Part shown: one piece after another, positions 1-61,659 of the stretch | How the letters are laid out: every line of letters begins with the position of its first letter | How positions within the stretch are numbered: the first letter of the stretch is position 1 | Assembly (NCBI GenBank): GCA_964649795.1 | Contig: CAZYQY010000002.1 | Location: 1 to 61,659 of the forward strand | DNA from: an uncultured Candidatus Saccharibacteria bacterium | GTDB taxonomy: Bacteria > Patescibacteriota > Minisyncoccia > Portnoybacterales > UBA2143 | Direction: 5' to 3' | Length of the DNA stretch: 61,659 nucleotides | The notes under the pieces: generated by a model | Told to the model about the DNA's origin: nothing | Seen by the model: only the letters and a program-made list of their open reading frames with translations | The model's database searches: none | Position numbers and translations under genes: made by a program

Positions 1-582
1 CTTCTTGGTTGGCTTTCCTATTGTCCTAGCGTCTTGTCGAACCCTATAAAATTGAGAAGGAGGGATATTTGTAACTTTAGACCAAAACTTCTCTAATTTT
101 TTTGTATTCTGATCCGCTCTACACATAAGTGTACAGCGAAATTTACTTTCATCAATACTATAACAGTATCTTAACGAATATAAAAACAAGCTTATAATAA
201 ATGGATCAGAATTACCAAACAACAATGAACCTCTTTGGTCCTTACCTCCTTCACCCAGATACAACATCGCAAGCGCAATTTTTACAATATCTTTGTTTCT
301 TAATGACTTCGCAAGGTATTTATTTCTATCCTCAACTGATTTTAAATACTTTTCTCTCTTAATTCGATTAACAACTAATGCAACTGCCCGGCCTTTATGC
401 GCATTTTTTAAAATTAATTCTTGAATCCTATCTCTATATTCCTTAGGTAATTCAATATTACTGCACCAATAAGAAAGAGTACTCTTAGGAATTTCTGTTT
501 TCAGAATTTTTTGAATCTTTGAATATGTTCTACCTTTTTTTCTTAATTCTATGGCTTTTTTTCTAAGCTTTATTCTGTCCAT
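1..582 (-). CDS. HTH plus LAGLIDADG-like endonuclease family protein; C-terminal part cut by the window edge
   Basis: Absent from the ORF track because it runs off the window. A reverse-strand ATG at 582-580 opens MDRIKLRKKAIELRKKGRTYSKIQKIL (resolvase-type HTH). It continues with ...ALAMLYLGEGGKDQRGSLLFGNSDPFII..., which resembles a LAGLIDADG block. The frame stays open to position 1. Confidence 0.45.
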   Translation of the reverse strand, partial: MDRIKLRKKAIELRKKGRTYSKIQKILKTEIPKSTLSYWCSNIELPKEYRDRIQELILKNAHKGRAVALVVNRIKREKYLKSVEDRNKYLAKSLRNKDIVKIALAMLYLGEGGKDQRGSLLFGNSDPFIISLFLYSLRYCYSIDESKFRCTLMCRADQNTKKLEKFWSKVTNIPPSQFYRVRQDARTIGKPTKK

Positions 583-650
583 TAATAATATTGTACCATG
601 GAACTTATCAATGTACAACAAAGGTTCAATCAAACTGTTGATTAATCATG

Positions 651-722
651 TACCCTCGGCAGGAATTGAACCCACATCAAGGGCTTAGGACGCCCCTGCT
701 TTGTCCGTTAAGCTACGAGGGC
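651..722 (-). tRNA. tRNA-Arg (anticodon CCT)
   Basis: The reverse complement GCCCTCGTAGCTTAACGGACAAAGCAGGGGCGTCCTAAGCCCTTGATGTGGGTTCAATTCCTGCCGAGGGTA folds by hand into a cloverleaf. It has a 7-bp acceptor stem, a GCTT/AAGC D stem, a GGGGC/GCCCT anticodon stem with loop GTCCTAA, and a TTCAATT T loop. Confidence 0.85.
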
Positions 723-809
723 AGTTTTCCCCACCTATTAATATTATAATATTGACTAAACCAAGTCAATGGAATATACTAAAAACATCTATAAATTAAA
801 AACAAAATT

Positions 810-1877
810 ATGCAAAAATCACCCGTTGTCCAAATCGTCAAAAAAGTGAGCCCTGCTGTAGTAAGTATTATTATCAGTAAGGACTTACCTAAAATAAGAA
901 AATATCATATTCAACCATTTGATGAATTCCTTGGTCCTTATGGACCACCGATTACCCAGTATCGTCAGGAAGGAAAACAAAAGGTTAAGATTGGCGGTGG
1001 CAGCGGTTTTTTTGTTTCTCCAGAAGGAATTATTTTAACTAATCGACATGTAATCGTCTCGCCTAATGTAGATTATACAATTGTCACGTTTGATGAAAAA
1101 GAATATCAAGCAGAAATTCTAGCCCGCGACACAGTTAATGATGTTGCCATTATTAAAGTAAAAAACGCAAAAAAGAAAAAGTTCTCATTTCTAGAATTAG
1201 GAATTTCTGACAAAGTTGAATTAGGAGAAAGCGTCATTGCTATTGGCAATCCTTTGGGCGTTTTCCCTAATACTGTTTCTACTGGAGTTGTTTCAGGTCT
1301 AAGCCGTTTTATTACTGCTCGTGACGGTGTTTCAGGACAAAGAGCTGAATTAAGAGGGTTAATTCAAACTGATGCAGCTATTAATCCAGGTAATTCGGGC
1401 GGACCATTAGTCAATATGGAAGGAAAAGTTATTGGCATCAATGTTGCTATTGTTATGGGCGCCCAAAATATTGGTTTTACTATCCCAATACACAATGCCA
1501 AAAAGGACATTGAAGACCTTAAAAAATATGGACGGATTATTCAGCCATTTTTAGGAGTCAGATATCTTATTATTAATAAAGCTACTAAAGAAGAATTCTC
1601 TCAAAGATTTAATATTCGTTTACCAATTGATCACGGAGCTTTAATTATCCGCGAACCAGAAGCAGGAGATCTGGCAGTTGTGCCTAACAGCCCAGCTGCA
1701 AAAGCAGGACTAATGGAAAATGATATTATTTTAGAATTTAATGGAATAAAAATTACTGACAAAAATCCTCTTCAGGAATTGATTCATAAATGCAAACCAG
1801 GAGATATAATTAAAATAAAAATTTTAAGAGGAGATAAAATAGGCGCCACTACAGTAAAATTAGAAGAAAGAAAATAA
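810..1877 (+). CDS. htrA: HtrA/DegP-family trypsin-like serine protease with C-terminal PDZ domain
   Basis: GNSGGPL catalytic serine motif, TNRHV histidine region, DVAIIK aspartate region and a PDZ-like C-terminus (SPAAKAGLMENDIILEFNG). Confidence 0.85.
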   Translation: MQKSPVVQIVKKVSPAVVSIIISKDLPKIRKYHIQPFDEFLGPYGPPITQYRQEGKQKVKIGGGSGFFVSPEGIILTNRHVIVSPNVDYTIVTFDEKEYQAEILARDTVNDVAIIKVKNAKKKKFSFLELGISDKVELGESVIAIGNPLGVFPNTVSTGVVSGLSRFITARDGVSGQRAELRGLIQTDAAINPGNSGGPLVNMEGKVIGINVAIVMGAQNIGFTIPIHNAKKDIEDLKKYGRIIQPFLGVRYLIINKATKEEFSQRFNIRLPIDHGALIIREPEAGDLAVVPNSPAAKAGLMENDIILEFNGIKITDKNPLQELIHKCKPGDIIKIKILRGDKIGATTVKLEERK

Positions 1878-1908
1878 GGCAAAGGGCATGTATTCCCTGC
1901 CTGAGAAC

Positions 1909-1937
1909 AAAAACCCTCTAATTTTTAGAGGGTTTTT
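1909..1937. terminator. Bidirectional rho-independent terminator between convergent genes
   Basis: aaaaa-ccctctaa-ttt-ttagaggg-ttttt: a perfect 8-bp stem flanked by an A5 run and a T5 run. Confidence 0.8.
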
Positions 1938-1963
1938 GTATTTTTAGTAAATGTATTCAAATT

Positions 1964-2581
1964 TTAACCGACAATAAATTGATAAATCAGAAAAACTAAT
2001 GGCAGAATCCATTGAAAAGCAAAGAATATAAAAAAGAGCAAAATAAAAGTTCCATACTGTTCTAAAAATAATCTTAAATTTTCTAAAGAACGAGGCAAAA
2101 AAGTAAAAAGTATTTTAGAGCCATCTAATGGCGGCAAAGGAATTAAATTAAAAATAGCCAAAAGAAGATTAAGAAAAACAATCAAGCCAAGAATCTGGAC
2201 TAATCCAGAAGATAAAAATTGAACTGGCAAAAAACGCAAAATTAAACCAAAAATCAAAGCCATTAAAAGATTTGCTGATGGACCAGCTGCTGCTACTTTT
2301 GCTATCCCATATTTCTGGTCACGCAAATTATATGGATTAAAAGGCACTGGTTTTGCCCAACCAAAAATAGCTTGGCCTCCAGAAAAAACAAATATTGTTA
2401 ATGGGACAATAAATGAACCCCAGAAATCCAAATGTTTAATCGGATTCAGCGTTAATCGCCCTTGATTTTTAGCCGTTGAATCGCCCAAATAAAAAGCCAT
2501 CCAGCCATGGGAAAATTCATGTATAACTACTGACATCAAAAGAACGGCTAATTGAAAAATTAATATAATAAATGTATCCAT
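1964..2581 (-). CDS. Site-2 protease (peptidase M50) family membrane metalloprotease
   Basis: HEFSHG (HExxH) motif in the first TM helix, multiple TM segments, and an LPPLDGS motif. Confidence 0.8.
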   Translation of the reverse strand: MDTFIILIFQLAVLLMSVVIHEFSHGWMAFYLGDSTAKNQGRLTLNPIKHLDFWGSFIVPLTIFVFSGGQAIFGWAKPVPFNPYNLRDQKYGIAKVAAAGPSANLLMALIFGLILRFLPVQFLSSGLVQILGLIVFLNLLLAIFNLIPLPPLDGSKILFTFLPRSLENLRLFLEQYGTFILLFFIFFAFQWILPLVFLIYQFIVG

Positions 2582-2625
2582 ATAACTTGAAAAATTATAA
2601 TCTATATGATAAAGTATAAGCTATT

Positions 2626-2817
2626 ATGAGTAGAAGATGCGCTATATGCGGTAAAAAATCAATGGTTGCTGTTACACGAAAGAAGCTTCGTGGTAATTAT
2701 AACCCAACAAGCAAGAAAAGAAAATACCCTAATCTGCAATGGGTTCGCATTGCTAATGGTAAAAGAGTTAAGGCCTGCGCTAAATGTATTAAAACAATGA
2801 GCAAAACTAAAAAATAA
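2626..2817 (+). CDS. rpmB: 50S ribosomal protein L28
   Basis: MSRRCAICGKK...RKKLRGNYNP...PNLQ is a typical L28 sequence at the expected size (63 aa). Confidence 0.9.
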   Translation: MSRRCAICGKKSMVAVTRKKLRGNYNPTSKKRKYPNLQWVRIANGKRVKACAKCIKTMSKTKK

Positions 2818-2888
2818 TACGGGATGTGGTTTAAAATAAAACGCCTTGCCAAGCGTTTTTTGTTTTGCTTAGCAAGGCGTTTATGCGT

Positions 2889-3167
2889 TTATCCATCAAT
2901 TCTTTTATAATTACATGCTGAGGCAATTCCATAGTCCCAGCCCCTACTCGATCGTACAAGGTCTGGAAACATTAACGCTTTTGCACCATCTGGAATCCGA
3001 ATGAAAAACCAATGTCTACTACTTTTATACAAATCTTCTCCGTTGGGAGATAAAAAAAATGCGATTTTTCCGTTTCTCAGACCAAAATGAGTGGCATTTT
3101 CAGGTACTGTGTATTCCTTTGCTGGATTTATTCCTTCGTTGCTACTGACTTTATCGAATCTTAACAT
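2889..3167 (-). CDS. Hypothetical protein
   Basis: 92-aa ORF with an upstream aggagg-like SD (taaggaggtat). No motif recognised. Confidence 0.45.
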   Translation of the reverse strand: MLRFDKVSSNEGINPAKEYTVPENATHFGLRNGKIAFFLSPNGEDLYKSSRHWFFIRIPDGAKALMFPDLVRSSRGWDYGIASACNYKRIDG

Positions 3168-3280
3168 AATACCTCCTTATAAATAATTGATGGGGTAATA
3201 AGAACTAATAAACAATAAACTAAACAGCTTCGCTAGAACAAAGTTACTATTAATATATCATTTTATAAAATATTTGTCAA

Positions 3281-3892
3281 TTATTCCTTTATTCCGTCTA
3301 AATTAACATCGTAAAGTATTACTTCGGGAATTAAACGATATTTTACAATCTCACTTTCTTTGAACCAAATTTTAATTTCTTTTTCTGCTTCTTCAGGACT
3401 AGCTGAAGCATGAACCAAATTTCTAATAGCGCGATCATCAGGATCAGCCAAAGAATATGAATCTATTGTAAAATCGCCTCTTATTGTTCCAACATCTGAA
3501 GATAAGGGTTCTGTATCCCCTGTAATTTTTCTAATTATGCCAATTGCTTCATTCCCTTGCCAGATCATAACAACTACTGGTCCAACTGTCATAAACGATT
3601 CTAATCTTTTCAATACAGCTATACCAACTTTTTTAGGATCTTTATAAGGCGGTTTTAATCCCTTTTTAACATAAGCATTTATTGACTTTGAGCCGACATC
3701 TTCCAGCCAAGTATTAAGAATTAAATAATGTTTTTTAACCTGTTCTTTATTAGGAATAAAGAATTTTAAAGCTGTTAATTTTAGGCCTGTTCGTTCATAA
3801 CGTTTTATTATTTCTCCAATCAAAGATCTTTGAACTCCATCTGGCTTAATAATAACTAAGCTTTTCTCTTTTTGTTTTTGATTTTTATTCAT
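3281..3892 (-). CDS. ndk: Nucleoside diphosphate kinase (long form with internal insertion)
   Basis: IIKPDGVQRSLIGEII, GTIRGDF and NLVHASAS (catalytic His) motifs. Confidence 0.85.
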   Translation of the reverse strand: MNKNQKQKEKSLVIIKPDGVQRSLIGEIIKRYERTGLKLTALKFFIPNKEQVKKHYLILNTWLEDVGSKSINAYVKKGLKPPYKDPKKVGIAVLKRLESFMTVGPVVVMIWQGNEAIGIIRKITGDTEPLSSDVGTIRGDFTIDSYSLADPDDRAIRNLVHASASPEEAEKEIKIWFKESEIVKYRLIPEVILYDVNLDGIKE

Positions 3893-3931
3893 ATTGTGCC
3901 TATTCTATCAGAAAAAACGCCCTTTTGCAAA

Positions 3932-4804
3932 TTATTTCTCAATCTTTATCTGTAGTAAATCCCCATTAGTTAAAACTTCTATATCACCATTTTTATCTGT
4001 TCTATAAACTAAAATATCTTTTAATCTTTCTAAAATATCTTTATGTGGATGATTGTATCTATTATCAAGTCCAACTGAAATAATCGCTATTTGTGGATTA
4101 ACTGCTTTAAAAAAATTGTAACTAGTGGATGTCTTGCTGCCATGGTGCGGTACTTTCAAAATATCTGATGCTAATCCGCAAGCCAATGGATTATTAATCA
4201 AATATTGTTCAACCTCTTTTTCAATATCGCCAGTTAAAAGAAATTCTATTTGTCCGTAAATTAATTTGCCAACTACTGAAACATTATTTGCTTTTTTAGC
4301 AAATGACTCAACTAAGGTTTGTTCTGGCCAAAGAATATTCATAATTATTTCCTTTTCTAAAATTATTTTTTGCCCGATTTGAGCAAGGGTTAAGGAAATA
4401 TTTTTTTCTTCAATTAAATCATGCCATCTTTTATAAACAGCTGTATCTTTTTCAAGGCCACTGGATAAAATGTGTCCGACCTGATAATGCTTAAGAACCT
4501 CAACCAAGCCAGTAATATGGTCAGCATCAGGATGAGTTAAAACGACTAAATCAATAGTTCTGTCATAAAAAGGCATTGTTTTGCCTAGTTTTTCCAAAAC
4601 TTTTTTATCAGGTCCGCCGTCAATCAAAATCTGTTTGCCTTGCGGTGTTTCAATAAAGATAGAATCTCCTTGCCCTATGTTAAAAAAATGAACTTCTAAA
4701 ATATTGTCAGGAGATTGCTTAAAAATAGATGACCAAATCCAAATAGTTCCTATTAAAAGGATACTTAATATTAAATAATTAATTCTGCGCTTTTTAAAAA
4801 ACAT
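3932..4804 (-). CDS. ComEC C-terminal metallo-beta-lactamase domain protein, encoded as a separate ORF
   Basis: N-terminal TM helix, HPDADH zinc motif, and PHHGS near the C-terminus. Overlaps the upstream comEC channel ORF by 11 nt. Confidence 0.8.
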   Translation of the reverse strand: MFFKKRRINYLILSILLIGTIWIWSSIFKQSPDNILEVHFFNIGQGDSIFIETPQGKQILIDGGPDKKVLEKLGKTMPFYDRTIDLVVLTHPDADHITGLVEVLKHYQVGHILSSGLEKDTAVYKRWHDLIEEKNISLTLAQIGQKIILEKEIIMNILWPEQTLVESFAKKANNVSVVGKLIYGQIEFLLTGDIEKEVEQYLINNPLACGLASDILKVPHHGSKTSTSYNFFKAVNPQIAIISVGLDNRYNHPHKDILERLKDILVYRTDKNGDIEVLTNGDLLQIKIEK

Positions 4805-6137
4805 TTTTTTTATTCTGATTCCAGATAAAAAATATTAAGACAAAATAATAGCCTAACAAAATTATCCAGGAAATATTTTCAAATTCATAAGCAGCAAAAG
4901 GAAAAGACGATAAATAGTCAATTACTTTAATTAAATAAGTTAATAATAGCCAAACTGGCAAGGCAATAATTTTAGCCAATCCTATTGATATAAGTCCAAT
5001 AAAACTCAAAATAATGCCGAAAATCATTATTATAGACAACAGCGGAACTATTAGCAGATTAGCTAAAGGAGAAATTAAAGAAAGCCGTCCAAAATGAAAA
5101 ATTAAAATTGGCAATGTACCTAATTGAGCTGCCAAAGTCATGGTCAAAATATCTTTTAAACGCCACGGATTAGGCCATTTGGATGTTTTATTATCTAAAA
5201 TGGGCTTAAGATAGACAATGCTTAAGCAGGCCATAAATGAAAGCTGAAACCCAACATCGGACTTTAATAATAATGGATTAAATACTAGCATTATTACGGC
5301 TGCAAAAACTATTGCTCTGTCTGCGCTACGCAACCGGCCTATTTTTTGAGCTAATAAAAGCAAACTAGCCATTATGCCTGCTCTTACTGCTGAAGCCGGA
5401 GCGCCAATCATTATAATATAGGCAACCATCAGAAGGACAACGAAATAAAAGGCTTGTCCCCGCCAAAGCCCAATGCCTAAAGCTAAAAAAAGCAAAATCT
5501 GAGTCATAATAATCATATGCATTCCGGAGATTGCTACAATATGGCGAGTACCGCTAATATTTAATTTCTCTTTCAATTCTTCTGAAAGACCATAGCGATC
5601 ACCTAAAAAAATTGCCTTTAGAATACTGCTTTGCGGAGGCAAAAGTGTTTGTTCGATAACTTTTCTTAATCTATCTTTGAAATTGAAAATCCTCTGGTAG
5701 AACCAATTAGCTTTATTACTTCCTAATAATTTAATATATGGAGAATAGATTACTGAATAAACTTTATCTTTGGCTAAATAAGCACGGTAATCAAAATCCT
5801 CAAATTGAGCTGGTTCTTTTAATTGGCCAATGATTTCCAGCTGATCTCCATAATGATATTCGGGATATAATCCTTTGGTAATTAAAATCTTGCCTGGAAT
5901 TTTTTCGGTATTGACTTGAAATTTCTGTTGATTAATTCTTTGTTCTGGTTCTTCAATAATAACTCCTTGAAAACTAATTTCTTGATCATAATATTGGCTG
6001 AATTTATCATTCTGTGGGACTTTAATAAAAGAATAAATAAAAACTCCGCCAATAAACAAAAGGCAGAGACAAAGAAAGATTTTGGATTTAGTCATATCAA
6101 TATTCAATCCATTTTCTTGCTTTAACTCCTTTTTCAA
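4794..6137 (-). CDS. comEC: ComEC/Rec2 DNA internalisation channel (OB-fold plus competence membrane domain)
   Basis: Polytopic membrane protein. The ISGMHM and GAPASAVRAG motifs are typical of the ComEC competence domain. Confidence 0.8.
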   Translation of the reverse strand: MKKELKQENGLNIDMTKSKIFLCLCLLFIGGVFIYSFIKVPQNDKFSQYYDQEISFQGVIIEEPEQRINQQKFQVNTEKIPGKILITKGLYPEYHYGDQLEIIGQLKEPAQFEDFDYRAYLAKDKVYSVIYSPYIKLLGSNKANWFYQRIFNFKDRLRKVIEQTLLPPQSSILKAIFLGDRYGLSEELKEKLNISGTRHIVAISGMHMIIMTQILLFLALGIGLWRGQAFYFVVLLMVAYIIMIGAPASAVRAGIMASLLLLAQKIGRLRSADRAIVFAAVIMLVFNPLLLKSDVGFQLSFMACLSIVYLKPILDNKTSKWPNPWRLKDILTMTLAAQLGTLPILIFHFGRLSLISPLANLLIVPLLSIIMIFGIILSFIGLISIGLAKIIALPVWLLLTYLIKVIDYLSSFPFAAYEFENISWIILLGYYFVLIFFIWNQNKKNVF

Positions 6138-6603
6138 AATAATGTTTAATTTGTTTCATCTCGGTAACCAAATCAGCAGATTGGATAATTTTTTTTGAAG
6201 CATTGCGGCCAGTTAAAACAAGTTCTATCGCTGATGGAGTTTTTTTTATTAAATCCAAAATATCTTTTGTTTTTATTAATCCGAAACTATTTACTACATT
6301 AATCTCATCTAAAATAATTAAATTATATAATTTATTTTGAATAGCTTTTTGAACAAAATTAAAACCTTGATTAGCAAGGTCAAAATCTTTTTTATCCAAC
6401 TTATTTTTATCTAAAAATCCTTTTTTACCAAAAATTTTTACATCGAAATTTTTTAATTTTCTAATTGTCTTTATTTCTGAACTCTGACCATCTTTTAAAA
6501 ATTGTACAAGTAAAACTTTTTTCCCAGCGCCATTCGCTCGCAAACCCAATCCCAAAGCAGCAGTTGTTTTGCCCTTGCCATCGCCAATATAAACCTGAAT
6601 CAT
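6097..6603 (-). CDS. cobO: Cob(I)yrinic acid a,c-diamide / cob(I)alamin adenosyltransferase (CobA/CobO/BtuR family)
   Basis: IQVYIGDGKGKTTAALGLGLRANGAGKKVLLVQFLK P-loop signature of the family. Lies 1 nt downstream of nrdJ. Confidence 0.75.
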   Translation of the reverse strand: MIQVYIGDGKGKTTAALGLGLRANGAGKKVLLVQFLKDGQSSEIKTIRKLKNFDVKIFGKKGFLDKNKLDKKDFDLANQGFNFVQKAIQNKLYNLIILDEINVVNSFGLIKTKDILDLIKKTPSAIELVLTGRNASKKIIQSADLVTEMKQIKHYFEKGVKARKWIEY

Positions 6604-6604
6604 A

Positions 6605-8800
6605 TTATTTAGTAGAATCTCCTAAAATAGAAGTAGGAGGAGCAATTTCTTCCTTTTTAGAGTCACAGTTGGGACAATCTGAGTCTAATCCTTCTTTCCC
6701 CTTAGTAGTTAATACTTCTTTTTCCCTTGACCCACTGCGATAAACAGTAAATGCTTTGCATCCTGACTGCCATGCCAATTGTATTACTTTTTCAACGTCA
6801 AACCTGGTAGTTTCATTAGGAAGATTAATAGTTTTAGAGATGCTATTATCTAAATGCTTTTGAAAAGCAACTTCCATCTTTATATGATCCTTTGGATCAA
6901 TATCCATTGAACCGACAAAAACTTTTCTAATATTTTTAGGAATCTCTTTTATATTCTGAACAGTTCCTTCTTTATAAATCCTATCAATTATTTTAGGAGA
7001 GTATAGTCCTTTTTCTCTAAGTTTTTTTTCTAAATAATGATTGACATAATAAAATTCCTCTTCTCCCATTATTTGTTGTTTGGTATAAGCTAAAGCAAAA
7101 TAAGGCTCTACGCCAGAAGAAACTTCTGGAATCATAGAGATAGTCCCCGTAGGAGCAATACAAGTAAGAGCGGCATTACGCATCTTAATTTTCTTCTTTT
7201 TCCAAATACTCAATTCGTAGTTAGGGAATACTTTCTTTTCATTGGCTAATTTTTGAGAAGTTGCATGAGCAGTTTGATTTATAAATTTCATTATTTTCTC
7301 TGCTGTTTCAAAGCCTTGTTCTGAATTATAAGGAATTTCTAATTGGAAAAGGAAATCAGCAAAACCCATTATTCCTATGCCAATTCTACGATTTTTCTTG
7401 AACATGCTATTTGTTCTGTCTATGGAGAATTCTGTAAGATCTATAACATTATCTAGCATTCGGGTAGCCAATTCAACCGCTTCTTTTAATCTTCCCCATT
7501 TAATTTTTTTATTTTCAACAAATTTGTCTAGATTAACAGAACCTAAATTGCAGACATCTCCGTCATGTAAAAATTGCTCTCCACATGGATTAGACGCCTC
7601 AATTTTTCCTAGTCCGGGCAAAGGATTAGTTTTATTAACCTTATCAATGAATATTATTCCAGGCTCTCCGTTAATCCAAGCATTATTGGCAATTTCAGCC
7701 ATAACTTCTCCAGGAGTAATTTTAATATCTTGAATTTGAGAAATTTTTTCATATCTATCTCTAATTATCCTTCTTGGCAGCATTTTTTTACCGTTAAATT
7801 GACACATCCACGGTTCTTCAGAATTATTCTTTACTTTTCTCATAAAATCATCCGTTAAAGAAATGGAGATATTAAAATTAGAGAGTTCGCCTTCTCTGTC
7901 TTTAGCATGAATAAAATCCAAAATATCTGGGTGGTCTATTCTCATTATTGCCATGTTTGCTCCGTGTCTGCCTTGCTGTTTAATAACGCCAAAAGCTTTA
8001 TCATATACATTCAAAAAAGAAATCGGACCAGAGGCAACGCCTTGAGTTCTCTTTGTTAATGAACCAGCTGGCCTAAGAAGATGGAAAGGGAATCCTATTC
8101 CAGAACCGCTTTGCTGCAATAGCGTAGCATCTCGAAGCGTATTAAAAATATCATTCATGCTGTCTCCAATATGCAGAACTACACAATTAGAGATCACTGG
8201 CATAGATGTGCCAGTATTAGTTAAGGTTCGTCCAGCCGGCAAAAATTCAAGATTAGACATTAATTGATAAAATTCATCTTGCCATTTTTTTATCTCTTTA
8301 GCAGATTTTCCGTATTTCTTTTCTACTTCAGCTATTGCTTTAGCAATTCTTTTGAACATTTCTTCTGGATTCTCAATAACTTTTCTTGTTTTGGGGTCTT
8401 TTCCTAAATACCTGCCAGCTAAAATTTTTAAAGAATTTAAACTTAAATGAAGTTGCGTACTCCTGCCATTTAGAATTCTTTCTCTCTCTTCCCTAATCCT
8501 TTGATGCTCTTTGCGGTAAATAATATATGATTTTGCTGAATCAATATAGTTTTCTTTCATTAAAGCAATTTCTACAATATCTTGAATATTTTCTACATCT
8601 GGGATATTTTTCTTATTTTTAAAAACTTTATTTAATCCATTAACCACTTGATCAGATATATTTTTAGCAACTTTCGAATTAAATTCTCCAGTAGCTTGAC
8701 CAGCGGCTAAGATAGCTTTGGTTATTCTGTTTTGTTCGAAACTAACAATACGACCATCTCTTTTTTTAATTTTATTAAACTTCATTTTTGTATTAGACAT
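6605..8800 (-). CDS. nrdJ: Adenosylcobalamin-dependent (class II) ribonucleotide reductase with N-terminal ATP-cone
   Basis: ATP-cone (KIKKRDGRIVSFEQNRI), SNPCGEQFL...CNLGSVNL active-site region, and a C-terminal CPNC redox pair. Confidence 0.8.
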   Translation of the reverse strand: MSNTKMKFNKIKKRDGRIVSFEQNRITKAILAAGQATGEFNSKVAKNISDQVVNGLNKVFKNKKNIPDVENIQDIVEIALMKENYIDSAKSYIIYRKEHQRIREERERILNGRSTQLHLSLNSLKILAGRYLGKDPKTRKVIENPEEMFKRIAKAIAEVEKKYGKSAKEIKKWQDEFYQLMSNLEFLPAGRTLTNTGTSMPVISNCVVLHIGDSMNDIFNTLRDATLLQQSGSGIGFPFHLLRPAGSLTKRTQGVASGPISFLNVYDKAFGVIKQQGRHGANMAIMRIDHPDILDFIHAKDREGELSNFNISISLTDDFMRKVKNNSEEPWMCQFNGKKMLPRRIIRDRYEKISQIQDIKITPGEVMAEIANNAWINGEPGIIFIDKVNKTNPLPGLGKIEASNPCGEQFLHDGDVCNLGSVNLDKFVENKKIKWGRLKEAVELATRMLDNVIDLTEFSIDRTNSMFKKNRRIGIGIMGFADFLFQLEIPYNSEQGFETAEKIMKFINQTAHATSQKLANEKKVFPNYELSIWKKKKIKMRNAALTCIAPTGTISMIPEVSSGVEPYFALAYTKQQIMGEEEFYYVNHYLEKKLREKGLYSPKIIDRIYKEGTVQNIKEIPKNIRKVFVGSMDIDPKDHIKMEVAFQKHLDNSISKTINLPNETTRFDVEKVIQLAWQSGCKAFTVYRSGSREKEVLTTKGKEGLDSDCPNCDSKKEEIAPPTSILGDSTK

Positions 8801-8851
8801 AAAAAAAATCCTTTCTTTATTTAGAATTCAAAATGTATTTCTATTTTACTC

Positions 8852-8884
8852 CATAAATAAAAGGCAGTCAAATGACTGCCTTTT
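8852..8884 (-). terminator. Rho-independent terminator downstream of ftsZ
   Basis: ggcagt-caaatg-actgcc hairpin, followed on the minus strand by ttttattt. Confidence 0.7.
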
Positions 8885-8905
8885 ATAAACAAAGAGTAAA
8901 TAAAT

Positions 8906-10018
8906 TTACTTCATTTTTCTGCGAATAAAAGCGGGGATATCCCACTCATCTTCCGGTTCTTCAATAGAAACTGGCCTAGGGCTAGGAACTCTTTTATTTT
9001 TTTCTTCTTGATTAATTGGCGAAATGTCTTGAATCCTTGTTTCTCCTGATTTCTTTAATAATCCTTCGTCAAAACCAGTTGCCACAACAGTGATTTTAAT
9101 TTCGCCTTTCTTTAACTTATCATCCATAACAGCGCCGAAAATCACTTTAGCTTCCGGATCAATTGATTCAGTTATAATTTTAGCCGCTTCATTAATTTCA
9201 GTCATGGCTAAATCAGAGCCACCGCTAACATTAAATAGAACTCCCTTAGCGCCATCAATTGAAATTTCCAAGAGAGGAGAGTTAATTGCCGCTTTAGCTG
9301 CTTCAACAGCCCTTTCATCACCACTAGACCATCCAATACCCATTAAAGCTGATCCAGCATCCTGCATAATTGCTTTAACATCAGCAAAATCAACGTTAAC
9401 AATTCCAGGAGTTACAACTAAATCAGAAATGCCTTGAACTGCTTGACGGAGAACATCATCAACAACTGAAAAAGCATTTAATAAAGACGTCTTATTATCA
9501 ATAACTGAAAGAAGTTTATCATTAGGAATTGTAATTAAAGTATCAACTCTATCTTTAATATGCATTAAACCTTCTTCAGCGATACGAGCCCTTTGTTGGC
9601 CTTCAAAAGAAAATGGCTTGGTTACAACTGCGACTGTCAAAGCTCCTGAATCTTTTGCTGCTTCAGCAATAATTGGACCAGCACCCGTTCCAGTTCCCCC
9701 GCCCAGTCCATAAGTAACAAAAACCATATCTGATCCTTTAACTACTTCATGGATTTCATCACGATTTTCTTCAGCTGCTTGGCGTCCTATTTCTGGATTC
9801 ATCCCAGATCCAAGACCCTTGGATAAATTTTTACCAATATGAACTTTTTCTGTCGCAGCAACATGATGCAAATCTTGCGCATCAGTATTAATAGCGACAA
9901 AATCTACTCCATGAATTTTAGAAGCCACCATTCTAGAGATGGCATTTCCTCCGGCTCCTCCTACGCCAATTACTTTAATTTTTGCAAAAGTTTCCACCTC
10001 CGGTTTTATCTGAGCCAT
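8906..10018 (-). CDS. ftsZ: Cell division protein FtsZ
   Basis: GGGTGTG tubulin signature and NTDAQ motif. Confidence 0.97.
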   Translation of the reverse strand: MAQIKPEVETFAKIKVIGVGGAGGNAISRMVASKIHGVDFVAINTDAQDLHHVAATEKVHIGKNLSKGLGSGMNPEIGRQAAEENRDEIHEVVKGSDMVFVTYGLGGGTGTGAGPIIAEAAKDSGALTVAVVTKPFSFEGQQRARIAEEGLMHIKDRVDTLITIPNDKLLSVIDNKTSLLNAFSVVDDVLRQAVQGISDLVVTPGIVNVDFADVKAIMQDAGSALMGIGWSSGDERAVEAAKAAINSPLLEISIDGAKGVLFNVSGGSDLAMTEINEAAKIITESIDPEAKVIFGAVMDDKLKKGEIKITVVATGFDEGLLKKSGETRIQDISPINQEEKNKRVPSPRPVSIEEPEDEWDIPAFIRRKMK

Positions 10019-10137
10019 ATTATTAAAATGACTGCTTTATTATCATAAGCAAAGTTTTAGAAACTGTACTTAAAATAACATTAACATCTTTATTAATAAC
10101 TAACATAACTTATAAAATAATGCAAGTGTTTTTCTTC

Positions 10138-11382
10138 TTAGGGCAAAAAATTCTGAAACCATCCTTTAATTGTCCTGATTGTTGAACCAATTGGAATTCC
10201 AGGAAGAGGAATTCCTCTCCTACTAGATCTGGCGCGTTTATCCATATTCCAAAGTATTAATCCAATAGCCGTAGCAAATGATGGATCGTCAATTTCATCT
10301 ATAGCGCCTTCTGTTTCCAAAGGAAATCCTATTTGTACTGGCAATTTCAATTCTCTCTTAGCCAAATCAACTAATCCAGGGATTTTAGCTCCTCCTCCCA
10401 AAAGGACTGCTCCTGCCGGCAATAATCCCTGACGGTCAACTTTTTTTAACTCATTATTGACTAATTCTAAAATTTCACATAATCGAGCTTCAATCATGCT
10501 AACCATTTCTATCCGAGGTATAATACCTCTTTCCTCCGGTTCTAGTTTAGACAAATCAACAATATCTTTTTTGCTAATTTCAGATGCTAAAGCTGAACCA
10601 TATTCTAATTTAACTTTTTCCGCCAAATCAATATTGCTCCTTATGCCAATAGCAATATCATTAGTAATATGCGAAGAACCAATCGGCAAAACATGACTAT
10701 GGACGATCTCTCCCTCTTCAAAAACTGTTAATCCAACTGTGCCACCTCCTAGATCTAAAGACAAAACGCCTAATTCCTTTTGTCTTTTGCTAAGAGCTGC
10801 TCGGCTGGCTGCTAATGGCGCTAAAATCATTTCCTCTATATCCAGACCGGCTTCTTCAATGCACTTCCTTAAATTTTTAATAAAAGGGACAGCTCCTTCA
10901 ATAATTAAAGCATCTACTTCCAGACGAACTCCATTCATGCCAACTGGCTCTTTAATCCCTTCTTGATTGTCAATAGAAAAATTTCTAGGAATAGTGTGCA
11001 GAATTTCTCTATTTTGAGGCACAGAGATAGCTGAGGCAGCTTTGATTGCTCTTTCGACATCCTCTTTTGAAACTTCACCATCTGCTCTGGAAACAGCTAC
11101 TACGCCTTTGCTAATTTTAGGAATAATGTGATTACCGCTTAAACTAACTAAAACACGTTCAATAGGCAAGCCACTACTTCTTTCAGCTTCCTGAATAGAT
11201 TGACTGATATTTTTAACTGTTTCTTCAATATCAACAACAGCTCCCCTGCGAAGTCCAAAAGAAGGCACTTTGCTAATGCCGATAATTTGAGGCTTTGTAT
11301 GATCAGCATTTATCTTAGCAACCACCGTTCGGATATAACAAGTACCGACATCTAAACCAACAATAATATTTTCTTTAGACAT
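10138..11382 (-). CDS. ftsA: Cell division protein FtsA
   Basis: Actin-like ATPase (GLDVGT, DLGGGT) located immediately upstream of ftsZ. Confidence 0.95.
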   Translation of the reverse strand: MSKENIIVGLDVGTCYIRTVVAKINADHTKPQIIGISKVPSFGLRRGAVVDIEETVKNISQSIQEAERSSGLPIERVLVSLSGNHIIPKISKGVVAVSRADGEVSKEDVERAIKAASAISVPQNREILHTIPRNFSIDNQEGIKEPVGMNGVRLEVDALIIEGAVPFIKNLRKCIEEAGLDIEEMILAPLAASRAALSKRQKELGVLSLDLGGGTVGLTVFEEGEIVHSHVLPIGSSHITNDIAIGIRSNIDLAEKVKLEYGSALASEISKKDIVDLSKLEPEERGIIPRIEMVSMIEARLCEILELVNNELKKVDRQGLLPAGAVLLGGGAKIPGLVDLAKRELKLPVQIGFPLETEGAIDEIDDPSFATAIGLILWNMDKRARSSRRGIPLPGIPIGSTIRTIKGWFQNFLP

Positions 11383-11869
11383 GATTTGTTTTTTTTAATA
11401 TTTTATCTTCCATTTCTTTCATCTCTTCTTCTTCCTGTCCACCTTTTTCGTGTTCATATCCCGATAGATGAAGGATACCATGGATCAACAAAATAGTCAG
11501 CTCTTTTTCTAAAGAATGGCCTAATCGCTTGCCTTGCTTTTTGGCTCTGGGATAACAAATAATTATTTCTCCCAATCTTTTTATTCCATCAGGTGGTTCA
11601 ATAAACTCTATATCTTTTCCCTTTCTCAGCCGAGGGAATGCCTTAGCCAAATACGGCAGAACTGATTTTCCACCGAATGCCAAAACATCAGTCACTCTGT
11701 TTCTGCCACGATACATTTTATTCAATTTTCTCATTCTGCCATCACCAACAATAGCTAAACTAATTTCTGTCTGTTCTTTTATACCTACTGTCCTTAAAAC
11801 AATTTTTGCTACTTTTTGAAAAAGCTTTTCATCTATTTTATTTTGAGTAAAATTATGAATCTCTAACAT
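11375..11869 (-). CDS. ybeY: rRNA maturation endoribonuclease YbeY
   Basis: HGILHLSGYEH zinc-binding motif. Confidence 0.9.
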   Translation of the reverse strand: MLEIHNFTQNKIDEKLFQKVAKIVLRTVGIKEQTEISLAIVGDGRMRKLNKMYRGRNRVTDVLAFGGKSVLPYLAKAFPRLRKGKDIEFIEPPDGIKRLGEIIICYPRAKKQGKRLGHSLEKELTILLIHGILHLSGYEHEKGGQEEEEMKEMEDKILKKTNHV

Positions 11870-11871
11870 TA

Positions 11872-12366
11872 TTATTTCTTCAGTTCTTCTTGAACAATTT
11901 TACTCACTATGTTCCCGTCTGCTTTGCCTTTAAACTGAGGCATTACGGCTCCCATAACCCTACCTGTTTCCTGAAGACTACTGGCTCCTAATTCTTCAAT
12001 TTTTTCTTTGACTAATCTTCTTATTTCTTCCTCATCTATTTGTTCAGGTAAATAATCAACTAAAATTTCTAATTCTTTTTTCTCTTGGTCAGCTAAATCT
12101 TTTCGGTTGCCTTTTTCATATTGTTCAATAGAATCTTTACGCTTTTTTGCTTCACTGGAAATTACTTCAATAACTTCTTCGTCAGTTAATTGACTCAATT
12201 TATCTAATTTTTCCAATTCTTCCTCAGTTTTGCTTATTTTATTCCTTTTCTCTTTTTCTTTGTTAAAAACAGCTGCCATAATCATACGTAAAACAGAAAC
12301 CGTCAAAGCATCTTTTTCTGTCATGGCTTTTTTAATATTTAATTGTATTTTTTCTTTTAGCATCAT
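11872..12366 (-). CDS. GatB/YqeY domain protein
   Basis: Size and the helical Lys/Glu-rich pattern (LKEKIQ..IKKAM..KD) are typical of YqeY. Confidence 0.65.
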   Translation of the reverse strand: MMLKEKIQLNIKKAMTEKDALTVSVLRMIMAAVFNKEKEKRNKISKTEEELEKLDKLSQLTDEEVIEVISSEAKKRKDSIEQYEKGNRKDLADQEKKELEILVDYLPEQIDEEEIRRLVKEKIEELGASSLQETGRVMGAVMPQFKGKADGNIVSKIVQEELKK

Positions 12367-12372
12367 CTTACA

Positions 12373-12624
12373 TTATCTTCTTTTCCATTTTGGTTCTTCT
12401 TTTAAAAGACCCATTTTTCTTAATTTCTCTTTTTCGCCTCCAATTTTAATACGCCTTAAAGCACTGGCTCTCCTTTCTGGTTTAGTTTTCCCTTTTTCTA
12501 AAAATCTAGCTTTGCGAGCACGAATTAAAATACCGCTTTGCTGAATCCTTCTAGAAAAACGCCTTAATAAACTACGAGTAGTTTCATTGTCTCTTTTTTT
12601 AATTTCAATAGCCACATGATCCAC
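12373..12624 (-). CDS. rpsU: 30S ribosomal protein S21
   Basis: SLLRRFSRRIQQSGIL..ARKARFLEKG is an S21-type basic sequence. Confidence 0.85.
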   Translation of the reverse strand: MDHVAIEIKKRDNETTRSLLRRFSRRIQQSGILIRARKARFLEKGKTKPERRASALRRIKIGGEKEKLRKMGLLKEEPKWKRR

Positions 12625-12631
12625 CTCCTTT

Positions 12632-13207
12632 TCAAGTTTGAATTTTTATTTCTTTTTCTTTATTAACTAATTTAATTAATTTTTCAACTAATTTTTTAGG
12701 ATTTGACTCATAAACAATCTTGCCAGGACCGCGATGAGAATTTTCTACAATTTTTTTAACTTCATCAGCTGTTCCTCCGCTGCCGATTAAAACACCTATG
12801 GGCTTATGGTCTTCAAAAGCAATAGTGAATTCATTCAAGGTTCCTATCCGTCCACAAACAATAATTACAGCGTCTGAAGAACGAGTTAAAAGCAAATTTC
12901 TACCAGCATAATTGAATCCGGTATAGATAATTAAATCATGAAAATCAATTGGCAAACGATATTTTTTAATATGGGCTTTTTCTGAAACAGCTGGCGAAAG
13001 TCCAATAACAATACCATTTTCTTCTTTAGCGCCAATTGCTGCCCAATAAGGCATACCAGAAGTAGCTCCAGTTACTAAAACTCCTCCTTGTTTAATAATC
13101 TGCCGACCAATTTCTTTAGACGATTCCAAAGCTCCTTCAGCACAGTGCCCTGTTTCAGCTGCGCCAGATACACAAATCTTATATTTTAAATAAGTTTTAC
13201 GTTTCAT
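12632..13207 (-). CDS. TIGR00725/LOG-like Rossmann-fold nucleotide-binding protein
   Basis: ICVSGAA...VLVTGATSGMPYWAA...GGTADE pattern of the LOG/DprA-like fold. Confidence 0.55.
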   Translation of the reverse strand: MKRKTYLKYKICVSGAAETGHCAEGALESSKEIGRQIIKQGGVLVTGATSGMPYWAAIGAKEENGIVIGLSPAVSEKAHIKKYRLPIDFHDLIIYTGFNYAGRNLLLTRSSDAVIIVCGRIGTLNEFTIAFEDHKPIGVLIGSGGTADEVKKIVENSHRGPGKIVYESNPKKLVEKLIKLVNKEKEIKIQT

Positions 13208-13310
13208 TTATTTAATCTTACTGTTTTTAATGGTTTTTGTCAAAAGATTATTTTGATTTTTAATTGAACACACTAATTATATCTTAATATATCAAATTTT
13301 AAAAATAAAA

Positions 13311-13338
13311 ACGAGGTACAACACTTGTCGTACCTCGT
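13311..13338. terminator. Hairpin terminator or insulator at the left edge of the DGR region
   Basis: acgaggtac-(10 nt)-gtacctcgt: a 9-bp perfect stem. The T-run ttttattttt follows on the minus strand, and atttt follows on the plus strand. Confidence 0.6.
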
Positions 13339-13826
13339 ATTTTAAAAATTCATTCAAAAGTCAAAGAGCAAAAGACCAATGACCACACTACTATAGAAAC
13401 AGCAAACTGCCAGAATAGTAGGCGTAGGCACCAGCCAAGTAAACCGTATTGTCGAAGTAGAGCTTGTCGTCGAAAGTCTGGAAGCCGAACGAATAGAACG
13501 AGATATTTAAGAAAGAAGAAGTTGATTGAGAATAAGGTTGTTAATCAATAGGTTAATTGCTAAACTCAACACGAAAGTAGGCTACTGCACCTTGGTTCAA
13601 GGATCGAGGTCGCCGAAATCCTAAGTCTCTAAAATTGCCAGAATCATAGTAATTACGGTTGCTATGAGCGCGCAAGAGAGATTTTAGATACTACTTACTG
13701 GTTCTTAGGGCGGGTGTCTTTTTTGGCTACCGCCAGATTAAATACAGGAAGCTTGAGTATATAGGTCACCTTAGGCGACAGTAACCCTCTGCTTCCAGTG
13801 GTAATAGACGAGAATCAGTAAAATTA

Positions 13827-13951
13827 CGGTTCCCGCTACAAGCATTCGGATAAGGTGCCGAATGTCTACCTCAACGACGACAAGCCGAAGCTCAACTGAA
13901 ACAACGCTGACAACTCGAATGACAAGTGGGGTTCCGCCTCGTGCCGTAGTC
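13827..13951 (+). repeat. DGR template repeat (TR)
   Basis: Aligns without gaps over 125 nt to the reverse complement of 15722-15846. 21 of 23 mismatches fall on TR adenines. An in-frame TGA occurs where VR has TGC. Confidence 0.85.
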
Positions 13952-13974
13952 TCTAAAATCAGAATTTACAAAAA

Positions 13975-13995
13975 AGCGTCCAATTGGAGGACGCT
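13975..13995 (-). terminator. Terminator immediately after the avd stop codon; also the hairpin following TR on the plus strand
   Basis: agcgtcc-aattgga-ggacgct: a 7-bp stem. Six T residues follow on the minus strand, and tttt follows on the plus strand. Confidence 0.65.
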
Positions 13996-13996
13996 T

Positions 13997-14356
13997 TTAG
14001 TTTAGGGATCTAATCCAGCCTCCGAGCATTCGGCCGATTTCCTGAATCTTTTCTTCCAGATTTAGGTATTTTTTATTATCCAGCATCTTAAACTCTCGAG
14101 CCATTCTAAGTAAAACTTTTAAAAGGTCAAATTTGTTATTCGCTTCTAATAGTTTTGCTTTTTTCTCTTGCTTATACGAGCTAACTGCGGATAATATCAA
14201 TTCCATAAAATCAATGATATTTTCTTCGCATTTCTTGCCCAACACATATTGATCCTTTTTAGGAAAGATTTTTAAACACTCATAGAACTCCTTGTAAAGA
14301 TCAGTTGTCTTTTTGAGGATTGGCGCCTCGCTTTGAATTTGGTTTAAATTTTGCAT
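13997..14356 (-). CDS. avd: DGR accessory variability determinant (Avd-like four-helix-bundle protein)
   Basis: 119-aa helical protein. LYKEFYECLKIFPKKDQYVLGKK and a C-terminal IGRMLGGWIRSL match the Avd / 23S-IVS four-helix-bundle family. Adjacent to the DGR RT and TR. Confidence 0.75.
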   Translation of the reverse strand: MQNLNQIQSEAPILKKTTDLYKEFYECLKIFPKKDQYVLGKKCEENIIDFMELILSAVSSYKQEKKAKLLEANNKFDLLKVLLRMAREFKMLDNKKYLNLEEKIQEIGRMLGGWIRSLN

Positions 14357-14358
14357 AT

Positions 14359-15409
14359 ATGAAGATTTATAAAGACATTTTTAAGGATATAATTTCAATG
14401 GAGAATTTGCTTTTGGCTTGGGATGAATTTAAAAAGGGCAAAAGAGAGAAACAAGATGTTCAGGAATTTGAGCTTCATCTAGAGGATAATCTGTTTGCCC
14501 TCCACCAAGAATTAAAAAGCAAGAAATACAAGCATGGCGACTATGTTGGTTTTTATATCAACGACCCAAAGAGAAGGCATATCCACAAAGCAACGGTCAG
14601 AGACAGAGTCGTCCATCATGCTATTCATCTAAAACTCTATCCTATTTTTAATCCGACCTTTGTTTACACCTCCTATTCATCCCGCAAAGAAAAAGGGACC
14701 CACCGGGCAGTTATTAAACTGGATAAAATGTTAAGGGCTGTTTATCAGACCCACGGCAGATGTTCTGTCTTAAAGTGTGATATTAAGAAGTTCTTTCCAA
14801 CTATTGATCATAAAGTATTAATGAAAATTATTGCCAAGCGGATTAAAGATAAAGATGCTTTGTGGTTGATAAAAAAGATTGTCAAAAGCTTTGAGTCGGA
14901 ATTTACCACCAAGAGAGATAAAAAAAGGAACCCCAATTGGCAATTTGACTTCTCAAATTTTGGTTAATATTTATATGAATGAAATGGATCAATTTATTAA
15001 AGACCAGCTTAAAGTTAAATATTATGTCCGCTACGCTGATGATTTTATTGTTGTTCATCATGCCCAGGATTATTTGCTGAGTTTGAAAGGTCAGATCGAA
15101 TCTTTTCTCAAAAAGAATCTAAAACTATCACTTCATCCGGGCAAAGTCACTATTCGTAAATACTACCAAGGGATTGATTTCTTGGGTTATGTAATCTTGC
15201 CTAAAGCCATTGTCTTAAGAACTAAAACTAAACAGAGAATTTTTAGGAAATTGAGACAAAGAGTAAAGGAATATAAACAAGAAAAAATAGATGAGAAAAC
15301 CTTCCTGCAATCGTTTAATTCTTATCTGGGAGTATTGAGTCACGCCAAGAGCTACAAGTTTGAGCAGGAATTAAAACACAAAATGTGGGAGTGGCTTAAA
15401 GAAGATTGA
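14359..15409 (+). CDS. DGR-type reverse transcriptase, reading frame interrupted at an A7 run (14920-14926)
   Basis: Joins ORFs 14320-14967 and 14879-15409. The probable start is the ATG at 14359 (MKIYKDIF...). Motifs seen are FFPTIDH, GTPIGNLTSQ (the DGR-specific IGxxxSQ), YVRYADDFIVV (YADD) and GIDFLGY. Removing one A at 14920-14926 restores ...RDKKGTPIGNLTSQ... Confidence 0.85.
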
Positions 15410-15436
15410 AATAAAAAAAGGGACAGCCGAGACCTG

Positions 15437-15560
15437 CTGCCCACATTGACTGAAACCCCAAAGGGCCCCAATTGTGGAGGACCAGCTGCCCCTTTCAGTC
15501 CACAATTGGACTAAAAAGAAACAACGGCCCATTGGTGGTATTCCCAATCAATGTAGGCAG
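15437..15560 (+). ncRNA. Candidate structured RNA element downstream of the RT (function unknown)
   Basis: GC-rich non-coding block. A closing helix ctgcccacattga / tcaatgtaggcag pairs at 12 of 13 positions. There is a perfect 10-bp ccaattgtgg / ccacaattgg pairing. It is interleaved with aaaggg / cccttt, which has pseudoknot topology. Confidence 0.3.
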
Positions 15561-15599
15561 CGCTTTTATTGTACTATAAAGATTATTAAAAATAAAGAA

Positions 15600-15623
15600 G
15601 GGTAGATCATTTTTGATCTACCC
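15600..15623. terminator. Bidirectional terminator between the RT and the convergent target gene
   Basis: gggtagatca-tttt-tgatctaccc: a perfect 10-bp stem with T-rich flanks on both strands. Confidence 0.75.
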
Positions 15624-15713
15624 TTTAAGTGCGCGTTTAGCGCAAAAATTTGTAGCGGTCGCCTTCGGCGAAAACAAGGAACAAGAAACCAAAAGGTCCA
15701 AAGTGTCAAGAAC

Positions 15714-16445
15714 CTAAGCCCGACTACGGCACGAGGCGGAACCCCACCTGCCATCCGAGTGGCCAGCGTCGTCGCAGTCGAGCTCCGGTCCGCCGTCGTC
15801 GAGGAAGACACTCGGCACCAAGCCCGAAAGCCTGTAGCGGGAACCGGTGCTCCAGAGATGATGATCTGATAACACATTCGTGTGAACACAAACAGCGATG
15901 TCTTCGTCGGTGATATGGCGCAGACGGTTTTGCTTTTTGATGATCTTTTCGGCGTCTTCGGGTGATTTACCGAGAGTGGCTTTCCCGGGCTCAACATCGT
16001 AGATATAATACGGATTTTTTGGGATTTCTTCTTCATTGTCGGTTATCTCGTTCGGATCAAGGTAGGTGTAGCCCATCTTGTCGTCATTGCGGACCATGGG
16101 CATAAGTCCATAGATGCCCATATAGGAACGGGGGATGACTGGCACGAACGGAATGTTTCCTTCGGGAACTTCCATTTCGGCCGCTTTGGATAAAACCTCG
16201 CTTTTTTTGTTCTGGAACGCTTCCAGAATGGCCTGTGGGCAGTTCCATGATTTCAGGGTTTCCATCTGGTTGTCAAACAGCTTGGCCAGTCCGTTCTTGC
16301 GGTCTTCAATCGTTTCGGCGTTGGCCTGTTTTTTGGCCTCGGCCACCACATCATCGATTACCTCGGCTCCCAGACCTTTGAAAAAAGCCGTTAGCTTGGC
16401 AATCAATCCTTCGCGCTGATCTTTGCACAAATCTTTCTTTGTCAT
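15714..16445 (-). CDS. DGR target (variable) protein with C-terminal VR
   Basis: 243-aa ORF, visibly GC-richer than its surroundings. It has a strong SD (aaaggagg). The last ~42 codons are the VR matching TR. Confidence 0.8.
   Translation of the reverse strand: MTKKDLCKDQREGLIAKLTAFFKGLGAEVIDDVVAEAKKQANAETIEDRKNGLAKLFDNQMETLKSWNCPQAILEAFQNKKSEVLSKAAEMEVPEGNIPFVPVIPRSYMGIYGLMPMVRNDDKMGYTYLDPNEITDNEEEIPKNPYYIYDVEPGKATLGKSPEDAEKIIKKQNRLRHITDEDIAVCVHTNVLSDHHLWSTGSRYRLSGLVPSVFLDDGGPELDCDDAGHSDGRWGSASCRSRA
15722..15846 (-). repeat. DGR variable repeat (VR) at the 3' end of the target gene
   Basis: See the TR feature. Encodes GSRYRLSGLVPSVFLDDGGPELDCDDAGHSDGRWGSASCRS. The 3'-terminal 26 nt are identical to TR (IMH-like). 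Confidence 0.85.
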
Positions 16446-16531
16446 GACAAACCTCCTTTGCTGGGTTTTAGTTTATTCTAAAAAATATTCCTATTTCAAT
16501 GTTCAAAATTCGTCAAATTTATCTTGCTGCT

Positions 16532-16560
16532 AATATATCACAATGCGATACTTTTGTCAA
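16532..16560 (-). promoter_or_regulatory. Sigma70-type promoter of the DGR target gene
   Basis: Minus strand reads TTGACA-17 nt-TATATT, about 85 nt upstream of the start codon. Confidence 0.5.
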
Positions 16561-16586
16561 GAAAATTTATCAGAGGCTATTTAGAA

Positions 16587-17936
16587 TTACAATTCAAATA
16601 TCTGGCCGGTTTTTGGGACTTCGGTTGGCAATCCTAAATGATCTTTAATATGAGAAGACAATGTCATAGCTGGCTTTTCTTCTCCTTGAACAATAAAAAC
16701 TTTTTTTAATGAATCTTTCATTTGCCTGACCCAGTAACAAAGCGCTTTTTGGTCAGCATGTGCTGAATAACCTCCAATTGCTCTGATTTGTATTTTATTT
16801 GGAATTTCTTGCCTGAATATTTTAACTTTCTCGGCTCCATCTAAAATTTTTCTCCCTAAAGTCCCTGGAACCTGATAACAGATAATCAAAAACGTATTTT
16901 TAGAATCAGACAGATATTTAATTTCATGGTGCATAATCCGGCCGCCAGTAGACATTCCTGAACCAGCAATAATGATTTTGGGTGGATTAACTTGGCTAAT
17001 TTGCTTAGATTCTGCAACTGTGCGGGTCATTTTAAATCCAGGAAATTCAAAAAGCTTATCCCCGGACTTAATCAAAGAAAGCGCTTCTTGATTAAAATAT
17101 TCAGGATATTTTCTATAAATTTCAGTTAATTTAATAGCTAATGGACTATCAAGGAAAATCGGCACATGAGGAATACGATGGTTCTCTACTAATTCATTTA
17201 ATTCATAAAGAATTTCCTGTGTTCTTTCCAAAGCAAAACTAGGTATAAGCAATGTTCCTCCTCGAGTAATTGTATTTTCAACGGCATCTTCTAATAAATC
17301 CTTACGCTGTTTTTTATCTTCATGAATACGATCGCCATAAGTTGATTCAACAAGAACATAATCCGCTTCTTTTATAAATTCAGTTGGTTTTAAAATAGGC
17401 ACTGGCGGATTGCCTAAGTCCCCAGAAAAAACTATCTTTTGCTTTTCAGCCCAAACTTCAATAATAGCTGAGCCTAAAACATGTCCTGCATCTCTAAAAC
17501 AAAAAGAAATATTATCGTTTAATTTCATTTTCTCTCCATAATCTATGCCTTGGAAAAGTCCCAAGGTTTTTTCCACATCAGATTTATTGTAAAAAGATTC
17601 TTTGCCAGTTGTTTTATTTATTTCATAATTAATTTCTTCAGCGTCAAAAAGCATTGCCCGGGCAAAATCCTTAGTTGGTTTAGTGGCAAAAATTTTCCCT
17701 TTGAATCCTTTTTTGACTAAATAAGGCAAACGGCCAATATGATCAATATGTGCATGGGTAACTAAAACTGCTTCAATTTTGCTTGGGTCATAAGGAAATT
17801 CTTTCTGATTCATTTTACGCGCATCTCGGCCGCCCTGAAACAGACCGCAATCAACTAAAATTTTAGTTTGTTTAGTTTCTAATAAATAATTAGCGCCAGT
17901 TACCCACCTAGCGCCTCCATAAAAATGCAATTTCAT
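16587..17936 (-). CDS. Metallo-beta-lactamase / beta-CASP family RNA-metabolising hydrolase
   Basis: THAHIDHIG zinc motif, the beta-CASP layout and a C-terminal GGYSAHAD motif. Confidence 0.75.
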   Translation of the reverse strand: MKLHFYGGARWVTGANYLLETKQTKILVDCGLFQGGRDARKMNQKEFPYDPSKIEAVLVTHAHIDHIGRLPYLVKKGFKGKIFATKPTKDFARAMLFDAEEINYEINKTTGKESFYNKSDVEKTLGLFQGIDYGEKMKLNDNISFCFRDAGHVLGSAIIEVWAEKQKIVFSGDLGNPPVPILKPTEFIKEADYVLVESTYGDRIHEDKKQRKDLLEDAVENTITRGGTLLIPSFALERTQEILYELNELVENHRIPHVPIFLDSPLAIKLTEIYRKYPEYFNQEALSLIKSGDKLFEFPGFKMTRTVAESKQISQVNPPKIIIAGSGMSTGGRIMHHEIKYLSDSKNTFLIICYQVPGTLGRKILDGAEKVKIFRQEIPNKIQIRAIGGYSAHADQKALCYWVRQMKDSLKKVFIVQGEEKPAMTLSSHIKDHLGLPTEVPKTGQIFEL

Positions 17937-18023
17937 GTTTTAATTCTACCAAAACTTTGCTAAAAAGAAAAGCCGCTGCTTAACAACGGCTTATACAAAA
18001 TAGTAAATTTAAAAAATTATGCT

Positions 18024-18524
18024 TTATACATACTTATCAGCTACGCTGGAAGCAGCGTAAGATTCTGGCTTTATTTTCGCCTTAAAGCCATTGCCTCTAA
18101 CCATACCAACTACTTCCTTAATCATTTCCCGAGTTGGACCGTTTTGCCCTACATCAATATGAATCTGAAAATCATAATTAAGTTCACTAATATTTTTCAA
18201 AGAAACTCCTAATTTGCCAATAAGATCCTGCGCTGTTCCTAAAGACAAAGTTACCTCTTGGTGAATTCTATCTCGCAAAGTATGATAAACTTTACCCCCA
18301 TTAGTTTTTTTCCAGAAATAACGCCCACCTCGACCAACTCGATAAACAATAATAGCTGTGACAAAATCAGTTTTTTTGCCGCCATTGGAATCAGTACCAA
18401 CAATCAACTTATATTCATCCTGCGAGTCCTGATTTATAAAATCAGAAATTTCTTTAATTATTCTAGTTAATTTCATCCGGCCTTGAGTCGGACTGCAAAA
18501 AATATCTTTATTATTCGTTTTCAT
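18024..18524 (-). CDS. RNase H-like YkuK (DUF458) family protein
   Basis: KLIVGTDSN...FVTAIIVYRVGRGGRYFW pattern typical of DUF458. Confidence 0.6.
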   Translation of the reverse strand: MKTNNKDIFCSPTQGRMKLTRIIKEISDFINQDSQDEYKLIVGTDSNGGKKTDFVTAIIVYRVGRGGRYFWKKTNGGKVYHTLRDRIHQEVTLSLGTAQDLIGKLGVSLKNISELNYDFQIHIDVGQNGPTREMIKEVVGMVRGNGFKAKIKPESYAASSVADKYV

Positions 18525-18582
18525 TACTTATAATATACTCCCTTGCTTGTCTTTTGACAAGTATTTTTCCGCTTAATTAATA

Positions 18583-19707
18583 TCAAAAACTGTAAATAAC
18601 CTGGTAAATAACTCCTGAAGCTAAAATTATGATTAGTCCGTAATAAATATATGGATGCAGGTTAAGAGAATATTCTGGCTTACGCTGCCCTGTTTTTTTT
18701 GCCCGCTGATAAATTAGAATTAAAAGAATCATTTGCAAACCAGCTAAAGTTGCTCCTAGAAAACTAATAACCGTAATGAAATCGCGCAAATTGAATAAAT
18801 AAGCAACTAAAGGAACAATACAAGTTAAAGACCAGGCTAAATATTTGTTAATCTTGTAATCATACCAAAAGGTTTTTTTTAATGATAAGCCAACAACTAA
18901 AAAAGAAGTAGTTACAGCTAAAAGGCCAAAAATAGCTCCCCAAATAATTGTATGGTTCTCTAGCGCCTTAACCATACCCTGTATTGCCTCAGGAGAAGTT
19001 TGGCTTCCAGTTATTCCAACCACAGTTAAAACAAAAATGCCGCAAAGAAATATAGGCAAAATAGTTCCTAAAATAATAGCTTTTTTTAGAGAACTATAAT
19101 TTTTTTTAAAGATTTCCTTCATTTCTGGAATAGCTGAGGGGCCAGTTAATGCCCAAAAGATCATCCCATAAGGAAGAAAAAAATATTTCCAATCCAAAGT
19201 AGATAAATTATCTAAGTTAATAACAGGCAGACCCTTAATAAATATTAAAATAATAATAGCTGCTAAAAATATACTCATTAAAACTTCCATTTTAGCCACA
19301 ACTCGCAAGCCAAAAAGAATTGCCATGGAACAAACAGCAAAAAAAATCATACTCCACATAAATTCAGAGCCGTTAAAAATTATCTTGAGGAATTTTCCAC
19401 CAACAATTAAATAAGCAAGCAGAGCGCCATAGAAAATAAAAATTGACGTAAAAGCGATTAATCTTTTGCCCCATAATCCTAAATATTTCTCAGCATAACC
19501 AGCATAACGATGTTTGCCAGGAGTACGTAAAATAATTTCTCCATATAACAAATGGAGCAATAAAGTAATCGCGCCTAATCCAAATAAAAAAAGTAGGCCA
19601 ATTAAAAAACCGGATTTAGCCACTACATAAGGAACGCCAAAAATCCCTACGCCAATTATAGTGCCAATCAAAGTAGATGTGGCAGCCCAAAAATTTTTGT
19701 TTAACAT
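18583..19707 (-). CDS. Amino acid permease-like polytopic membrane transporter
   Basis: About 11 predicted TM helices, with an N-terminus resembling aromatic/serine amino acid transporters. Confidence 0.55.
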   Translation of the reverse strand: MLNKNFWAATSTLIGTIIGVGIFGVPYVVAKSGFLIGLLFLFGLGAITLLLHLLYGEIILRTPGKHRYAGYAEKYLGLWGKRLIAFTSIFIFYGALLAYLIVGGKFLKIIFNGSEFMWSMIFFAVCSMAILFGLRVVAKMEVLMSIFLAAIIILIFIKGLPVINLDNLSTLDWKYFFLPYGMIFWALTGPSAIPEMKEIFKKNYSSLKKAIILGTILPIFLCGIFVLTVVGITGSQTSPEAIQGMVKALENHTIIWGAIFGLLAVTTSFLVVGLSLKKTFWYDYKINKYLAWSLTCIVPLVAYLFNLRDFITVISFLGATLAGLQMILLILIYQRAKKTGQRKPEYSLNLHPYIYYGLIIILASGVIYQVIYSF

Positions 19708-19708
19708 T

Positions 19709-19990
19709 TTAATAAACAGGCAAATAACCCTGTTGAGCTAACCAACGAGATAAATAAATAGTAATTAACCCCCAGATAATTGCGATAGCCAAAATAATTC
19801 TTGCTTCTTTTTTAAATTCTGCTTCAGTCCAAAAGGCCAATCCAATAATTAATCCGGAAAAAATAGGGTTAATTAAGGCTATAATGATGCCAAGCCAAAA
19901 CCATTTTTTCCTTGAGCTTAAACTTATTTTTTCTTTTTCTGCAGTCAAAGAATTGTCTAAGGGAGACTGAAAAAATTTTTTGTTATCCAC
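19709..19990 (-). CDS. Small membrane protein
   Basis: 93 aa with two hydrophobic helices. The gene abuts the transporter gene. Confidence 0.5.
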   Translation of the reverse strand: MDNKKFFQSPLDNSLTAEKEKISLSSRKKWFWLGIIIALINPIFSGLIIGLAFWTEAEFKKEARIILAIAIIWGLITIYLSRWLAQQGYLPVY

Positions 19991-19995
19991 TTATT

Positions 19996-20349
19996 TCACC
20001 TCCTTTCTAAAGAATGGATATCTTCATAAAGCATCCCGCCTCCAAGCAGATGCAGATGGACATGTTCTATTTCCTGTCCGCCATATTTTTTAACTCTAAA
20101 TAAAAGCTTATACCCTTTTTCGCTTAATCCTGAATCATCGGCTATTTTTTTAGCAACAAAAATCATTTTACCAAAAAGATTTACATCACTCTCATCTATT
20201 TCAACAATAGATGAAATGTGTTTTTTGGGAATAATTAAAATATGGACCGGAGTTATCGGTTTAATATCATTAAAAGCAATTATTTGTTCGTCTTCATAGA
20301 CAATATCAGTTTTTTGTTGATGATTAGCAATTTCACAAAAAAGACACAT
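19996..20349 (-). CDS. HIT-family nucleotide hydrolase/transferase
   Basis: HVHLHLLGG histidine-triad motif. Confidence 0.9.
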   Translation of the reverse strand: MCLFCEIANHQQKTDIVYEDEQIIAFNDIKPITPVHILIIPKKHISSIVEIDESDVNLFGKMIFVAKKIADDSGLSEKGYKLLFRVKKYGGQEIEHVHLHLLGGGMLYEDIHSLERR

Positions 20350-20352
20350 AAT

Positions 20353-21669
20353 TTAGGTTTTATGTTTTAGTTTTTTCTTCAATCTGTCAATTACTTTTTC
20401 TAAAGGGATGATTTCTTGGCTTCCAGAAAGCATATCTTTAATAATAATTGTCTTATCAAGCGCTTCTTTCTGTCCCAAAATTAAGGTAAAGCGCACTTGA
20501 AGCCTATTAGCTATTTTTAATTGGGAAGTAATAGTATTTTGGCTAAGAGAGCTAATTGTTTTTAAGCCTGCTTTCCGTAAATCTTCAAATAGTTTTAAGG
20601 ATTTTTTCTTGCCTAAATCGCCTAATTGAGCCAAAAAAATTAACGGACGGCTTTTTAATGGAACTTTAACCCCTTTTTCCTTCATTTGATTTACTGCTCT
20701 GTCCAACCCTATTGCAAAACCAACTGCTGGAGTGTCTTTCCCTCCTAAAAGTTTAACTAATTTATCATAGCGTCCGCCACCAGCCAAAGCAATCTGTCGT
20801 CTTTCTTCATCTTCAGGCCAAATTTCAAAAACCGTTTTGTTATAATAATCCAGTCCTCTAACTAAATGTGAATTTAAAATATATGGAATTTCTAATTCAT
20901 CTAAATATTCTAAAACATTTTTAAAGTGATTATGGCAATCTTCGCATAGATAATCAATAATTGGAGGCGCTTGTTCAGCTATTTGAACACATTTTTTTTC
21001 TTTGCAATCTAATAATCTTAAAGGATTTTGTTGATAACGTTTTTGGCAATTACTACAAAGCTCTTTTTTCCTTTTTCTATAAAAACTCATTATGGCCTTT
21101 TTATAAATCGGCCTGCATTTAGTACATCCAATACTGTTAATTTGAGTAATTAAATTCTTAAGTCCTAACGCATTATTAATAGAAAAAGACAGCTGGATTA
21201 ATTGAGCATCAAGAATTGGGTCTTTTTCTCCTATAATTTCAAAATTGGCTTGATATGATTGTCTATAACGACCCTTTTGAGGTCTTTCATAACGGAAAAT
21301 AGGGCCTATGCTATATAGTTTCACTGGATGCGGCAAACTAGACAGACCGTTTTCCAGATAAGCTCTTATAATAGCTGGCGTAAACTCAGGACGCAAACTT
21401 AATTTATCTCCCCCTTTAGTTCTTAAAGAATACATTTCTTTTTCAACAATGTCAGTATAAATGCCAGTCCCTTTAATAAATAATTCTGAATCTTCAAGAA
21501 TTGGCGTATTAATGAGTTTAAAACCATAAGCATCAGCCAAATTTTTAATTGTCTGTTCAATTTTATCCCAGTAGATTTGCTCTTCAGGCAAAATATCCCT
21601 CATTCCTTTGGGAGCTTGAAATGATTTTTTATATCTTGGTTTAGGTTTTGGTTTAGGGTTAGATGGCAT
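20353..21669 (-). CDS. hisS: Histidyl-tRNA synthetase
   Basis: Class II motifs, including FRYERPQKGRYRQ and GGGRYD. Confidence 0.93.
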   Translation of the reverse strand: MPSNPKPKPKPRYKKSFQAPKGMRDILPEEQIYWDKIEQTIKNLADAYGFKLINTPILEDSELFIKGTGIYTDIVEKEMYSLRTKGGDKLSLRPEFTPAIIRAYLENGLSSLPHPVKLYSIGPIFRYERPQKGRYRQSYQANFEIIGEKDPILDAQLIQLSFSINNALGLKNLITQINSIGCTKCRPIYKKAIMSFYRKRKKELCSNCQKRYQQNPLRLLDCKEKKCVQIAEQAPPIIDYLCEDCHNHFKNVLEYLDELEIPYILNSHLVRGLDYYNKTVFEIWPEDEERRQIALAGGGRYDKLVKLLGGKDTPAVGFAIGLDRAVNQMKEKGVKVPLKSRPLIFLAQLGDLGKKKSLKLFEDLRKAGLKTISSLSQNTITSQLKIANRLQVRFTLILGQKEALDKTIIIKDMLSGSQEIIPLEKVIDRLKKKLKHKT

Positions 21670-21678
21670 GTCTTTTTT

Positions 21679-22215
21679 TTAAAATATTTTAAATGAATCA
21701 AAAGGCCAAGCTCTTATCCAAACAAATCCAATAATATTTTCTCTTGGCAAAACTCCCCATTGACGAGAGTCAGAACTCGCTTGACGATTATCCCCCAATA
21801 CAAAATACTCTTCTTGGTTCAGTTCAACTTTAATATTTCCTTTAGTAATCCTGCCTTGAGGTAAATAATCAGATTCGTCTAAATCTATTTCTTCTAAAGT
21901 GTTTGTATTATATACAAAAACCTGGCCATTTTTAATCTCAACTGTTTCGCCAGGTAATCCAATTATTCTTTTAATATAATATTGTGAAGGATTCAAAGGA
22001 TATTTAAAAATAATAACTTGTCCTCGCTCTGGCTTTTCAAAACGATAATTAATTTCATTAATAACTAGATATTGTCCATTATCAAAATTAGGCGTCATAG
22101 AAGCGCCACGGACAAAGAATGGCTGAATTAGATAATAACGGATTGGAATTATAATAGCCAAGGAGATAACTACTATCTTAGCGGTCTCCCAAATAAAAAT
22201 AAGTACTTTTTTCAT
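21679..22215 (-). CDS. lepB: Signal peptidase I
   Basis: GASMTPNF (catalytic Ser), KRIIGLPGE (Lys) and GDNRQASSDSR boxes. Confidence 0.92.
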   Translation of the reverse strand: MKKVLIFIWETAKIVVISLAIIIPIRYYLIQPFFVRGASMTPNFDNGQYLVINEINYRFEKPERGQVIIFKYPLNPSQYYIKRIIGLPGETVEIKNGQVFVYNTNTLEEIDLDESDYLPQGRITKGNIKVELNQEEYFVLGDNRQASSDSRQWGVLPRENIIGFVWIRAWPFDSFKIF

Positions 22216-22273
22216 AACAATTACATTCTATCAGTTTTTCAAAAAAAATCAAATCTGTTATAATATAATAGCA

Positions 22274-23284
22274 ATGAATCAATGTAAAAAAAATGATAAA
22301 AAACTGAAAATTGCTTGTTTGATTGTCTCTCTTTTAATTATTGTTTTTTCCTTGATTCTTATTCGCCAATTAATTCCATCTTCTTCAATAGAAATTTCCC
22401 ATGATAATAAAAAAGATGAAGGTAAAGTTATTATTAATTCAATTCTGCCTTCTTTGTCAGTTAAAAAAGATGGCCCAAATATGAATGTTTTGGTTCTTGG
22501 TCATCCAGGCCAAGGCTATTCTGGACAAGATTTAACTGATACAATAATCTTAGCTCATCTGGAACCAGCCAATGGAAAAGCCGTCTTGATTTCTCTGCCA
22601 CGTGATTTGTTAGTTAAAATTCCCAATCAAGGCGTTTTAACTAAAATAAATTCTCTTTATGCAAGATGCGGGATTAATTGCCTTAAAGAAAAAATACAAG
22701 AGATTACTGGTATTACTGTTGATCACCATATAATTATTGACTTAGTTGTTGTTAAAGAAGTTATTGAATTAGTCGACGGATTAAATGTTTATGTGCCAAA
22801 AGATATTAATGACCCATATTTCCCTGGACCAAATTATTCTTACCAAACCTTTAATCTTTCAGCTGGCTGGCGCTATTTAGATGGACAAACAACACTTAAA
22901 TATGTCCGCACTCGATATACTTCTCCTAATGGCGATTTTGATAGAATGGCTAGACAGCAGCAAATTATTCAACTTATTAAACAAAAAGTCTTAGCTCTTA
23001 ATCCTCTTTGGGACCTGCCGACTTATTTAAAAATTTTCTATGCGCTTAATGACAATATTAAAACCGACCTTGGCTTGTTGAAAATAAAGTCATTATGGCA
23101 AATAGCTAAAGATATTGGCGCGGACAAAATAATAAGTTTGGTTGTTGACAAGAAAGAAACAAATCTGCTAGTTGGCGGACAAGTAATGTTTGGACAGCAA
23201 AAAGCTTCGGTTGTTTATCCCAAGGCAGGACAAGAGAATTATGATAAAATTAAAGAGTATATTGAAAAAGCAATTAAGGAATAA
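22274..23284 (+). CDS. LytR-CpsA-Psr (LCP) family cell-envelope phosphotransferase
   Basis: N-terminal TM helix, with DTIILAHL...SLPRDL and YVRTRY motifs. Confidence 0.8.
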   Translation: MNQCKKNDKKLKIACLIVSLLIIVFSLILIRQLIPSSSIEISHDNKKDEGKVIINSILPSLSVKKDGPNMNVLVLGHPGQGYSGQDLTDTIILAHLEPANGKAVLISLPRDLLVKIPNQGVLTKINSLYARCGINCLKEKIQEITGITVDHHIIIDLVVVKEVIELVDGLNVYVPKDINDPYFPGPNYSYQTFNLSAGWRYLDGQTTLKYVRTRYTSPNGDFDRMARQQQIIQLIKQKVLALNPLWDLPTYLKIFYALNDNIKTDLGLLKIKSLWQIAKDIGADKIISLVVDKKETNLLVGGQVMFGQQKASVVYPKAGQENYDKIKEYIEKAIKE

Positions 23285-23286
23285 AT

Positions 23287-23799
23287 ATGAAATTAATAAT
23301 TGGTTTAGGTAACCCAGGAATTAAATATAAAAAAACCCGGCATAACCTCGGATTTCGAGTAATAGGCGAACTTGCTGAAAAATTTCAATCGGCCTTTAAC
23401 GCGGAAATTTCTGAGAAAAGAATTAAGAATCAAAAAATTATCTTAGCCAAACCGCAAACTTTTATGAATAATTCTGGGATGGCTGTAAAATCAATTATAG
23501 ATTATTATAAAATTCCCGTTAAAGATGTTATTGTTATTCATGATGATATTGATTTGCCTTTGGAGGAAATAAAGATTCAGCAAGGACGAGGTTCAGCTGG
23601 ACACAAAGGCGTCCAATCAGTTATTGATTATTTAAACAGTAAAGATTTTATTAGAATGCGAATAGGAATTAGGCCTGATAACGAAGATGAAATAATTAAT
23701 ACGGAAAAATTTGTTCTTCAAAAATTTACTTCAGAAGAAGAAAAGATTATTCAAAAGATAATAAAAAAGGCCACTGATTTAATTACAGCGGCCCTCTAA
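23287..23799 (+). CDS. pth: Peptidyl-tRNA hydrolase
   Basis: LIIGLGNPG..Y..TRHNLGF signature. Confidence 0.93.
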   Translation: MKLIIGLGNPGIKYKKTRHNLGFRVIGELAEKFQSAFNAEISEKRIKNQKIILAKPQTFMNNSGMAVKSIIDYYKIPVKDVIVIHDDIDLPLEEIKIQQGRGSAGHKGVQSVIDYLNSKDFIRMRIGIRPDNEDEIINTEKFVLQKFTSEEEKIIQKIIKKATDLITAAL

Positions 23800-23800
23800 G

Positions 23801-23995
23801 TTAGGAACGATTGCGCAAGAACTTGCCAACGGCAACTAGAGAAAAAATCCCTAATCCGAACAAAGCCACCAGAAGTCCTTCGGTAAACGCCTCTGGAGAA
23901 GAATCAACCTCTATATGGCCAACTCCTCCCAGAACTAATAAAAACCCGATAATTCCGAAAATTGATCCTATTGTATCTACAAATTTCTTTTTCAT
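23801..23995 (-). CDS. Small two-TM membrane protein
   Basis: 64-aa ORF with an aggagg SD. It is preceded by a long structured leader. Confidence 0.5.
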   Translation of the reverse strand: MKKKFVDTIGSIFGIIGFLLVLGGVGHIEVDSSPEAFTEGLLVALFGLGIFSLVAVGKFLRNRS

Positions 23996-24024
23996 CCTTT
24001 TCCTCCTATAAAAAAGAACTTATT

Positions 24025-24161
24025 TTAACCTTCATCAGCCTACCTAGGAGTGCTGGAAATAAATTCACAAAAGCAAACCATCTCCAATCTTTATGCCTAA
24101 CCGAACATTAGGAGGGATTGCCCGATATAAGCGACTCTCTAGGCAGGCTGATAAAGGTTAA
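24025..24161 (-). promoter_or_regulatory. 137-nt inverted-repeat-closed leader element upstream of the small membrane protein gene
   Basis: The 23-nt arms ttaaccttcatcagcctacctag / ctaggcaggctgataaaggttaa pair at 21 of 23 positions and enclose inner hairpins (cctaa..ttagg). The element starts just downstream of a near-consensus minus-strand promoter and ends 29 nt before the start codon. Confidence 0.35.
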
Positions 24162-24172
24162 AAACTATCCCT

Positions 24173-24200
24173 ATTATAACAAAATGACAGAATTTGTCAA
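24173..24200 (-). promoter_or_regulatory. Extended -10 sigma70-type promoter on the minus strand, embedded in the first codons of dprA
   Basis: Minus strand reads TTGACA-16 nt-(TGt)TATAAT. Confidence 0.45.
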
Positions 24201-25074
24201 CCCCAAAGCTAAATATTATAACGCTTTTAATTTAATTGGCGGGATCGGACCTGTTGGTTTTAAGAAAATCCTGACATATTTTAATTCTCTTGATAATGCC
24301 TGGTCAGCTGAAATTAAAGAATTCAAAAAAGCTGGCTTAACTGAATTTGTTATTGAGCAAATTAGGGGAAAACGTCCTAAAATTAATCCTGATTGGGAAA
24401 TGGAAAAATTAGACAAGCAAGGAATTAATTTAATTACTACCCAGGACAAAGATTATCCCAAATTACTCAAAGAAATCTATGCTCCTCCAGCTACACTTTA
24501 TATCCGCGGCCATTTTGAATCAACCGATAAATATTTTGGTATTGTTGGCACTAGAAAACTTTCTGCTTACGGCAGCCAAATAACTCCTTTAATCACAGCT
24601 GACTTAGCTAAATCTGGTTTAACTATTGTTAGCGGATTAGCCAAGGGAATTGATACTATTGCCCATGAAACAGCTCTTAAAACAAATAATCGAACTATTG
24701 CTGTTCTAGGCTCTGGCATAGATAAAACAAGTATTTATCCTTTTATTAACCAAGATCTAGCGGAAAAAATCAGCCAGAACGGAGCAGTTATCAGCGAGTT
24801 TCCAATTGGAACCCAGCCCCTTGCGCAAAATTTTCCTCAACGCAATCGAATTATTTCTGGATTAAGCTTGGGAGTTTTAGTTATTGAAGCGCCTGAAAGA
24901 AGCGGCGCCATGATTACAGCACGAAACGCTTTAGAGCAAAATAGAGATGTATTTGCTATTCCTGGTCCTATTATTTCTAAAAATTCTTTTGGCCCTAATA
25001 ACTTAATAAAAATGGGGGCTAAATTGGTGAGCCAAGCTGAAGATATTTTAGAAGAACTTAATTTAAATTTTTAA
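24184..25074 (+). CDS. dprA: DNA processing protein DprA
   Basis: IVGTRK.S.YG, SGLAKGID..AH and the GAMITA Rossmann-like DprA core. The ORF is open from 24118, but the ATG at 24184 (MTEFVNPK) is the likelier start. Confidence 0.88.
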   Translation: MTEFVNPKAKYYNAFNLIGGIGPVGFKKILTYFNSLDNAWSAEIKEFKKAGLTEFVIEQIRGKRPKINPDWEMEKLDKQGINLITTQDKDYPKLLKEIYAPPATLYIRGHFESTDKYFGIVGTRKLSAYGSQITPLITADLAKSGLTIVSGLAKGIDTIAHETALKTNNRTIAVLGSGIDKTSIYPFINQDLAEKISQNGAVISEFPIGTQPLAQNFPQRNRIISGLSLGVLVIEAPERSGAMITARNALEQNRDVFAIPGPIISKNSFGPNNLIKMGAKLVSQAEDILEELNLNF

Positions 25075-25076
25075 TC

Positions 25077-27269
25077 ATGAATCTTATTATAGTAGAGAGT
25101 CCAACAAAGGCAAAAACAATTAGTAAATTTATTGGCAAGAATTATAAAATTCTGTCTTCTTATGGTCATATTCGCGATTTGCCTAAAAAAAATATTGGCA
25201 TTGATATTGAACATAATTTCAAGCCAGAATACGTTATTCCAGATAAAGCAGGAAAGATTGTTAAAGAATTAAAGCAGGTCAGCAAAAAAGCAGATTTGGT
25301 TATTCTGGCTACTGATGAAGATAGAGAAGGAGAAGCTATTGCCTGGCATATTGCCCAAATTTTAAAACTGGATAAAAAAGATTATCAAAGAATCGCTTTT
25401 CATGAAATAACAAAAAAAGCCATTGAACAAGCGCTGGAAAATCCAAGAAAGATAAATATGAACTTAGTTGATGCCCAGCAAGCTAGACGGATTTTGGACA
25501 GATTAGTAGGATATAAGCTATCGCCTTTTTTATGGAAAAAAGTAATGAGAGGACTATCAGCAGGACGTGTTCAATCAGTAACTGTTCGTTTAATTGTTGA
25601 CCGAGAAAGAGAAATTAAAGATTTTAAGCCAGATGAATATTGGACAATTGTTGCTTCTTTGATCAAAATCAAAAATAATCAAGAAAAAATTGAATCTAAA
25701 TTAATAAAGATAAATAATAAAAGACTATCTAAGCTTGGAATAAAGACAAAGCAAGAAGCAGACAAAATATTAAAAGATTTAAAAGAAGCAGAATACAAAG
25801 TAATTGATATTAAGAAAAAAGAAGTCCAAAAACATCCGGGGCCGCCATTTACCACCAGCACCCTTCAACAAGAAGCATCCCGCAAATTAGGTTTTTCTGC
25901 CAAACAGACAATGTCTATTGCTCAACGGCTTTATGAAGGTGGTCATATTACTTATCATCGAACTGATTCTTTAAATCTTTCGAACGAAGCATTGAATGTG
26001 GCTAAAAAATTTATTGAAAAAGAATTTGGCAAAAAATATGCTTTAAATGCTCATCGATTTTACAAAAATAAATCCAAAGGCGCTCAAGAAGCGCATGAAG
26101 CAATTAGACCAACTCAACCTGACTGCATTCCGGGCAAAATCAAACAACATTTAGATTCAAGTCAATACAGGCTTTACAATTTAATCTGGCAAAGGTTTAT
26201 TGCCTGTCAAATGGCATCAGCTATTTTAGATGCTACAACTGTTGATATTTCAGCTTTTGAAAATTATATTTTCCGGGCAACTGGTTCAACAATTAAATTT
26301 GACGGCTTTCTTAAGGTTTATTCGGCTAAATTAAAAGAATTTATAATTCCTCCTCTGGCCAAAGAAGAAATGTTAAAATTAATAAAGCTTATTCCAGAAC
26401 AACATTTTACTGAAGGGCCAGCTCGTTATAATGAGGCCTCTTTAATAAAGACCTTAGAAGATTACGGCATTGGTCGTCCTTCAACATATGCTCCGATTAT
26501 CAGCACAATTCAAGAACGCGGATATACTGAAAAAGATGAACAAAAAAGATTTATCCCGACTGAAATAGGATTCATTGTCATTGATATGCTTAAGGAAAAC
26601 TTTCCACAAATCGTTGATACTAAATTTACTGCTTATTTAGAAAAAGATCTTGATAAAATTGCTGATAACCGCCAGGATTGGTTAAGTGTGCTCCAAAAAT
26701 TTTATAAACCATTTAATGAAAATCTTCTTAAGAAATACAAAGATGTGGAAAAGAAAAAATTAGAAGAACCAACTGATAAAAAATGCCCTAAATGTAATAG
26801 TTCTTTAGTTATTAAATTAGGCCGCTTTGGCAAGTTTTTAGCCTGTTCTAATTTTCCTGAATGCAAATACACTGAACCATTAGGAGAAGACAAAGAACTT
26901 AAAGAGAAATATAAAGACATTGTCTGCGATAAATGCGGCGGTGCCATGATAATAAAACACGGAAGATTTGGGCCATTTTTAGCTTGCAGTAATTATCCTA
27001 AATGCAAAAACATTAAACCAATTGTAAAATCTACAGGCGTCCAATGTCCAAAATGTTTTGAAGGAGAATTAATTGAAAGAAAAACCAAAAAGGGCAAAAT
27101 TTTTTATTCATGTTCTAGATATCCAAAATGCGATTTTGCTTTATGGGATAAACCGATTAATGAAAAATGTCCTAAATGCGGCTCTTTGTTGGTTGAGAAA
27201 AAAAATAAGCAGATTAAATGCAGCAACAAAGAATGCGACTATAAGAAAAAATCTTTAGGAAAAAAATAA
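25077..27269 (+). CDS. topA: DNA topoisomerase I with C-terminal zinc-ribbon repeats
   Basis: TOPRIM domain (IVESPTKAK, DEDREGE), the active-site region GHITYHRTDS, and four CxxC...CxxC fingers. Confidence 0.95.
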   Translation: MNLIIVESPTKAKTISKFIGKNYKILSSYGHIRDLPKKNIGIDIEHNFKPEYVIPDKAGKIVKELKQVSKKADLVILATDEDREGEAIAWHIAQILKLDKKDYQRIAFHEITKKAIEQALENPRKINMNLVDAQQARRILDRLVGYKLSPFLWKKVMRGLSAGRVQSVTVRLIVDREREIKDFKPDEYWTIVASLIKIKNNQEKIESKLIKINNKRLSKLGIKTKQEADKILKDLKEAEYKVIDIKKKEVQKHPGPPFTTSTLQQEASRKLGFSAKQTMSIAQRLYEGGHITYHRTDSLNLSNEALNVAKKFIEKEFGKKYALNAHRFYKNKSKGAQEAHEAIRPTQPDCIPGKIKQHLDSSQYRLYNLIWQRFIACQMASAILDATTVDISAFENYIFRATGSTIKFDGFLKVYSAKLKEFIIPPLAKEEMLKLIKLIPEQHFTEGPARYNEASLIKTLEDYGIGRPSTYAPIISTIQERGYTEKDEQKRFIPTEIGFIVIDMLKENFPQIVDTKFTAYLEKDLDKIADNRQDWLSVLQKFYKPFNENLLKKYKDVEKKKLEEPTDKKCPKCNSSLVIKLGRFGKFLACSNFPECKYTEPLGEDKELKEKYKDIVCDKCGGAMIIKHGRFGPFLACSNYPKCKNIKPIVKSTGVQCPKCFEGELIERKTKKGKIFYSCSRYPKCDFALWDKPINEKCPKCGSLLVEKKNKQIKCSNKECDYKKKSLGKK

Positions 27270-27280
27270 CCTTAAATTTA

Positions 27281-28750
27281 ATGGAAATAAAAAAATTCTT
27301 AGAAGAATTAAAAAAAATTAATCCGGAGCTTGATTTTGATTTGATTGAAAAAGCCTGTTTTTTTGCTAAAGAAAATTATCAGGGATTAATTCGGCTCTCT
27401 GGTCAAACTTATCTTGACCACTGTTTGGAGGTTGCGATTGATTTAGCTAAAATAAAATTACATTCAGTCTGTATTGCCACAACCATTCTTCACGAAATAA
27501 TAGAAAGAACAGATATAACTAAAGACCAGCTTAAAAAGAATTTTGGCGAAGAAATAACTTTTTTAGTTGAAGGAGTAACTAATGTTGGTAAAATAGAGCA
27601 TAAAAAAGCCGAGCGCAGTTCAGAAAATCTCCGTAAATTATTTTTAGCCATGGCTCAAGATATACGAGTTGTTATAATCAAGCTTTTTAACCGATTGCAT
27701 GGATTAAGAACTCTTTATGTCTTCTCGTTGGAGAAACAAAAAAGGATATCTTTGGAAACTTTGGATATCTATGCTCCTTTAGCTAATCGGCTTGGGATTG
27801 GCTGGCTTAAAGGCGAATTAGAGGACTTATCTTTTGCCTATGGTTATCCCAAGGAATATCATGACTTAATTAAACAAGTAAAAGATAAATATAGTCAAGG
27901 TAAAGAATATCTAAATAAAATCATTCCTTTTACCAAAAAGATACTAACCAAAAGAGGAATTAAGGTGGTTGAAATCCATGCAAGAACAAAACATTATTAT
28001 AGCTTATACAGAAAACTTAAAAAATATGATATGGATTGGCACAAAATCTATGATTTAGCTGCTATAAGAATTATTGTTCCGGATATTGAAACTTGTTACG
28101 CTGCTTTAGGAATTATACATAAAAAATGGAAGCCGTTAATTGGTCAGATTAAAGATTATATTGCTATACCCAAGCCAAATGGCTATCAATCGCTTCATAC
28201 AACTGTTTTTTGCGAAAAAGGGAAAATTACTGAATTTCAGATTCGTACTTCTGAAATGCATCAAGAAGCTGAATATGGAATTGCTGCTCACTGGCGATAT
28301 AGCGAGAAAAAAGGAATTAGAGATTATATTGAAAAGAAAATATTAGGCAAGAAACCGGAAAAAGAGCTTAAAAAAGAATTAATCTGGGTAAAACAGCTTC
28401 AAGAATGGCAAAAAGAGAAATCATCTTCATCTCAAGATTTTCTTGACTCTCTAAAAATTGATTTTTTAAAAGATCGTATTTTCGTTTTTACTCCTAAAGG
28501 AGATGTTATTGATTTGCCTGAAGGAAGCACATCTATAGATTTTGCCTATCAAATCCATACTGATATCGGACATCAATGCGCTGGCGTTAAAATTGACGGT
28601 AAATTAAGCTCATTATCTGAACCATTGCGAAATGGACAAATAGTGGAAATTGTTATCCAAAAAAACAAAAAGCCAAATAGAGATTGGCTTAAATTTGCTA
28701 AAACAACACAGGCAAAAAATAGAATTAGCGCCTGGTTTAGGAAAAATTAG
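27281..28750 (+). CDS. RelA/SpoT homolog (HD domain, (p)ppGpp synthetase domain, TGS domain)
   Basis: Synthetase motifs (IYDLAAIRIIV, NGYQSLHTTV, EFQIRTSEMH) and a TGS domain (VFTPKGDVIDLPEGST). The HD motif reads LHEIIERT rather than LHDvvEDT. Confidence 0.85.
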   Translation: MEIKKFLEELKKINPELDFDLIEKACFFAKENYQGLIRLSGQTYLDHCLEVAIDLAKIKLHSVCIATTILHEIIERTDITKDQLKKNFGEEITFLVEGVTNVGKIEHKKAERSSENLRKLFLAMAQDIRVVIIKLFNRLHGLRTLYVFSLEKQKRISLETLDIYAPLANRLGIGWLKGELEDLSFAYGYPKEYHDLIKQVKDKYSQGKEYLNKIIPFTKKILTKRGIKVVEIHARTKHYYSLYRKLKKYDMDWHKIYDLAAIRIIVPDIETCYAALGIIHKKWKPLIGQIKDYIAIPKPNGYQSLHTTVFCEKGKITEFQIRTSEMHQEAEYGIAAHWRYSEKKGIRDYIEKKILGKKPEKELKKELIWVKQLQEWQKEKSSSSQDFLDSLKIDFLKDRIFVFTPKGDVIDLPEGSTSIDFAYQIHTDIGHQCAGVKIDGKLSSLSEPLRNGQIVEIVIQKNKKPNRDWLKFAKTTQAKNRISAWFRKN

Positions 28751-29655
28751 ATTTTCAATAAATAATTAATTATTTTATCTAATTCTTTTTGACTGGCAAA
28801 TTCAATGTTTAAATAATTGTTTCCGCCTCTTTTAATAATACTCACACGATTACCTAAGACCTGGCCAAGGTCTTTTTCTATTTTTATAAAAATCGGATTC
28901 CTTGGACCAACTGTTCTTGGTTTTTTGGGAAGAGATAATTTTCTTGCTTTTTCTTCTGATCGACGAACACTTAGTTTATTTCTAATAATTTCTCTAAAAA
29001 GAGATGATTGAGCATCTGGGCTAGCCATTAAAATAGCCCGTCCATGCCCTTCGCTAATGCGACAAGCTGATATGGCTTTTTGGGCTTCTTTGGGCAAATC
29101 CAATAAGCGCAATGTATTAGTTACTGCTACCCTGGATTTGCCTACTTTCTGGGCAATATCTAAATGTCTTAATTTAAATTCATTGCGAAGCTGTTCAAAA
29201 GCTGCTGCTGCTTCCATTGGATTAAGATCTTCACGCTGGAGATTTTCTACTAATGCTATTTCTAGTTTTTCTTTGGCTGAACTATCTCTAATAATTACTG
29301 GCACTTGAGGCAATTTGGCTATTTGAGCTGCTCGCCATCTCCGTTCTCCTGCAACTAATTCGTATTCTACTTGCCTGCCCCTACTGGTTGATTTCTCGCT
29401 CTTAGTAACAATCAATGGTTGGAGTATCCCATGCTCTTTAATAGAATTTGCCAATTCTTTTAAGGCATCTTGAGAAAAATCACTGCGCGGCTGACGAGAA
29501 TTAGGTTTAATTTTATCAATTTCAATGTTAAAAATACTCTCTTTTTTTGATTTATCCCAATCAGTTATTTTTATTTCTTTATCAGATTGAAAATATTTTC
29601 CAGATTGTTTTTTAGGTATTAAAGATCGTAATCCTTTACCAAGCGATTGTTTCAT
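28747..29655 (-). CDS. parB: Chromosome partitioning protein ParB
   Basis: GILQPLIV and LVAGERRWRAA ParB boxes, plus an HTH. Confidence 0.92.
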   Translation of the reverse strand: MKQSLGKGLRSLIPKKQSGKYFQSDKEIKITDWDKSKKESIFNIEIDKIKPNSRQPRSDFSQDALKELANSIKEHGILQPLIVTKSEKSTSRGRQVEYELVAGERRWRAAQIAKLPQVPVIIRDSSAKEKLEIALVENLQREDLNPMEAAAAFEQLRNEFKLRHLDIAQKVGKSRVAVTNTLRLLDLPKEAQKAISACRISEGHGRAILMASPDAQSSLFREIIRNKLSVRRSEEKARKLSLPKKPRTVGPRNPIFIKIEKDLGQVLGNRVSIIKRGGNNYLNIEFASQKELDKIINYLLKI

Positions 29656-29665
29656 GATTTTGTTT

Positions 29666-30430
29666 TTATTTATCTAATTTAATAATTTCTTTGGCTAATT
29701 CACGATATGCCTTAGCTCCTTTAGAATGTGAATTATATTGTAAAATTGACTGGCCAAAACTTGGTGCTTCAGCCAATTTAACACATCTTGGAATAATTGT
29801 TTCAAAAACATAACCGGCAAAATTTCTTTCTATTTCTTTACGTACCTGGCGAGAGAGCCGGTTGCGACGGTCATACATAGTTAGTAAGGCGCCTTTAATT
29901 TTTGTCTGGCTGCCTAAATTATCTTGAACTAATTCAACTGTTTTTAAAAGTTGGCCTAATCCTTCTAAAGCATAATATTCGCATTGTACTGGAATAATAA
30001 TTTCATCAGCAGCTACCAAGCCATTAATTGTTAAAAGCCCTAAACTGGGAGGGCAGTCAACTAAAATATAGTCATAATTAGTTCTAATCCTACCAAGCAA
30101 TTCATGGAGTTTAAATTCACGATTATTTTGAGGAACCAATTCTACAGTTGCGCCAGCTAAATCAGAAGTAGAAGGCATAACATCATAACCAAAAAGATTT
30201 GTTTTACGGATAATTTCTTCGGGCAAAATGCCTCCTATTAAAGAATGGTATAAACTTAAAGGAACTGTCTGCGGATTAATACCAATCCCAGAAGTAGCAT
30301 TTGCCTGCGGATCAATATCAACTAAAAGAACATACTTGCCCATAGCAGCTAAATAACTTGCCAAATTTATTGCCGATGTGCTCTTTCCTACACCACCTTT
30401 TTGATTGACTAAACTCACAATTTGAGCCAT
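29666..30430 (-). CDS. parA: Chromosome partitioning ATPase ParA/Soj
   Basis: Deviant Walker A motif NQKGGVGKST. Confidence 0.93.
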   Translation of the reverse strand: MAQIVSLVNQKGGVGKSTSAINLASYLAAMGKYVLLVDIDPQANATSGIGINPQTVPLSLYHSLIGGILPEEIIRKTNLFGYDVMPSTSDLAGATVELVPQNNREFKLHELLGRIRTNYDYILVDCPPSLGLLTINGLVAADEIIIPVQCEYYALEGLGQLLKTVELVQDNLGSQTKIKGALLTMYDRRNRLSRQVRKEIERNFAGYVFETIIPRCVKLAEAPSFGQSILQYNSHSKGAKAYRELAKEIIKLDK

Positions 30431-30494
30431 ATAATCTTATTATACATCATCTTCCAATTGACAACAAGTGGATTTTAAGAGAAAATACTAATAG

Positions 30495-30581
30495 GCCGAC
30501 GTGGCGGAACTGGCCTACGCGTACGACTCAAAATCGTATGGGCGCAAGCCCTTGTGGGTTCGAATCCCACCGTCGGCACCA
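30495..30581 (+). tRNA. tRNA-Leu (anticodon CAA), CCA encoded
   Basis: GCCGACG acceptor stem, anticodon arm TACGA-CTCAAAA-TCGTA, a long variable arm, GTGGG-TTCGAAT-CCCAC T arm, and a CGTCGGC-A-CCA 3' end. Confidence 0.9.
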
Positions 30582-30583
30582 AG

Positions 30584-31222
30584 TTATCTAAACAACTTAT
30601 CAAGTTCTTTTTTACTTACTGGGCCTACTCGAGTAATTTTAGGCTTTAGACCTGTTAAGTCCAAAACAGTTGAAGGAAGTTTTTTTAATAAATCTCCTGC
30701 GTCTAAAATTAAATCAGGTCGAGGATGCGCTTTTATAAAAATTTTAATAACTTCTCTAGCAGAACTTAATGGCGGTTCGCCAGAAAAATTAGCTGAGGTG
30801 ACTGTAATTGGTTTTTCTAAATGCTCCATTAAAGCTTGCGTGAATAAACAATTCGGTATTCTCAAGCCAATGGTTCTTTTACCAGCAGTTAAAATATCAG
30901 GGACAATGTCTCTTTTTTCTAAAATTACAGTTACTGGTCCAGGCCAAATTTCTTCTAAGATTTTTTCTTTTTCTCTGTTAATAAAAGATAGCGTCTTAGC
31001 CATAGCAATATCACGAATCATTACTGGTACTGGCTTTGTCTCAGGCCTTTTTTTAATTTTAAAAAGCCGTTCAATATTATATTTATCTAAAGCATTGACT
31101 CCCAATCCATAAACAGTGTCAGTCGGGTATACAATACTTCCATTTCTTTGAATAACCCCTGCTGCTATTTCAATAATCCTGCTGTCTAATTCGTCAGATA
31201 AATTAAATTTAATAATTTCCAT
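30584..31222 (-). CDS. tsaC: L-threonylcarbamoyladenylate synthase (TsaC/YwlC/Sua5 family)
   Basis: YPTDTVYGLG and TSANFSGEPP motifs. Confidence 0.88.
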   Translation of the reverse strand: MEIIKFNLSDELDSRIIEIAAGVIQRNGSIVYPTDTVYGLGVNALDKYNIERLFKIKKRPETKPVPVMIRDIAMAKTLSFINREKEKILEEIWPGPVTVILEKRDIVPDILTAGKRTIGLRIPNCLFTQALMEHLEKPITVTSANFSGEPPLSSAREVIKIFIKAHPRPDLILDAGDLLKKLPSTVLDLTGLKPKITRVGPVSKKELDKLFR

Positions 31223-31223
31223 G

Positions 31224-33623
31224 TTAAACCACTATATTAACTAATCGATTTGGAATATAGATAATTTTCTTTGGCTCTTTATTATCTATCCATTTCTTGA
31301 TTTTTTCTTGGGACAAGGCTATTTCTTTTGCTTTTTTTTCTGGGATTTCTTGTCTAACTTCTATTTTATCCCTGACTTTGCCATTAATTTGGATAATTAA
31401 TTGCCAAGTTTCTTCTTTGATTAACTTCTTGTTGTATTTAGGCCATTTTTCCAAAAAAATGCTTTTTTTATTTCCTGATTGTTCCCATAATTCTTCTGCA
31501 ATATGAGGTGCAAAAGGAGCTAATAGCTTTAAAAACATCTCTGATTCTTTTTTAGCCAAAGCATTATTTTCTTCGGCCCATAAGTTAATAAATTCCATAA
31601 AAGCAGCTATAACTGTATTGAATTTCATTGATTCCAAATCTTGATTAACTTTTTTAATTAATTGATGTAATTTAGTAATTAATTCTCTATTGCTTCTTGA
31701 GTTGAATTTTTCCTTATTGCTAAATATTTGCCAAACTTTATTAATAAAACGAAAACATCCTTGAACACCTTTATCGCTCCAGCTAATCATCTGATCAAAA
31801 GGACCCATAAACATTTCATAAGTCCTTAATGTGTCAGCTCCGTAATGTACAATAACATCATCAGGCCTTACAACATTATCAAAACTTTTGCTCATTTTGC
31901 GGCTATCTCCAGATAAAACCACTCCATGAGAATAACGGCGTTGATATGGTTCTATAGTTGGCACAATTCCTATGTCATACAGAAACTTATGCCAAAAACG
32001 AGAGTATAGCAAATGCAAAGTAGTATGCTCCATTCCTCCATTATACAAATCAACTGGCAGCCAATATTTTAATTTTTTAAAATCAGCAAGTTCTTTGTTG
32101 TTATTTGGGTCAATGTATCTCAAAAAATACCATGAAGAACCAGCCCAATTAGGCATAGTATCAGTTTCTCTTTGAGCCGGGCCATTGCATTTAGGACATT
32201 TTGTATTAACCCATTTTTTAATTTTAGCCAAAGGCGATTCGCCTGTTTTGCTTGGCTTGTATTTCTTTACATGAGGCAGTTCAACTGGCAAGCTTTTTTC
32301 TGGCACAGGCACAATTCCGCATTTATCACAATGAATAATGGGAATTGGCTCGCCCCAATAGTGCTGTCTGGAAAATATCCAGTCACGCAGCTTATACTGC
32401 GTTGTTTCTTTACCATTTTTATTTTTAATCAACCAATCAGTAATTTTCTCAATAGCTTCTTTAGAAAATAGTCCGTTAAAATTGCCTGAATTTATTAATT
32501 TGCCATAATTAACATAAGGTTCTTTTGAAATATTGCCGCCTGAAATAACTTCTCTGATCTCCAAGCCATATTTTTTGGCAAACTGGTAATCTCTTTTATC
32601 ATGAGCTGGTACAATCATAACTGCGCCGCCGCCGTAAGTAGCAATTACATAATCACTAACCCAAATTGGCACTTTCTCCTGATTAATTGGATTAATGCAA
32701 TATGAACCAGTAAAGACGCCTGTTTTTTCTTTTTCTAATTTTGTTCTCTCAAATTCGCTTTTCTTTTTTGAATCTAAAACATACTTTTTAATTTTTTCTT
32801 TATTCTCATTAGCAGTTAATTTTTCCAATAAAGGATGTTCTGGAGCAACAATTAATGCCGTGATGCCAAAAATAGTATCAACACGTGTAGTAAAAACAGT
32901 AATTTTATCTGAAGAATCAGCTATTTGCAGATTAAATTCTGTGCCATGGCTTTTCCCAATCCAATTAATCTGCTGTGTCTTAATTTTTTCTAAATAATTA
33001 ATTTTATCCAAATCCTTAATTAATCTATCTGCATATTTAGTTATTTTAAGCATCCATTGTTTAATTGTTTTTTTCTCAGTCTGAGCTCCGCATCTTTCAC
33101 ATTTCCCAGCTATGACTTCTTCATTAGCTAAACCGATTTTACAGCTTGGGCACCAATTAATTGGCATTTTTGATTGATAGGCCAATCCCTTTTTAAAGAG
33201 TTGAATAAAAATCCATTGGCTCCATCTGTAATATTTGGGCTCGCTAGTATTGATTTCCCTTGACCAATCAAAAGAAAGGCCAAGTGAATTCATTTGTTTT
33301 TTGAAAATCTTAATATTATTTTCAGTTACCTTAGCTGGATGAATGCCTGTTTTAATCGCATAATTTTCTGTTGGCAAGCCAAAAGCATCCCAGCCCATAG
33401 GATAAAGCACATTGAATCCCTCCATTCTTTTTTTACGCGCCAAGGCGTCTAAAGAACAATAACTGCGTAAATGCCCCATGTGCAAACCATCTCCAGAAGG
33501 ATAAGGGAATTCAACCATAATGTATTTTTTTGGCTTTTTGGAAAAATCCTCGGCTTTATATAGATCCTGCTTTTCCCATTTCTTCTGCCACTTTTTTTCT
33601 ATTTTATTTGGATTGTATTTCAT
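31224..33623 (-). CDS. leuS: Leucyl-tRNA synthetase
   Basis: HMGHL (HIGH) and KMSKS motifs and a CP1 editing domain. Confidence 0.96.
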   Translation of the reverse strand: MKYNPNKIEKKWQKKWEKQDLYKAEDFSKKPKKYIMVEFPYPSGDGLHMGHLRSYCSLDALARKKRMEGFNVLYPMGWDAFGLPTENYAIKTGIHPAKVTENNIKIFKKQMNSLGLSFDWSREINTSEPKYYRWSQWIFIQLFKKGLAYQSKMPINWCPSCKIGLANEEVIAGKCERCGAQTEKKTIKQWMLKITKYADRLIKDLDKINYLEKIKTQQINWIGKSHGTEFNLQIADSSDKITVFTTRVDTIFGITALIVAPEHPLLEKLTANENKEKIKKYVLDSKKKSEFERTKLEKEKTGVFTGSYCINPINQEKVPIWVSDYVIATYGGGAVMIVPAHDKRDYQFAKKYGLEIREVISGGNISKEPYVNYGKLINSGNFNGLFSKEAIEKITDWLIKNKNGKETTQYKLRDWIFSRQHYWGEPIPIIHCDKCGIVPVPEKSLPVELPHVKKYKPSKTGESPLAKIKKWVNTKCPKCNGPAQRETDTMPNWAGSSWYFLRYIDPNNNKELADFKKLKYWLPVDLYNGGMEHTTLHLLYSRFWHKFLYDIGIVPTIEPYQRRYSHGVVLSGDSRKMSKSFDNVVRPDDVIVHYGADTLRTYEMFMGPFDQMISWSDKGVQGCFRFINKVWQIFSNKEKFNSRSNRELITKLHQLIKKVNQDLESMKFNTVIAAFMEFINLWAEENNALAKKESEMFLKLLAPFAPHIAEELWEQSGNKKSIFLEKWPKYNKKLIKEETWQLIIQINGKVRDKIEVRQEIPEKKAKEIALSQEKIKKWIDNKEPKKIIYIPNRLVNIVV

Positions 33624-33632
33624 AATTTTAAA

Positions 33633-34496
33633 CTATATTCCAAACAAATCTTTTGCGTTTTTTGTTGTTTGTTCAGCAATTTTTTTAAAACTTACTTTCT
33701 TTATTTCAGCTATTTTTTTAGCTACATATTTTACATACAAGGGTTCGTTTCTTTTATATCGGTGAGGTATTGGAGTTAAATACGGCGCATCGGTTTCTAA
33801 TAAGATTCTTTCTAATGGCAAATTCTTAATCACTTTATCGTAGTCGCGAGCGTAAGTGATTAAGCCATTAAATCCAAAATAAAAACCCATGGTCATTAAT
33901 TTCTCGGCCTGTGACCAGCGTCCCATATAGCAATGAATCACTCCTCTGATTTTTTTGCTACTGGCGCCCGGACAATTAAAAGGGCAATTAGCGCAGTTAT
34001 TTGACAAACAGTCCAAAATTTCAATCAAATCGTCATAGGCCTTGCGACAGTGGAAAATAACCGGTTTGTCCATTTTTTGAGCTAATTCCAATTGCTCTAT
34101 TAAAACCTGCCTTTGCTTATCTTTTGCTTCTTGACTGATTTCATCGCCATATTCCAGACCGATTTCGCCCATTGCCACTGTTTTAGGATTTTCTAATAAT
34201 TCTTTATATTTTCCCGGCTTAAATTCTTCCAATTCCCGGATTTCTGTTTGAGCTCCTTTATCCTGTTCAAGATTATCCTGATGAATATGGCTTGGATGAA
34301 TACACACAGCTGCATAAACTCCTTGTTTATATTTTTCTGCATATTCAACGGCTCGACAACTAGTGCTATATTGAGCGCCAACATTAATTGTCCAGATATT
34401 TTCTTTTAATGCCCGTTTAATGACTTTGTCGCCATCATCCTTAAAAGCGTTAAAATTAACATGCGTATGAGTATCGATTAACAATGGTCTGTTCAT
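33633..34496 (-). CDS. tatD: TatD-family metal-dependent hydrolase
   Basis: IDTHTH start motif and ETDAPYL near the C-terminus. Confidence 0.85.
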   Translation of the reverse strand: MNRPLLIDTHTHVNFNAFKDDGDKVIKRALKENIWTINVGAQYSTSCRAVEYAEKYKQGVYAAVCIHPSHIHQDNLEQDKGAQTEIRELEEFKPGKYKELLENPKTVAMGEIGLEYGDEISQEAKDKQRQVLIEQLELAQKMDKPVIFHCRKAYDDLIEILDCLSNNCANCPFNCPGASSKKIRGVIHCYMGRWSQAEKLMTMGFYFGFNGLITYARDYDKVIKNLPLERILLETDAPYLTPIPHRYKRNEPLYVKYVAKKIAEIKKVSFKKIAEQTTKNAKDLFGI

Positions 34497-34502
34497 ATAA
34501 TC

Positions 34503-35930
34503 TTACAACCGCGGGAATAATGCCTTGGTTTTTTTGTTTTGTTTGATTTGCTTTAAAATTTTCTCTGATGTCTCTGGCATAAACGGTTCCAATAAATCAG
34601 CTATTGTATATAACGTTCCTAGAAGATTTGAAATAATTTCTTTAAATTTATCTGAATCTTTTTCTAATCCCCACGGCTTATTTTTTTCAATATATTCATC
34701 GCAAAAACTAATTAATTGCCGAATTGATTCCAGAGCTTCGTTAAATTTAATTTCTTTCATTGCACTTTTATATCTCTCCTGAACTGATTTAATTTCTAAA
34801 TTAAATACCTTGTCTATTTTCTTTGATTTAACGTTAACTTTTTCTGACAAAGTTAAAACTCTGCTTACTAAATTACCTAATCCATTAGCCAAGTCAGCAT
34901 TATAACGTTCTTCTAAACGCTTAATGCTAAAATCACCATCTTGTCCAAAAGAAATTTCACGCAAAAGAAAATATCTTACTACATCTGCCCCATATTTATC
35001 AACCAAATAAATTGGATCAATAACATTGCCCAATGTCTTGCTCATTTTCTGCCCTTCTACTGTAAAAAAACCATGAACAAATATTTTTTTCGGCAGCTCC
35101 AAGCCAACAGCTAATAATAAAGCGGGCCAGAAAATAGCGTGAAATTTAACAATATCTTTGGCTATTAAATGTAAATCAGCTGGCCAATATTTATTAAATT
35201 TTTTTGAATCATTCTCATAGCCAATAGCTGTGATATAGTTTTGGAGGGCTTCTACCCAAACATATATTTTTTGTTTTTTATCAAAAGGCAAATCAATCCC
35301 CCATTTTACTTTTTGTCTTGAAATAGAAAGATTACCTAAATCCTGCTTAAGTAAAGACAAAACTTCTTTTTTACGTTCTTTTGGTTTAATTATTATCTTA
35401 TCTTTTTCAATTAATCCCTTTACTTTAGGAAGAAAATCTTTTAATTTGAAAAAATAGTTTGTTTCAGAAATTAATTCGGGCTTTGTCTTATGATAAGGAC
35501 ATTTACCATTTATTAAATCTTTTTTGAAAATAAAATCTTCACATCCTGTACAATACAAAGCCTTATATTCATCCTGGTAAATTTTGTTGCTTTCTTTTAA
35601 CTTTAATAAAAATTTTGCTACTCCTTTTTTATGCTTTTCATCTGTTGTCCGTATAAAATCATCATATTGAATATTTAGTTTTGCCCAAGCTGTTTTAAAT
35701 TTTTCAGCTATTTCATCAACAAATTTTTGCGGTGTTTTACCCGCTTCACTTGCGGCTTGAGCAATTTTTTCTCCATGTTCGTCTGTCCCAGTCAAAAAGA
35801 AAACTTCTTCGCCTAATTTCTTATGATAGCGAGACAAAACATCAGCTGCCACAGTAGTATAGGTTGTGCCGATGTGAGGTGGCTGATTAGTATAATAAAT
35901 TGGAGTAGTGATATAGAATTTCTTTGCCAT
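34503..35930 (-). CDS. metG: Methionyl-tRNA synthetase (short form)
   Basis: PHIGTTY (HIGH-type) and KMSKTLGN motifs. Confidence 0.95.
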   Translation of the reverse strand: MAKKFYITTPIYYTNQPPHIGTTYTTVAADVLSRYHKKLGEEVFFLTGTDEHGEKIAQAASEAGKTPQKFVDEIAEKFKTAWAKLNIQYDDFIRTTDEKHKKGVAKFLLKLKESNKIYQDEYKALYCTGCEDFIFKKDLINGKCPYHKTKPELISETNYFFKLKDFLPKVKGLIEKDKIIIKPKERKKEVLSLLKQDLGNLSISRQKVKWGIDLPFDKKQKIYVWVEALQNYITAIGYENDSKKFNKYWPADLHLIAKDIVKFHAIFWPALLLAVGLELPKKIFVHGFFTVEGQKMSKTLGNVIDPIYLVDKYGADVVRYFLLREISFGQDGDFSIKRLEERYNADLANGLGNLVSRVLTLSEKVNVKSKKIDKVFNLEIKSVQERYKSAMKEIKFNEALESIRQLISFCDEYIEKNKPWGLEKDSDKFKEIISNLLGTLYTIADLLEPFMPETSEKILKQIKQNKKTKALFPRL

Positions 35931-35931
35931 A

Positions 35932-36594
35932 TTATTTTTTACTCACAACAACAACAAATTCTCCTTTAATTTTATCTTTTTCTATTTGATTAATAATTTC
36001 ATTAACATTTCCACGATAAATTGTTTCAAATTTTTTAGTTAACTCGCGACAAACAACAATTTTTAATTCAGGACTTAATTCTCCTAAGGTTTTAATAATT
36101 CTATGGCAGGATTCATAAAATACAACAGTATGTTTTGCCTTAATTATTTCCTGAAAAAACTTTTCCCTTTTTTTCTTAATTGGAGGAAAGCCAGAAAAAA
36201 CAAACTTATCAACTGGAAACCCGGAAATACTTAAGGCGGAAATTAAAGCTGAAGGACCGGGAATAGGAATAATTTTTAAATCAGGCTGTTCCTTGACTAA
36301 ATAATCAATTAATTTTGCGCCGGGATCGCTAATACATGGTGTGCCAGCATCTGAAATTAAAGCTAATCTCTTGTGCTTTTTTAACTGTTCTGAGATATAT
36401 TTAATCTTATTTAATTTGCTATGCTGATGATAGCTAATGGTTGGCTTTGAAATTTTGTAATGACTTAATATTTTTTTTGTTATCCTGGTATCTTCGCAAA
36501 GAATTAAATCAACTTCTTTTAAGACTCGTAATGCCCTAAAAGACAGGTCTTCAAGATTCCCAATAGGAGTAGCAATGATATATAAAGTAGGCAT
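35932..36594 (-). CDS. rsmI: 16S rRNA (cytidine1402-2'-O)-methyltransferase
   Basis: LYIIATPIGNLEDLS..A...L..VD.ILCEDTR signature. Confidence 0.9.
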   Translation of the reverse strand: MPTLYIIATPIGNLEDLSFRALRVLKEVDLILCEDTRITKKILSHYKISKPTISYHQHSKLNKIKYISEQLKKHKRLALISDAGTPCISDPGAKLIDYLVKEQPDLKIIPIPGPSALISALSISGFPVDKFVFSGFPPIKKKREKFFQEIIKAKHTVVFYESCHRIIKTLGELSPELKIVVCRELTKKFETIYRGNVNEIINQIEKDKIKGEFVVVVSKK

Positions 36595-36664
36595 AGTTTA
36601 ATTGTATCTAAAAACCGCCCCTTTTGGCAAGGACGACTATAAATTATCTTTTTCTATATTAAAT

Positions 36665-37678
36665 TTAAACAGATTTTTCCTGGAAATCTTTAAAAAATTC
36701 AGCTATGGCAGCAGTTACTGGAACAGCTAAAATAATCCCCAAAACACCGGCCAACTTAGCTCCAATAAGCATGGCCACAATAATAATTATTGGATTCAAG
36801 CCAACTGCTTTTTTCATCACTTGAGGATAAATAATATAATTTTCTAATTGTTGAATAACAATATACAAAATTACAACCAATAAAGCCAAGAAAGGCGATT
36901 GGAAAAAAGCAAGAATAACAGCAGGGATAGCAGCCAGAATTGGACCGATATAAGGAATAATTTCTAAGAGAGTAGCAATTAAAGCTAAAGTTAAAGCATA
37001 TTTTATTCCTAAAAAATAAAGGCCAATATAAGTTAATACGCCAACAATTAGCATCAACAATAATTGTCCTCTTAACCATCCGCCAATTTTGCTTTCAATC
37101 CGCTCTATTAAATTAGAAAGATAACTTTGATGTTCGCTTGGCGTTAAAGAGACTAAGAATTTCTTAGCTCCTTTTTTCTGGACAGCCAAATAAAAAGAAA
37201 TAACTAGAATAACAATGGCTGAAAACAAACCGCCAAAAAGATCAATAATAGTACCAAAGACGCTTGAAGTAGCTTGAGCTAACTTATTGCTCATTTTGTC
37301 TAAAAGGGTTTGTAAACTACCTTCAATTTGATAGTTAGCCCACCACTCTTGAACGCTTAAACCTATTTTCTCCATAAATTCTGGGAAATAGAGAGCTAAT
37401 TGTTTAATCTGTTCAGCTAAAGGAGGAAAAATTAAAGTTACAATTAAAGCCAAGAAAAATAAAATAAACAAATAAATAAAAATTACTCCTAAAATACGAG
37501 GGATTTTATGCCTCTGTAGCCAGCTAACTGGTCCGTTGATAGCAGCTGCAATAATAACAGCCACAAAAACCACTATTAAAATATCTCTAATCAGATACAA
37601 AAAAACTAGAGCCAACAAAATTAAGATAGTCCGAAAAATAGTGGAAGTAGAAATATTAATTGTTTGAGAATTGTTCAT
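36665..37678 (-). CDS. AI-2E family (PerM-like) transporter
   Basis: Eight TM helices and the LLEIIPYIGP motif. Confidence 0.8.
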   Translation of the reverse strand: MNNSQTINISTSTIFRTILILLALVFLYLIRDILIVVFVAVIIAAAINGPVSWLQRHKIPRILGVIFIYLFILFFLALIVTLIFPPLAEQIKQLALYFPEFMEKIGLSVQEWWANYQIEGSLQTLLDKMSNKLAQATSSVFGTIIDLFGGLFSAIVILVISFYLAVQKKGAKKFLVSLTPSEHQSYLSNLIERIESKIGGWLRGQLLLMLIVGVLTYIGLYFLGIKYALTLALIATLLEIIPYIGPILAAIPAVILAFFQSPFLALLVVILYIVIQQLENYIIYPQVMKKAVGLNPIIIIVAMLIGAKLAGVLGIILAVPVTAAIAEFFKDFQEKSV

Positions 37679-38943
37679 AAAATAGAAATAATTCTATTAA
37701 ATCTTTCTTTATCCTTGAATGGACCGATTAAGGCTAAATTAAGTTTTTCTGGCTTGAATATATCTTTAGCCACTCGTTGAATATCATTTACAGTTACTGC
37801 ATCAATTTTAGCGAATTTTTGCTCTAAAGTCAAAATTTTATCGATTAAAAGCTCTTGAAGAGCATAAAACGAGGCCTGAGCATCAGACGATTCCATGCTA
37901 ATAAGAGACGTCCCTTTTATATAATCCTTAGCTTTTTTAAGTTCTATCTGACTAATTTTTCTTTGAGATATTTTTTTATACTCTTGAAGAATCGTTTTAA
38001 TGGCTTTCTCTATTTTTTGATTATCTACGCCAGCATGAGTACATAAAAATCCAGTATCCGTATCTGTTTCAGCGCTAGTGCTAATATGATAAGCTAAGCC
38101 CTGTCTTTCTCTAACAGAAATAAATAAACGGGAACTCATATTGCCGCCTAAAATTACTCCTAATAATCCCAGAGCATATTTATCCGGATGAAAAGTGTTA
38201 TAAGCACGCACCCCTAAATTAATATGGGTCTGGTCTGTTTTTTTGTAATAAATCAGAGACTGCGGCTTGTTTTGTTTTTCTATTACTGGCAATTTATCTT
38301 CAACTATCTGGCTATTAATCAATTCAAAATATTTTTTAATTTTATTAATTACAGAAGAATGATTAATATGGCCAGCTACAGCAATAACTGTATTTTTAGA
38401 AGAATAATGTTCTTTCAAATATTTTATAAATTGAGATCTGTTGGTTTCTTTTATCATCTTTTCGGTGCCAATTATCCTCCATCCAGCTGGCTGGTCCCTG
38501 TATAAAAGTTCTGTCCAAAGATCTTCAACATAGCGAGCTGGATTATCCAAGCACATATTAAGTTCTTGAAGAATCGTCCCTCTTTCTCTATTTATTTCCT
38601 CTTGAGCAATTTTTGAATTTAAATAAATATCAGAGACCCAATCCAATGCTAAATCCAAATTCTTTGCGTCAACTTTAGCCCAATACCCAGTCATTTCTTG
38701 TCCAGTAAAGGCATTGTAAATACCGCCAATCTTATCTAATGGTTCAATTAATTTCAAAGTATTAGGACGCTTTTTAGTCCCCTTAAAGAACATATGCTCC
38801 AAGAAATGAGAAAGGCCATTAATTTCCCTTATCTCGTATTTAGATCCTACGCCAACTAACAATAATACAGCTGCTGTTTTGGTGTTTTTGGCAGGAACAG
38901 TAATAATTCTTAAACCATTAGTCAGTTTTGTTTTTTTATACAT
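37675..38943 (-). CDS. M16-family (pitrilysin-like) zinc peptidase
   Basis: HFLEH inverted zinc motif near the N-terminus. Confidence 0.88.
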   Translation of the reverse strand: MYKKTKLTNGLRIITVPAKNTKTAAVLLLVGVGSKYEIREINGLSHFLEHMFFKGTKKRPNTLKLIEPLDKIGGIYNAFTGQEMTGYWAKVDAKNLDLALDWVSDIYLNSKIAQEEINRERGTILQELNMCLDNPARYVEDLWTELLYRDQPAGWRIIGTEKMIKETNRSQFIKYLKEHYSSKNTVIAVAGHINHSSVINKIKKYFELINSQIVEDKLPVIEKQNKPQSLIYYKKTDQTHINLGVRAYNTFHPDKYALGLLGVILGGNMSSRLFISVRERQGLAYHISTSAETDTDTGFLCTHAGVDNQKIEKAIKTILQEYKKISQRKISQIELKKAKDYIKGTSLISMESSDAQASFYALQELLIDKILTLEQKFAKIDAVTVNDIQRVAKDIFKPEKLNLALIGPFKDKERFNRIISIL

Positions 38944-40312
38944 TTATTTTCTCTTTTAAATAATCAGTTAATTTATTTATCTTTACTCTTTCCTGCTTCA
39001 TGGTATCCCGGTCCCGGACTGTCAAGTCATCGCCTTTTAAGCTCTCAAAGTCAACCGTTAAGCACATTAAAGTGCCTATTTCGTCTTGCCTGCGATAGCG
39101 TTTGCCAATATTCCCATTGTCGTCAAATTCACAGACAAATTCTGATTTAAGCTGTTTATAAACCTCCTTAGTTTTTTTAACTAATTCTGGCTTATTCCTT
39201 AGTAAGGGGAAAACCGCTACTTGAACCGGGGCTAATTTTTTAGGAAATTTCATAACTATCCTCATCTCTTTGTCAATTTTTTCTTCAGTATATGCTTCGG
39301 TCAAAACAGCAAAAACAGTTCGACCAACGCCAACTGATGATTCAATAATATGGGGAATATATTTCTTGTTAGTTTTCGGGTCAAGATAAGACAAGTCCTT
39401 GCCTGAAAACTTAGTATGTTGCGATAAATCATAATTACCGCGCGCATGCACACCTTCTAATTCATCAAAACCAAAAGGGAAATTGTAATCTATGTCATAA
39501 GCAGCTTTAGCATAAAAAACCAAATTCTTATGCTTATTCCATTTCAGATTCTCTTTTCTAAGACCTAAATCTAAATAATATTGCCAACGATCTTTCCGTA
39601 GTTTTTCATACTCTTCCATTTCCTTGTCTGGATGAACAAAATATTGCATTTCCATTTGTTCAAATTCCCTTGTTCTGAAAAGAAACTGACGAGCTGTTAT
39701 CTCGTTGCGAAAGGCCTTGCCAATTTGGGCAATGCCAAATGGTATTTTAACTCTAGTTGAATCCAAAACATTTTTGTAATTAACATAAATTCCCTGGCAA
39801 GTCTCTCCTCGCAAATATACAGGTTCTTTGTCCCAATTATCAGTAAAGTTGCCTAAATTAGACTTAACTAATAAATTAAATTTCCTGGCATCAGTAAAAT
39901 CTTTTTCACCACAATTGGGGCACTTTAGTTTATCCTTGTTCTTAGAAAAAATCTCGTTAATTTCTTTTTCGGACATTTTTTCATCTGTCTCTATTCCTAT
40001 ACCCTCCAATAAATGATCGACTCTGGAACGAGTATGGCAATTTTTGCATTCAATCAAGGGATCGGAAAATCCAGCTACGTGGCCACTTGCTTCCCAAATT
40101 TTCGGGTGCATAAAGATAGCTGAATCCAAGCCAACAATATCCTGTCTTTGCCGGACAAGATTTTTCCACCAAAATTTTTTAATATTGTTTTCCAATTCTA
40201 CGCCATAGGGGCCATAATCATAGATTGCGGCAAAACCACCATAAATATCCGACGAAGGGAAAATAAATCCTCGTCGTTTAGCTAAAGAAATAATTTTTTC
40301 CATTGTTACCAT
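38936..40312 (-). CDS. glyQS: Glycyl-tRNA synthetase (alpha2 type)
   Basis: RGFIFPSSDIYGG start and class II motifs (FRNEITAR, GVGRTV). Confidence 0.95.
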   Translation of the reverse strand: MVTMEKIISLAKRRGFIFPSSDIYGGFAAIYDYGPYGVELENNIKKFWWKNLVRQRQDIVGLDSAIFMHPKIWEASGHVAGFSDPLIECKNCHTRSRVDHLLEGIGIETDEKMSEKEINEIFSKNKDKLKCPNCGEKDFTDARKFNLLVKSNLGNFTDNWDKEPVYLRGETCQGIYVNYKNVLDSTRVKIPFGIAQIGKAFRNEITARQFLFRTREFEQMEMQYFVHPDKEMEEYEKLRKDRWQYYLDLGLRKENLKWNKHKNLVFYAKAAYDIDYNFPFGFDELEGVHARGNYDLSQHTKFSGKDLSYLDPKTNKKYIPHIIESSVGVGRTVFAVLTEAYTEEKIDKEMRIVMKFPKKLAPVQVAVFPLLRNKPELVKKTKEVYKQLKSEFVCEFDDNGNIGKRYRRQDEIGTLMCLTVDFESLKGDDLTVRDRDTMKQERVKINKLTDYLKEKINV

Positions 40313-40331
40313 AATTTTAAAATTTATATTT

Positions 40332-42203
40332 TTATTCTATTACTTTTCCATCTTGGGAAATACTTAAATCATCAGGTAAATCAGTATCAATAATCTTGCC
40401 TAAATCGCTTAAATCTGAATTAACAAAATTGTCATAACCAGTTACTGTAGATTGTCCAATTAATTCCATAGTACTGTCAAGATGAGCTAAGCTTGGAATT
40501 ATTGCAATTTGAAAAGCTACTTGTTTTACAGGTAAAAGGATGCCTGTGGCAGATGGCAAGTCGCCAACCTGCCAAATGAGTTCGCCGGTTTGTGAATTGT
40601 ATTTCAAATCAGAATTAGCTGGAACAATTTTGTTCTTCCACTGAACATTAGGCGGTAAAAATGCTTTCACTTTTACATTGCTTAAATCATTGGCTGTATT
40701 AACTAATCTCCATTTAATTGCATAGGTAGTTGTTTGCCCGATTTTAGGAGGAATCGGTCCGCTATTGCTAATTAAATCATCGTTAAAATATCCCTTGGCC
40801 TGAATATCCAATTGACTGGCTATTTTAGTTATTGCCTCGCTTTGTCCATCAATTTGAATATCTTTCAGAGTAGAAGGCGCTTCTGAAGAATCTATTTTAA
40901 CTGTACTAGTAATAACAAAATTTTTGTCAGCGTATTTTTTTATTGGCAAAGGTTTTTTAATTTTAATTAAAAAACCAATCTTGCCTTTCTGTAAATGATC
41001 TAAGAAAGCTAATTCCTGGAGATTGCCAGCATTCCAGATAATTGTTTGACTTGCTCCGTCAAAAGATCCTTTATCTAATTCTAGGCTAGTCAAATCTAAA
41101 GCTTGTCCCTCTAATTTAGCAGAAATAATTACATTTTTAATGCCAACATTGGTAGTATTTTGGTAATTGATTTGATATTTTAATGTATCGCCAGCCTTGG
41201 CAATATAATCACTTGATTCATTAATAGTTTGACTGACAAATAAAGGAGATACAGAGATTTTAAAAGCGTCAACTGTTTCAGCATAAATAGTAAATTGATT
41301 ATCCTTAAATGATCCTATTTGCGCTTTAAATGATTTTAATTCATCTTTTTCCCCTTGAATAATTCCATTAATAATAATCTCTCCTTGACTTTTAGCTGTT
41401 AATTCACCTATTTGCCAGATTTTATCTTTTTCTATTGGTTTAGGGTCAGATGATACTAAATTGAACCCATCAGGATAATCAATTCTAATCTGTAAATTAT
41501 CAAAAGAAGTTTCTGATTGGTTTGAGTATTTTAGAGAATAATCAAAAGATTGTCCGCTGACTAATTTTTCTGGCAAATCAAGATTAATTGCCAAAGGAAC
41601 TGAGGCTATTTTTGTGGAAAATTCAGTTTGGCTGATAAAATGAGAACTGATTTTCCCTGGCTGATAGCTCAATTCAGCTGATACTTTTTTATCTTCATCT
41701 TTTAAGCCAATAATTCTTGCTGATAAATCAACTTGGTTTTCCTGTCCAGGCTCTAAATTAGGCAAATTATGTATTTCAGTCAAATCATCTGTATTTGAAG
41801 GCATTGATTTTTCCGGATAACGGAAAACCAACTTAACATCCTTTAAAGACAATCTTGTATTATTCTTATACTTTACAATATAAGTTGCTTGGTCTCCGCT
41901 AATTATTTTTTCTGGTCCTTGAATTATCAAGCTAATCTTATCTTTATCAAAAGAAGTTAGGCCATGCCAGATCATTAAACTGACTATAATAAAAAATGCA
42001 ATCCCTGAATAAATCGCTCCAAGACGCAAATATTTCTTTTGTTTAGAAGATAATTCTCTCTTTTTTATATCCGCCCATTCTCCTGAAGAAGTTTTTCCCC
42101 TTTTCTCGCCAGCCCGAAATATTTCTGGTGTTTCAAGTCGTTTCTCAAATTCAGATTCTGGTTTATAAAGTTTTCTTCTCAACTTTTTAAGTTCTATAGA
42201 CAT
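40332..42203 (-). CDS. Membrane-anchored large extracytoplasmic protein with repeated beta-rich (DUF11-like) modules
   Basis: Single N-terminal TM helix. This is followed by about four similar segments (..Y.I.Y.N....L.N..I...). Confidence 0.5.
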   Translation of the reverse strand: MSIELKKLRRKLYKPESEFEKRLETPEIFRAGEKRGKTSSGEWADIKKRELSSKQKKYLRLGAIYSGIAFFIIVSLMIWHGLTSFDKDKISLIIQGPEKIISGDQATYIVKYKNNTRLSLKDVKLVFRYPEKSMPSNTDDLTEIHNLPNLEPGQENQVDLSARIIGLKDEDKKVSAELSYQPGKISSHFISQTEFSTKIASVPLAINLDLPEKLVSGQSFDYSLKYSNQSETSFDNLQIRIDYPDGFNLVSSDPKPIEKDKIWQIGELTAKSQGEIIINGIIQGEKDELKSFKAQIGSFKDNQFTIYAETVDAFKISVSPLFVSQTINESSDYIAKAGDTLKYQINYQNTTNVGIKNVIISAKLEGQALDLTSLELDKGSFDGASQTIIWNAGNLQELAFLDHLQKGKIGFLIKIKKPLPIKKYADKNFVITSTVKIDSSEAPSTLKDIQIDGQSEAITKIASQLDIQAKGYFNDDLISNSGPIPPKIGQTTTYAIKWRLVNTANDLSNVKVKAFLPPNVQWKNKIVPANSDLKYNSQTGELIWQVGDLPSATGILLPVKQVAFQIAIIPSLAHLDSTMELIGQSTVTGYDNFVNSDLSDLGKIIDTDLPDDLSISQDGKVIE

Positions 42204-42208
42204 TATTC

Positions 42209-42745
42209 TTATTTTAACAAATAAAGCGCTTCTTGTAAAAAATATTTTGAATTCAATTTTTCTCTTAAAAACGCTTCAACAAAATCAAGAGGATTTTTTT
42301 GTTTTCCATACCCTAAAAATTCTAACAATTTATTTTCAAAATCACTAATAATGATTTTAACATCCTGATTTGGCTGATTGAGTTTTTGTAAGCTAGATAA
42401 AAATATTTGCCAAATATTTTCATCTTTTTCTGGACCAGGAATCAATTTATCAATTAATTCTGACAGATAATAAGCAGATGATAAAGAGATTAAATTCTTA
42501 TGAATAAAAGAGAATCTTTTGAATGTTTCTGCTCCTGTGATAATATCAAATCTTTTGGCTGGAGCAATCATCAGATGTGTGTATAAAAAAAGCTCGAGAT
42601 GACCTTTAAGCTTAGCTTGGTTTTTTCTAATTGATTTGCCTCTAACTAAAATTTTGCCAAAGTCCTTGGTATAAACAGTTAAAAGTCTGTCAAACTCACC
42701 TAAATTAGTTCTTTTAATAATAATCCCTTGCGTTTTATAGAGCAT
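42209..42745 (-). CDS. recO: DNA repair protein RecO (short form)
   Basis: N-terminal OB fold (TQGIIIKRTNLGEFDRLLTVYT) and size typical of RecO. Confidence 0.75.
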   Translation of the reverse strand: MLYKTQGIIIKRTNLGEFDRLLTVYTKDFGKILVRGKSIRKNQAKLKGHLELFLYTHLMIAPAKRFDIITGAETFKRFSFIHKNLISLSSAYYLSELIDKLIPGPEKDENIWQIFLSSLQKLNQPNQDVKIIISDFENKLLEFLGYGKQKNPLDFVEAFLREKLNSKYFLQEALYLLK

Positions 42746-42753
42746 ATAAATTA

Positions 42754-45700
42754 TTATTTCTTAATCCCCAGCCAGATTTTCTGATTATCTAAAACAATCT
42801 CTTTTTCTGCTAAAAAGTTCTTTGTTTTTTTTAATTGAATCTCTATTTTCTTAGCAGAAATTTCTTTCTTAATTTCTGTTTCATTTTTCTGAACTAACTT
42901 ATTCAAGAAATCATTTCCTGAATAATACAAATGAATTTCTTGACCAGGTTCTAATCTGCCGTCCTTGCGCATCCCCTGAATAAAACGAACAAGATCTCTA
43001 ATCATCCCTTCGGTCTTTAATTCATCAGTAATTTTAATATCTAATTTAATATTTTTTCCAAATACAATTTCTTTTACATTCACTTCTTCCTTTATTAATC
43101 CTGATAATTCCTTATCAGAAACTATATGCTTATTATTAATTGTTAAACATGCTAATGGTTGGCGCACTTTTAAGCCAGCCTTAGCTCTTTGAGCTAAAGA
43201 TTCAGCAGTTATCTGCCTTGCTTGATCCATTTTTTCTTCTAAATTTTTATTAATTAATTTTTCTTTTGGTTTTGGATAATCATCTAAATGAACTGATTCT
43301 TTATCGCCTAACGATTGATATATTTTTTCAGTAAGAAATGGCAAAAAAGGAGCTGCTATTTTAGATAAATTAATTAAAACATAAGACAATACTCTTTCGG
43401 CTTGTTGTTTCTCTGTTATATTCTCAGGTTTTTGAAAGCGTTTGCGTGAACGTCTAATATACCAATTAGAAAGATCATCTATAAATTTATCAATTAAACG
43501 AGCAGCTTTAGTTAATTCATATTCATCCATCAATCTTATTATTTCCTTATTAAAAGAATTTTGTCTGGATATAATCCATTTATCTAATATGTTTTTGGAA
43601 ATTATTGATTTAGGCGCTTTATTTTTTTTATCTGCATAAGTATTATAAAACACGAATGAATTCCAAAGAGTCATAATTGTTCTACGCATTGTCTCTCCAA
43701 TTCTTTTTTCAGAGAAAATATAATCTTCGCCCATGGGTGTCCCTGTAAGAAGAAAATATCTTAATGAATCAGCGCCATATTTATCAAAAATTATTTCCGG
43801 AGTTGCGTAATTTTTCAAACGCTTAGATAATTTCTTATTATCTTCGCTTAAAATTAACCCGTTAACAATAACATTTTTAAAAGACGAGGTTTTTTTGCCA
43901 AGCCCTTTGTTCTTTAAAGTTAAAGCAGTTGCTAAAACATGCAAAGTGTAAAACCAGCCTCTGGTTTGATCCAACCCCTCAGCAATGAAATCAGCTGGGA
44001 AAGTCCTTTCTACTAATTTTTTGTTTTCAAAGGGATAATGCCATTGTCCATAAGGCATTGAACCAGATTCAAACCAGCAATCAAAAACTTCTAATGTTCT
44101 TTTCATTTTTCCTCCACAAGAACAATCTAAAACAATTTTATCAATAAATGGACGATGGAGATTTAAATTGCCTTCATTATCAAAAGGTAAATTTTTAAAT
44201 TTAAGAGAATGAAATTGCCCAGTTTTAATGCGATCAGGTACATTTTTTATTATCTCTTCGTTTTCAAGTCCTTGAACAGCTCCTTGTAAAATCCAAAGCG
44301 GAGCACCATGGCTGATAATAAGAATATTTTTGTTAGAATATTTCTTATTCATTGTCAAGAAAGAATTCATCATTCTTTTTTTAACCTGATTAAGACTTTC
44401 GCCTTTAGATGGTATTTTGGTAAATCTCAATAAATCATTATTATTAAAATAAGCTAAATATTCTTTTATAAGCTTGCCCTTAAAAATACCTGGATTTAGA
44501 TCTCTGAGTTTTTTGTCATAAATAATCTTAATATTTAATAACTTACTAATCATAGAAGCAGTTTGGCTCGCTCTAAAATAATCTGAAGAAAAAATTAAAT
44601 CAATCTTAGCTTTTTTTAATTCTGGAATTAGCTTATTTATTCGTTTTTCGCCTTCTTTTGTTAAGGGCATCTTTTTATTTTCTTCATCAGTATAAATCTT
44701 ATTGATTATATTATTCTCTGTATGTCCATGGCGAAGAATAAAATAATTATTTTTTTTGGTTTTTCCAGATAATCCTTCGAGTCCGCCAATAGCTTTTGTC
44801 TTGCCACATTTCTCGCATCGCCAAATTGGAATTGGCGCACCCCAGTAACGATTTCTTGAAAAAGACCAGTCGCGCGCGCCTTCTAACCATTTGCCAAAAC
44901 GGCCTTCCTTCAAATGCCCTGGCACCCACCTAATTTTTTTATTATTCTCAACTAATGCTTTTTTAAACTTAGTAACTGAAATATACCAGCTGTTTAAAGG
45001 ATAGTACAAAAGAGGACTTTCGCAGCGCCAACAAAAAGGATAAGCATGAACTATTTTTTCTTCTTTGAATAATAAATCGCGTTTCTTTAAATCTGCCTTG
45101 ATATCAGCATCTGCTTTTTTAACAAATTTGCCTTCACCTGGGATTTTTAATCCTTTGATTATCTTGCCTTCTTCGTCAACCGTAATTACTGCAGGTAAAT
45201 TTTCTTTTTTACCTAATTCCATGTCTTCTTCTCCAAAAGCAGGAGCAATATGAACTAAACCAGTTCCGTCGTCAACTGAAACAAAATCAGCTGGAACAAC
45301 TCTATAACCAGAACCTTCTAGTTTCATCTTGTATAGTGGATTGTATTCTTTGCCAACTAAATCTTTTCCTAAAAATTTATCAACAATCTCATAATTATTG
45401 CTATTGCCTAAAACATCTAATCTGTCCTTAACTAAAATTAAATATTCATTATTTATTTTTACTTTAACGTATTTGAAATCAGGACCAACAGCAATGCCAG
45501 TATTAGCGCCTAATGTCCAAGGAGTAGTTGTCCAGACAAATAGATAAGTATCTTTTTCGTTTTTAAGCTTAAATTTAATGTAAACTGACTCATCTTCTAC
45601 ATTTTTATAAGCGCCTGGCTGATTAAGTTCAAAATTAGATAAAGGAGTACCACAGCGTGGACAATATGGAGTAACTCGATAATCCTGATAAACTAAACCT

Positions 45701-46185
45701 TGATCCCATAATTGCTTTAATACCCACCAAACAGATTCAATATATGTATTATCCATTGTTGCATAAGAATTAGAATAATCAGACCATCTGCCAACACGAT
45801 TTAATGTTTTATACCAATCATTAATACACAGAAAAACAGACTTTTTACATTCTTTATTAAATTTGCCAATGCCATATTCTTCAATATCTTTTTTGCTTTT
45901 CAACCCTATTTTCTTTTCAACCATATTTTCTACGGGTAAACCATGACAATCCCAGCCAACTCTCCATAATATATTATGACCTTTCATAGACCAATATCGT
46001 AAAACCGTATCTTTAATCGTGCTGGCTAAAATGTGACCGTAATGAGGTAACCCAGAGGCAAAAGGCGGCCCATCATAAAAACTAAAAAAGGGCTTCTTTT
46101 CTCGAAGCTTAATTGATTTGGCAAAAATATTTTCCTTATGCCAAAATTTTAATATTTTCTTTTCTATTTCAGGAATTTGATTCAT
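42754..46185 (-). CDS. ileS: Isoleucyl-tRNA synthetase with an inserted histidine-phosphatase-like domain
   Basis: PHYGHIL (HIGH) and KLSKRLKN (KMSKS) motifs and a CP1 editing domain. There is an extra block of about 200 aa with RHGHTENN...FRASQTA...ISHGAP between WRCEKCG and LHRPFIDK. Confidence 0.93.
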   Translation of the reverse strand: MNQIPEIEKKILKFWHKENIFAKSIKLREKKPFFSFYDGPPFASGLPHYGHILASTIKDTVLRYWSMKGHNILWRVGWDCHGLPVENMVEKKIGLKSKKDIEEYGIGKFNKECKKSVFLCINDWYKTLNRVGRWSDYSNSYATMDNTYIESVWWVLKQLWDQGLVYQDYRVTPYCPRCGTPLSNFELNQPGAYKNVEDESVYIKFKLKNEKDTYLFVWTTTPWTLGANTGIAVGPDFKYVKVKINNEYLILVKDRLDVLGNSNNYEIVDKFLGKDLVGKEYNPLYKMKLEGSGYRVVPADFVSVDDGTGLVHIAPAFGEEDMELGKKENLPAVITVDEEGKIIKGLKIPGEGKFVKKADADIKADLKKRDLLFKEEKIVHAYPFCWRCESPLLYYPLNSWYISVTKFKKALVENNKKIRWVPGHLKEGRFGKWLEGARDWSFSRNRYWGAPIPIWRCEKCGKTKAIGGLEGLSGKTKKNNYFILRHGHTENNIINKIYTDEENKKMPLTKEGEKRINKLIPELKKAKIDLIFSSDYFRASQTASMISKLLNIKIIYDKKLRDLNPGIFKGKLIKEYLAYFNNNDLLRFTKIPSKGESLNQVKKRMMNSFLTMNKKYSNKNILIISHGAPLWILQGAVQGLENEEIIKNVPDRIKTGQFHSLKFKNLPFDNEGNLNLHRPFIDKIVLDCSCGGKMKRTLEVFDCWFESGSMPYGQWHYPFENKKLVERTFPADFIAEGLDQTRGWFYTLHVLATALTLKNKGLGKKTSSFKNVIVNGLILSEDNKKLSKRLKNYATPEIIFDKYGADSLRYFLLTGTPMGEDYIFSEKRIGETMRRTIMTLWNSFVFYNTYADKKNKAPKSIISKNILDKWIISRQNSFNKEIIRLMDEYELTKAARLIDKFIDDLSNWYIRRSRKRFQKPENITEKQQAERVLSYVLINLSKIAAPFLPFLTEKIYQSLGDKESVHLDDYPKPKEKLINKNLEEKMDQARQITAESLAQRAKAGLKVRQPLACLTINNKHIVSDKELSGLIKEEVNVKEIVFGKNIKLDIKITDELKTEGMIRDLVRFIQGMRKDGRLEPGQEIHLYYSGNDFLNKLVQKNETEIKKEISAKKIEIQLKKTKNFLAEKEIVLDNQKIWLGIKK

Positions 46186-46197
46186 ATTATTTTTTAA

Positions 46198-47736
46198 CTA
46201 CATCTTTTCTGGGGCTGAAATGCCCATTAGCTCCAGAGTATTTTTAAGAACTATTCTTGTTGCCTGAATTAAACTGATACGCGCTTGAGTTAATTTTTTA
46301 TCTTTTTCGTCAATCACGCGACACTGTTCATAAAACTGATGAAAACTATTAGCCAGTTCCATGGCATAATAAGGCAATCTTTGGACTTGATAATCTTTGG
46401 CTGTGTCTTCAATAACCTCTGGAAATTTAATTAATTTACGAACAAGATTTAATTCTGGCTTTGTCATTCTGAGGCCAAAAGCCGAAGAATCTAGATCCTT
46501 CGCTTCGCTCAGGATGACGTCTTTCGCTTTTCTTAAAATACTGCAGATTCTTGCGTGAGCGTATTGAACATAATAAACTGGATTTTTTGCTGATTGTTCT
46601 TGAGCTAATTTCAAATCAAAATTCAAATGGGTATCAGCTGATTTTTGTAAAAAGAAAAAACGAACAGCATCAGCACCAACTTTGTCTAATAACTCATCCA
46701 TTTCCACATAAAGCCCTGCTCTTTTTGACATTTTTTGCTTTTCGCCTTTATCTAAAATTGTCACAAACTGTAAAAGAATAATTTCTAATTTGTCTTTATA
46801 ACCAATTGCTTCTACCCCGGCCAGAAGCCCTGGCACATCTCCATGATGATCAGCGCCCCAAATATTAATTACTTTATCAAATTTCTTTTCCTTAAACTTA
46901 TACTCATGCAAAGCAATATCGCCAGCTAAATATGTTTTATTTCCGTCTTTTTTAATAAGAACTCTATCTCTTTTATCTCCAAATTTAGTTGATTTAAACC
47001 ATTGAGCTCCATCTCCCTGTTTAATTAAACCCTTTTCATCTAAAATTTTCAAGACTTTATCAACTATGCCTGATTTATGCAAATCTGATTCAAAAATCCA
47101 TTCGTCGTATTTAATTCCCAATTTGTCAGTCGTTTTCTGAATTAAATCTTTAATAATATGCTTAGCCAAAATTTGACCGACTTGATAAGGATCTTTCCCG
47201 TCTATTTTTTCTCTAATTCTATCAATATAATTGCTTTTGTATTTTCCTTTGCCTAAATCCAAAATTTGCTGGCCAGCATCATTAATATAATAGGCCTTTG
47301 CAGTTTTAAAGCCCGCTTTATTTAAAACATTAGTTAAAACATCTCCAAAAGGCCCGCCACGAGCATTAGCCACGGTTAAAGGCCCGGTTGGATTGGCTGA
47401 AATAAATTCAACCTGAATTTTTTTGTTTTGGCCAATATCTAATTGCCCGTAATTGTCTCCTTGTTTAATAATCTCATCTAATTCTTCCTCAAGCGCTTTT
47501 TCAGACAAAAAAAAGTTAATAAAACCCGGTCCAGCTTTTTCAATTTTTTTAAATAAAGGATTGTCTTTTAACTTGATAATAATCTTTTCTGGGTCAGTTT
47601 TCGTCTGCAAAACGATATTAGTTGAATAATCGCCAAATTCCGAATTAGCCGGATGATCTAAATGAATTTCTTTTTTAACAACATCTTTAATTAATTTTTC
47701 TATTTCTCTTCTAATCATGTATTCATCATAGCCCAT
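46198..47736 (-). CDS. argS: Arginyl-tRNA synthetase
   Basis: SANPTGPL, ADHHGD and QKMSKRAG motifs, and a C-terminal DALR domain (YVQYAHARICSILRKA). Confidence 0.95.
   Translation of the reverse strand: MGYDEYMIRREIEKLIKDVVKKEIHLDHPANSEFGDYSTNIVLQTKTDPEKIIIKLKDNPLFKKIEKAGPGFINFFLSEKALEEELDEIIKQGDNYGQLDIGQNKKIQVEFISANPTGPLTVANARGGPFGDVLTNVLNKAGFKTAKAYYINDAGQQILDLGKGKYKSNYIDRIREKIDGKDPYQVGQILAKHIIKDLIQKTTDKLGIKYDEWIFESDLHKSGIVDKVLKILDEKGLIKQGDGAQWFKSTKFGDKRDRVLIKKDGNKTYLAGDIALHEYKFKEKKFDKVINIWGADHHGDVPGLLAGVEAIGYKDKLEIILLQFVTILDKGEKQKMSKRAGLYVEMDELLDKVGADAVRFFFLQKSADTHLNFDLKLAQEQSAKNPVYYVQYAHARICSILRKAKDVILSEAKDLDSSAFGLRMTKPELNLVRKLIKFPEVIEDTAKDYQVQRLPYYAMELANSFHQFYEQCRVIDEKDKKLTQARISLIQATRIVLKNTLELMGISAPEKM
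46463..46518. repeat. 56-nt palindromic repeat element lying in frame inside argS
   Basis: gtcattctgag...ctcaggatgac outer arms match at 10 of 11 positions, and cgaagaatc / gatccttcg inner arms at 8 of 9. Translated within ArgRS it gives VILSEAKDLDSSAFGLRMT. Confidence 0.6.
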
Positions 47737-47783
47737 TTCTTCTATTTTCTCAATACCAATGACATGCTAAAATTATCTTAACT

Positions 47784-48248
47784 ATGCCTACATTAACTAC
47801 TAATCCCAGAGCTAAATTTGATTATTCTATTTTAGAAACCTTTGAAGCGGGTATGGTTTTGTCTGGCCAGGAAGTTAAGTCAACTAAAAACAATAAAATG
47901 AGCTTAAAGGGTTCTTATATAACGATTAAAAATGAGGAGGTGTGGTTAATTAATGCATTTGTACCTCCTTATCAGACCAAAAATACGCCTGAGGATTATA
48001 AACCTGACAAATCTAGAAAACTGCTTTTGCATAAAAAAGAAATCAATAGATTAATCGGTAAAACCAAACAAAAAGGCTTGACTTTAGTGCCTTTGCGCGT
48101 TTATACTAAACACAACCGTATAAAATTAGAGTTTGGCTTAGGCCAAGGTAAAAAGAAAATAGACAAACGAGAAAAAATTAAAAAAAGAGAAGTTAAGCGC
48201 AGCATTGACAGAGCACTACGAGACAAAGGGGATGATAGGCATCGATAA
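47784..48248 (+). CDS. smpB: SsrA-binding protein SmpB
   Basis: NPRAKFDY...LSGQEVKS...SLKGSY signature with a basic C-terminal tail. Confidence 0.93.
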   Translation: MPTLTTNPRAKFDYSILETFEAGMVLSGQEVKSTKNNKMSLKGSYITIKNEEVWLINAFVPPYQTKNTPEDYKPDKSRKLLLHKKEINRLIGKTKQKGLTLVPLRVYTKHNRIKLEFGLGQGKKKIDKREKIKKREVKRSIDRALRDKGDDRHR

Positions 48249-48568
48249 GAGTTCTTTTCTTAATAAGCAAGTCGAGCTTAAAAACTCGTTAAACTTTTAA
48301 CCCTAATAAGTGCTAACAAAAATTTAGCCTTTGCTGTTGCTTAAGCGCATCAGCCATCCAAACTTTTGACTCCTGATAAAAAGCTTTGGGTGTTATCTTA
48401 TCAGGATAGACATTTAGATTGTTTCGACTAATTGTTAAATCTTAGAAGCAGGAATTAAAAAAATTTGCTTGGTTTTTAGTTTTTAATTCTCATTACAAAT
48501 CAAGCTAAACTTGTAGAATTATTAAGAAATGCCTTTTACACGCGGGTTCGATTCCCGCCGTCTCCACC
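48228..48568 (+). ncRNA. ssrA: tmRNA (SsrA)
   Basis: 5' GGGGATG pairs with 3' CGTCTCC, giving a G3:U pair. There is a T-arm-like GGGTTCGATTCCCGCC. The tag reading frame at 48312-48344 (gct aac aaa aat tta gcc ttt gct gtt gct taa) encodes ANKNLAFAVA. Confidence 0.85.
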
Positions 48569-48623
48569 CCGTAAAAACAACTTAAAACCTATTTACAAAA
48601 GATATTACAATAAAAAAATAGAA

Positions 48624-49127
48624 TTGCGTACCAGAGTAAATCATTGGATTAAAATTAGTCCTATTCATTTAATCGACGACCAAGGGAACAATTTAGGAAC
48701 TACTGAAACATCTAAAGCGCTTAAAATGGCCCGGGAAAGAGGGCTTGATTTAATTGAAATTGCTCCTAATGCTAAACCGCCTGTTTGCCGAATAATGGAT
48801 TATGGGAAATACAAATATCAAAAATCCAAAAAAGAAAAAGACCAAAGAATAAAACAGAAAAAAGTGGAAATAAAAGGCATTAGAATAAGTTTTCGAACTA
48901 GCCAGCATGATTTAGAAATAAAAGCTAAAAGAACTGAAAAATTTCTTGGACAAGGACATAAAGTTAAAATAGAAATGATTTTACGCGGCCGTGAAAAAAG
49001 TTTTTCTTTATTTGAAATGGCAAAAGAAAAATTTAATCAATTTACTAAGTTGATTGGTCCAGAAATCAAAGTTGAACAAGAAGTGAAAAGGCAGCCAAGA
49101 GGATTAATTATGGTAATAAGTAAATAA
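48624..49127 (+). CDS. infC: Translation initiation factor IF-3
   Basis: IKISPIHLIDDQGNNLG N-domain start, followed by the C-domain. The apparent start codon is a non-ATG (TTG). Confidence 0.9.
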   Translation: MRTRVNHWIKISPIHLIDDQGNNLGTTETSKALKMARERGLDLIEIAPNAKPPVCRIMDYGKYKYQKSKKEKDQRIKQKKVEIKGIRISFRTSQHDLEIKAKRTEKFLGQGHKVKIEMILRGREKSFSLFEMAKEKFNQFTKLIGPEIKVEQEVKRQPRGLIMVISK

Positions 49128-49132
49128 TAAAA

Positions 49133-49330
49133 ATGGGTAAAATTAAGACAAAAAAAGCTTTGTTAAAAAGAATTAGAGTAACCAGCAAAGGGAAGATAAT
49201 GCGACGTTCTGTTCGTCAAGGACATTTTAATGCTAAAGAATCAAGCAACAAAACTAGAGGGAAAAGAAGAATAAATAAAATTTCCCAAGTTGATAAAAAA
49301 AGAATTAAAAAAATATTGCCAAGTATTTAA
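49133..49330 (+). CDS. rpmI: 50S ribosomal protein L35
   Basis: MGKIKTKKALLKRIRVTSKGKIMRR, in the infC-rpmI-rplT gene order. Confidence 0.92.
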   Translation: MGKIKTKKALLKRIRVTSKGKIMRRSVRQGHFNAKESSNKTRGKRRINKISQVDKKRIKKILPSI

Positions 49331-49334
49331 ATTT

Positions 49335-49679
49335 ATGACTAGAGTCAAAAGAGGAACAATGGCCCATAAGCGCAGAAAGAAGATTATTAAACAAGCCAAA
49401 GGGTTTAAATGGGGTCGCAAATCAAAATATAAATTAGCCAAGGATGCTCTTAAGCACGCTTGGACTTATGCCTATAGAGATCGCAGAAGGAAAAAGCGGG
49501 ACTTTCGCCAACTCTGGCAAATTAAAATTAATGCTGCAGCTCGAGAAAGTGGTTTAACTTATAGTCAATTTATTAATAAATTAAAAAAAGCCAAGATTGA
49601 ACTTGACCGAAAAATATTGTCTTATTTAGCTGAAAAACAGCCAGAGATATTTAAAAAGATTATTGAAAAGGTTAGATAA
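49335..49679 (+). CDS. rplT: 50S ribosomal protein L20
   Basis: MTRVKRGTMAHKRRKKIIKQAKGF.. The ORF-track start at 49290 overlaps rpmI, so the ATG at 49335 is preferred. Confidence 0.92.
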   Translation: MTRVKRGTMAHKRRKKIIKQAKGFKWGRKSKYKLAKDALKHAWTYAYRDRRRKKRDFRQLWQIKINAAARESGLTYSQFINKLKKAKIELDRKILSYLAEKQPEIFKKIIEKVR

Positions 49680-49689
49680 AAATACTCTT

Positions 49690-50622
49690 TTAAATTTCTC
49701 CTATTAGCAAATCTAAAGCGGTTGTACCATCTATGCGTCCGCTTTTTATTTTTAAATCAATTTCCAATAATTGCTGGTAGATTTTTTTTAATTGGTCTAA
49801 AGTAAAATTTCTTAATTGCTCTGAACTTTTTTTAACTACAAAAGGATGAAGCTTACTTATTTTGGCTAAATTATAAAAAGGAGTTCCTTTGTCTATTAAG
49901 TCCTTTAATTTTAATAAAGATCGTATCTGGTAAATAAACATGGAAAGCAAATAAATCTCATTTTCGCCTTTTTCTAAATGCTCATGCAAAAGCCGCAGAG
50001 CTGTTTTTTTATCCTTTTGAGCTAAAGCGTCAAGAGTTTTAAAAATGTTCAAGTCCATTTTTGATTTAATCATCAATTCAACATCCTGGGTATTAATTAT
50101 CTGACCTGCCTTATAACTAATCAATTTTTTAATCTCGTTATTTATCTGCCACAAATCATTTCCTACATAAGCAATTAATTTATTGATTGCTTCTGGATTA
50201 ATCTCTGCTTGATTTTTATTAATTTCTTTTTTAATCCAATTATTTAAATTCATCCCCTCTAAAGGCTTAAATTCTTCTAACATACTTACTTTGCGCTTTA
50301 AAGCAGTTATTGGTAATTTCTCTCTTGAATAAAGAACTATAATGATATCTTGGTTATTTTTTAATTTATTCTTATTTGCGTATTTAAAAAAAATATCTTG
50401 AAAATCTTTATTTTTAAAAATATTTTCTAAAACAATTAATTTTTTTTCATCAAACATGGAAACTGCTTCAATTTTTTCTCTAATTTTATTGAATTCCAAA
50501 TTATTCTCTGCAAAATGCATTAAATTAAGCCCTGTTTGATGTTTGGCTTGATATTCTTGAATAATTTCATTTAATTTTTCACGAGAACGATAAGTATCCT
50601 CGCCGTAAAGAAGTATAAGCAT
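49690..50622 (-). CDS. holA: DNA polymerase III delta subunit
   Basis: LLYGEDTY start, and a size and helical C-terminus typical of HolA. Confidence 0.75.
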   Translation of the reverse strand: MLILLYGEDTYRSREKLNEIIQEYQAKHQTGLNLMHFAENNLEFNKIREKIEAVSMFDEKKLIVLENIFKNKDFQDIFFKYANKNKLKNNQDIIIVLYSREKLPITALKRKVSMLEEFKPLEGMNLNNWIKKEINKNQAEINPEAINKLIAYVGNDLWQINNEIKKLISYKAGQIINTQDVELMIKSKMDLNIFKTLDALAQKDKKTALRLLHEHLEKGENEIYLLSMFIYQIRSLLKLKDLIDKGTPFYNLAKISKLHPFVVKKSSEQLRNFTLDQLKKIYQQLLEIDLKIKSGRIDGTTALDLLIGEI

Positions 50623-50678
50623 AATAAAATTAAAAGTTTAATTCTAATTATAACTTACTAAAAACAATATCTCAACTA

Positions 50679-50706
50679 TTGACTTTCTTTGACAATTTGA
50701 TATAAT
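50679..50706 (+). promoter_or_regulatory. Sigma70-type promoter of the second target-like gene
   Basis: TTGACT-16 nt-TATAAT. It is followed by a leader of about 160 nt. Confidence 0.5.
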
Positions 50707-50872
50707 GATAGCGTTATGATTAGTTCTTTTCAAATGCGGTTTAGAATACTATGAGGCAAGTATTTTGGATATCAAATTATTTGATTTCTGAAATACTTGT
50801 CTCATAAAGAGATAAGTCGTTAGTCCGAGCGATTCGGATAGAAAATCACAGAAAGGATAAAGGAGGTATGCC

Positions 50873-51646
50873 ATGGAAAGTATGGTGAGCCACACCCTGT
50901 CGGTGCACAACGAACACGAATTTTTACTGAAAATGGAGAAGGCGGGTCTTTCTGAAGAACTTGCCCAGAAGGTCATTGACTCAAATGGCAACGAACTCGC
51001 CCAAAAAGTAGTCAGATTCATTCAGAACGGCGGTTTTGAGCCGACAACCAGCCAGAAGCGCACTCGTGAAATCATAGGTCAGAATTTCTTCGGTGTCGAA
51101 GAGGCCATCCAGCATTTCGGAGTTAACCCAACCCGTCAGCAAACACTTGCTTTGTCGGAGGTTCCTTTTTCTGAAGAAGTACTTCAGAAGGCAAGGGATA
51201 CTCACGCTCTGATGGCGGTCTTCCCGCTTTCGATTCTCGAGATTCGCGGCAAGGTTGAGCGAAAGCTTTTTTACGGCTATGAAGATGCTTGGTATAACAA
51301 GCAAGCATTTGCCAAAGAGCGTGGTGAGACAAGCTGGCAACTGGTTCGCAAAACACCAGTGAACAATTCAACCTCGAAAAACTGGGAAGAGCAACAAGCT
51401 CTTATTTCGAAAGAGGACGAAGTCCCGACTCCCCAAGTGATGGTCTATACCATTATTGGTCATTACCTGGCTACTGGCGAGCGTCTGTTCGAGCACATTT
51501 ATGTCCGTACGTCATTTGTAGTTTCGGACGGCTTCCGCGTCTACGTCGGCAGCTTCGATTCGGATGGTCTCTCTGTCGGCAGCTACTGGGATGACCGCCG
51601 TGAGGGCGGCTTGGGCGTCTCGTCCGCTCGGAAGTTCCCCGCATAA
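50873..51646 (+). CDS. DGR-target-like protein paralog (no cognate TR found in this window)
   Basis: GC-rich 257-aa ORF with an aaaggagg SD. The C-terminus GFRVYVGSFDSDGLSVGSYWDDRREGGLGVSSARK parallels the VR segment of the 15714-16445 protein, including a similar ending (GSASCRS vs GVSSARK). Confidence 0.65.
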   Translation: MESMVSHTLSVHNEHEFLLKMEKAGLSEELAQKVIDSNGNELAQKVVRFIQNGGFEPTTSQKRTREIIGQNFFGVEEAIQHFGVNPTRQQTLALSEVPFSEEVLQKARDTHALMAVFPLSILEIRGKVERKLFYGYEDAWYNKQAFAKERGETSWQLVRKTPVNNSTSKNWEEQQALISKEDEVPTPQVMVYTIIGHYLATGERLFEHIYVRTSFVVSDGFRVYVGSFDSDGLSVGSYWDDRREGGLGVSSARKFPA

Positions 51647-51834
51647 ATCACGAAGTGATTTTGCGGGATAAATTGAATCCTGAACCCTTAAAATTTTGTT
51701 CCTTTTGATAACTTGAGCCTTCGGCGATATTTTCGTTGAGGGCTCTTTTCTTTCCCTAAGATTTCCTATAAAATATAAATGTCTGCTAATGAAGGTTGGA
51801 CCACGGTTTAACCTCGCGGACGTCTCATCTTTGA

Positions 51835-52032
51835 GATATCGCCAGAGTATCGTTGTTTACGGATAACGATAGCGTGCGACAAAAGATGGAGATTGAACTT
51901 CTTAAGGGAATAATCAGCCAAGAAATTCTTGAGCAATCGTTTCAGTCCTACATGGGCGTTCTTTCTCATGCTGATACTTATAAATTGGGACAGGAACTGA
52001 AAAATCAATTCTGGTTTTGGCTTAACAAATAG
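51835..52032 (+). pseudogene. Fossil C-terminal fragment of a second DGR-type reverse transcriptase
   Basis: The open frame translates to ...VRQKMEIELLKGIISQEILEQSFQSYMGVLSHADTYKLGQELKNQFWFWLNK*. This is collinear with the RT C-terminus LRQRVKEYKQEKIDEKTFLQSFNSYLGVLSHAKSYKFEQELKHKMWEWLKED*. No finger or palm motifs lie upstream. Confidence 0.6.
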
Positions 52033-52078
52033 AAATACCCCCTAACGGATTAAATATATTATCTAAAGAATGGACAAT

Positions 52079-53110
52079 TTACTCCCAAGCTATCTTTTGA
52101 TCAGGCTCAACTATTTCTATCCATGTTTGGCCAGGCACAAAAGAAATTTCTTCGTTGTTTTTTCTGTCTAAAAATTTAAGTTTACTGGTTGGATTATTCT
52201 CGCTTTTTTGCCAAATACAAGGTATAACTTCCCCATTTTGATAAACACTACATTGCCCTTCACCTTCCAAATTTAAATCATTATAATATGGCCCTTCAAT
52301 TTGTTCTGAGAAAACTTTCATTATAACTATGTTTTTAGCTCTAACTTGCTGATTATTATTAGCATCTATTTCTTTAGTATTAGTTCTCCATCGTAAATAA
52401 GAATTAGTTTCTGAATCATATTCATAAGATACATTATATGGATAAGAATATTCTATTCTTAAAATTTTATCCTCTTCATTCTGAGTATTTTTTTCTTTTG
52501 CATACGGATATCCTTCGAATTGATTTTCTAAACGATAATTTAATTTTTTAGCTGCTTTAATCAATTTTTCTATTGATGTAAAGCCATCGTGAGGGGCTGA
52601 TTTTGTGTTTTTTCTGTAAAAAGCATTGGCTGGATTTTTCAAAGCATCTATATTGTCCATTATTCCATTATTAAGCTTGTCTAAAGCAAAATGCGAACCG
52701 CCCCAATGGGCCAGAATAGCATCAAACCCCATAGTCAAAGGGATAAAATCATGGCGAGCGCTGCGCATAGAACCAATTTCTTTTGGGAAATTGCAAATAT
52801 AAAAAGCTATTGTTCTGGTAATGCTATTAGTGATTACCGGCATTTCTATTACTAAGTCGGCTTGAGAAAGCCCGTACAAAGGACGAGCCATTGGATCATT
52901 TGCAAAAACAACGGCCAATGGCCTTCTTTGATAATCTGGACAAGTCAATCCGCTTAATGGACTAATATCTCCTTGTATTTGATTGCCTGAATCAGTTAAA
53001 TTGTCTTCCGTATTTAATTCCCAACTATTTTTCTCCAAAACAAAAATTAGCCCAAGGGCTAAAACAACTAAAATTGAAATTATTACCCATTTATTATTCA
53101 GATTAAACAT
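52079..53110 (-). CDS. DUF3048-like secreted or lipid-anchored protein
   Basis: N-terminal TM/signal helix. PLSGL.C......RPLAVVFANDPMARP..GLSQADLV.E.PV matches the pattern I associate with DUF3048 (YerB-like). Confidence 0.55.
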   Translation of the reverse strand: MFNLNNKWVIISILVVLALGLIFVLEKNSWELNTEDNLTDSGNQIQGDISPLSGLTCPDYQRRPLAVVFANDPMARPLYGLSQADLVIEMPVITNSITRTIAFYICNFPKEIGSMRSARHDFIPLTMGFDAILAHWGGSHFALDKLNNGIMDNIDALKNPANAFYRKNTKSAPHDGFTSIEKLIKAAKKLNYRLENQFEGYPYAKEKNTQNEEDKILRIEYSYPYNVSYEYDSETNSYLRWRTNTKEIDANNNQQVRAKNIVIMKVFSEQIEGPYYNDLNLEGEGQCSVYQNGEVIPCIWQKSENNPTSKLKFLDRKNNEEISFVPGQTWIEIVEPDQKIAWE

Positions 53111-53125
53111 AATTCGTAAATTTTA

Positions 53126-53998
53126 TTATATCATATCAAATCTTTTTATCAAACTTCTGAATTCCAGATTTTCTAATAATTTAATTACTTTCTTTTTGTT
53201 ATAACTTCCCCATTTACACTTTTCTAAATCAAAATCAATAGGAATATCTTTTTTTATAGTAGCTAAGCGTCTGCTAAAAAATGCTTGTTCTTTGTATTCC
53301 AGCAATCTTGCTTTTAATTTTGGGTCTATATCATTTATTTCTATATCCTTATAAAGTTTTTCAATGCTGTTAAATTTTTCAATTAATTTAATAGCTGTTT
53401 TTTCGCCAATTCCAGGCACACCGGGTATATTGTCAGAAGCATCGCCTTTAAGTCCTTTTAAATCAATTATTTGTTCTGGTTTTAAATTATAGCGTTTTTT
53501 GACTGCTAATGTATTATAAATAATTATATCTTTAATCCCTTTTTTAGGAACATGAACTTCTGCCTTTTTATCAACTAATTGAAGCATGTCTAAATCACCA
53601 GTAATAATTATATTCTTTATTTCTGATTCTTTATTTCTCATTTTTGATACAATTGTCCCAATAATATCATCTGCTTCAAATCCTTTTTTTTCATAAATAG
53701 GAATTTCTAATGCTTTTACTACTTCTTTTATTTTAGGAATCTGGTCATATAATTCCTGCGGATGCTTAACTCTTTTAGCCTTATATTCTTTATATTCCAA
53801 ATCACGAAAAGTAGGTCCAGCCAAATCAAAAGTGGCAACTAAATAATCAGGCCCTAATTTTTGAATAACGCCCAAAAGAATGCTAATAAATCCATAAACA
53901 GCATTAACTAATTCTCCTTTTTTAGTTTTTAGAGGAGGCATAGCATGAAATGCGCGATGGATCAAAGCATTTCCGTCAATAATGACTAATTTTTCCAT
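53126..53998 (-). CDS. 5'-3' exonuclease (stand-alone Pol I N-terminal / FEN-like domain)
   Basis: LVIIDGNALIHRAFHA, the acidic clusters (ADDIIGT, TGDLDMLQL), and the H3TH motif GDASDNIPGVPGIGEKTA. Confidence 0.88.
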   Translation of the reverse strand: MEKLVIIDGNALIHRAFHAMPPLKTKKGELVNAVYGFISILLGVIQKLGPDYLVATFDLAGPTFRDLEYKEYKAKRVKHPQELYDQIPKIKEVVKALEIPIYEKKGFEADDIIGTIVSKMRNKESEIKNIIITGDLDMLQLVDKKAEVHVPKKGIKDIIIYNTLAVKKRYNLKPEQIIDLKGLKGDASDNIPGVPGIGEKTAIKLIEKFNSIEKLYKDIEINDIDPKLKARLLEYKEQAFFSRRLATIKKDIPIDFDLEKCKWGSYNKKKVIKLLENLEFRSLIKRFDMI

Positions 53999-54444
53999 TT
54001 GATTATAATCTCTCTTTTATTTTCATTAATATGATTAAACTTCATCCATATGGCATCTAATGGCAAGCTTTTTTTAATCCTTTCAGCCCATTCAATAACA
54101 ACTACATTTTTAGAATTATTAATGATTTCTTTGAAATCTAATTCATCTAAATCTTTTGGCCCAATTCTATAGCAATCAATGTGATAGAAACTTGAAACTT
54201 TTAATTTTAATATTTTATATTTTCTCAAAATAACAAATGTAGGACTGGTAATTTGCTCTTTAATTCTAAATCCTTTAGCCATTCCTTGAATAAAAGTTGT
54301 TTTGCCGCTGCCTAAATCGCCTTCCATACCAACAATTAATGCTTTTGTTTTTTCCGACTTGCTGTTAATTATCTCTTGAGCTAAAAATTTTCCTATTTTC
54401 TGTGTTTTTTGAGCGCTTTCAGTAATAATTTCCATATTGTTCAT
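53986..54444 (-). CDS. tsaE: tRNA t6A biosynthesis ATPase TsaE
   Basis: GDLGSGKTTF Walker A and the SPTF..L..Y motif. Confidence 0.88.
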   Translation of the reverse strand: MNNMEIITESAQKTQKIGKFLAQEIINSKSEKTKALIVGMEGDLGSGKTTFIQGMAKGFRIKEQITSPTFVILRKYKILKLKVSSFYHIDCYRIGPKDLDELDFKEIINNSKNVVVIEWAERIKKSLPLDAIWMKFNHINENKREIIIKWKN

Positions 54445-54547
54445 TATACCAAAAAACCGCCATTAAGGCGATTTTTTTAGAGGTTTGACCTCGAATAGTA
54501 GCGACATTGCGAAGCAGGGTCGCGCTTGAGAGGTCGAACCTCGATAG

Positions 54548-54580
54548 GAAGCAAGGACGTCATTTTAAGGACGATGCCTC
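54548..54580. repeat. Left 33-nt inverted repeat bracketing the TA/nuclease cassette
   Basis: gaagcaaggacgtcattttaaggacgatgcctc matches the reverse complement of 56408-56440 at 32 of 33 positions. Confidence 0.7.
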
Positions 54581-54609
54581 GAGATTATGAAAACAACGCC
54601 TCTGGATTA

Positions 54610-54945
54610 TTATAAATCAAAATGGATTCTTAAATAATCTTTAACTTGATCTATTGTATCTTTCTTTATAGCTCCAATTTGTTTAATAAAACGTGATCTA
54701 TCAAAAGACTGAATATGATGAACTTTTAATATTGAATCACAAAACAATCCATTCTGACTATCCTTAATTACTAAAATATCATCTTGAATTTTATTATTTG
54801 AATTTGAAGTAAGTGGAATTATTGTAAAAACAGAACTCTTTTTAATTTGAGAATTGGTTTCAATAATTAAAGCAGGTCGTTCTTTCTTATATTCGTGGCC
54901 AACTGAATTCAAAAATTTAACTAACCAAATTTCGCCTTGATTCAT
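54610..54945 (-). CDS. mazF: MazF/PemK-family type II toxin endoribonuclease
   Basis: GEIWLVKF....G.E..K.RPALII...IIPLTS pattern. Overlaps the upstream antitoxin gene by 4 nt. Confidence 0.8.
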   Translation of the reverse strand: MNQGEIWLVKFLNSVGHEYKKERPALIIETNSQIKKSSVFTIIPLTSNSNNKIQDDILVIKDSQNGLFCDSILKVHHIQSFDRSRFIKQIGAIKKDTIDQVKDYLRIHFDL

Positions 54946-55796
54946 AAATTCTTATAATAATTATATTCCTTATCCGACATCTCTCCTAAACTTTTAAGCG
55001 TATCTCCCGCAGCAACATCTTGCCATACTTGTTCATAATCAAATTGAGCATAGGGCAATTCACGATAAACTACTAAATCATAAGAAATAATTTCATTATC
55101 TTTAGTAGAATTCCATGGCGCATCTCCATGAACATATTCTTCAATTTGCCTAGCGCTCATATCTGACAAACGAGTAAGAACTTTATCAACTAATTCCTTT
55201 TCTTTTATTAAAAAACCATCCATTTTGTAATCCTTAAGAGCTATGTATCTTTTTTGAGTTCTTCCATAATAATCTTGATTAAAAATCTTTATTTCTTGAT
55301 TATTTCTCATATTTTGGACAACATGCTTATATTGTTTTATTTGCGGTATGGGCCCAAATTTCTGATGTATATAATTCATTCCTGTTATTGGTCTTCCCAA
55401 GGATTCATAAGCGTCAAAATCAATAAAATATAAGAGTTTATATAAAACTGTCTCTCCAAAATTCGGCTTACCGCCGCACTTTGATAAAATATACAAAATA
55501 AGTTCACGCAATTTCTCAGATTCAAATTTTATATCCTTGTTTGCATTTACTGCGCGTTTACTTTTAATAGAATCTTCAATTTCTACTTTTTTATTCTTAA
55601 GTAATTCATCAGCACTCAATTCAAATACTTTTGCCATCTTTACTAATTCTAAAGCGTCAATGCTGCGATTGCCTCTTTCAAGCTCTGATAATGCCGCGCG
55701 TGAAATGCCAATAAATTTTGCTAATTTTTCTTGACTAAATTCTCTTTCTTCGCGCAATTTTTTAATTTTTTGACCTAATTGTTTTTGTGTAAACAT
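54942..55796 (-). CDS. XRE-type HTH fused to a DUF4065 (Panacea/SocA-like) antitoxin domain
   Basis: The N-terminus LGQKIKKLREEREFSQEKLAKFIGISRAALSELERGNR is an XRE HTH. The C-terminal region KLRELILYILSK.GG...FGETVLYKLLYFIDFDAY...G.PITG..Y....FGPIP is DUF4065-like. Confidence 0.7.
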   Translation of the reverse strand: MFTQKQLGQKIKKLREEREFSQEKLAKFIGISRAALSELERGNRSIDALELVKMAKVFELSADELLKNKKVEIEDSIKSKRAVNANKDIKFESEKLRELILYILSKCGGKPNFGETVLYKLLYFIDFDAYESLGRPITGMNYIHQKFGPIPQIKQYKHVVQNMRNNQEIKIFNQDYYGRTQKRYIALKDYKMDGFLIKEKELVDKVLTRLSDMSARQIEEYVHGDAPWNSTKDNEIISYDLVVYRELPYAQFDYEQVWQDVAAGDTLKSLGEMSDKEYNYYKNL

Positions 55797-55830
55797 ATTT
55801 TTATTAATTTAAGTTATCCACACTACTTCT

Positions 55831-55860
55831 AGTATAACGTATTGATGGATTTACTGTCAA
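55831..55860 (-). promoter_or_regulatory. Candidate promoter of the antitoxin-toxin operon
   Basis: Minus strand reads TTGACA-18 nt-TATACT, about 35 nt upstream of the start codon. Confidence 0.4.
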
Positions 55861-55877
55861 TACCCCGCTGGATTTTC

Positions 55878-55906
55878 TTGACATTAAAGAACTATTTTAG
55901 TAAAAT
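55878..55906 (+). promoter_or_regulatory. Candidate promoter of the SNase-like gene
   Basis: TTGACA-17 nt-TAAAAT. It is followed by a leader of about 150 nt carrying two hairpins (aacaggg..ccctgtt and aatgtgt..acacatt). Confidence 0.45.
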
Positions 55907-56060
55907 GCAAGGATAAACCCAGAAATAAAACAGGGTCAACATAAAAGTCGAGCCCTGTTTGGAAATGTGTTAAGTCGATATCCTATACACATTAACCTTA
56001 CATTAACAGAATAGCATATTTTCAGTTTTTGGGAAATAAAAATTAACCGCTTTCAAATTT

Positions 56061-56330
56061 ATGCCAAAAGGTAAAGTAAAAGAAGTTGTTGACGGCGATA
56101 CTGTTAGATTGCCCTATAATAAATTCATTAGGCTATCTGGTGTTGACGCACCAGAAAAAAACCAAAAAGGAGGATCTGCTGCTACAAATGAACTTAAAAA
56201 ATTAGTTGAAGATAAAACTATCAGCTACACAGAAGATGCCCGATCGTATGGTCGTATAGTAGGGACAGTAAAGGTTGGAAGTAAAAACGTCAATAATGCA
56301 ATGAATAGTTTCATTAAAAAACAGAAATAA
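56061..56330 (+). CDS. Minimal staphylococcal-nuclease (SNase/thermonuclease)-like protein
   Basis: VVDGDTVRL, RLSGVDAPE and YGRIVG mirror the SNase Ca-binding and catalytic positions. The protein is only 89 aa. Confidence 0.6.
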   Translation: MPKGKVKEVVDGDTVRLPYNKFIRLSGVDAPEKNQKGGSAATNELKKLVEDKTISYTEDARSYGRIVGTVKVGSKNVNNAMNSFIKKQK

Positions 56331-56340
56331 AAAAGTTTTT

Positions 56341-56371
56341 AGCAGGAAGTAATTAGCTTCTTGCTTTTTTT
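56341..56371 (+). terminator. Rho-independent terminator of the SNase-like gene
   Basis: agcaggaag-taattag-cttcttgct stem (one G:U pair), followed by six T residues. Confidence 0.75.
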
Positions 56372-56407
56372 GCCCTTCCCAAATCTCCTCCAAATCTCAT
56401 AGCCAAA

Positions 56408-56440
56408 GAGGCGTCGTCCTTAAAATGACGTCCTTGCTTC
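56408..56440. repeat. Right 33-nt inverted repeat bracketing the TA/nuclease cassette; part of a 63-nt hairpin (56408-56470)
   Basis: gaggcgtcgtccttaaaatgacgtccttgcttc. The segment also folds back on tcattttaaggacaagcctc at 56451-56470. Confidence 0.7.
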
Positions 56441-56547
56441 GCAAGAAGCATCATTTTAAGGACAAGCCTCTTCGTAATTTGATTATACTACATTGACCAG
56501 GAAACTGAAATGAGATAAAATTAAAATAATTAGCTAAAAGAAACAAA

Positions 56548-59500
56548 ATGGATTTATCTAATAATAATGATACAGCTACTCCAAATAAAGAGAAAGAAAA
56601 AATTCTTGGCAAAAAGGAAAGTTCTCTTAAAAGTAAAGAAGATCTTGAAAAAAGATTAAGCAAAATAAAGCGTAATGAAGAAGAAGATAAGGCTAAGCAT
56701 TTGGGAGAAAAACTCAACCTCCCTTATGTTAATTTAGATTTAATACCAGTTGATTCTAATGATCTGAATATATTGGCAAAAGAAAAATCTGAAAAAGGAA
56801 ATATTTTAGTTATTAGAAAAATTGGGAAAAATCTTCAATTGGCTGTTAAAAATCCTGATGATTCTCAAACAAAAGAAATTATTAAAGAATTAGAAGATCA
56901 AGGATATAAATGTTCTTTAGTTATTGTTTCTTTAAGCGGTTTAAGAAAAAAAAGGCTTCGTTATGAATTAATTGCGACTAATCTTGTTTCTATAACAAGT
57001 GCTTTGGTTATCCAAGAAGAAGAACTAAAAGAATTTGAAAAATCATTACAGACAATCCAAGAACTGAAAAAGACAATTAATACTCTTTCAACGACTCGTC
57101 TCTTGAACATTATTATAGCTGGGGCTATTAAAATGGGGGCTTCTGATATTCATTTTGAACCAGGTAAGGAAAGTATTCGACTTCGCTATAGGATTGACGG
57201 GCTGCTTCAAGATATTACTGATTTTCCTGCTAATGCTTATAGATTTTCACTTTCCAGAATCAAAACTTTATCAGGCATGATTCTTAATGTTAATGAAATT
57301 TCCCAGGACGGCCGTTTTTCTGTTAAAATTATGAACAAAGGAAAATCTGTTAAAAACATTGACATAAGAGTTTCTATTTTGCCAAGCGGTTATGGAGAAA
57401 GCATTGTTATGCGTCTTTTAGGATTAGGGGCTATTGAATTAGATTTAATTGATTTAGGATTTGGACCGGAATTATTTGAAATAGTCAAAGGTCAGATTAC
57501 GCGACCAAACGGAATGGTTCTAACTACTGGACCAACTGGTTCAGGCAAAACCACTACTCTTTACGCATGTCTTAATAATGTTAATAAATCAAGCACTAAA
57601 ATCATTACTGTTGAAGATCCGATTGAGTATAGACTAAAAGGAATCACTCAAACTCAAATTAGCGAACGCAAAGGACAAACTTTTTTAAAAGCTCTTAAAA
57701 CTGTTGTTAGGCAAGACCCGGATATTTTAATGATTGGCGAAATTAGAGACGGAGAAAGCGCTAATATCGCCATTCAATCCGCTTTAACAGGGCACTTGGT
57801 ATTTTCCACTATTCATACTAATGACGCAGCTGGAGCTGTGCCTCGTTTAATAGAAATGGGAATTAAGCCATTTCTTATTCCAGCAGCCCTTAATTTGGTT
57901 ATTGCCCAGCGTTTAGTTAGACGGCTTTGTCCTTATTGCAAAGAATCTTACAAACCATCAGCTGAATTAATTAAAAGCACAAAAAAGATTTTCTCGCTGA
58001 TTTCGCCAAAATCAGGAATTGATATTCCTAAAAAACTATCTGTTTTTTATAAAGCTAAAGGATGTGAAAAATGCTATGGATTAGGATATCAAGGCAGAAT
58101 TGGCATTTTTGAATTGTTTACTGTTAATGATGCTATTGAAAAATTGATTCTTAAACAAGCCACCTCTTATGAGCTTAGAGCAAAAGCAATGGAAGAAGGC
58201 ATGCTTACATTAATGCAAGATGTAATGCTAAAAGTTGCTGAAGGGATAACAAGCATAGAGGAAGTTCAAAGAGTTATCGGCTCTCCTCAATATATTGAAC
58301 AGCTTTATGGCAGGGCAATTATGTCTATGCTTAGCCGGGCTCTGGTCATAGATGAGGAAATTTTCGAATGGTCTCAATCTATAACTCTAGGCGATAAAAA
58401 AATACAGGAAAAGATTAGTCAAGCCAGAATGGATGATTTAATAAAATGGATTATTGCTATTTCCTTAAAACTAAAAGCTACTGATATTCATTTTGAAGCA
58501 GAAGAAACAAGTCTCATAATAAGATTAAGAATAGACGGCTCTCTAGAAAAAGTAGCTGAAATTGCCAAAGAATTATTCCTGTCTACGGTAGCACAAATAA
58601 AAGAATTGGCTGGTATGGTAATTGACGTTCATAAAAAAGCCCAGGACGGAAGATTTAAAATAGAATGCCCTGATGAAAAAGTTTATGACACTAGAGTATC
58701 AGTTATCCCTAGTGGGTACGGAGAATCAATAATCATTCGCCTGCTTAGACCTGACATAGCTGTTCTTTCTTTAGAACAATTAGGAGTTCGTCCAGAATTA
58801 TTAAAAGATTTACAAAAAGTTATTAAATCGCCTAATGGAATTGTATTTGTAACTGGGCCGACTAGCGCTGGCAAAACAACTACTCTTTATTCTATCCTTA
58901 GCCAATTAAATAGGCCTGAGACAAAAATTTTCACAATTGAAGACCCTATTGAATATCGACTCTCCGGCATAATCCAAACTCAAATTGACAAAGAAGAAGG
59001 TTACACTTTTTTTGAAGCTTTAAGAGCCCTTCTTCGCCAAAACCCGAATATTATTATGCTTGGCGAAATTAGAGATTCAGAGACCGCGCAATCAGCTATT
59101 CAGGCCTCTCTTACCGGCCATTTAGTTTTAACCACCCTTCACACTAATAGCGCAGTTGAAGCTATACAGAGATTAACTAATCTTGATATCAAGATTGGAG
59201 ATATTAGTTCTTCAACTAAAGCTATTGTAGCCCAAAGATTAGTTAAAAAACTTTGTCCTTATTGCAGAAAGGAACAAAAAATTTCTCCTGAGACTTTGGA
59301 GAGAATAGAAAAAGAGCTAAAGCAAATGCCAGCTCTCTATCAAAAGCAAATTAAAGAAATAAAATTATATAAACCAGGTAAATGCGAGAAATGCAATCAA
59401 AGGGGATATAAAGGACAAATAGGTATCTTTGAAATATTAATCACTGACAAAGAGATAAAAAAGAGTATTCTTTCTTCAGCCAGTCCAGAACAGATAGAAG

Positions 59501-59613
59501 AACTGGCCAGAAGCAAAGGCATGCTCACGCTATATCAAGATGGTTTGCTTAAAGCAATTGAAGGAATAACTACTCTGGAAGAGATAGAAAGAGTAATAGG
59601 ACGAAGACCTTAA
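56548..59613 (+). CDS. pilB: Tandem-fused double PilB/GspE-type secretion/pilus assembly ATPase
   Basis: There are two complete modules. Module 1 has a T2SSE_N-like N-terminus, ASDIHFEP, GPTGSGKTTTLY, ITVEDPIEY, MIGEIRD, TGHLVFSTIHTND and CPYC..CEKC. Module 2 has ATDIHFEA, GPTSAGKTTTLY, FTIEDPIEY, MLGEIRD, TGHLVLTTLHTNS and CPYC..CEKC. Confidence 0.85.
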   Translation: MDLSNNNDTATPNKEKEKILGKKESSLKSKEDLEKRLSKIKRNEEEDKAKHLGEKLNLPYVNLDLIPVDSNDLNILAKEKSEKGNILVIRKIGKNLQLAVKNPDDSQTKEIIKELEDQGYKCSLVIVSLSGLRKKRLRYELIATNLVSITSALVIQEEELKEFEKSLQTIQELKKTINTLSTTRLLNIIIAGAIKMGASDIHFEPGKESIRLRYRIDGLLQDITDFPANAYRFSLSRIKTLSGMILNVNEISQDGRFSVKIMNKGKSVKNIDIRVSILPSGYGESIVMRLLGLGAIELDLIDLGFGPELFEIVKGQITRPNGMVLTTGPTGSGKTTTLYACLNNVNKSSTKIITVEDPIEYRLKGITQTQISERKGQTFLKALKTVVRQDPDILMIGEIRDGESANIAIQSALTGHLVFSTIHTNDAAGAVPRLIEMGIKPFLIPAALNLVIAQRLVRRLCPYCKESYKPSAELIKSTKKIFSLISPKSGIDIPKKLSVFYKAKGCEKCYGLGYQGRIGIFELFTVNDAIEKLILKQATSYELRAKAMEEGMLTLMQDVMLKVAEGITSIEEVQRVIGSPQYIEQLYGRAIMSMLSRALVIDEEIFEWSQSITLGDKKIQEKISQARMDDLIKWIIAISLKLKATDIHFEAEETSLIIRLRIDGSLEKVAEIAKELFLSTVAQIKELAGMVIDVHKKAQDGRFKIECPDEKVYDTRVSVIPSGYGESIIIRLLRPDIAVLSLEQLGVRPELLKDLQKVIKSPNGIVFVTGPTSAGKTTTLYSILSQLNRPETKIFTIEDPIEYRLSGIIQTQIDKEEGYTFFEALRALLRQNPNIIMLGEIRDSETAQSAIQASLTGHLVLTTLHTNSAVEAIQRLTNLDIKIGDISSSTKAIVAQRLVKKLCPYCRKEQKISPETLERIEKELKQMPALYQKQIKEIKLYKPGKCEKCNQRGYKGQIGIFEILITDKEIKKSILSSASPEQIEELARSKGMLTLYQDGLLKAIEGITTLEEIERVIGRRP

Positions 59614-59815
59614 CACACATTAATCTGTAGACAATGACTCCCTGCCTGAGAACAGAGAGAAAAGATTTTCCGAGGAATATTCCAGCCGGAGCCAAAATAC
59701 CCAAAAACTAAGATAAACCCCCATCGAACTAATTTTAAAAAAATTAAGTTCTTATTGCCTACAGATTAATAAATATTAAGATCATTTATTAAGATAATAA
59801 CAAGTTATTAAGAAA

Positions 59816-60829
59816 ATGTCAAGCATAATTACTGAACAAAAAAAATCTGAAGATAATTATTTAGATTCAACTCTTCGCCCTCATTCTTTTCAAGAATATG
59901 TGGGGCAGCAAAAAATTAAAGATAATCTTCAAATTTTAATACAAGCAGCCAAGAAAAGAAAGGAATCAATTGACCATATCTTATTATATGGCAGCGCTGG
60001 TCTCGGTAAAACGACTTTAGCCCATATTATTGCCAAAGAAATGGGAAATAGTATTAAAATAACTTCTGGCCCAGCTATTGAAAAAGTAGGTGATTTAGCT
60101 TCTATCCTGACCAATTTACAAAATGGCGATGTTCTTTTTATAGATGAATTCCATCGGCTTAACAGGACCATTGAAGAAACATTGTATCCAGCAATGGAAG
60201 ATTTTGTTTTGGATATTGTTATTGGCAAAGGCCCTTCAGCTCGGACTCTACAATTAGAACTGCCTCGTTTTACATTAATTGGCGCCACTACTCGCATTGG
60301 CATGCTTTCTTCTCCTTTGCGCAGCAGATTTGGGGCAACTTATCGTCTGGACTTCTATGACCAAGAAGATATAGAAAAAATTATTAATCGGTCAGCTCAA
60401 ATATTAAAGACAGATATTGAACCAATAGCTATTCAAACAATAGCTAAATGCTCGCGCTATACCCCCCGTGTAGCTAATCGTCTGTTAAAAAGAACTCGTG
60501 ACTATGCTCAAGTTAAAGCTGATGGTCTAATTAACCAAAAATTATCTCAAGAAGCATTAAAAATGCTTGAAATAGACGAGCTTGGGCTAGAATTGGCTGA
60601 CAGGCATATTTTGGAAACTATTATCCAAAAATTCAATGGCGGACCAGTAGGTTTGCAAACTCTGGCAGCAGCTACGAATGAAGAAACTGATACTATTCAA
60701 GAAATCTACGAGCCTTATTTGCTTCGTTTAGGTTTTTTGGCCCGCACGCCTAAAGGCCGCATGGCTGCTAAATTAGCCTATGACCATCTGGGTCTGAAAT
60801 ATGATACTGAAGAAAATAAACTATTTTGA
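59816..60829 (+). CDS. ruvB: Holliday junction branch migration helicase RuvB
   Basis: [32 protein letters not shown] and [15 protein letters not shown] motifs. Confidence 0.96.
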
Positions 60830-60834
60830 TTGAA

Positions 60835-61092
60835 TTACTGATAAATTCGGTGGGTTCCGACTGAGTGAAGATAGACTATGTCTTTATCCGCAAATTCAAA
60901 AATAATTCGGTATTTATAGTCAATAGAAAAAGACCAGAAGCCCTTGAATTTTCCAGCAAGCTTATGAGTTTTTAACCTCTTGTCAAAAGGATTTTTAAGG
61001 AAAATTTTTTCATTGTCCTCAATCAAATCCTTAATCTTGTCCGGCAGTTTCTTGTATTTACGAACAAAACAAGGAGAGTATAAAACTTTCAT
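60835..61092 (-). CDS. relE: RelE/ParE-superfamily type II toxin
   Basis: 85 aa. F.K.YKKL......+....I..L..NPF...LKTHKL.G...G.WSFSI...YRIIF pattern. Confidence 0.75.
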   Translation of the reverse strand: MKVLYSPCFVRKYKKLPDKIKDLIEDNEKIFLKNPFDKRLKTHKLAGKFKGFWSFSIDYKYRIIFEFADKDIVYLHSVGTHRIYQ

Positions 61093-61118
61093 TAAATTAT
61101 CCGTTGTTTAATTTATAC

Positions 61119-61334
61119 TTATCTTAAATCTCTAAAAGAATGTAAAACTTTGCCTTTGCCAGCTTTAAACTCTCGGCGACTTTCTCCTATTTCGGCTAAA
61201 AGTTTATTTTCTTCGTACTCACGCAAAAGAGAACGGAAAAATTCGCTAACGCTTGCATACTTGCCTTTTTTTACCTCCTGCTTGATCATTTTAGCCATTT
61301 CAGCAGGCATTGAAATATTTATAATATTACGCAT
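61119..61334 (-). CDS. Ribbon-helix-helix (CopG/ParD-like) antitoxin
   Basis: The likely start is MRNIINISMPAEMAKMIKQEVKKGKYASVSEFFRSLLR (ATG at 61334). The ORF is open to 61391. It lies directly upstream of the toxin. Confidence 0.65.
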   Translation of the reverse strand: MRNIINISMPAEMAKMIKQEVKKGKYASVSEFFRSLLREYEENKLLAEIGESRREFKAGKGKVLHSFRDLR

Positions 61335-61403
61335 GTTTTTTGTTGTAATAATTTGTATTACAATTTTAGCAGAGCTAAAAACCATTGTCAAGTCTTAACA
61401 TTA

Positions 61404-61507
61404 GAGGCGCGTCCTTAAAATACATACCCTTGCCAACGATACTCTTTAAATAATAGTCAATCATCTAAACTCAGATGGAAAGGGTATGTATTTTAAGGAC
61501 GCGCCTC
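61404..61507. repeat. Long hairpin repeat (perfect 28-bp arms, 48-nt loop), same family as the 54548 and 56408 repeats
   Basis: gaggcgcgtccttaaaatacataccctt ... aagggtatgtattttaaggacgcgcctc. Shares the core gaggcgYgtccttaaaat with 56408-56426. Confidence 0.7.
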
Positions 61508-61521
61508 GGGATTCGAAAAAT

Positions 61522-61545
61522 CTCTCGCTTGCGGGAGTTTTTTTT
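61522..61545. terminator. Hairpin plus T8 terminator-like element
   Basis: ctctcg-cttg-cgggag stem-loop, followed by tttttttt on the plus strand. Confidence 0.5.
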
Positions 61546-61659
61546 ATTTTTTAAAAACCCCTAAAACTATGCACATGATGAGATACATAGGTAACACCCC
61601 TAAAATCAAGCAATATGACAAAAATGGTTGATAAAGAGGGTTTTACATATTATGATAGA

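What the first reader, a model, noticed from the sequence alone, without database searches (positions are those of the whole stretch)
54548..56440. Toxin-antitoxin plus nuclease cassette bracketed by 33-bp inverted repeats
A 1.9-kb segment lies between tsaE and the pilB-like gene. It is delimited by gaagcaaggacgtcattttaaggacgatgcctc (54548-54580) and its inverse gaggcgtcgtccttaaaatgacgtccttgcttc (56408-56440), which match at 32 of 33 positions.

Inside the segment are:
- A mazF/pemK-type toxin.
- An HTH-DUF4065 antitoxin.
- A divergently transcribed 89-aa SNase-like nuclease with its own promoter, structured leader and terminator.

No transposase or integrase is present, and I see no target-site duplication. 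The bracketing repeats belong to a hairpin-repeat family that also occurs at 61404-61507 beside a second TA module. A cluster of further small palindromes (gaggtttgacctc, gaggtcgaacctc) sits at 54481-54547.

The arrangement suggests a non-autonomous mobile or recombination-delimited defence/addiction cassette.
Basis: partly seen in the sequence, partly recalled or inferred. Interest (0 to 1): 0.65.

Follow-up and report, generated by a model that had tools for sequence, protein, structure and literature searches.

The report
Toxin-antitoxin islet between palindromic boundary elements
The 33-bp inverted repeats are real, but they are the facing arms of two copies of a widespread, apparently undescribed hairpin element of Patescibacteria that sits where conserved genes meet variable defence or addiction genes, so they are not the ends of a mobile toxin-antitoxin cassette.

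Summary
In detail: arms 54548-54580 and 56408-56440 match at 32 of 33 positions, and the gene calls are right.

- **Islet content.** The segment is a strain-variable islet in a Parcubacteria-type genome. It holds two separable modules: a known-type PanAT toxin-antitoxin operon (HTH-Panacea antitoxin plus PemK/MazF toxin) and a divergent 89-aa mini-thermonuclease gene.
- **Modules elsewhere.** Each module recurs in other genomes with its own homology boundaries and without the repeats.
- **Nature of the repeat arms.** They are the 3' arms of two oppositely oriented members of a roughly 70-nt imperfect hairpin family. I recovered more than 40 copies from Patescibacteria genomes and metagenomes, none in Rfam or viral contigs.
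- **Right copy.** It is resident upstream of pilB in relatives that lack the cassette.
- **Close relative.** A relative with 97% identical PilB lacks 54447-56481, which is more than the repeat-delimited block.
- **Negative evidence.** I found no target-site duplication, no inversion variants and no second copy of the bracketed unit.
- **Hairpin polarity.** In 6 of 7 informative locus groups the 5'-arm flank is conserved and the 3'-arm flank carries different accessory genes.

The hairpin most likely acts as a REP/BIME-like boundary or recombination hotspot. Its mechanism is unproven.

The parts
54449..54480 (.). Bidirectional intrinsic terminator-like hairpin (CGCC/GGCG stem flanked by an A-run and a T-run) between the islet and the tsaE start
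   Evidence: DNA fold; sequence. It lies inside the segment absent from relative L017.
54481..54543 (+). Hairpin A, a diverged member of the hairpin family (GAGGTTTGACCTC ... GAGGTCGAACCTC; shares the TTGCGAAGCAGGGTCG core)
   Evidence: Fold. It is homologous to L037 184-286 together with the adjoining half-arm (70% over 105 nt; alignment). The L035/L037 counterpart scores 36.6 bits with model R1.
54548..54580 (+). Left inverted-repeat arm: a lone 3' arm of the hairpin family in canonical + orientation, facing the islet
   Evidence: The covariance-model hit 54513-54589(+) scores 19.1 bits, E 0.004.
54595..54609 (+). Extra partial copy of the hairpin's 3' end plus tail (ACAACGCCTCTGGATTA), abutting the mazF stop codon
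   Evidence: Sequence. Similar partial 3'-end repeats follow full hairpins in L054, L060, L079, L087 and L088.
54610..54945 (-). PemK/MazF-family toxin gene (111 aa)
   Evidence: Pfam PF02452, E 1.9e-22. It overlaps the antitoxin gene by 4 nt.
54942..55796 (-). HTH (XRE) plus Panacea/DUF4065 antitoxin gene (284 aa), PanA type
   Evidence: Pfam PF13274, E 5.5e-19, and PF01381, E 5.9e-15. 828 homologues, many labelled Parcubacteria or Patescibacteria.
55797..56060 (.). Divergent control region. It holds back-to-back -35 boxes (TGTCAA ... TTGACA), both -10 boxes, and a conserved leader hairpin at 55928-55960 with compensatory changes.
   Evidence: Promoter scan. Alignments with L023, L040, L035 and L045. 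RNA fold z-score -2.9.
56061..56330 (+). 89-aa mini-thermonuclease (SNase) gene
   Evidence: Pfam PF00565. Aligns to residues 16-97 of S. aureus nuclease variant chains, with DGD, R, D-x-P-E and YGR conserved. A family of 29 clusters, 86-96 aa.
56341..56365 (+). Intrinsic terminator of the nuclease gene (10-bp stem plus T-run)
   Evidence: Nucleotide homology of the SNase unit to other loci ends at 56369-56370.
56399..56472 (-). Full hairpin element H, canonical orientation on the minus strand. The right inverted-repeat arm 56408-56440 is its 3' arm. A short tail follows at 56371-56407.
   Evidence: Model R1 scores 84.5 bits, E 1e-22. Fold. Homologous copies lie upstream of pilB in L020 (82%) and L092, and 35 metagenome loci carry copies at 83-98.6%.
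56493..56521 (+). pilB promoter-like site, retained in the relative that lacks the islet
60835..61391 (-). Second toxin-antitoxin module (RelE/YoeB/YafQ-like toxin 60835-61092; RHH antitoxin 61119-61391), absent from relative L017
   Evidence: Pfam. Synteny.
61404..61507 (.). Third hairpin family member (32-nt arms, 40-nt loop) between the second toxin-antitoxin module and an IS481-like transposase gene starting at about 61615

Best explanation
**What it is.** The region is a small strain-variable accessory islet in a Patescibacteria (Parcubacteria-type) chromosome, wedged between tsaE and pilB. It is a mosaic of two separable modules.

- **Module 1: toxin-antitoxin operon.** This is a PanAT-type type II operon.
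  - The MazF/PemK endoribonuclease toxin is presumably neutralised by the Panacea domain of the upstream antitoxin.
  - The antitoxin's XRE helix-turn-helix domain presumably autoregulates the operon from the divergent promoter region.
- **Module 2: nuclease gene.** An 89-aa mini-thermonuclease gene is transcribed divergently from a back-to-back promoter, through a conserved leader hairpin, to its own terminator.

**What the repeats are.** The two 33-bp inverted repeats are not ends of this cassette. They are the 3' arms of two oppositely oriented members of a Patescibacteria-wide imperfect-palindrome family of about 70 nt:

AAGAGGCTTGTCCTTCAAAATGATG - variable apical stem-loop - CGTCATTTTAAGGACGACGCCTCTGGATTAA

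- The right copy is a resident element upstream of pilB.
- The left copy is a composite: a diverged full hairpin, then a lone 3' arm, then a partial 3' end.
- Both copies turn their 3' arm towards the islet.

**How it most likely works (inferred).** These hairpins behave like REP/BIME-type mosaic elements that mark the edge between conserved and exchangeable DNA.
- Accessory modules are gained, lost or swapped on the 3'-arm side, by recombination at or near the hairpin.
- The hairpin plus the neighbouring terminators also block transcription leaving the islet towards tsaE and pilB.

**Shown:** anatomy, family membership, synteny, module boundaries and hairpin polarity.
**Inferred:** toxin-antitoxin biochemistry, co-regulation of the nuclease, and the recombination or insulator role of the hairpins.
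For: **Repeat and hairpin anatomy**
-.

**Gene identities and family precedent**
- Pfam calls.
- PanAT systems with PemK-like toxins and HTH-bearing PanA antitoxins are described in PMC8832971.

**Synteny**
- L017, L018 and L019 (PilB 97%) have tsaE and pilB 72 bp apart and lack window 54447-56481.
- L020 (78%) has Exonuc_VII_L and two small unannotated ORFs there, plus a homologous hairpin.
- L092 (84%) carries an identical hairpin H upstream of pilB.

**Independent modules**
- Toxin-antitoxin DNA 54607-56039 is 85% identical to L023-25.
- Toxin-antitoxin DNA 54607-55890 is 86% identical to L027-34.
- Both lie in different contexts without the hairpin.
- The SNase unit (about 55946 or 56055 to 56370) recurs in L035-44 and L045, always divergent from an XRE-HTH operon.

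**Hairpin family**
- 11 genome hits, 9 of them in Patescibacteria-type MAGs.
- 35 metagenome loci at 83-98.6% identity.
- A conserved basal stem with fixed bulges and a covarying apical stem.
- Only three members in the 61.6-kb window, all flanking the two toxin-antitoxin islets.

**Polarity**
- In 6 locus groups the 5'-arm flank is conserved and the 3'-arm flank differs. One group shows the opposite.
- The 3'-side genes include a reverse transcriptase, Fic/Doc, Dam and other methylases, DUF3800, a type III Mod subunit, a Panacea antitoxin, an MNT nucleotidyltransferase, a serine recombinase and a PD-(D/E)XK nuclease.

**Same geometry elsewhere**
- In L071 two inverted hairpins bracket a 5.5-kb stretch carrying two DNA-methylase genes, with 3' arms inward.
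Against: - **No enzyme.** None is tied to the hairpins. No recombinase, RAYT or HUH gene is consistently nearby.
- **Low copy number.** There are 1-2 strict-pattern hits per MAG and 3 copies in 61.6 kb, unlike classic REP elements.
- **No fixed breakpoint.** Homology breaks lie after variable 'tails', not at one nucleotide, so a precise crossover site is not defined.
- **Counter-example.** One locus pair has the conserved flank on the 3' side.
- **Selfish insertion.** One element lies in frame inside comFC. That points to selfish insertion rather than a boundary function.
- **Recurring pair.** The toxin-antitoxin plus SNase pair does recur together in L045, so the two modules sometimes travel as a unit.
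- **Sampling limits.** The metagenome scan is not exhaustive, because window-identical contigs were not returned. The polarity test rests on 7 locus groups.
Confidence: 0.7

Rival explanations
1. The 1.9-kb block between the 33-bp inverted repeats is a non-autonomous mobile element, such as a MITE-bounded composite transposon. A transposase supplied in trans recognises the repeats and moves the block as a unit.
For: - A near-perfect 33-bp inverted repeat.
- The block is absent from a close relative.
- An IS481-like transposase lies 5 kb away, next to another family member.
- L071 shows a second islet between inverted hairpins.
Against: - The missing segment runs 54447-56481, beyond both arms.
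- The right arm belongs to a hairpin that is resident upstream of pilB in relatives without the cassette.
- There is no target-site duplication at the arms or for the family.
- The toxin-antitoxin and SNase modules occur elsewhere without the arms.
- No second copy of the bracketed unit was found. The Logan contig breaks at 54551, 54577 and 56436 are explained by other hairpin copies sharing the 31-mers, for example the T-variant in L071.
Confidence: 0.07
2. The hairpins are attC-like or att-like sites for a trans-acting site-specific recombinase. Accessory genes are inserted and excised as cassettes at the 3' end of the hairpin. The window's islet is such a cassette set lying between two convergent sites.
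For: - An imperfect hairpin with fixed bulges and a variable apical structure, as in attC.
- Strong polarity of variable DNA on the 3'-arm side.
- Two direct copies flank a single DUF3800 gene in L060.
- Partial direct repeats of the 3' end lie downstream of full hairpins, as expected for attR-like scars.
Against: - No integrase or consistent recombinase lies next to any of the roughly 40 copies.
- The attC core sites RYYYAAC and GTTRRRY are absent.
- The window's and L071's copies are inverted, not direct.
- Breakpoints are not at a fixed nucleotide.
- The toxin-antitoxin operon has its own promoter and moves without hairpins.
Confidence: 0.2
3. The hairpins are only polar transcription barriers (insulators or terminators). 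They are retained next to core genes to stop read-through from acquired DNA. The inverted arrangement reflects the need for an outward-facing barrier at each end of an islet.
For: - The geometry in the window and in L071 puts the same strand of the hairpin in the path of transcripts leaving the islet.
- Canonical terminators sit beside both window copies, at 54449-54480 and 56341-56365.
- The conserved-side gene often starts just beyond the 5' arm, as for pilB and NIF3.
Against: - No U-tract follows the stem, and the terminator scan does not call the full hairpin.
- 83-98% sequence identity, with fixed bulges, across genomes whose proteins are 45-80% identical is not expected for a purely structural terminator.
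- One copy lies in frame inside comFC.
Confidence: 0.15
4. The inverted repeats mediate inversion of the 1.9-kb segment, acting as an invertible switch for the toxin-antitoxin and nuclease genes.
For: A 27-bp exact inverted identity could support recombination.
Against: All contigs from several samples that span one or both junctions (L001-L003, L005, L007, L009, L012-L014) have the window's orientation. There is no invertase gene. Promoters and terminators are internal, so inversion would change nothing obvious.
Confidence: 0.02

Closest known systems
PanAT type II toxin-antitoxin systems (Panacea/DUF4065 antitoxins; Kurata et al. 2022, PMC8832971)
   Same: The antitoxin has an N-terminal HTH and a Panacea domain. 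It lies upstream of the toxin and overlaps it by 4 nt. A PemK/MazF-type toxin is one of the partners reported for Panacea antitoxins.
   Different: Nothing essential differs. This example is in Patescibacteria and is paired with a divergent mini-nuclease gene. Toxicity and neutralisation are untested.
REP / BIME / REPIN elements of proteobacteria
   Same: Extragenic imperfect palindromes combined in mosaics with other short motifs (the hairpin A motif GAGGTCSGACCTC and two kinds of tail). Partial and tandem copies occur. Sequence is conserved across loci.
   Different: Copy number is low. There is no GTAG head and no RAYT gene in view. The element is about 70 nt long with a variable apical stem. 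It is conserved across genera and shows a marked polarity relative to variable DNA.
Rickettsia palindromic elements (RPE) and other MITE-like palindromes (Correia, RUP, ERIC)
   Same: A small palindromic element at polymorphic sites. One copy is inserted in frame in a protein-coding gene, comFC in L053. This resemblance is drawn from my own knowledge of RPEs.
   Different: There is no target-site duplication and no parent IS with matching ends. The family is far less abundant.
Integron attC sites / CALINs
   Same: An imperfect hairpin with conserved unpaired bases and a variable terminal structure. Accessory genes lie next to it, and one two-copy direct array flanks a single gene.
   Different: The attC core consensus is absent, no intI gene is present, the window's copies are inverted, and the cargo has its own promoters.
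Staphylococcal nuclease (thermonuclease) family
   Same: The conserved DGD, R, D-x-P-E and YGR motifs align with residues 16-97 of the S. aureus enzyme. Equating them with the Ca2+/catalytic residues D19/D21, R35, D40, E43 and R87 is from my own knowledge.
   Different: The protein is only 86-96 aa and lacks the C-terminal third of the fold. It forms a Patescibacteria-specific subfamily that is always divergent from an XRE-HTH gene.

Membership tests
PanAT type II toxin-antitoxin | Antitoxin carries a Panacea (DUF4065/SocA_Panacea) domain | tested here: met
   PF13274, E 5.5e-19, residues 118-228.
PanAT type II toxin-antitoxin | Adjacent co-directional toxin gene in a two-gene operon | tested here: met
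   The PemK toxin 54610-54945 overlaps the antitoxin 54942-55796 by 4 nt on the same strand. The pair is conserved in L023-34 and L045.
PanAT type II toxin-antitoxin | Toxin is growth-inhibitory and is neutralised by direct binding of the antitoxin | not testable with these tools
   Needs expression assays.
MITE-bounded / composite transposon | Terminal inverted repeats coincide with the ends of the inserted DNA | tested here: not met
   The segment absent from the close relative runs 54447-56481 and extends beyond both arms. The right arm is part of a hairpin found in relatives without the cassette.
MITE-bounded / composite transposon | Target-site duplication | tested here: not met
   None at the arms. 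No consistent duplication across 27 family copies. A 7-bp ATTATAC flanks the larger missing segment, but the relative's site does not reduce to it cleanly.
MITE-bounded / composite transposon | The same unit with the same ends occurs at other loci | tested here: not met
   The toxin-antitoxin and SNase modules are found elsewhere without the arms.
REP/BIME/REPIN | Extragenic imperfect palindromes forming mosaics with other motifs | tested here: met
REP/BIME/REPIN | High copy number per genome | tested here: not met
   Three copies in 61.6 kb. One or two strict-pattern hits per MAG in the genome collection. The MAGs are incomplete, so these are lower bounds.
REP/BIME/REPIN | Cognate RAYT (Y1 HUH transposase) gene | not tested
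   None was seen among the flanking genes scanned. Whole genomes were not searched.
Integron attC | R''/R' core sites RYYYAAC ... GTTRRRY | tested here: not met
   The family consensus has AAGAGGC ... GCCTCTGG at its ends.
Integron attC | Imperfect hairpin with unpaired bases and a variable terminal structure | tested here: met
   fixed bulges, and an apical stem with compensatory changes at 4 pairs.
Integron attC | Direct-orientation arrays next to an intI integrase | tested here: not met
   The window and L071 copies are inverted. L060 has two direct copies, but no integrase lies in any held locus.
Rfam RNA families | Match to a curated covariance model | tested here: not met
   No hit for the hairpin in the window or in 9 loci. 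Only tmRNA, tRNAs and DUF3800-II/V RNAs were found, all at other positions.
TIGR-Tas arrays | Tandem array of guide units next to a Tas (Nop-domain) gene | tested here: not met
   The copies are single. No Tas or Nop-domain hit appeared among the islet genes or the hairpin-flanking genes scanned against Pfam. Family description from PMC12045711.
SNase/thermonuclease | Conserved thermonuclease motifs (DGD, R, D-x-P-E, YGR; the Ca2+/catalytic residues D19/D21, R35, D40, E43 and R87 by my own numbering) | tested here: met
   The alignment to S. aureus thermonuclease variant chains keeps DGD, R, D-x-P-E and YGR. The motif read as T41 is A here.
SNase/thermonuclease | Complete OB-fold domain of about 107-140 residues | tested here: not met
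   Only profile positions 2-68 of 107 are covered. All 29 relatives are 86-96 aa, so this is a conserved short form and not a recent truncation.

The most novel reading that the evidence does not exclude
The roughly 70-nt hairpin is a previously undescribed, polar recombination or integration site of Patescibacteria, functionally comparable to attC or attB but independent of integron integrases. Defence, toxin-antitoxin and restriction-modification modules are exchanged on its 3'-arm side. It is often placed next to type IV pilus and competence genes, possibly coupling DNA uptake to islet turnover. On this reading the window's islet is one such exchangeable unit caught between two convergent sites.
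Probability: 0.22. Interest if true: 0.8.

Novelty: new variant of a known kind. Interest (0 to 1): 0.5.

Why it matters
The toxin-antitoxin operon is an ordinary member of a described family. The 'bracketed mobile cassette' reading should not be carried forward.

The hairpin element behind the repeats is worth following.
- It is conserved almost to the base across Patescibacteria genomes whose proteins are only 45-80% identical.
- It matched no Rfam family and had no exact pattern match in the viral contigs.
- It sits at the junction between conserved genes and interchangeable defence or addiction genes with a consistent polarity.
- It recurs beside type IV pilus and competence genes.

If it is a recombination site or hotspot, it would explain how these tiny, largely uncultivated genomes turn over their defence repertoires. 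It would also give a sequence tag for locating variable islets in fragmented MAGs. Finally, the recurrent pairing of an 89-aa nuclease with XRE-HTH-led operons suggests an unrecognised third component of some toxin-antitoxin or defence modules.

Tried and rejected
- **Excision or inversion polymorphism.** Logan contigs break at 54551, 54577 and 56436, inside both arms. I first read this as evidence for alternative junctions. The breaks are exactly those expected in a k=31 graph (my assumption about the Logan assemblies) if the 33-mers occur elsewhere with other flanks, and they do: the T-variant in L071 and the C-variant in L058, L069 and L089. Rejected.
- **L017 as the ancestral empty site.** Rejected, because the 84% and 78% relatives carry hairpin H upstream of pilB. 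L017 therefore reflects a secondary deletion.
- **Target-site duplication.** The ATTATAC at 54443-49 and 56482-88 is not cleanly supported by the relative's sequence. A family-wide scan was negative.
- **Hairpin arms as ends of the neighbouring IS481-like element.** The IS begins after 61540 with unrelated sequence. The right end of the IS is not available.
- **Known RNA families and TIGR arrays.** No Rfam match. No array and no Tas gene.
- **Phage att site.** The pattern is absent from viral contigs.
- **PADLOC.** No defence-system model matches MazF or the nuclease beyond generic HTH hits.
- **Flipped hairpin.** An apparent flip of H relative to its flanks turned out to be the palindromic extension of the flanks.
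- **SNase as a truncated pseudogene.** Rejected, because all relatives are 86-96 aa.


Full report
**1.

- The two 33-nt arms (54548-54580 and 56408-56440) are 97% complementary. The core 19-mer is found twice against 0.02 expected in shuffles.
- The gene calls were confirmed by Pfam:
  - TsaE.
  - A PemK/MazF toxin, 54610-54945(-).
  - An HTH plus Panacea (DUF4065) antitoxin, 54942-55796(-), overlapping the toxin by 4 nt.
  - An 89-aa SNase fragment-like protein, 56061-56330(+).
  - A 1021-aa tandem-ATPase PilB.
- Divergent promoter-like sites and a terminator after the nuclease gene are present.
- The small palindromes at 54481-54547 pair with each other into one 63-nt hairpin.
That hairpin's own partner arm is shortened. 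The left arm is a lone half-copy that complements the right arm better than the right arm's own partner does.

**2. Organism and synteny**

Named homologues are labelled Parcubacteria or Patescibacteria.

| Relative | PilB identity | Between tsaE and pilB | Hairpin H upstream of pilB |
|---|---|---|---|
| L017-L019 | 97% | 72 bp only | absent |
| L092 | 84% | unknown (contig starts inside H) | identical copy |
| L020 | 78% | Exonuc_VII_L gene plus two small unannotated ORFs | 82% identical copy |

- In L017, nucleotide alignment stops at window 54446 and resumes at 56482. The missing 2035 bp contain a terminator, both hairpin elements and the genes, so the gap is larger than the repeat-delimited block.
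- L017 also lacks the second toxin-antitoxin module, the third hairpin and the IS that follow ruvB.
- H is therefore an old resident of the pilB upstream region. What lies between it and tsaE varies. The 'empty' state in L017 is a secondary deletion.

**3. The cargo is a mosaic, not one cassette**

- The toxin-antitoxin DNA recurs at 85-86% nucleotide identity in two other contexts. In both, homology starts 3 nt outside the mazF reading frame, at 54607.
  - In one relative it lies between the DUF3048 gene and holA (54607-55890).
  - In GCA_030629575.1 it lies between unrelated genes (54607-56039).
  - No full hairpin is nearby in either.
- PanAT systems with PemK-like toxins and HTH-bearing Panacea antitoxins are already described (PMC8832971).
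- The 89-aa nuclease is not a broken gene. It belongs to a family of 29 clusters of 86-96 aa. It keeps the DGD, R, D-x-P-E and YGR motifs of staphylococcal nuclease, which I take from my own knowledge to be the catalytic residues.
- In every context retrieved it is divergent from an XRE-HTH-led operon:
  - HTH-Panacea plus a 114-aa gene inside a restriction-modification island.
  - HTH plus M78 peptidase plus DUF3368 plus KAP NTPase.
  - HTH-Panacea with the start of a downstream ORF, cut by the contig end and homologous at DNA level to the window's mazF.
- Its nucleotide unit runs from about 55946 or 56055 to 56370 and ends before H.
- The intergenic region keeps several features in all contexts. 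These are back-to-back -35 boxes (TGTCAA ... TTGACA), both -10 boxes, and a leader hairpin with compensatory changes.
- In L023-25 an unrelated 110-aa ORF occupies the nuclease slot behind the same leader.
- Co-regulation of the divergent gene by the antitoxin's HTH domain is a reasonable inference. It is not shown.

**4. What the repeats are**

- Pattern scans recovered 9 copies in Patescibacteria-type MAGs of the genome collection, plus 2 chance-like hits. They recovered 35 metagenome loci, all with full hairpins 83-98.6% identical to 56407-56472.
- The consensus is AAGAGGCTTGTCCTTCAAAATGATG - apical stem-loop - CGTCATTTTAAGGACGACGCCTCTGGATTAA.
- The basal stem is nearly invariant, including fixed asymmetric bulges. 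The apical stem varies in sequence and length, with compensatory changes at four pairs.
- Conservation of the 3' arm is partly forced by my search pattern. Conservation of the 5' arm is not.
- A covariance model built from 27 copies gives three credible hits in the 61.6-kb window, all at the edges of the two toxin-antitoxin islets:

| Coordinates | Strand | Score |
|---|---|---|
| 56399-56472 (H) | - | 84.5 bits |
| 61404-61507 | either | 31 bits |
| 54513-54589 (left composite) | + | 19 bits |

- The left composite (hairpin A plus a lone 3' arm) has a homologue at the edge of a restriction-modification/SNase island next to pilM in another genome (L035/L037 184-286).
- The family has no Rfam match and is absent from viral contigs.
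- It shows no target-site duplication.
- It occurs with other short motifs, partial 3'-end repeats and tandem partial 5' arms in a BIME-like mosaic.
- The Logan contig ends inside the arms are explained by other family copies sharing the same 31-mers with different flanks. They are not evidence of excision or inversion. All junction-spanning contigs share the window's orientation.

**5. Polarity**

I compared hairpin loci that share only one flank. The flank on the 5'-arm side was conserved and the flank on the 3'-arm side was unrelated in six locus groups:
- pilB
- pilO
- a small membrane protein
- a methyltransferase
- NIF3
- a 197-aa protein

One group showed the opposite (the counter-example was checked).

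- The genes on the variable side include a reverse transcriptase, Fic/Doc, Dam and N6/N4 methylases, a type III Mod subunit, DUF3800, an SDH protease with a Panacea antitoxin, an MNT nucleotidyltransferase, a large serine recombinase, NYN and a PD-(D/E)XK nuclease.
- In the window both elements turn their 3' arm to the islet. In L071 two inverted hairpins bracket a 5.5-kb stretch carrying two DNA-methylase genes in the same geometry. In L060 two direct copies flank one DUF3800 gene.
- The 33-bp inverted repeat is therefore the expected by-product of an islet lying between two convergent boundary elements of the same subfamily.

**6. Mechanism**

- **Toxin-antitoxin (by homology).** The MazF RNase is held in check by the Panacea domain, with autoregulation through the HTH domain.
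- **Hairpin (my commitment).** It is a REP/BIME-like element that acts as a recombination-prone boundary and probably also as a transcription barrier.
- **Evidence that supports a specific function or mobility.**
  - The polarity and the partial 3'-end repeats favour a recombination site.
  - The near-identity across distant genomes points to a sequence-specific partner or to mobility.
  - An in-frame copy inside comFC adds about 43 residues relative to H. pylori ComF. That shows the element can insert as selfish DNA, much as Rickettsia palindromic elements do (the comparison is from my own knowledge).
- **Evidence against a defined recombination system.** There is no linked recombinase, breakpoints vary after different tails, and copy number is low.
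- **A pure terminator role is unlikely.** There is no U-tract and the sequence is conserved to the base.

**7. Unexplained association**

About a third of distinct contexts are next to type IV pilus or competence genes:
- upstream of pilB
- upstream of pilM
- at the end of a pilM-pilN-pilO operon
- inside comFC

**8. Verdict**

- The repeats are not cassette termini, and there is no evidence that the block moves as a unit.
- The toxin-antitoxin operon is a new member of a known kind.
- The hairpin family is, as far as Rfam and the searched literature show, undescribed. It is best filed as a new variant of REP/BIME-like palindromic elements, with an unusual polarity.

Noticed in passing
window 56061-56330; L035 5001-5270, L040 4742-5011, L045 1282-1545: An 89-aa mini-thermonuclease family (86-96 aa, Patescibacteria) lies divergent from an XRE-HTH-led operon in all four contexts retrieved. 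The partner operons are a Panacea toxin-antitoxin, an M78 peptidase/DUF3368/KAP NTPase set, and others. Back-to-back promoters and a covarying leader hairpin are conserved. It may be a co-regulated third component.
   Followed up: partly
window 55890-56039 (leader hairpin 55928-55960): This non-coding stretch is conserved at about 85% with L023 and 76% with L040. In L023-25 an unrelated 110-aa ORF with no Pfam hit follows the same leader in place of the nuclease. It has no Rfam match.
   Followed up: partly
L053 2236-2357 (also L057, L062, L075, L085): The hairpin element plus an A-motif lies in frame inside a comFC-like gene (ORF 1756-2484). It adds about 43 residues relative to H. pylori ComF (7p0h), reminiscent of Rickettsia palindromic elements.
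   Followed up: partly
window 56548-59613: PilB is a 1021-aa fusion of two complete T2SSE ATPase modules. The internal DNA repeat has a 1326-nt spacing. Most of the 120 best of 8000 scored homologues, where named mostly Patescibacteria, are about 1000 aa long.
   Followed up: no
window 50750-51900: A 1-kb segment with 48-53% G+C sits in a 33% G+C genome. It holds a 257-aa ORF (50873-51646) without Pfam hits. A 28-nt-arm palindrome at 50750-50806 starts with GAGGC. In relatives L017 and L018 a DGR-type RT plus bAvd pair occupies this slot.
   Followed up: partly
window 13997-15409: A DGR-like pair: bAvd (13997-14356, minus strand) and a reverse transcriptase split into two overlapping ORFs (14320-14967 and 14879-15409). 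The split suggests a frameshifted or decaying RT.
   Followed up: partly
window 61508-61659 and L001 1-1091: An IS481-like rve transposase (360 aa) starts at about 61615, just after the third hairpin and a terminator. The longest matching JGI contig ends 8 nt after its stop codon, which suggests a multicopy IS.
   Followed up: partly
L060 9434-9502; L089 4187-4282: Rfam DUF3800-II and DUF3800-V RNAs lie next to DUF3800 genes, within about 1.2 kb of hairpin copies. In L060 the RNA lies between two hairpins.
   Followed up: no
L020 5870-5900 and 7628-7660: In the 78% relative, a block holding a 68-aa ORF and the Exonuc_VII_L gene between tsaE and pilB is flanked by direct repeats of another small hairpin (TCGGCTATCGCATAGCCGAAT).
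   Followed up: no
L046, L061, L063, L077, L083, L089, L091 (downstream of hairpins); window 56371-56398 (reverse orientation): A second conserved motif, CCTCCAAATCTTTTATTTATTT, follows many hairpin copies after a pyrimidine-rich spacer. In the window a related 20-mer (CCCAAATCTCCTCCAAATCT) is present in the opposite orientation.
   Followed up: partly
metagenome scan: Contigs identical to the window, which must contain the search pattern (for example Ga0307439_1022154), were not returned by the metagenome pattern scan. The census is therefore a lower bound.
   Followed up: no

What the first reader, a model, noticed from the sequence alone, without database searches (positions are those of the whole stretch)
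56548..59613. Two complete PilB/GspE ATPase modules fused in one 1021-aa polypeptide
Secretion and type IV pilus assembly ATPases are normally about 500-600 aa and act as homohexamers. This ORF contains two full catalytic modules in tandem.

The first module follows a T2SSE_N-like N-terminal domain. Its motifs are ASDIHFEP, Walker A GPTGSGKTTTLY (about 57529), Asp box ITVEDPIEY, Walker B ILMIGEIRD, His box TGHLVFSTIHTND and the tetracysteine CPYC...CEKC.

From about residue 576 (nt 58273) there is a second set: ATDIHFEA, GPTSAGKTTTLY (about 58855), FTIEDPIEY, IIMLGEIRD, TGHLVLTTLHTNS and CPYC...CEKC.

Both halves look catalytically competent and have diverged from each other, so this is not a recent assembly duplication. 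A covalent dimer would build the hexamer from three chains and hard-wire the alternating two-fold asymmetry seen in PilB-type hexamers. No other pilus genes are adjacent; ruvB follows.
Basis: partly seen in the sequence, partly recalled or inferred. Interest (0 to 1): 0.6.

Follow-up and report, generated by a model that had tools for sequence, protein, structure and literature searches.

The report
Natural tandem double PilB motor ATPase
One intact gene of an ultra-small (Patescibacteria) bacterium encodes two complete, apparently active copies of the motor ATPase that builds type IV pili; the fusion is real, old, conserved in about an eighth of the species of one bacterial class, and I found no paper describing it, so it is a natural "covalent dimer" for testing how these six-unit ring motors fire.

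Summary
ORF 56548-59613 (+) is an uninterrupted 1021-aa frame. It holds an MshEN-type N-terminal domain and two full T2SSE (PilB/GspE) modules that are 43% identical to each other.

- **Catalysis.** Every catalytic residue defined for Geobacter PilB is invariant or nearly so in both modules across 120 homologues. Both modules are under purifying selection (dN/dS 0.15 and 0.08).
- **Not an artefact.** A 97%-identical copy lies on three independent assemblies.
- **Distribution.** The architecture occurs in 49 of 401 sampled genomes of the window's class (at least 17 families), but in only 2 of 400 drawn across the phylum.
- **Origin.** All second modules form one clade and the two module trees mirror each other, so there was one ancient duplication-fusion. 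Module number later changed: some relatives lost module 2, and one protein has three modules with a recombinant middle one.
- **Context.** The gene sits in a conserved TsaE-[pilB*]-RuvB slot, away from pilus genes. It is a third extension-type ATPase in a genome with only two PilC platforms.

A ring made of three double chains is the likeliest assembly, but it is inferred only; the AlphaFold runs were inconclusive. I found no published description. It is a new variant of a known kind.

The parts
56493..56521 (+). Promoter-like site TTGACC-17-TAAAAT, ending 26 nt upstream of the start codon
   Evidence: Consensus scan. The number of such sites in the region is no higher than in shuffles, so this is only suggestive.
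56548..59613 (+). Tandem PilB-type ATPase gene, 1021 aa, one uninterrupted frame
   Evidence: Two T2SSE stretches in Pfam and NCBIfam. Full-length homologues of 41-97% identity.
56629..56964 (+). N1D, the MshEN/T2SSE_N-type N-terminal domain (residues about 28-139). It is present only once, ahead of module 1.
   Evidence: Pfam MshEN PF05157 at residues 56-132, 25.0 bits against a cut-off of 23.1. AF2 pLDDT is about 90 for 40-140. No RLGxx c-di-GMP motif is visible in residues 1-60 (one search read against the motif in PMC5013675).
57094..57420 (+). Module 1 N2D (residues about 183-291), with arginine fingers R274 and R289
   Evidence: Alignment to G. metallireducens PilB 5TSG. R274 and R289 are invariant in 120 homologues and correspond to R271 and R286 of PMC5424180.
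57445..58281 (+). Module 1 CTD (residues 300-578): Walker A 328-335 (nt 57529-57552), Asp-box E360, catalytic E398, pore E403, His box H416/H423, and Zn site C461/C464/C506/C509
   Evidence: All are invariant or at least 90% conserved.
58282..58437 (+). Inter-module linker (residues 579-630). It is conserved (consensus GxFLEELYEKII..., Y587 and L595 at least 90%) and homologous to the N1D-N2D connector of module 1 (residues 140-185).
   Evidence: Conservation profile and near-invariant columns. BLAST aligns 140-198 with 585-644. AF2 pLDDT is 55-63 for 581-600.
58438..58746 (+). Module 2 N2D (residues about 631-733), with R702, R716 and R731 invariant. Several residues that are invariant in module 1 are changed family-wide in module 2.
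   Evidence: Module 1 to module 2 consensus changes: R237 to variable, N247 to D, Q253 to K, G255 to S, P279 to L. The window's own module 2 still reads QDGRF.
58780..59601 (+). Module 2 CTD (residues 745-1018): Walker A GPTSAGKT 770-777 (nt 58855-58878), E802, catalytic E840, pore E845, H858/H865, and Zn site C903/C906/C946/C949
   Evidence: All are invariant or at least 90% conserved. Walker A variants across the family still fit GxxxxGK[ST].
59816..60829 (+). ruvB, the conserved downstream neighbour of the slot
   Evidence: Pfam RuvB_N, AAA_lid_4 and RuvB_C. It is adjacent to the slot PilB in 18 relatives and in distant tandem carriers L032 and L033.
53986..54444 (-). tsaE, the conserved upstream neighbour of the slot. 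In the window it is separated from pilB* by an inserted toxin-antitoxin/nuclease islet at 54610-56330.
   Evidence: Pfam TsaE. Synteny in relatives. The 97%-identical relative L121 has tsaE directly next to the tandem gene.

Best explanation
**What it is.** This is a genuine single-chain tandem of two PilB/GspE-type assembly ATPase units. The layout is N1D(MshEN)-N2D-CTD, then a conserved linker of about 50 aa, then N2D-CTD.

**Shown here.**
- It arose once, by duplication and fusion, within one class of Patescibacteria, and has been inherited as one gene since.
- Module number has later changed by recombination or deletion.
- Both modules keep every residue needed to bind and hydrolyse ATP, to sense the neighbour's nucleotide (arginine fingers, His box) and to line the pore.
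- It is the occupant of a conserved tsaE-[pilB*]-ruvB slot.
- It is a third extension-type ATPase beside two ordinary pilus gene sets. The genome has only two PilC platforms.

**Inferred.**
- Three chains assemble into one six-module ring in which modules 1 and 2 alternate. The ring then has only three N1D domains.
- The ring docks on a PilC-type platform and drives type IV filament assembly like PilB does.
- The alternation makes the ring three-fold at best. It would either run the usual rotary cycle with non-equivalent sites or use an alternating C3-type cycle.
For: **Real and intact.**. The same frame occurs in three independent assemblies of a 97%-identical relative.

**Conserved.**
- 118 of the 120 listed homologue clusters carry two Walker A motifs.
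- 49 of 401 genomes of the class, in at least 17 families.
- 11 of 59 genomes of the order.

**Both modules look active.**
- The residues of G. metallireducens PilB named in PMC5424180 are T327, E357, E395, E400, T411, H413, H420, R271 and R286.
- They map to T330/T772, E360/E802, E398/E840, E403/E845, T414/T856, H416/H858, H423/H865, R274/R716 and R289/R731.
- All of these are invariant or at least 90% conserved.
- The tetracysteine site is invariant in both modules.
- dN/dS against the 97% relative is 0.15 for module 1 and 0.08 for module 2.

**Single origin.** All module 2 sequences form one clade (SH-aLRT 99-100). The module 1 and module 2 subtrees have the same groupings.

**PilB kind.**
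- The best solved relatives are PilB 5TSG/5TSH/6OLJ, 5ZFR and PilF.
- Foldseek TM-scores normalised to the target are up to 0.91.
- The PilB equivalog TIGR02538 scores 896 bits against a cut-off of 676.

**Ring of three.**
- PilB-type ATPases work as hexamers whose unit is the N2D of one chain packed on the CTD of the next (PMC5424180).
- The linker is conserved in sequence and length.
- Both pore glutamates are kept.
Against: - The quaternary structure was not tested. AF2 gave pTM 0.52 for the full chain and 0.65 for CTD1-linker-N2D2. The second value is about what one large rigid domain alone would give. No coordinates, PAE or multimer run were available.
- No pilus gene is adjacent. The genome has two PilC for three extension-type ATPases, so the partner platform is unknown.
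- Most relatives manage with a single-module protein in the same slot, so the second module is dispensable over evolutionary time.
- Module 2 evolves somewhat faster (mean pairwise identity 56% against 63%). Its N2D has lost several residues that are invariant in module 1.
Confidence: 0.6

Rival explanations
1. **Stacked double ring.** Six chains form a hexamer with a module 1 ring on top of a module 2 ring, as in tandem ATPases such as KaiC, p97 or ClpB. That gives twelve ATPase modules per particle.
For: - Other tandem-duplicated ring ATPases use this solution (general knowledge).
- The linker of about 50 residues is long enough.
- AF2 does not fix the module arrangement.
- The triple-module P0021 is awkward for a closed six-module ring made of whole chains, though two such chains could make one.
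Against: - PilB-type rings are held together by N2D packing on the neighbour's CTD, and they present one face and the pore to the platform (PMC5424180). A second ring would be shielded from PilC.
- Both modules keep the pore glutamate (E403, E845). That is expected if both line the same working pore.
Confidence: 0.15
2. **Division of labour.** Only one module turns over ATP at a useful rate. The other is mainly a nucleotide-binding or structural partner, as in F1 alpha3beta3 or Pex1/Pex6-type alternating rings.
For: - Module 2's N2D has systematic changes at positions that are invariant in module 1: R237, N247, Q253, G255 and P279. D390 becomes N in the RQDPD motif.
- Conversely, R256 (R257 of Geobacter PilB, which salt-bridges the Asp-box Glu) is below 90% conserved in module 1 but invariant in module 2 as R702.
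- The unrelated tandem P0137 has a degenerate first Walker A, GSGTT. That shows such specialisation can evolve.
Against: In this family the Walker A lysine, Asp-box Glu, catalytic Glu, both His-box histidines and both arginine fingers are invariant in both modules. dN/dS is low in both.
Confidence: 0.15
3. **Artefact.** Two adjacent pilB genes were joined by a sequencing or assembly error that removed a stop or shifted the frame.
For: - Adjacent unfused PilB pairs do exist in other phyla (L078, L084).
- Reads could not be inspected.
Against: - The same open frame is found in three independent assemblies of a near-identical strain.
- It is also found in 48 other genomes of the class and in nearly all of the 120 listed protein clusters.
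- The junction peptide is conserved.
- Module 2 lacks its own N1D and start region.
Confidence: 0.01
4. **Not a pilus-extension motor.** The slot ATPase, tandem or single, serves another type IV filament-like task tied to DNA uptake and recombination, which would explain its conserved position beside ruvB. This concerns the function only, so it can hold together with any of the assembly models above.
For: - The pilB*-ruvB adjacency holds across families whose proteins are only 43-47% identical.
- YebC and RuvC lie further downstream in L121.
- There is no dedicated PilC.
- Type IV pili and competence genes are both described as widespread in CPR (PMC6744442).
Against: - Adjacency alone is weak evidence in tiny, gene-dense genomes. 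tsaE and a 5'-3' exonuclease are equally conserved neighbours on the other side.
- The protein scores best with PilB and GspE models.
Confidence: 0.15

Closest known systems
PilB, the type IVa pilus extension ATPase (Geobacter metallireducens 5TSG/5TSH/6OLJ; G. sulfurreducens 5ZFR; Myxococcus 3JC8)
   Same: - Each module aligns over N2D plus CTD at 42-44% identity. Foldseek TM-scores normalised to the target are up to 0.91.
- Walker A, Asp box, atypical Walker B with the catalytic Glu, His box, two arginine fingers, the pore Glu and the tetracysteine Zn site are all kept.
- An N1D of the MshEN/T2SSE_N type precedes module 1.
   Different: - One chain carries two ATPase modules; PilB carries one.
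- Only one N1D serves two modules.
- The gene is not next to pilC, pilM or pilins.
- It coexists with two ordinary PilB genes in the same genome.
GspE, the type II secretion ATPase (Vibrio 1P9R, 4KSR/4KSS, 4PHT)
   Same: It belongs to the same PilB/GspE clade, with the same motifs and Zn site. The GspE equivalog TIGR02533 scores 887 bits against a cut-off of 630.
   Different: - No type II secretion genes were seen around the T2SSE genes examined. The organism belongs to a group reported to lack the outer-membrane secretin PilQ (PMC6744442).
- Hexamers of GspE were obtained by artificial fusion to Hcp1 (4KSR title). Here the covalent link is natural and joins two ATPase modules.
PilF of Thermus thermophilus (5IT5, 5OIU, 6EJF, 6F8L)
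   Same: It is a long PilB-type protein (6F8L chain of 913 residues) with repeated domains and a single hexameric ring.
   Different: From general knowledge, PilF repeats its N-terminal MshEN/GSPII domain and has one ATPase module. Here it is the ATPase module (N2D plus CTD) that is repeated.
PilT4 in the C3 'OCOCOC' conformation (6OK2, 6OJY, 6OJZ)
   Same: It shows that PilT-like rings can adopt an alternating three-fold state (entry titles). That is the symmetry a ring of three tandem chains would impose.
   Different: - PilT is a retraction ATPase with no Zn site and no N1D.
- Its alternation is conformational among identical subunits. It is not encoded in the sequence.
Alternating hetero-hexameric P-loop rings (F1 alpha3beta3, Pex1/Pex6, Rvb1/Rvb2) and tandem ATPases (KaiC, p97)
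   Same: They also arose by duplication of a ring ATPase subunit followed by divergence of the two copies. This comparison rests on general knowledge.
   Different: - They belong to different ATPase families.
- In the alternating rings the partners are usually separate chains.
- In KaiC and p97 the two modules form stacked rings.
- Which of these geometries applies here is untested.

Membership tests
PilB/GspE clade of PilT-like secretion ATPases (Pfam T2SSE PF00437; NCBIfam TIGR02538/TIGR02533) | T2SSE domain scoring above the curated cut-off | tested here: met
   PF00437 scores 753.6 bits against a cut-off of 24.9, in two stretches. TIGR02538 scores 896.5 against 675.65 and TIGR02533 scores 887.2 against 630.25. 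These are whole-protein scores summed over two modules. Each module alone scores 387 and 373 bits against PF00437.
PilB/GspE clade of PilT-like secretion ATPases | Walker A, Asp-box Glu, catalytic Glu of the atypical Walker B, His-box histidines and two arginine fingers (the conserved set of PMC5424180) | tested here: met
   All are present in both modules of the window protein. All are invariant or at least 90% conserved in both modules across 120 homologues.
PilB/GspE clade of PilT-like secretion ATPases | Tetracysteine zinc-binding motif. It separates PilB/GspE from PilT/PilU and FlaI (PMC5424180). | tested here: met
   C461/C464/C506/C509 and C903/C906/C946/C949 are all invariant.
PilB/GspE clade of PilT-like secretion ATPases | One ATPase module (N2D plus CTD) per chain, assembling as a homohexamer | tested here: not met
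   There are two modules per chain. The oligomeric state is not testable with these tools.
PilB as the dedicated extension motor of a type IV pilus gene set | Encoded with, or functionally tied to, PilC, PilM/N/O and pilins | tested here: not met
   The neighbours are tsaE, a 5'-3' exonuclease, a toxin-antitoxin islet and ruvB. The genome's pilus genes lie on other contigs: C6 (HK-RR-PilB-PilC-pilins), C31 (PilO-?-PilB), C33 (pilin-RR-PilT) and C25 (PilC). A functional tie is untested.
MshE-type c-di-GMP-binding ATPases (MshEN receptor; PMC5013675) | Tandem 24-residue motif RLGxx(L/V/I)(L/V/I)xxG(L/V/I)(L/V/I)xxxxLxxxLxxQ at the N-terminus | tested here: not met
   Residues 1-60 contain no RLG motif (read directly). 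The Pfam MshEN match covers residues 56-132 only.
PilT/PilU retraction ATPases (TIGR01420) | A short protein of about 350 aa with no N1D and no Zn site, and a score above the subfamily cut-off for a single module | tested here: not met
   TIGR01420 scores 327.9 bits only when summed over two modules, against a cut-off of 319.1. The Zn site and N1D are present. The genome has its own 358-aa PilT on C33.

The most novel reading that the evidence does not exclude
The tandem protein forms an obligate ring of three chains in which module 1 and module 2 sites are functionally non-equivalent. One would be specialised for catalysis or thrust and the other for nucleotide sensing or platform contact. 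If so, a PilB-type motor can drive filament assembly with a three-fold alternating cycle instead of the two-fold rotary cycle deduced from homohexamers. Three N1D domains per ring would also be enough to dock the motor.
Probability: 0.3. Interest if true: 0.75.

Novelty: new variant of a known kind. Interest (0 to 1): 0.55.

Why it matters
**Motor mechanism.** How PilB/GspE/PilT-type hexamers couple ATP turnover around the ring to rotation of the platform protein is still argued from crystal and cryo-EM snapshots of identical subunits (C2, C3 and C6 states). Experimenters normally have to engineer concatenated subunits to place a mutation in defined ring positions. This family does that naturally.
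- A mutation can be placed in every second site of the ring.
- The ring would carry only three N1D domains.
- Evolution has already marked which positions tolerate divergence in one module but not the other.

**Biology of CPR bacteria.** Type IV pili are thought to be central to how these bacteria attach to hosts and take up DNA. The findings here show:
- a third, orphan extension-type ATPase in a conserved slot beside ruvB;
- module number in that slot that varies between one, two and three by recombination.

Tried and rejected
- **Inter-module geometry.** The AF2 full-length model has pTM 0.52 and the CTD1-linker-N2D2 construct has pTM 0.65. No coordinates or PAE are returned, and Foldseek aligns only one module per PDB chain. 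The arrangement stays open.
- **Chimera hypothesis for the second group of single-module slot proteins (L017-L019, L027, L024, L025).** A sliding comparison against the module 1 and module 2 profiles showed no clear switch. They cluster with other CPR singles, not with module 1 or module 2. Their relation to the tandem is unresolved.
- **Apparent module 2 remnants.**
  - The 743-754-aa frames in G010 and G454 turned out to carry Lys/Glu-rich low-complexity tails, not remnants.
  - The HMMER alignments of G009 and G450, which read through stops to residue 612, were not examined beyond tblastn. tblastn of G009 (L023) ended at residue 579.
- **Rooting the module tree with the genome's PilT.** This gave a very long branch and an unreliable root inside module 1. 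I therefore claim only unrooted statements: module 2 is monophyletic, the two subtrees are congruent, and the five singles are nested.
- **The search for related loci with the family alignment.** Only 1 of 80 loci was a tandem.
- **Literature.** Seven full-text searches found no description of a two-module PilB/GspE. The library does not cover most subscription journals.
Full report
**1. The observation**

The frame 56548-59613 (+) is open for 1021 codons. Pfam finds MshEN at residues 56-132 and two T2SSE stretches. The NCBIfam PilB and GspE equivalogs match in two stretches. Residues 140-578 align with 585-1018 at 43% identity (E 3e-121). ruvB follows at 59816-60829. The upstream genes are on the other strand: a toxin-antitoxin/nuclease islet, tsaE, a 5'-3' exonuclease and a DUF3048 gene. 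A promoter-like TTGACC-17-TAAAAT lies 26 nt upstream of the ATG, but such sites are no more frequent here than in shuffles.

**2. It is not an artefact**

- A 97%-identical, 1021-aa protein (P0002) is encoded on three separately assembled contigs from JGI, ENA and Logan. The gene order there is tsaE-tandem-ruvB.
- The protein search returned 120 clusters of 939-1460 aa that cover 90-100% of the query at 41-97% identity.
- 118 of them have exactly two Walker A motifs. One has three and one has a single match.
- The junction peptide is itself conserved: consensus GxFLEELYEKII, with Y587 and L595 at least 90% conserved.

**3. Both modules look catalytically competent**

The closest solved protein is Geobacter metallireducens PilB, 5TSG. 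The chain numbering of that entry is the native numbering plus 20. With that offset, the residues that PMC5424180 names map as follows.

| Role (Geobacter residue) | Module 1 | Module 2 |
|---|---|---|
| Walker A contact, T327 | T330 | T772 |
| Asp-box Glu, E357 | E360 | E802 |
| Catalytic Glu, E395 | E398 | E840 |
| Pore Glu, E400 | E403 | E845 |
| T411 | T414 | T856 |
| His box, H413 | H416 | H858 |
| His box, H420 | H423 | H865 |
| Arginine finger, R271 | R274 | R716 |
| Arginine finger, R286 | R289 | R731 |

- All of these, the Walker A lysines (K334, K776) and all eight cysteines are invariant or at least 90% conserved in 120 homologues.
- Against the 97% relative, dN/dS is 0.15 for module 1 and 0.08 for module 2 (the counts are small).
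- Module 2 is the more derived copy. Mean pairwise identity is 56% among module 2 sequences and 63% among module 1 sequences.
- Several residues invariant in module 1 are changed family-wide in module 2: R237, N247 to D, Q253 to K, G255 to S, P279 to L, D390 to N and L443 to D.
- Conversely, R256 is below 90% conserved in module 1, while its module 2 counterpart R702 is invariant.

**4. Origin and evolution**

In trees of the N2D plus CTD region, all module 2 sequences form one clade (SH-aLRT 99-100). The module 1 and module 2 subtrees show the same groupings. That pattern fits one ancient duplication-fusion followed by co-inheritance.

The 1460-aa protein P0021 has three modules.
- Its middle module is 63.5% identical to module 3 in the first quarter but 61% identical to module 1 in the last quarter.
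- It is therefore a recombinant left by unequal crossing-over between modules.
- The parts have since diverged, so it is not an assembly error.

Five single-module proteins from the window's own family sit in the same slot. They are sister to that family's tandem module 1 sequences (100) and are nested among module 1 sequences of other families. The simplest reading is that they lost module 2. A second group of slot singles clusters with other CPR single PilBs, and their history is unresolved.

**5. Distribution**

| Sample | Genomes with the tandem |
|---|---|
| Phylum, drawn evenly (excluding the window's genome) | 2 of 400, both in the window's class |
| The window's order | 11 of 59 (three families; one copy cut by a contig end) |
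| The window's class | 49 of 401 (at least 17 family codes) |

- Of 80 loci fetched from all bacterial and archaeal species, only one carried a fused tandem. It is a Candidatus Moraniibacteriota genome.
- In the 50%-identity library of 1.84 billion representatives, about 14 clusters are full tandems. By comparison, 15,896 proteins match at E no higher than 1e-30.
- Source names for the tandems include Parcubacteria, Patescibacteria group and Moranbacteria.

**6. Genomic setting**

The window's genome is 572 kb in 36 contigs and is 98.8% complete. Besides the tandem it holds:
- a 592-aa PilB within a histidine kinase-receiver-PilB-PilC-pilins operon (C6);
- a second PilB next to PilO, cut off by a contig end (C31);
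- a pilin-receiver-PilT set (C33);
- a second PilC (C25).

So there are three extension-type ATPases, one PilT and two platforms.

The order exonuclease-tsaE-[PilB*]-ruvB is conserved in 18 relatives. It holds whether the slot contains a tandem or a single. ruvB is also adjacent in distant tandem carriers (L032, L033) but not in L031. The relatives examined carry the same complement: paralogue A, paralogue B, the slot gene and PilT. The tandem is therefore a variant of the slot gene and not an extra system.

**7. How it probably works**

PilB-type ATPases act as hexamers made of "packing units", in which the N2D of one chain is bound to the CTD of the next (PMC5424180). The most economical reading is a ring of three chains in which the modules alternate. 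Both pore glutamates would face one pore, and the ring would carry three N1D domains where a normal hexamer has six.

This is inference.
- AF2 gives confident domains (mean pLDDT 87.9) but pTM 0.52 for the chain.
- pTM is 0.65 for CTD1-linker-N2D2, which does not establish packing.
- Foldseek matches each module to PilB, PilF and GspE chains with target-normalised TM-scores up to 0.91.

A stacked double ring and a catalytic/non-catalytic division of labour remain possible. An ABABAB ring is three-fold, whereas PilB's C2 cycle has period three (PMC5424180). The alternating C3 state is known for PilT4 (entry titles).

**8. Novelty**

Seven full-text searches found no description of a two-module PilB/GspE. 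The main survey of CPR pilus genes lumps PilB and PilT into one family and does not mention a fusion (PMC6744442). Database names are generic, for example "GspE/PulE family protein".

Earlier notes of this scan describe the same family in other genomes and reach the same reading. They are not independent evidence.
- the conserved slot, and the tandem/single polymorphism within it;
- the monophyly of module 2;
- the recombinant triple-module protein;
- the module-specific substitutions;
- the frequency figures.

**Verdict:** real, conserved, apparently undescribed, and a new variant of a known kind.

Noticed in passing
P0021 (1460-aa homologue from a 77-kb JGI contig; not in the window): A three-module version of the same protein. 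The middle module is a hybrid: its N-terminal part is module-2-like and its C-terminal part is module-1-like. This indicates unequal crossing-over between modules.
   Followed up: partly
L015:2227-5160 (+) (G012, same family as the window's genome): One 977-aa frame joins an ordinary PilB (MshEN plus T2SSE) to a full PilC (two T2SSF repeats). In the window's genome these are adjacent separate genes on contig C6. It could be a real motor-platform fusion or a lost stop codon in one MAG.
   Followed up: no
P0137 (1047 aa, from the 50% representative library): An unrelated-looking tandem from an unidentified source. It has two T2SSF-like repeats followed by two T2SSE modules. The first Walker A is degenerate (GPTGSGTT, no lysine). 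It may be an independent tandem with one inactive module.
   Followed up: no
L078:3908-7336 and L084:2746-6179: Two full-length PilB genes lie head to tail, unfused, in an Omnitrophota MAG and in an uncultured bacterium (574+566 aa and 570+573 aa). This resembles a possible pre-fusion state.
   Followed up: no
L028:1878-4121 (-) and L029:1897-4110 (-) (G010, G454): Single-module slot PilBs carry C-terminal tails of about 180 aa that are very rich in Lys and Glu. The tails start right after the conserved RVIGSP end of module 1.
   Followed up: partly
window 54610-56330, compared with L121:3479-4001: The toxin-antitoxin plus small-nuclease islet between tsaE and the tandem gene is absent from the 97%-identical relative. 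There tsaE ends 72 nt before the pilB* start, so the islet is a recent insertion into the slot's upstream spacer.
   Followed up: partly
L121:147-1550, compared with window about 50679-52032: The near-identical relative has bAvd plus an intact 349-aa reverse transcriptase (a DGR) upstream of the DUF3048 gene.
   Followed up: no
L017, L018, L019, L027 (family f1) and L024, L025: A second kind of single-module PilB occupies the same tsaE-ruvB slot, partly in the same family. It groups with neither module 1 nor module 2 of the tandems. It may reflect in-situ replacement or an older lineage.
   Followed up: partly
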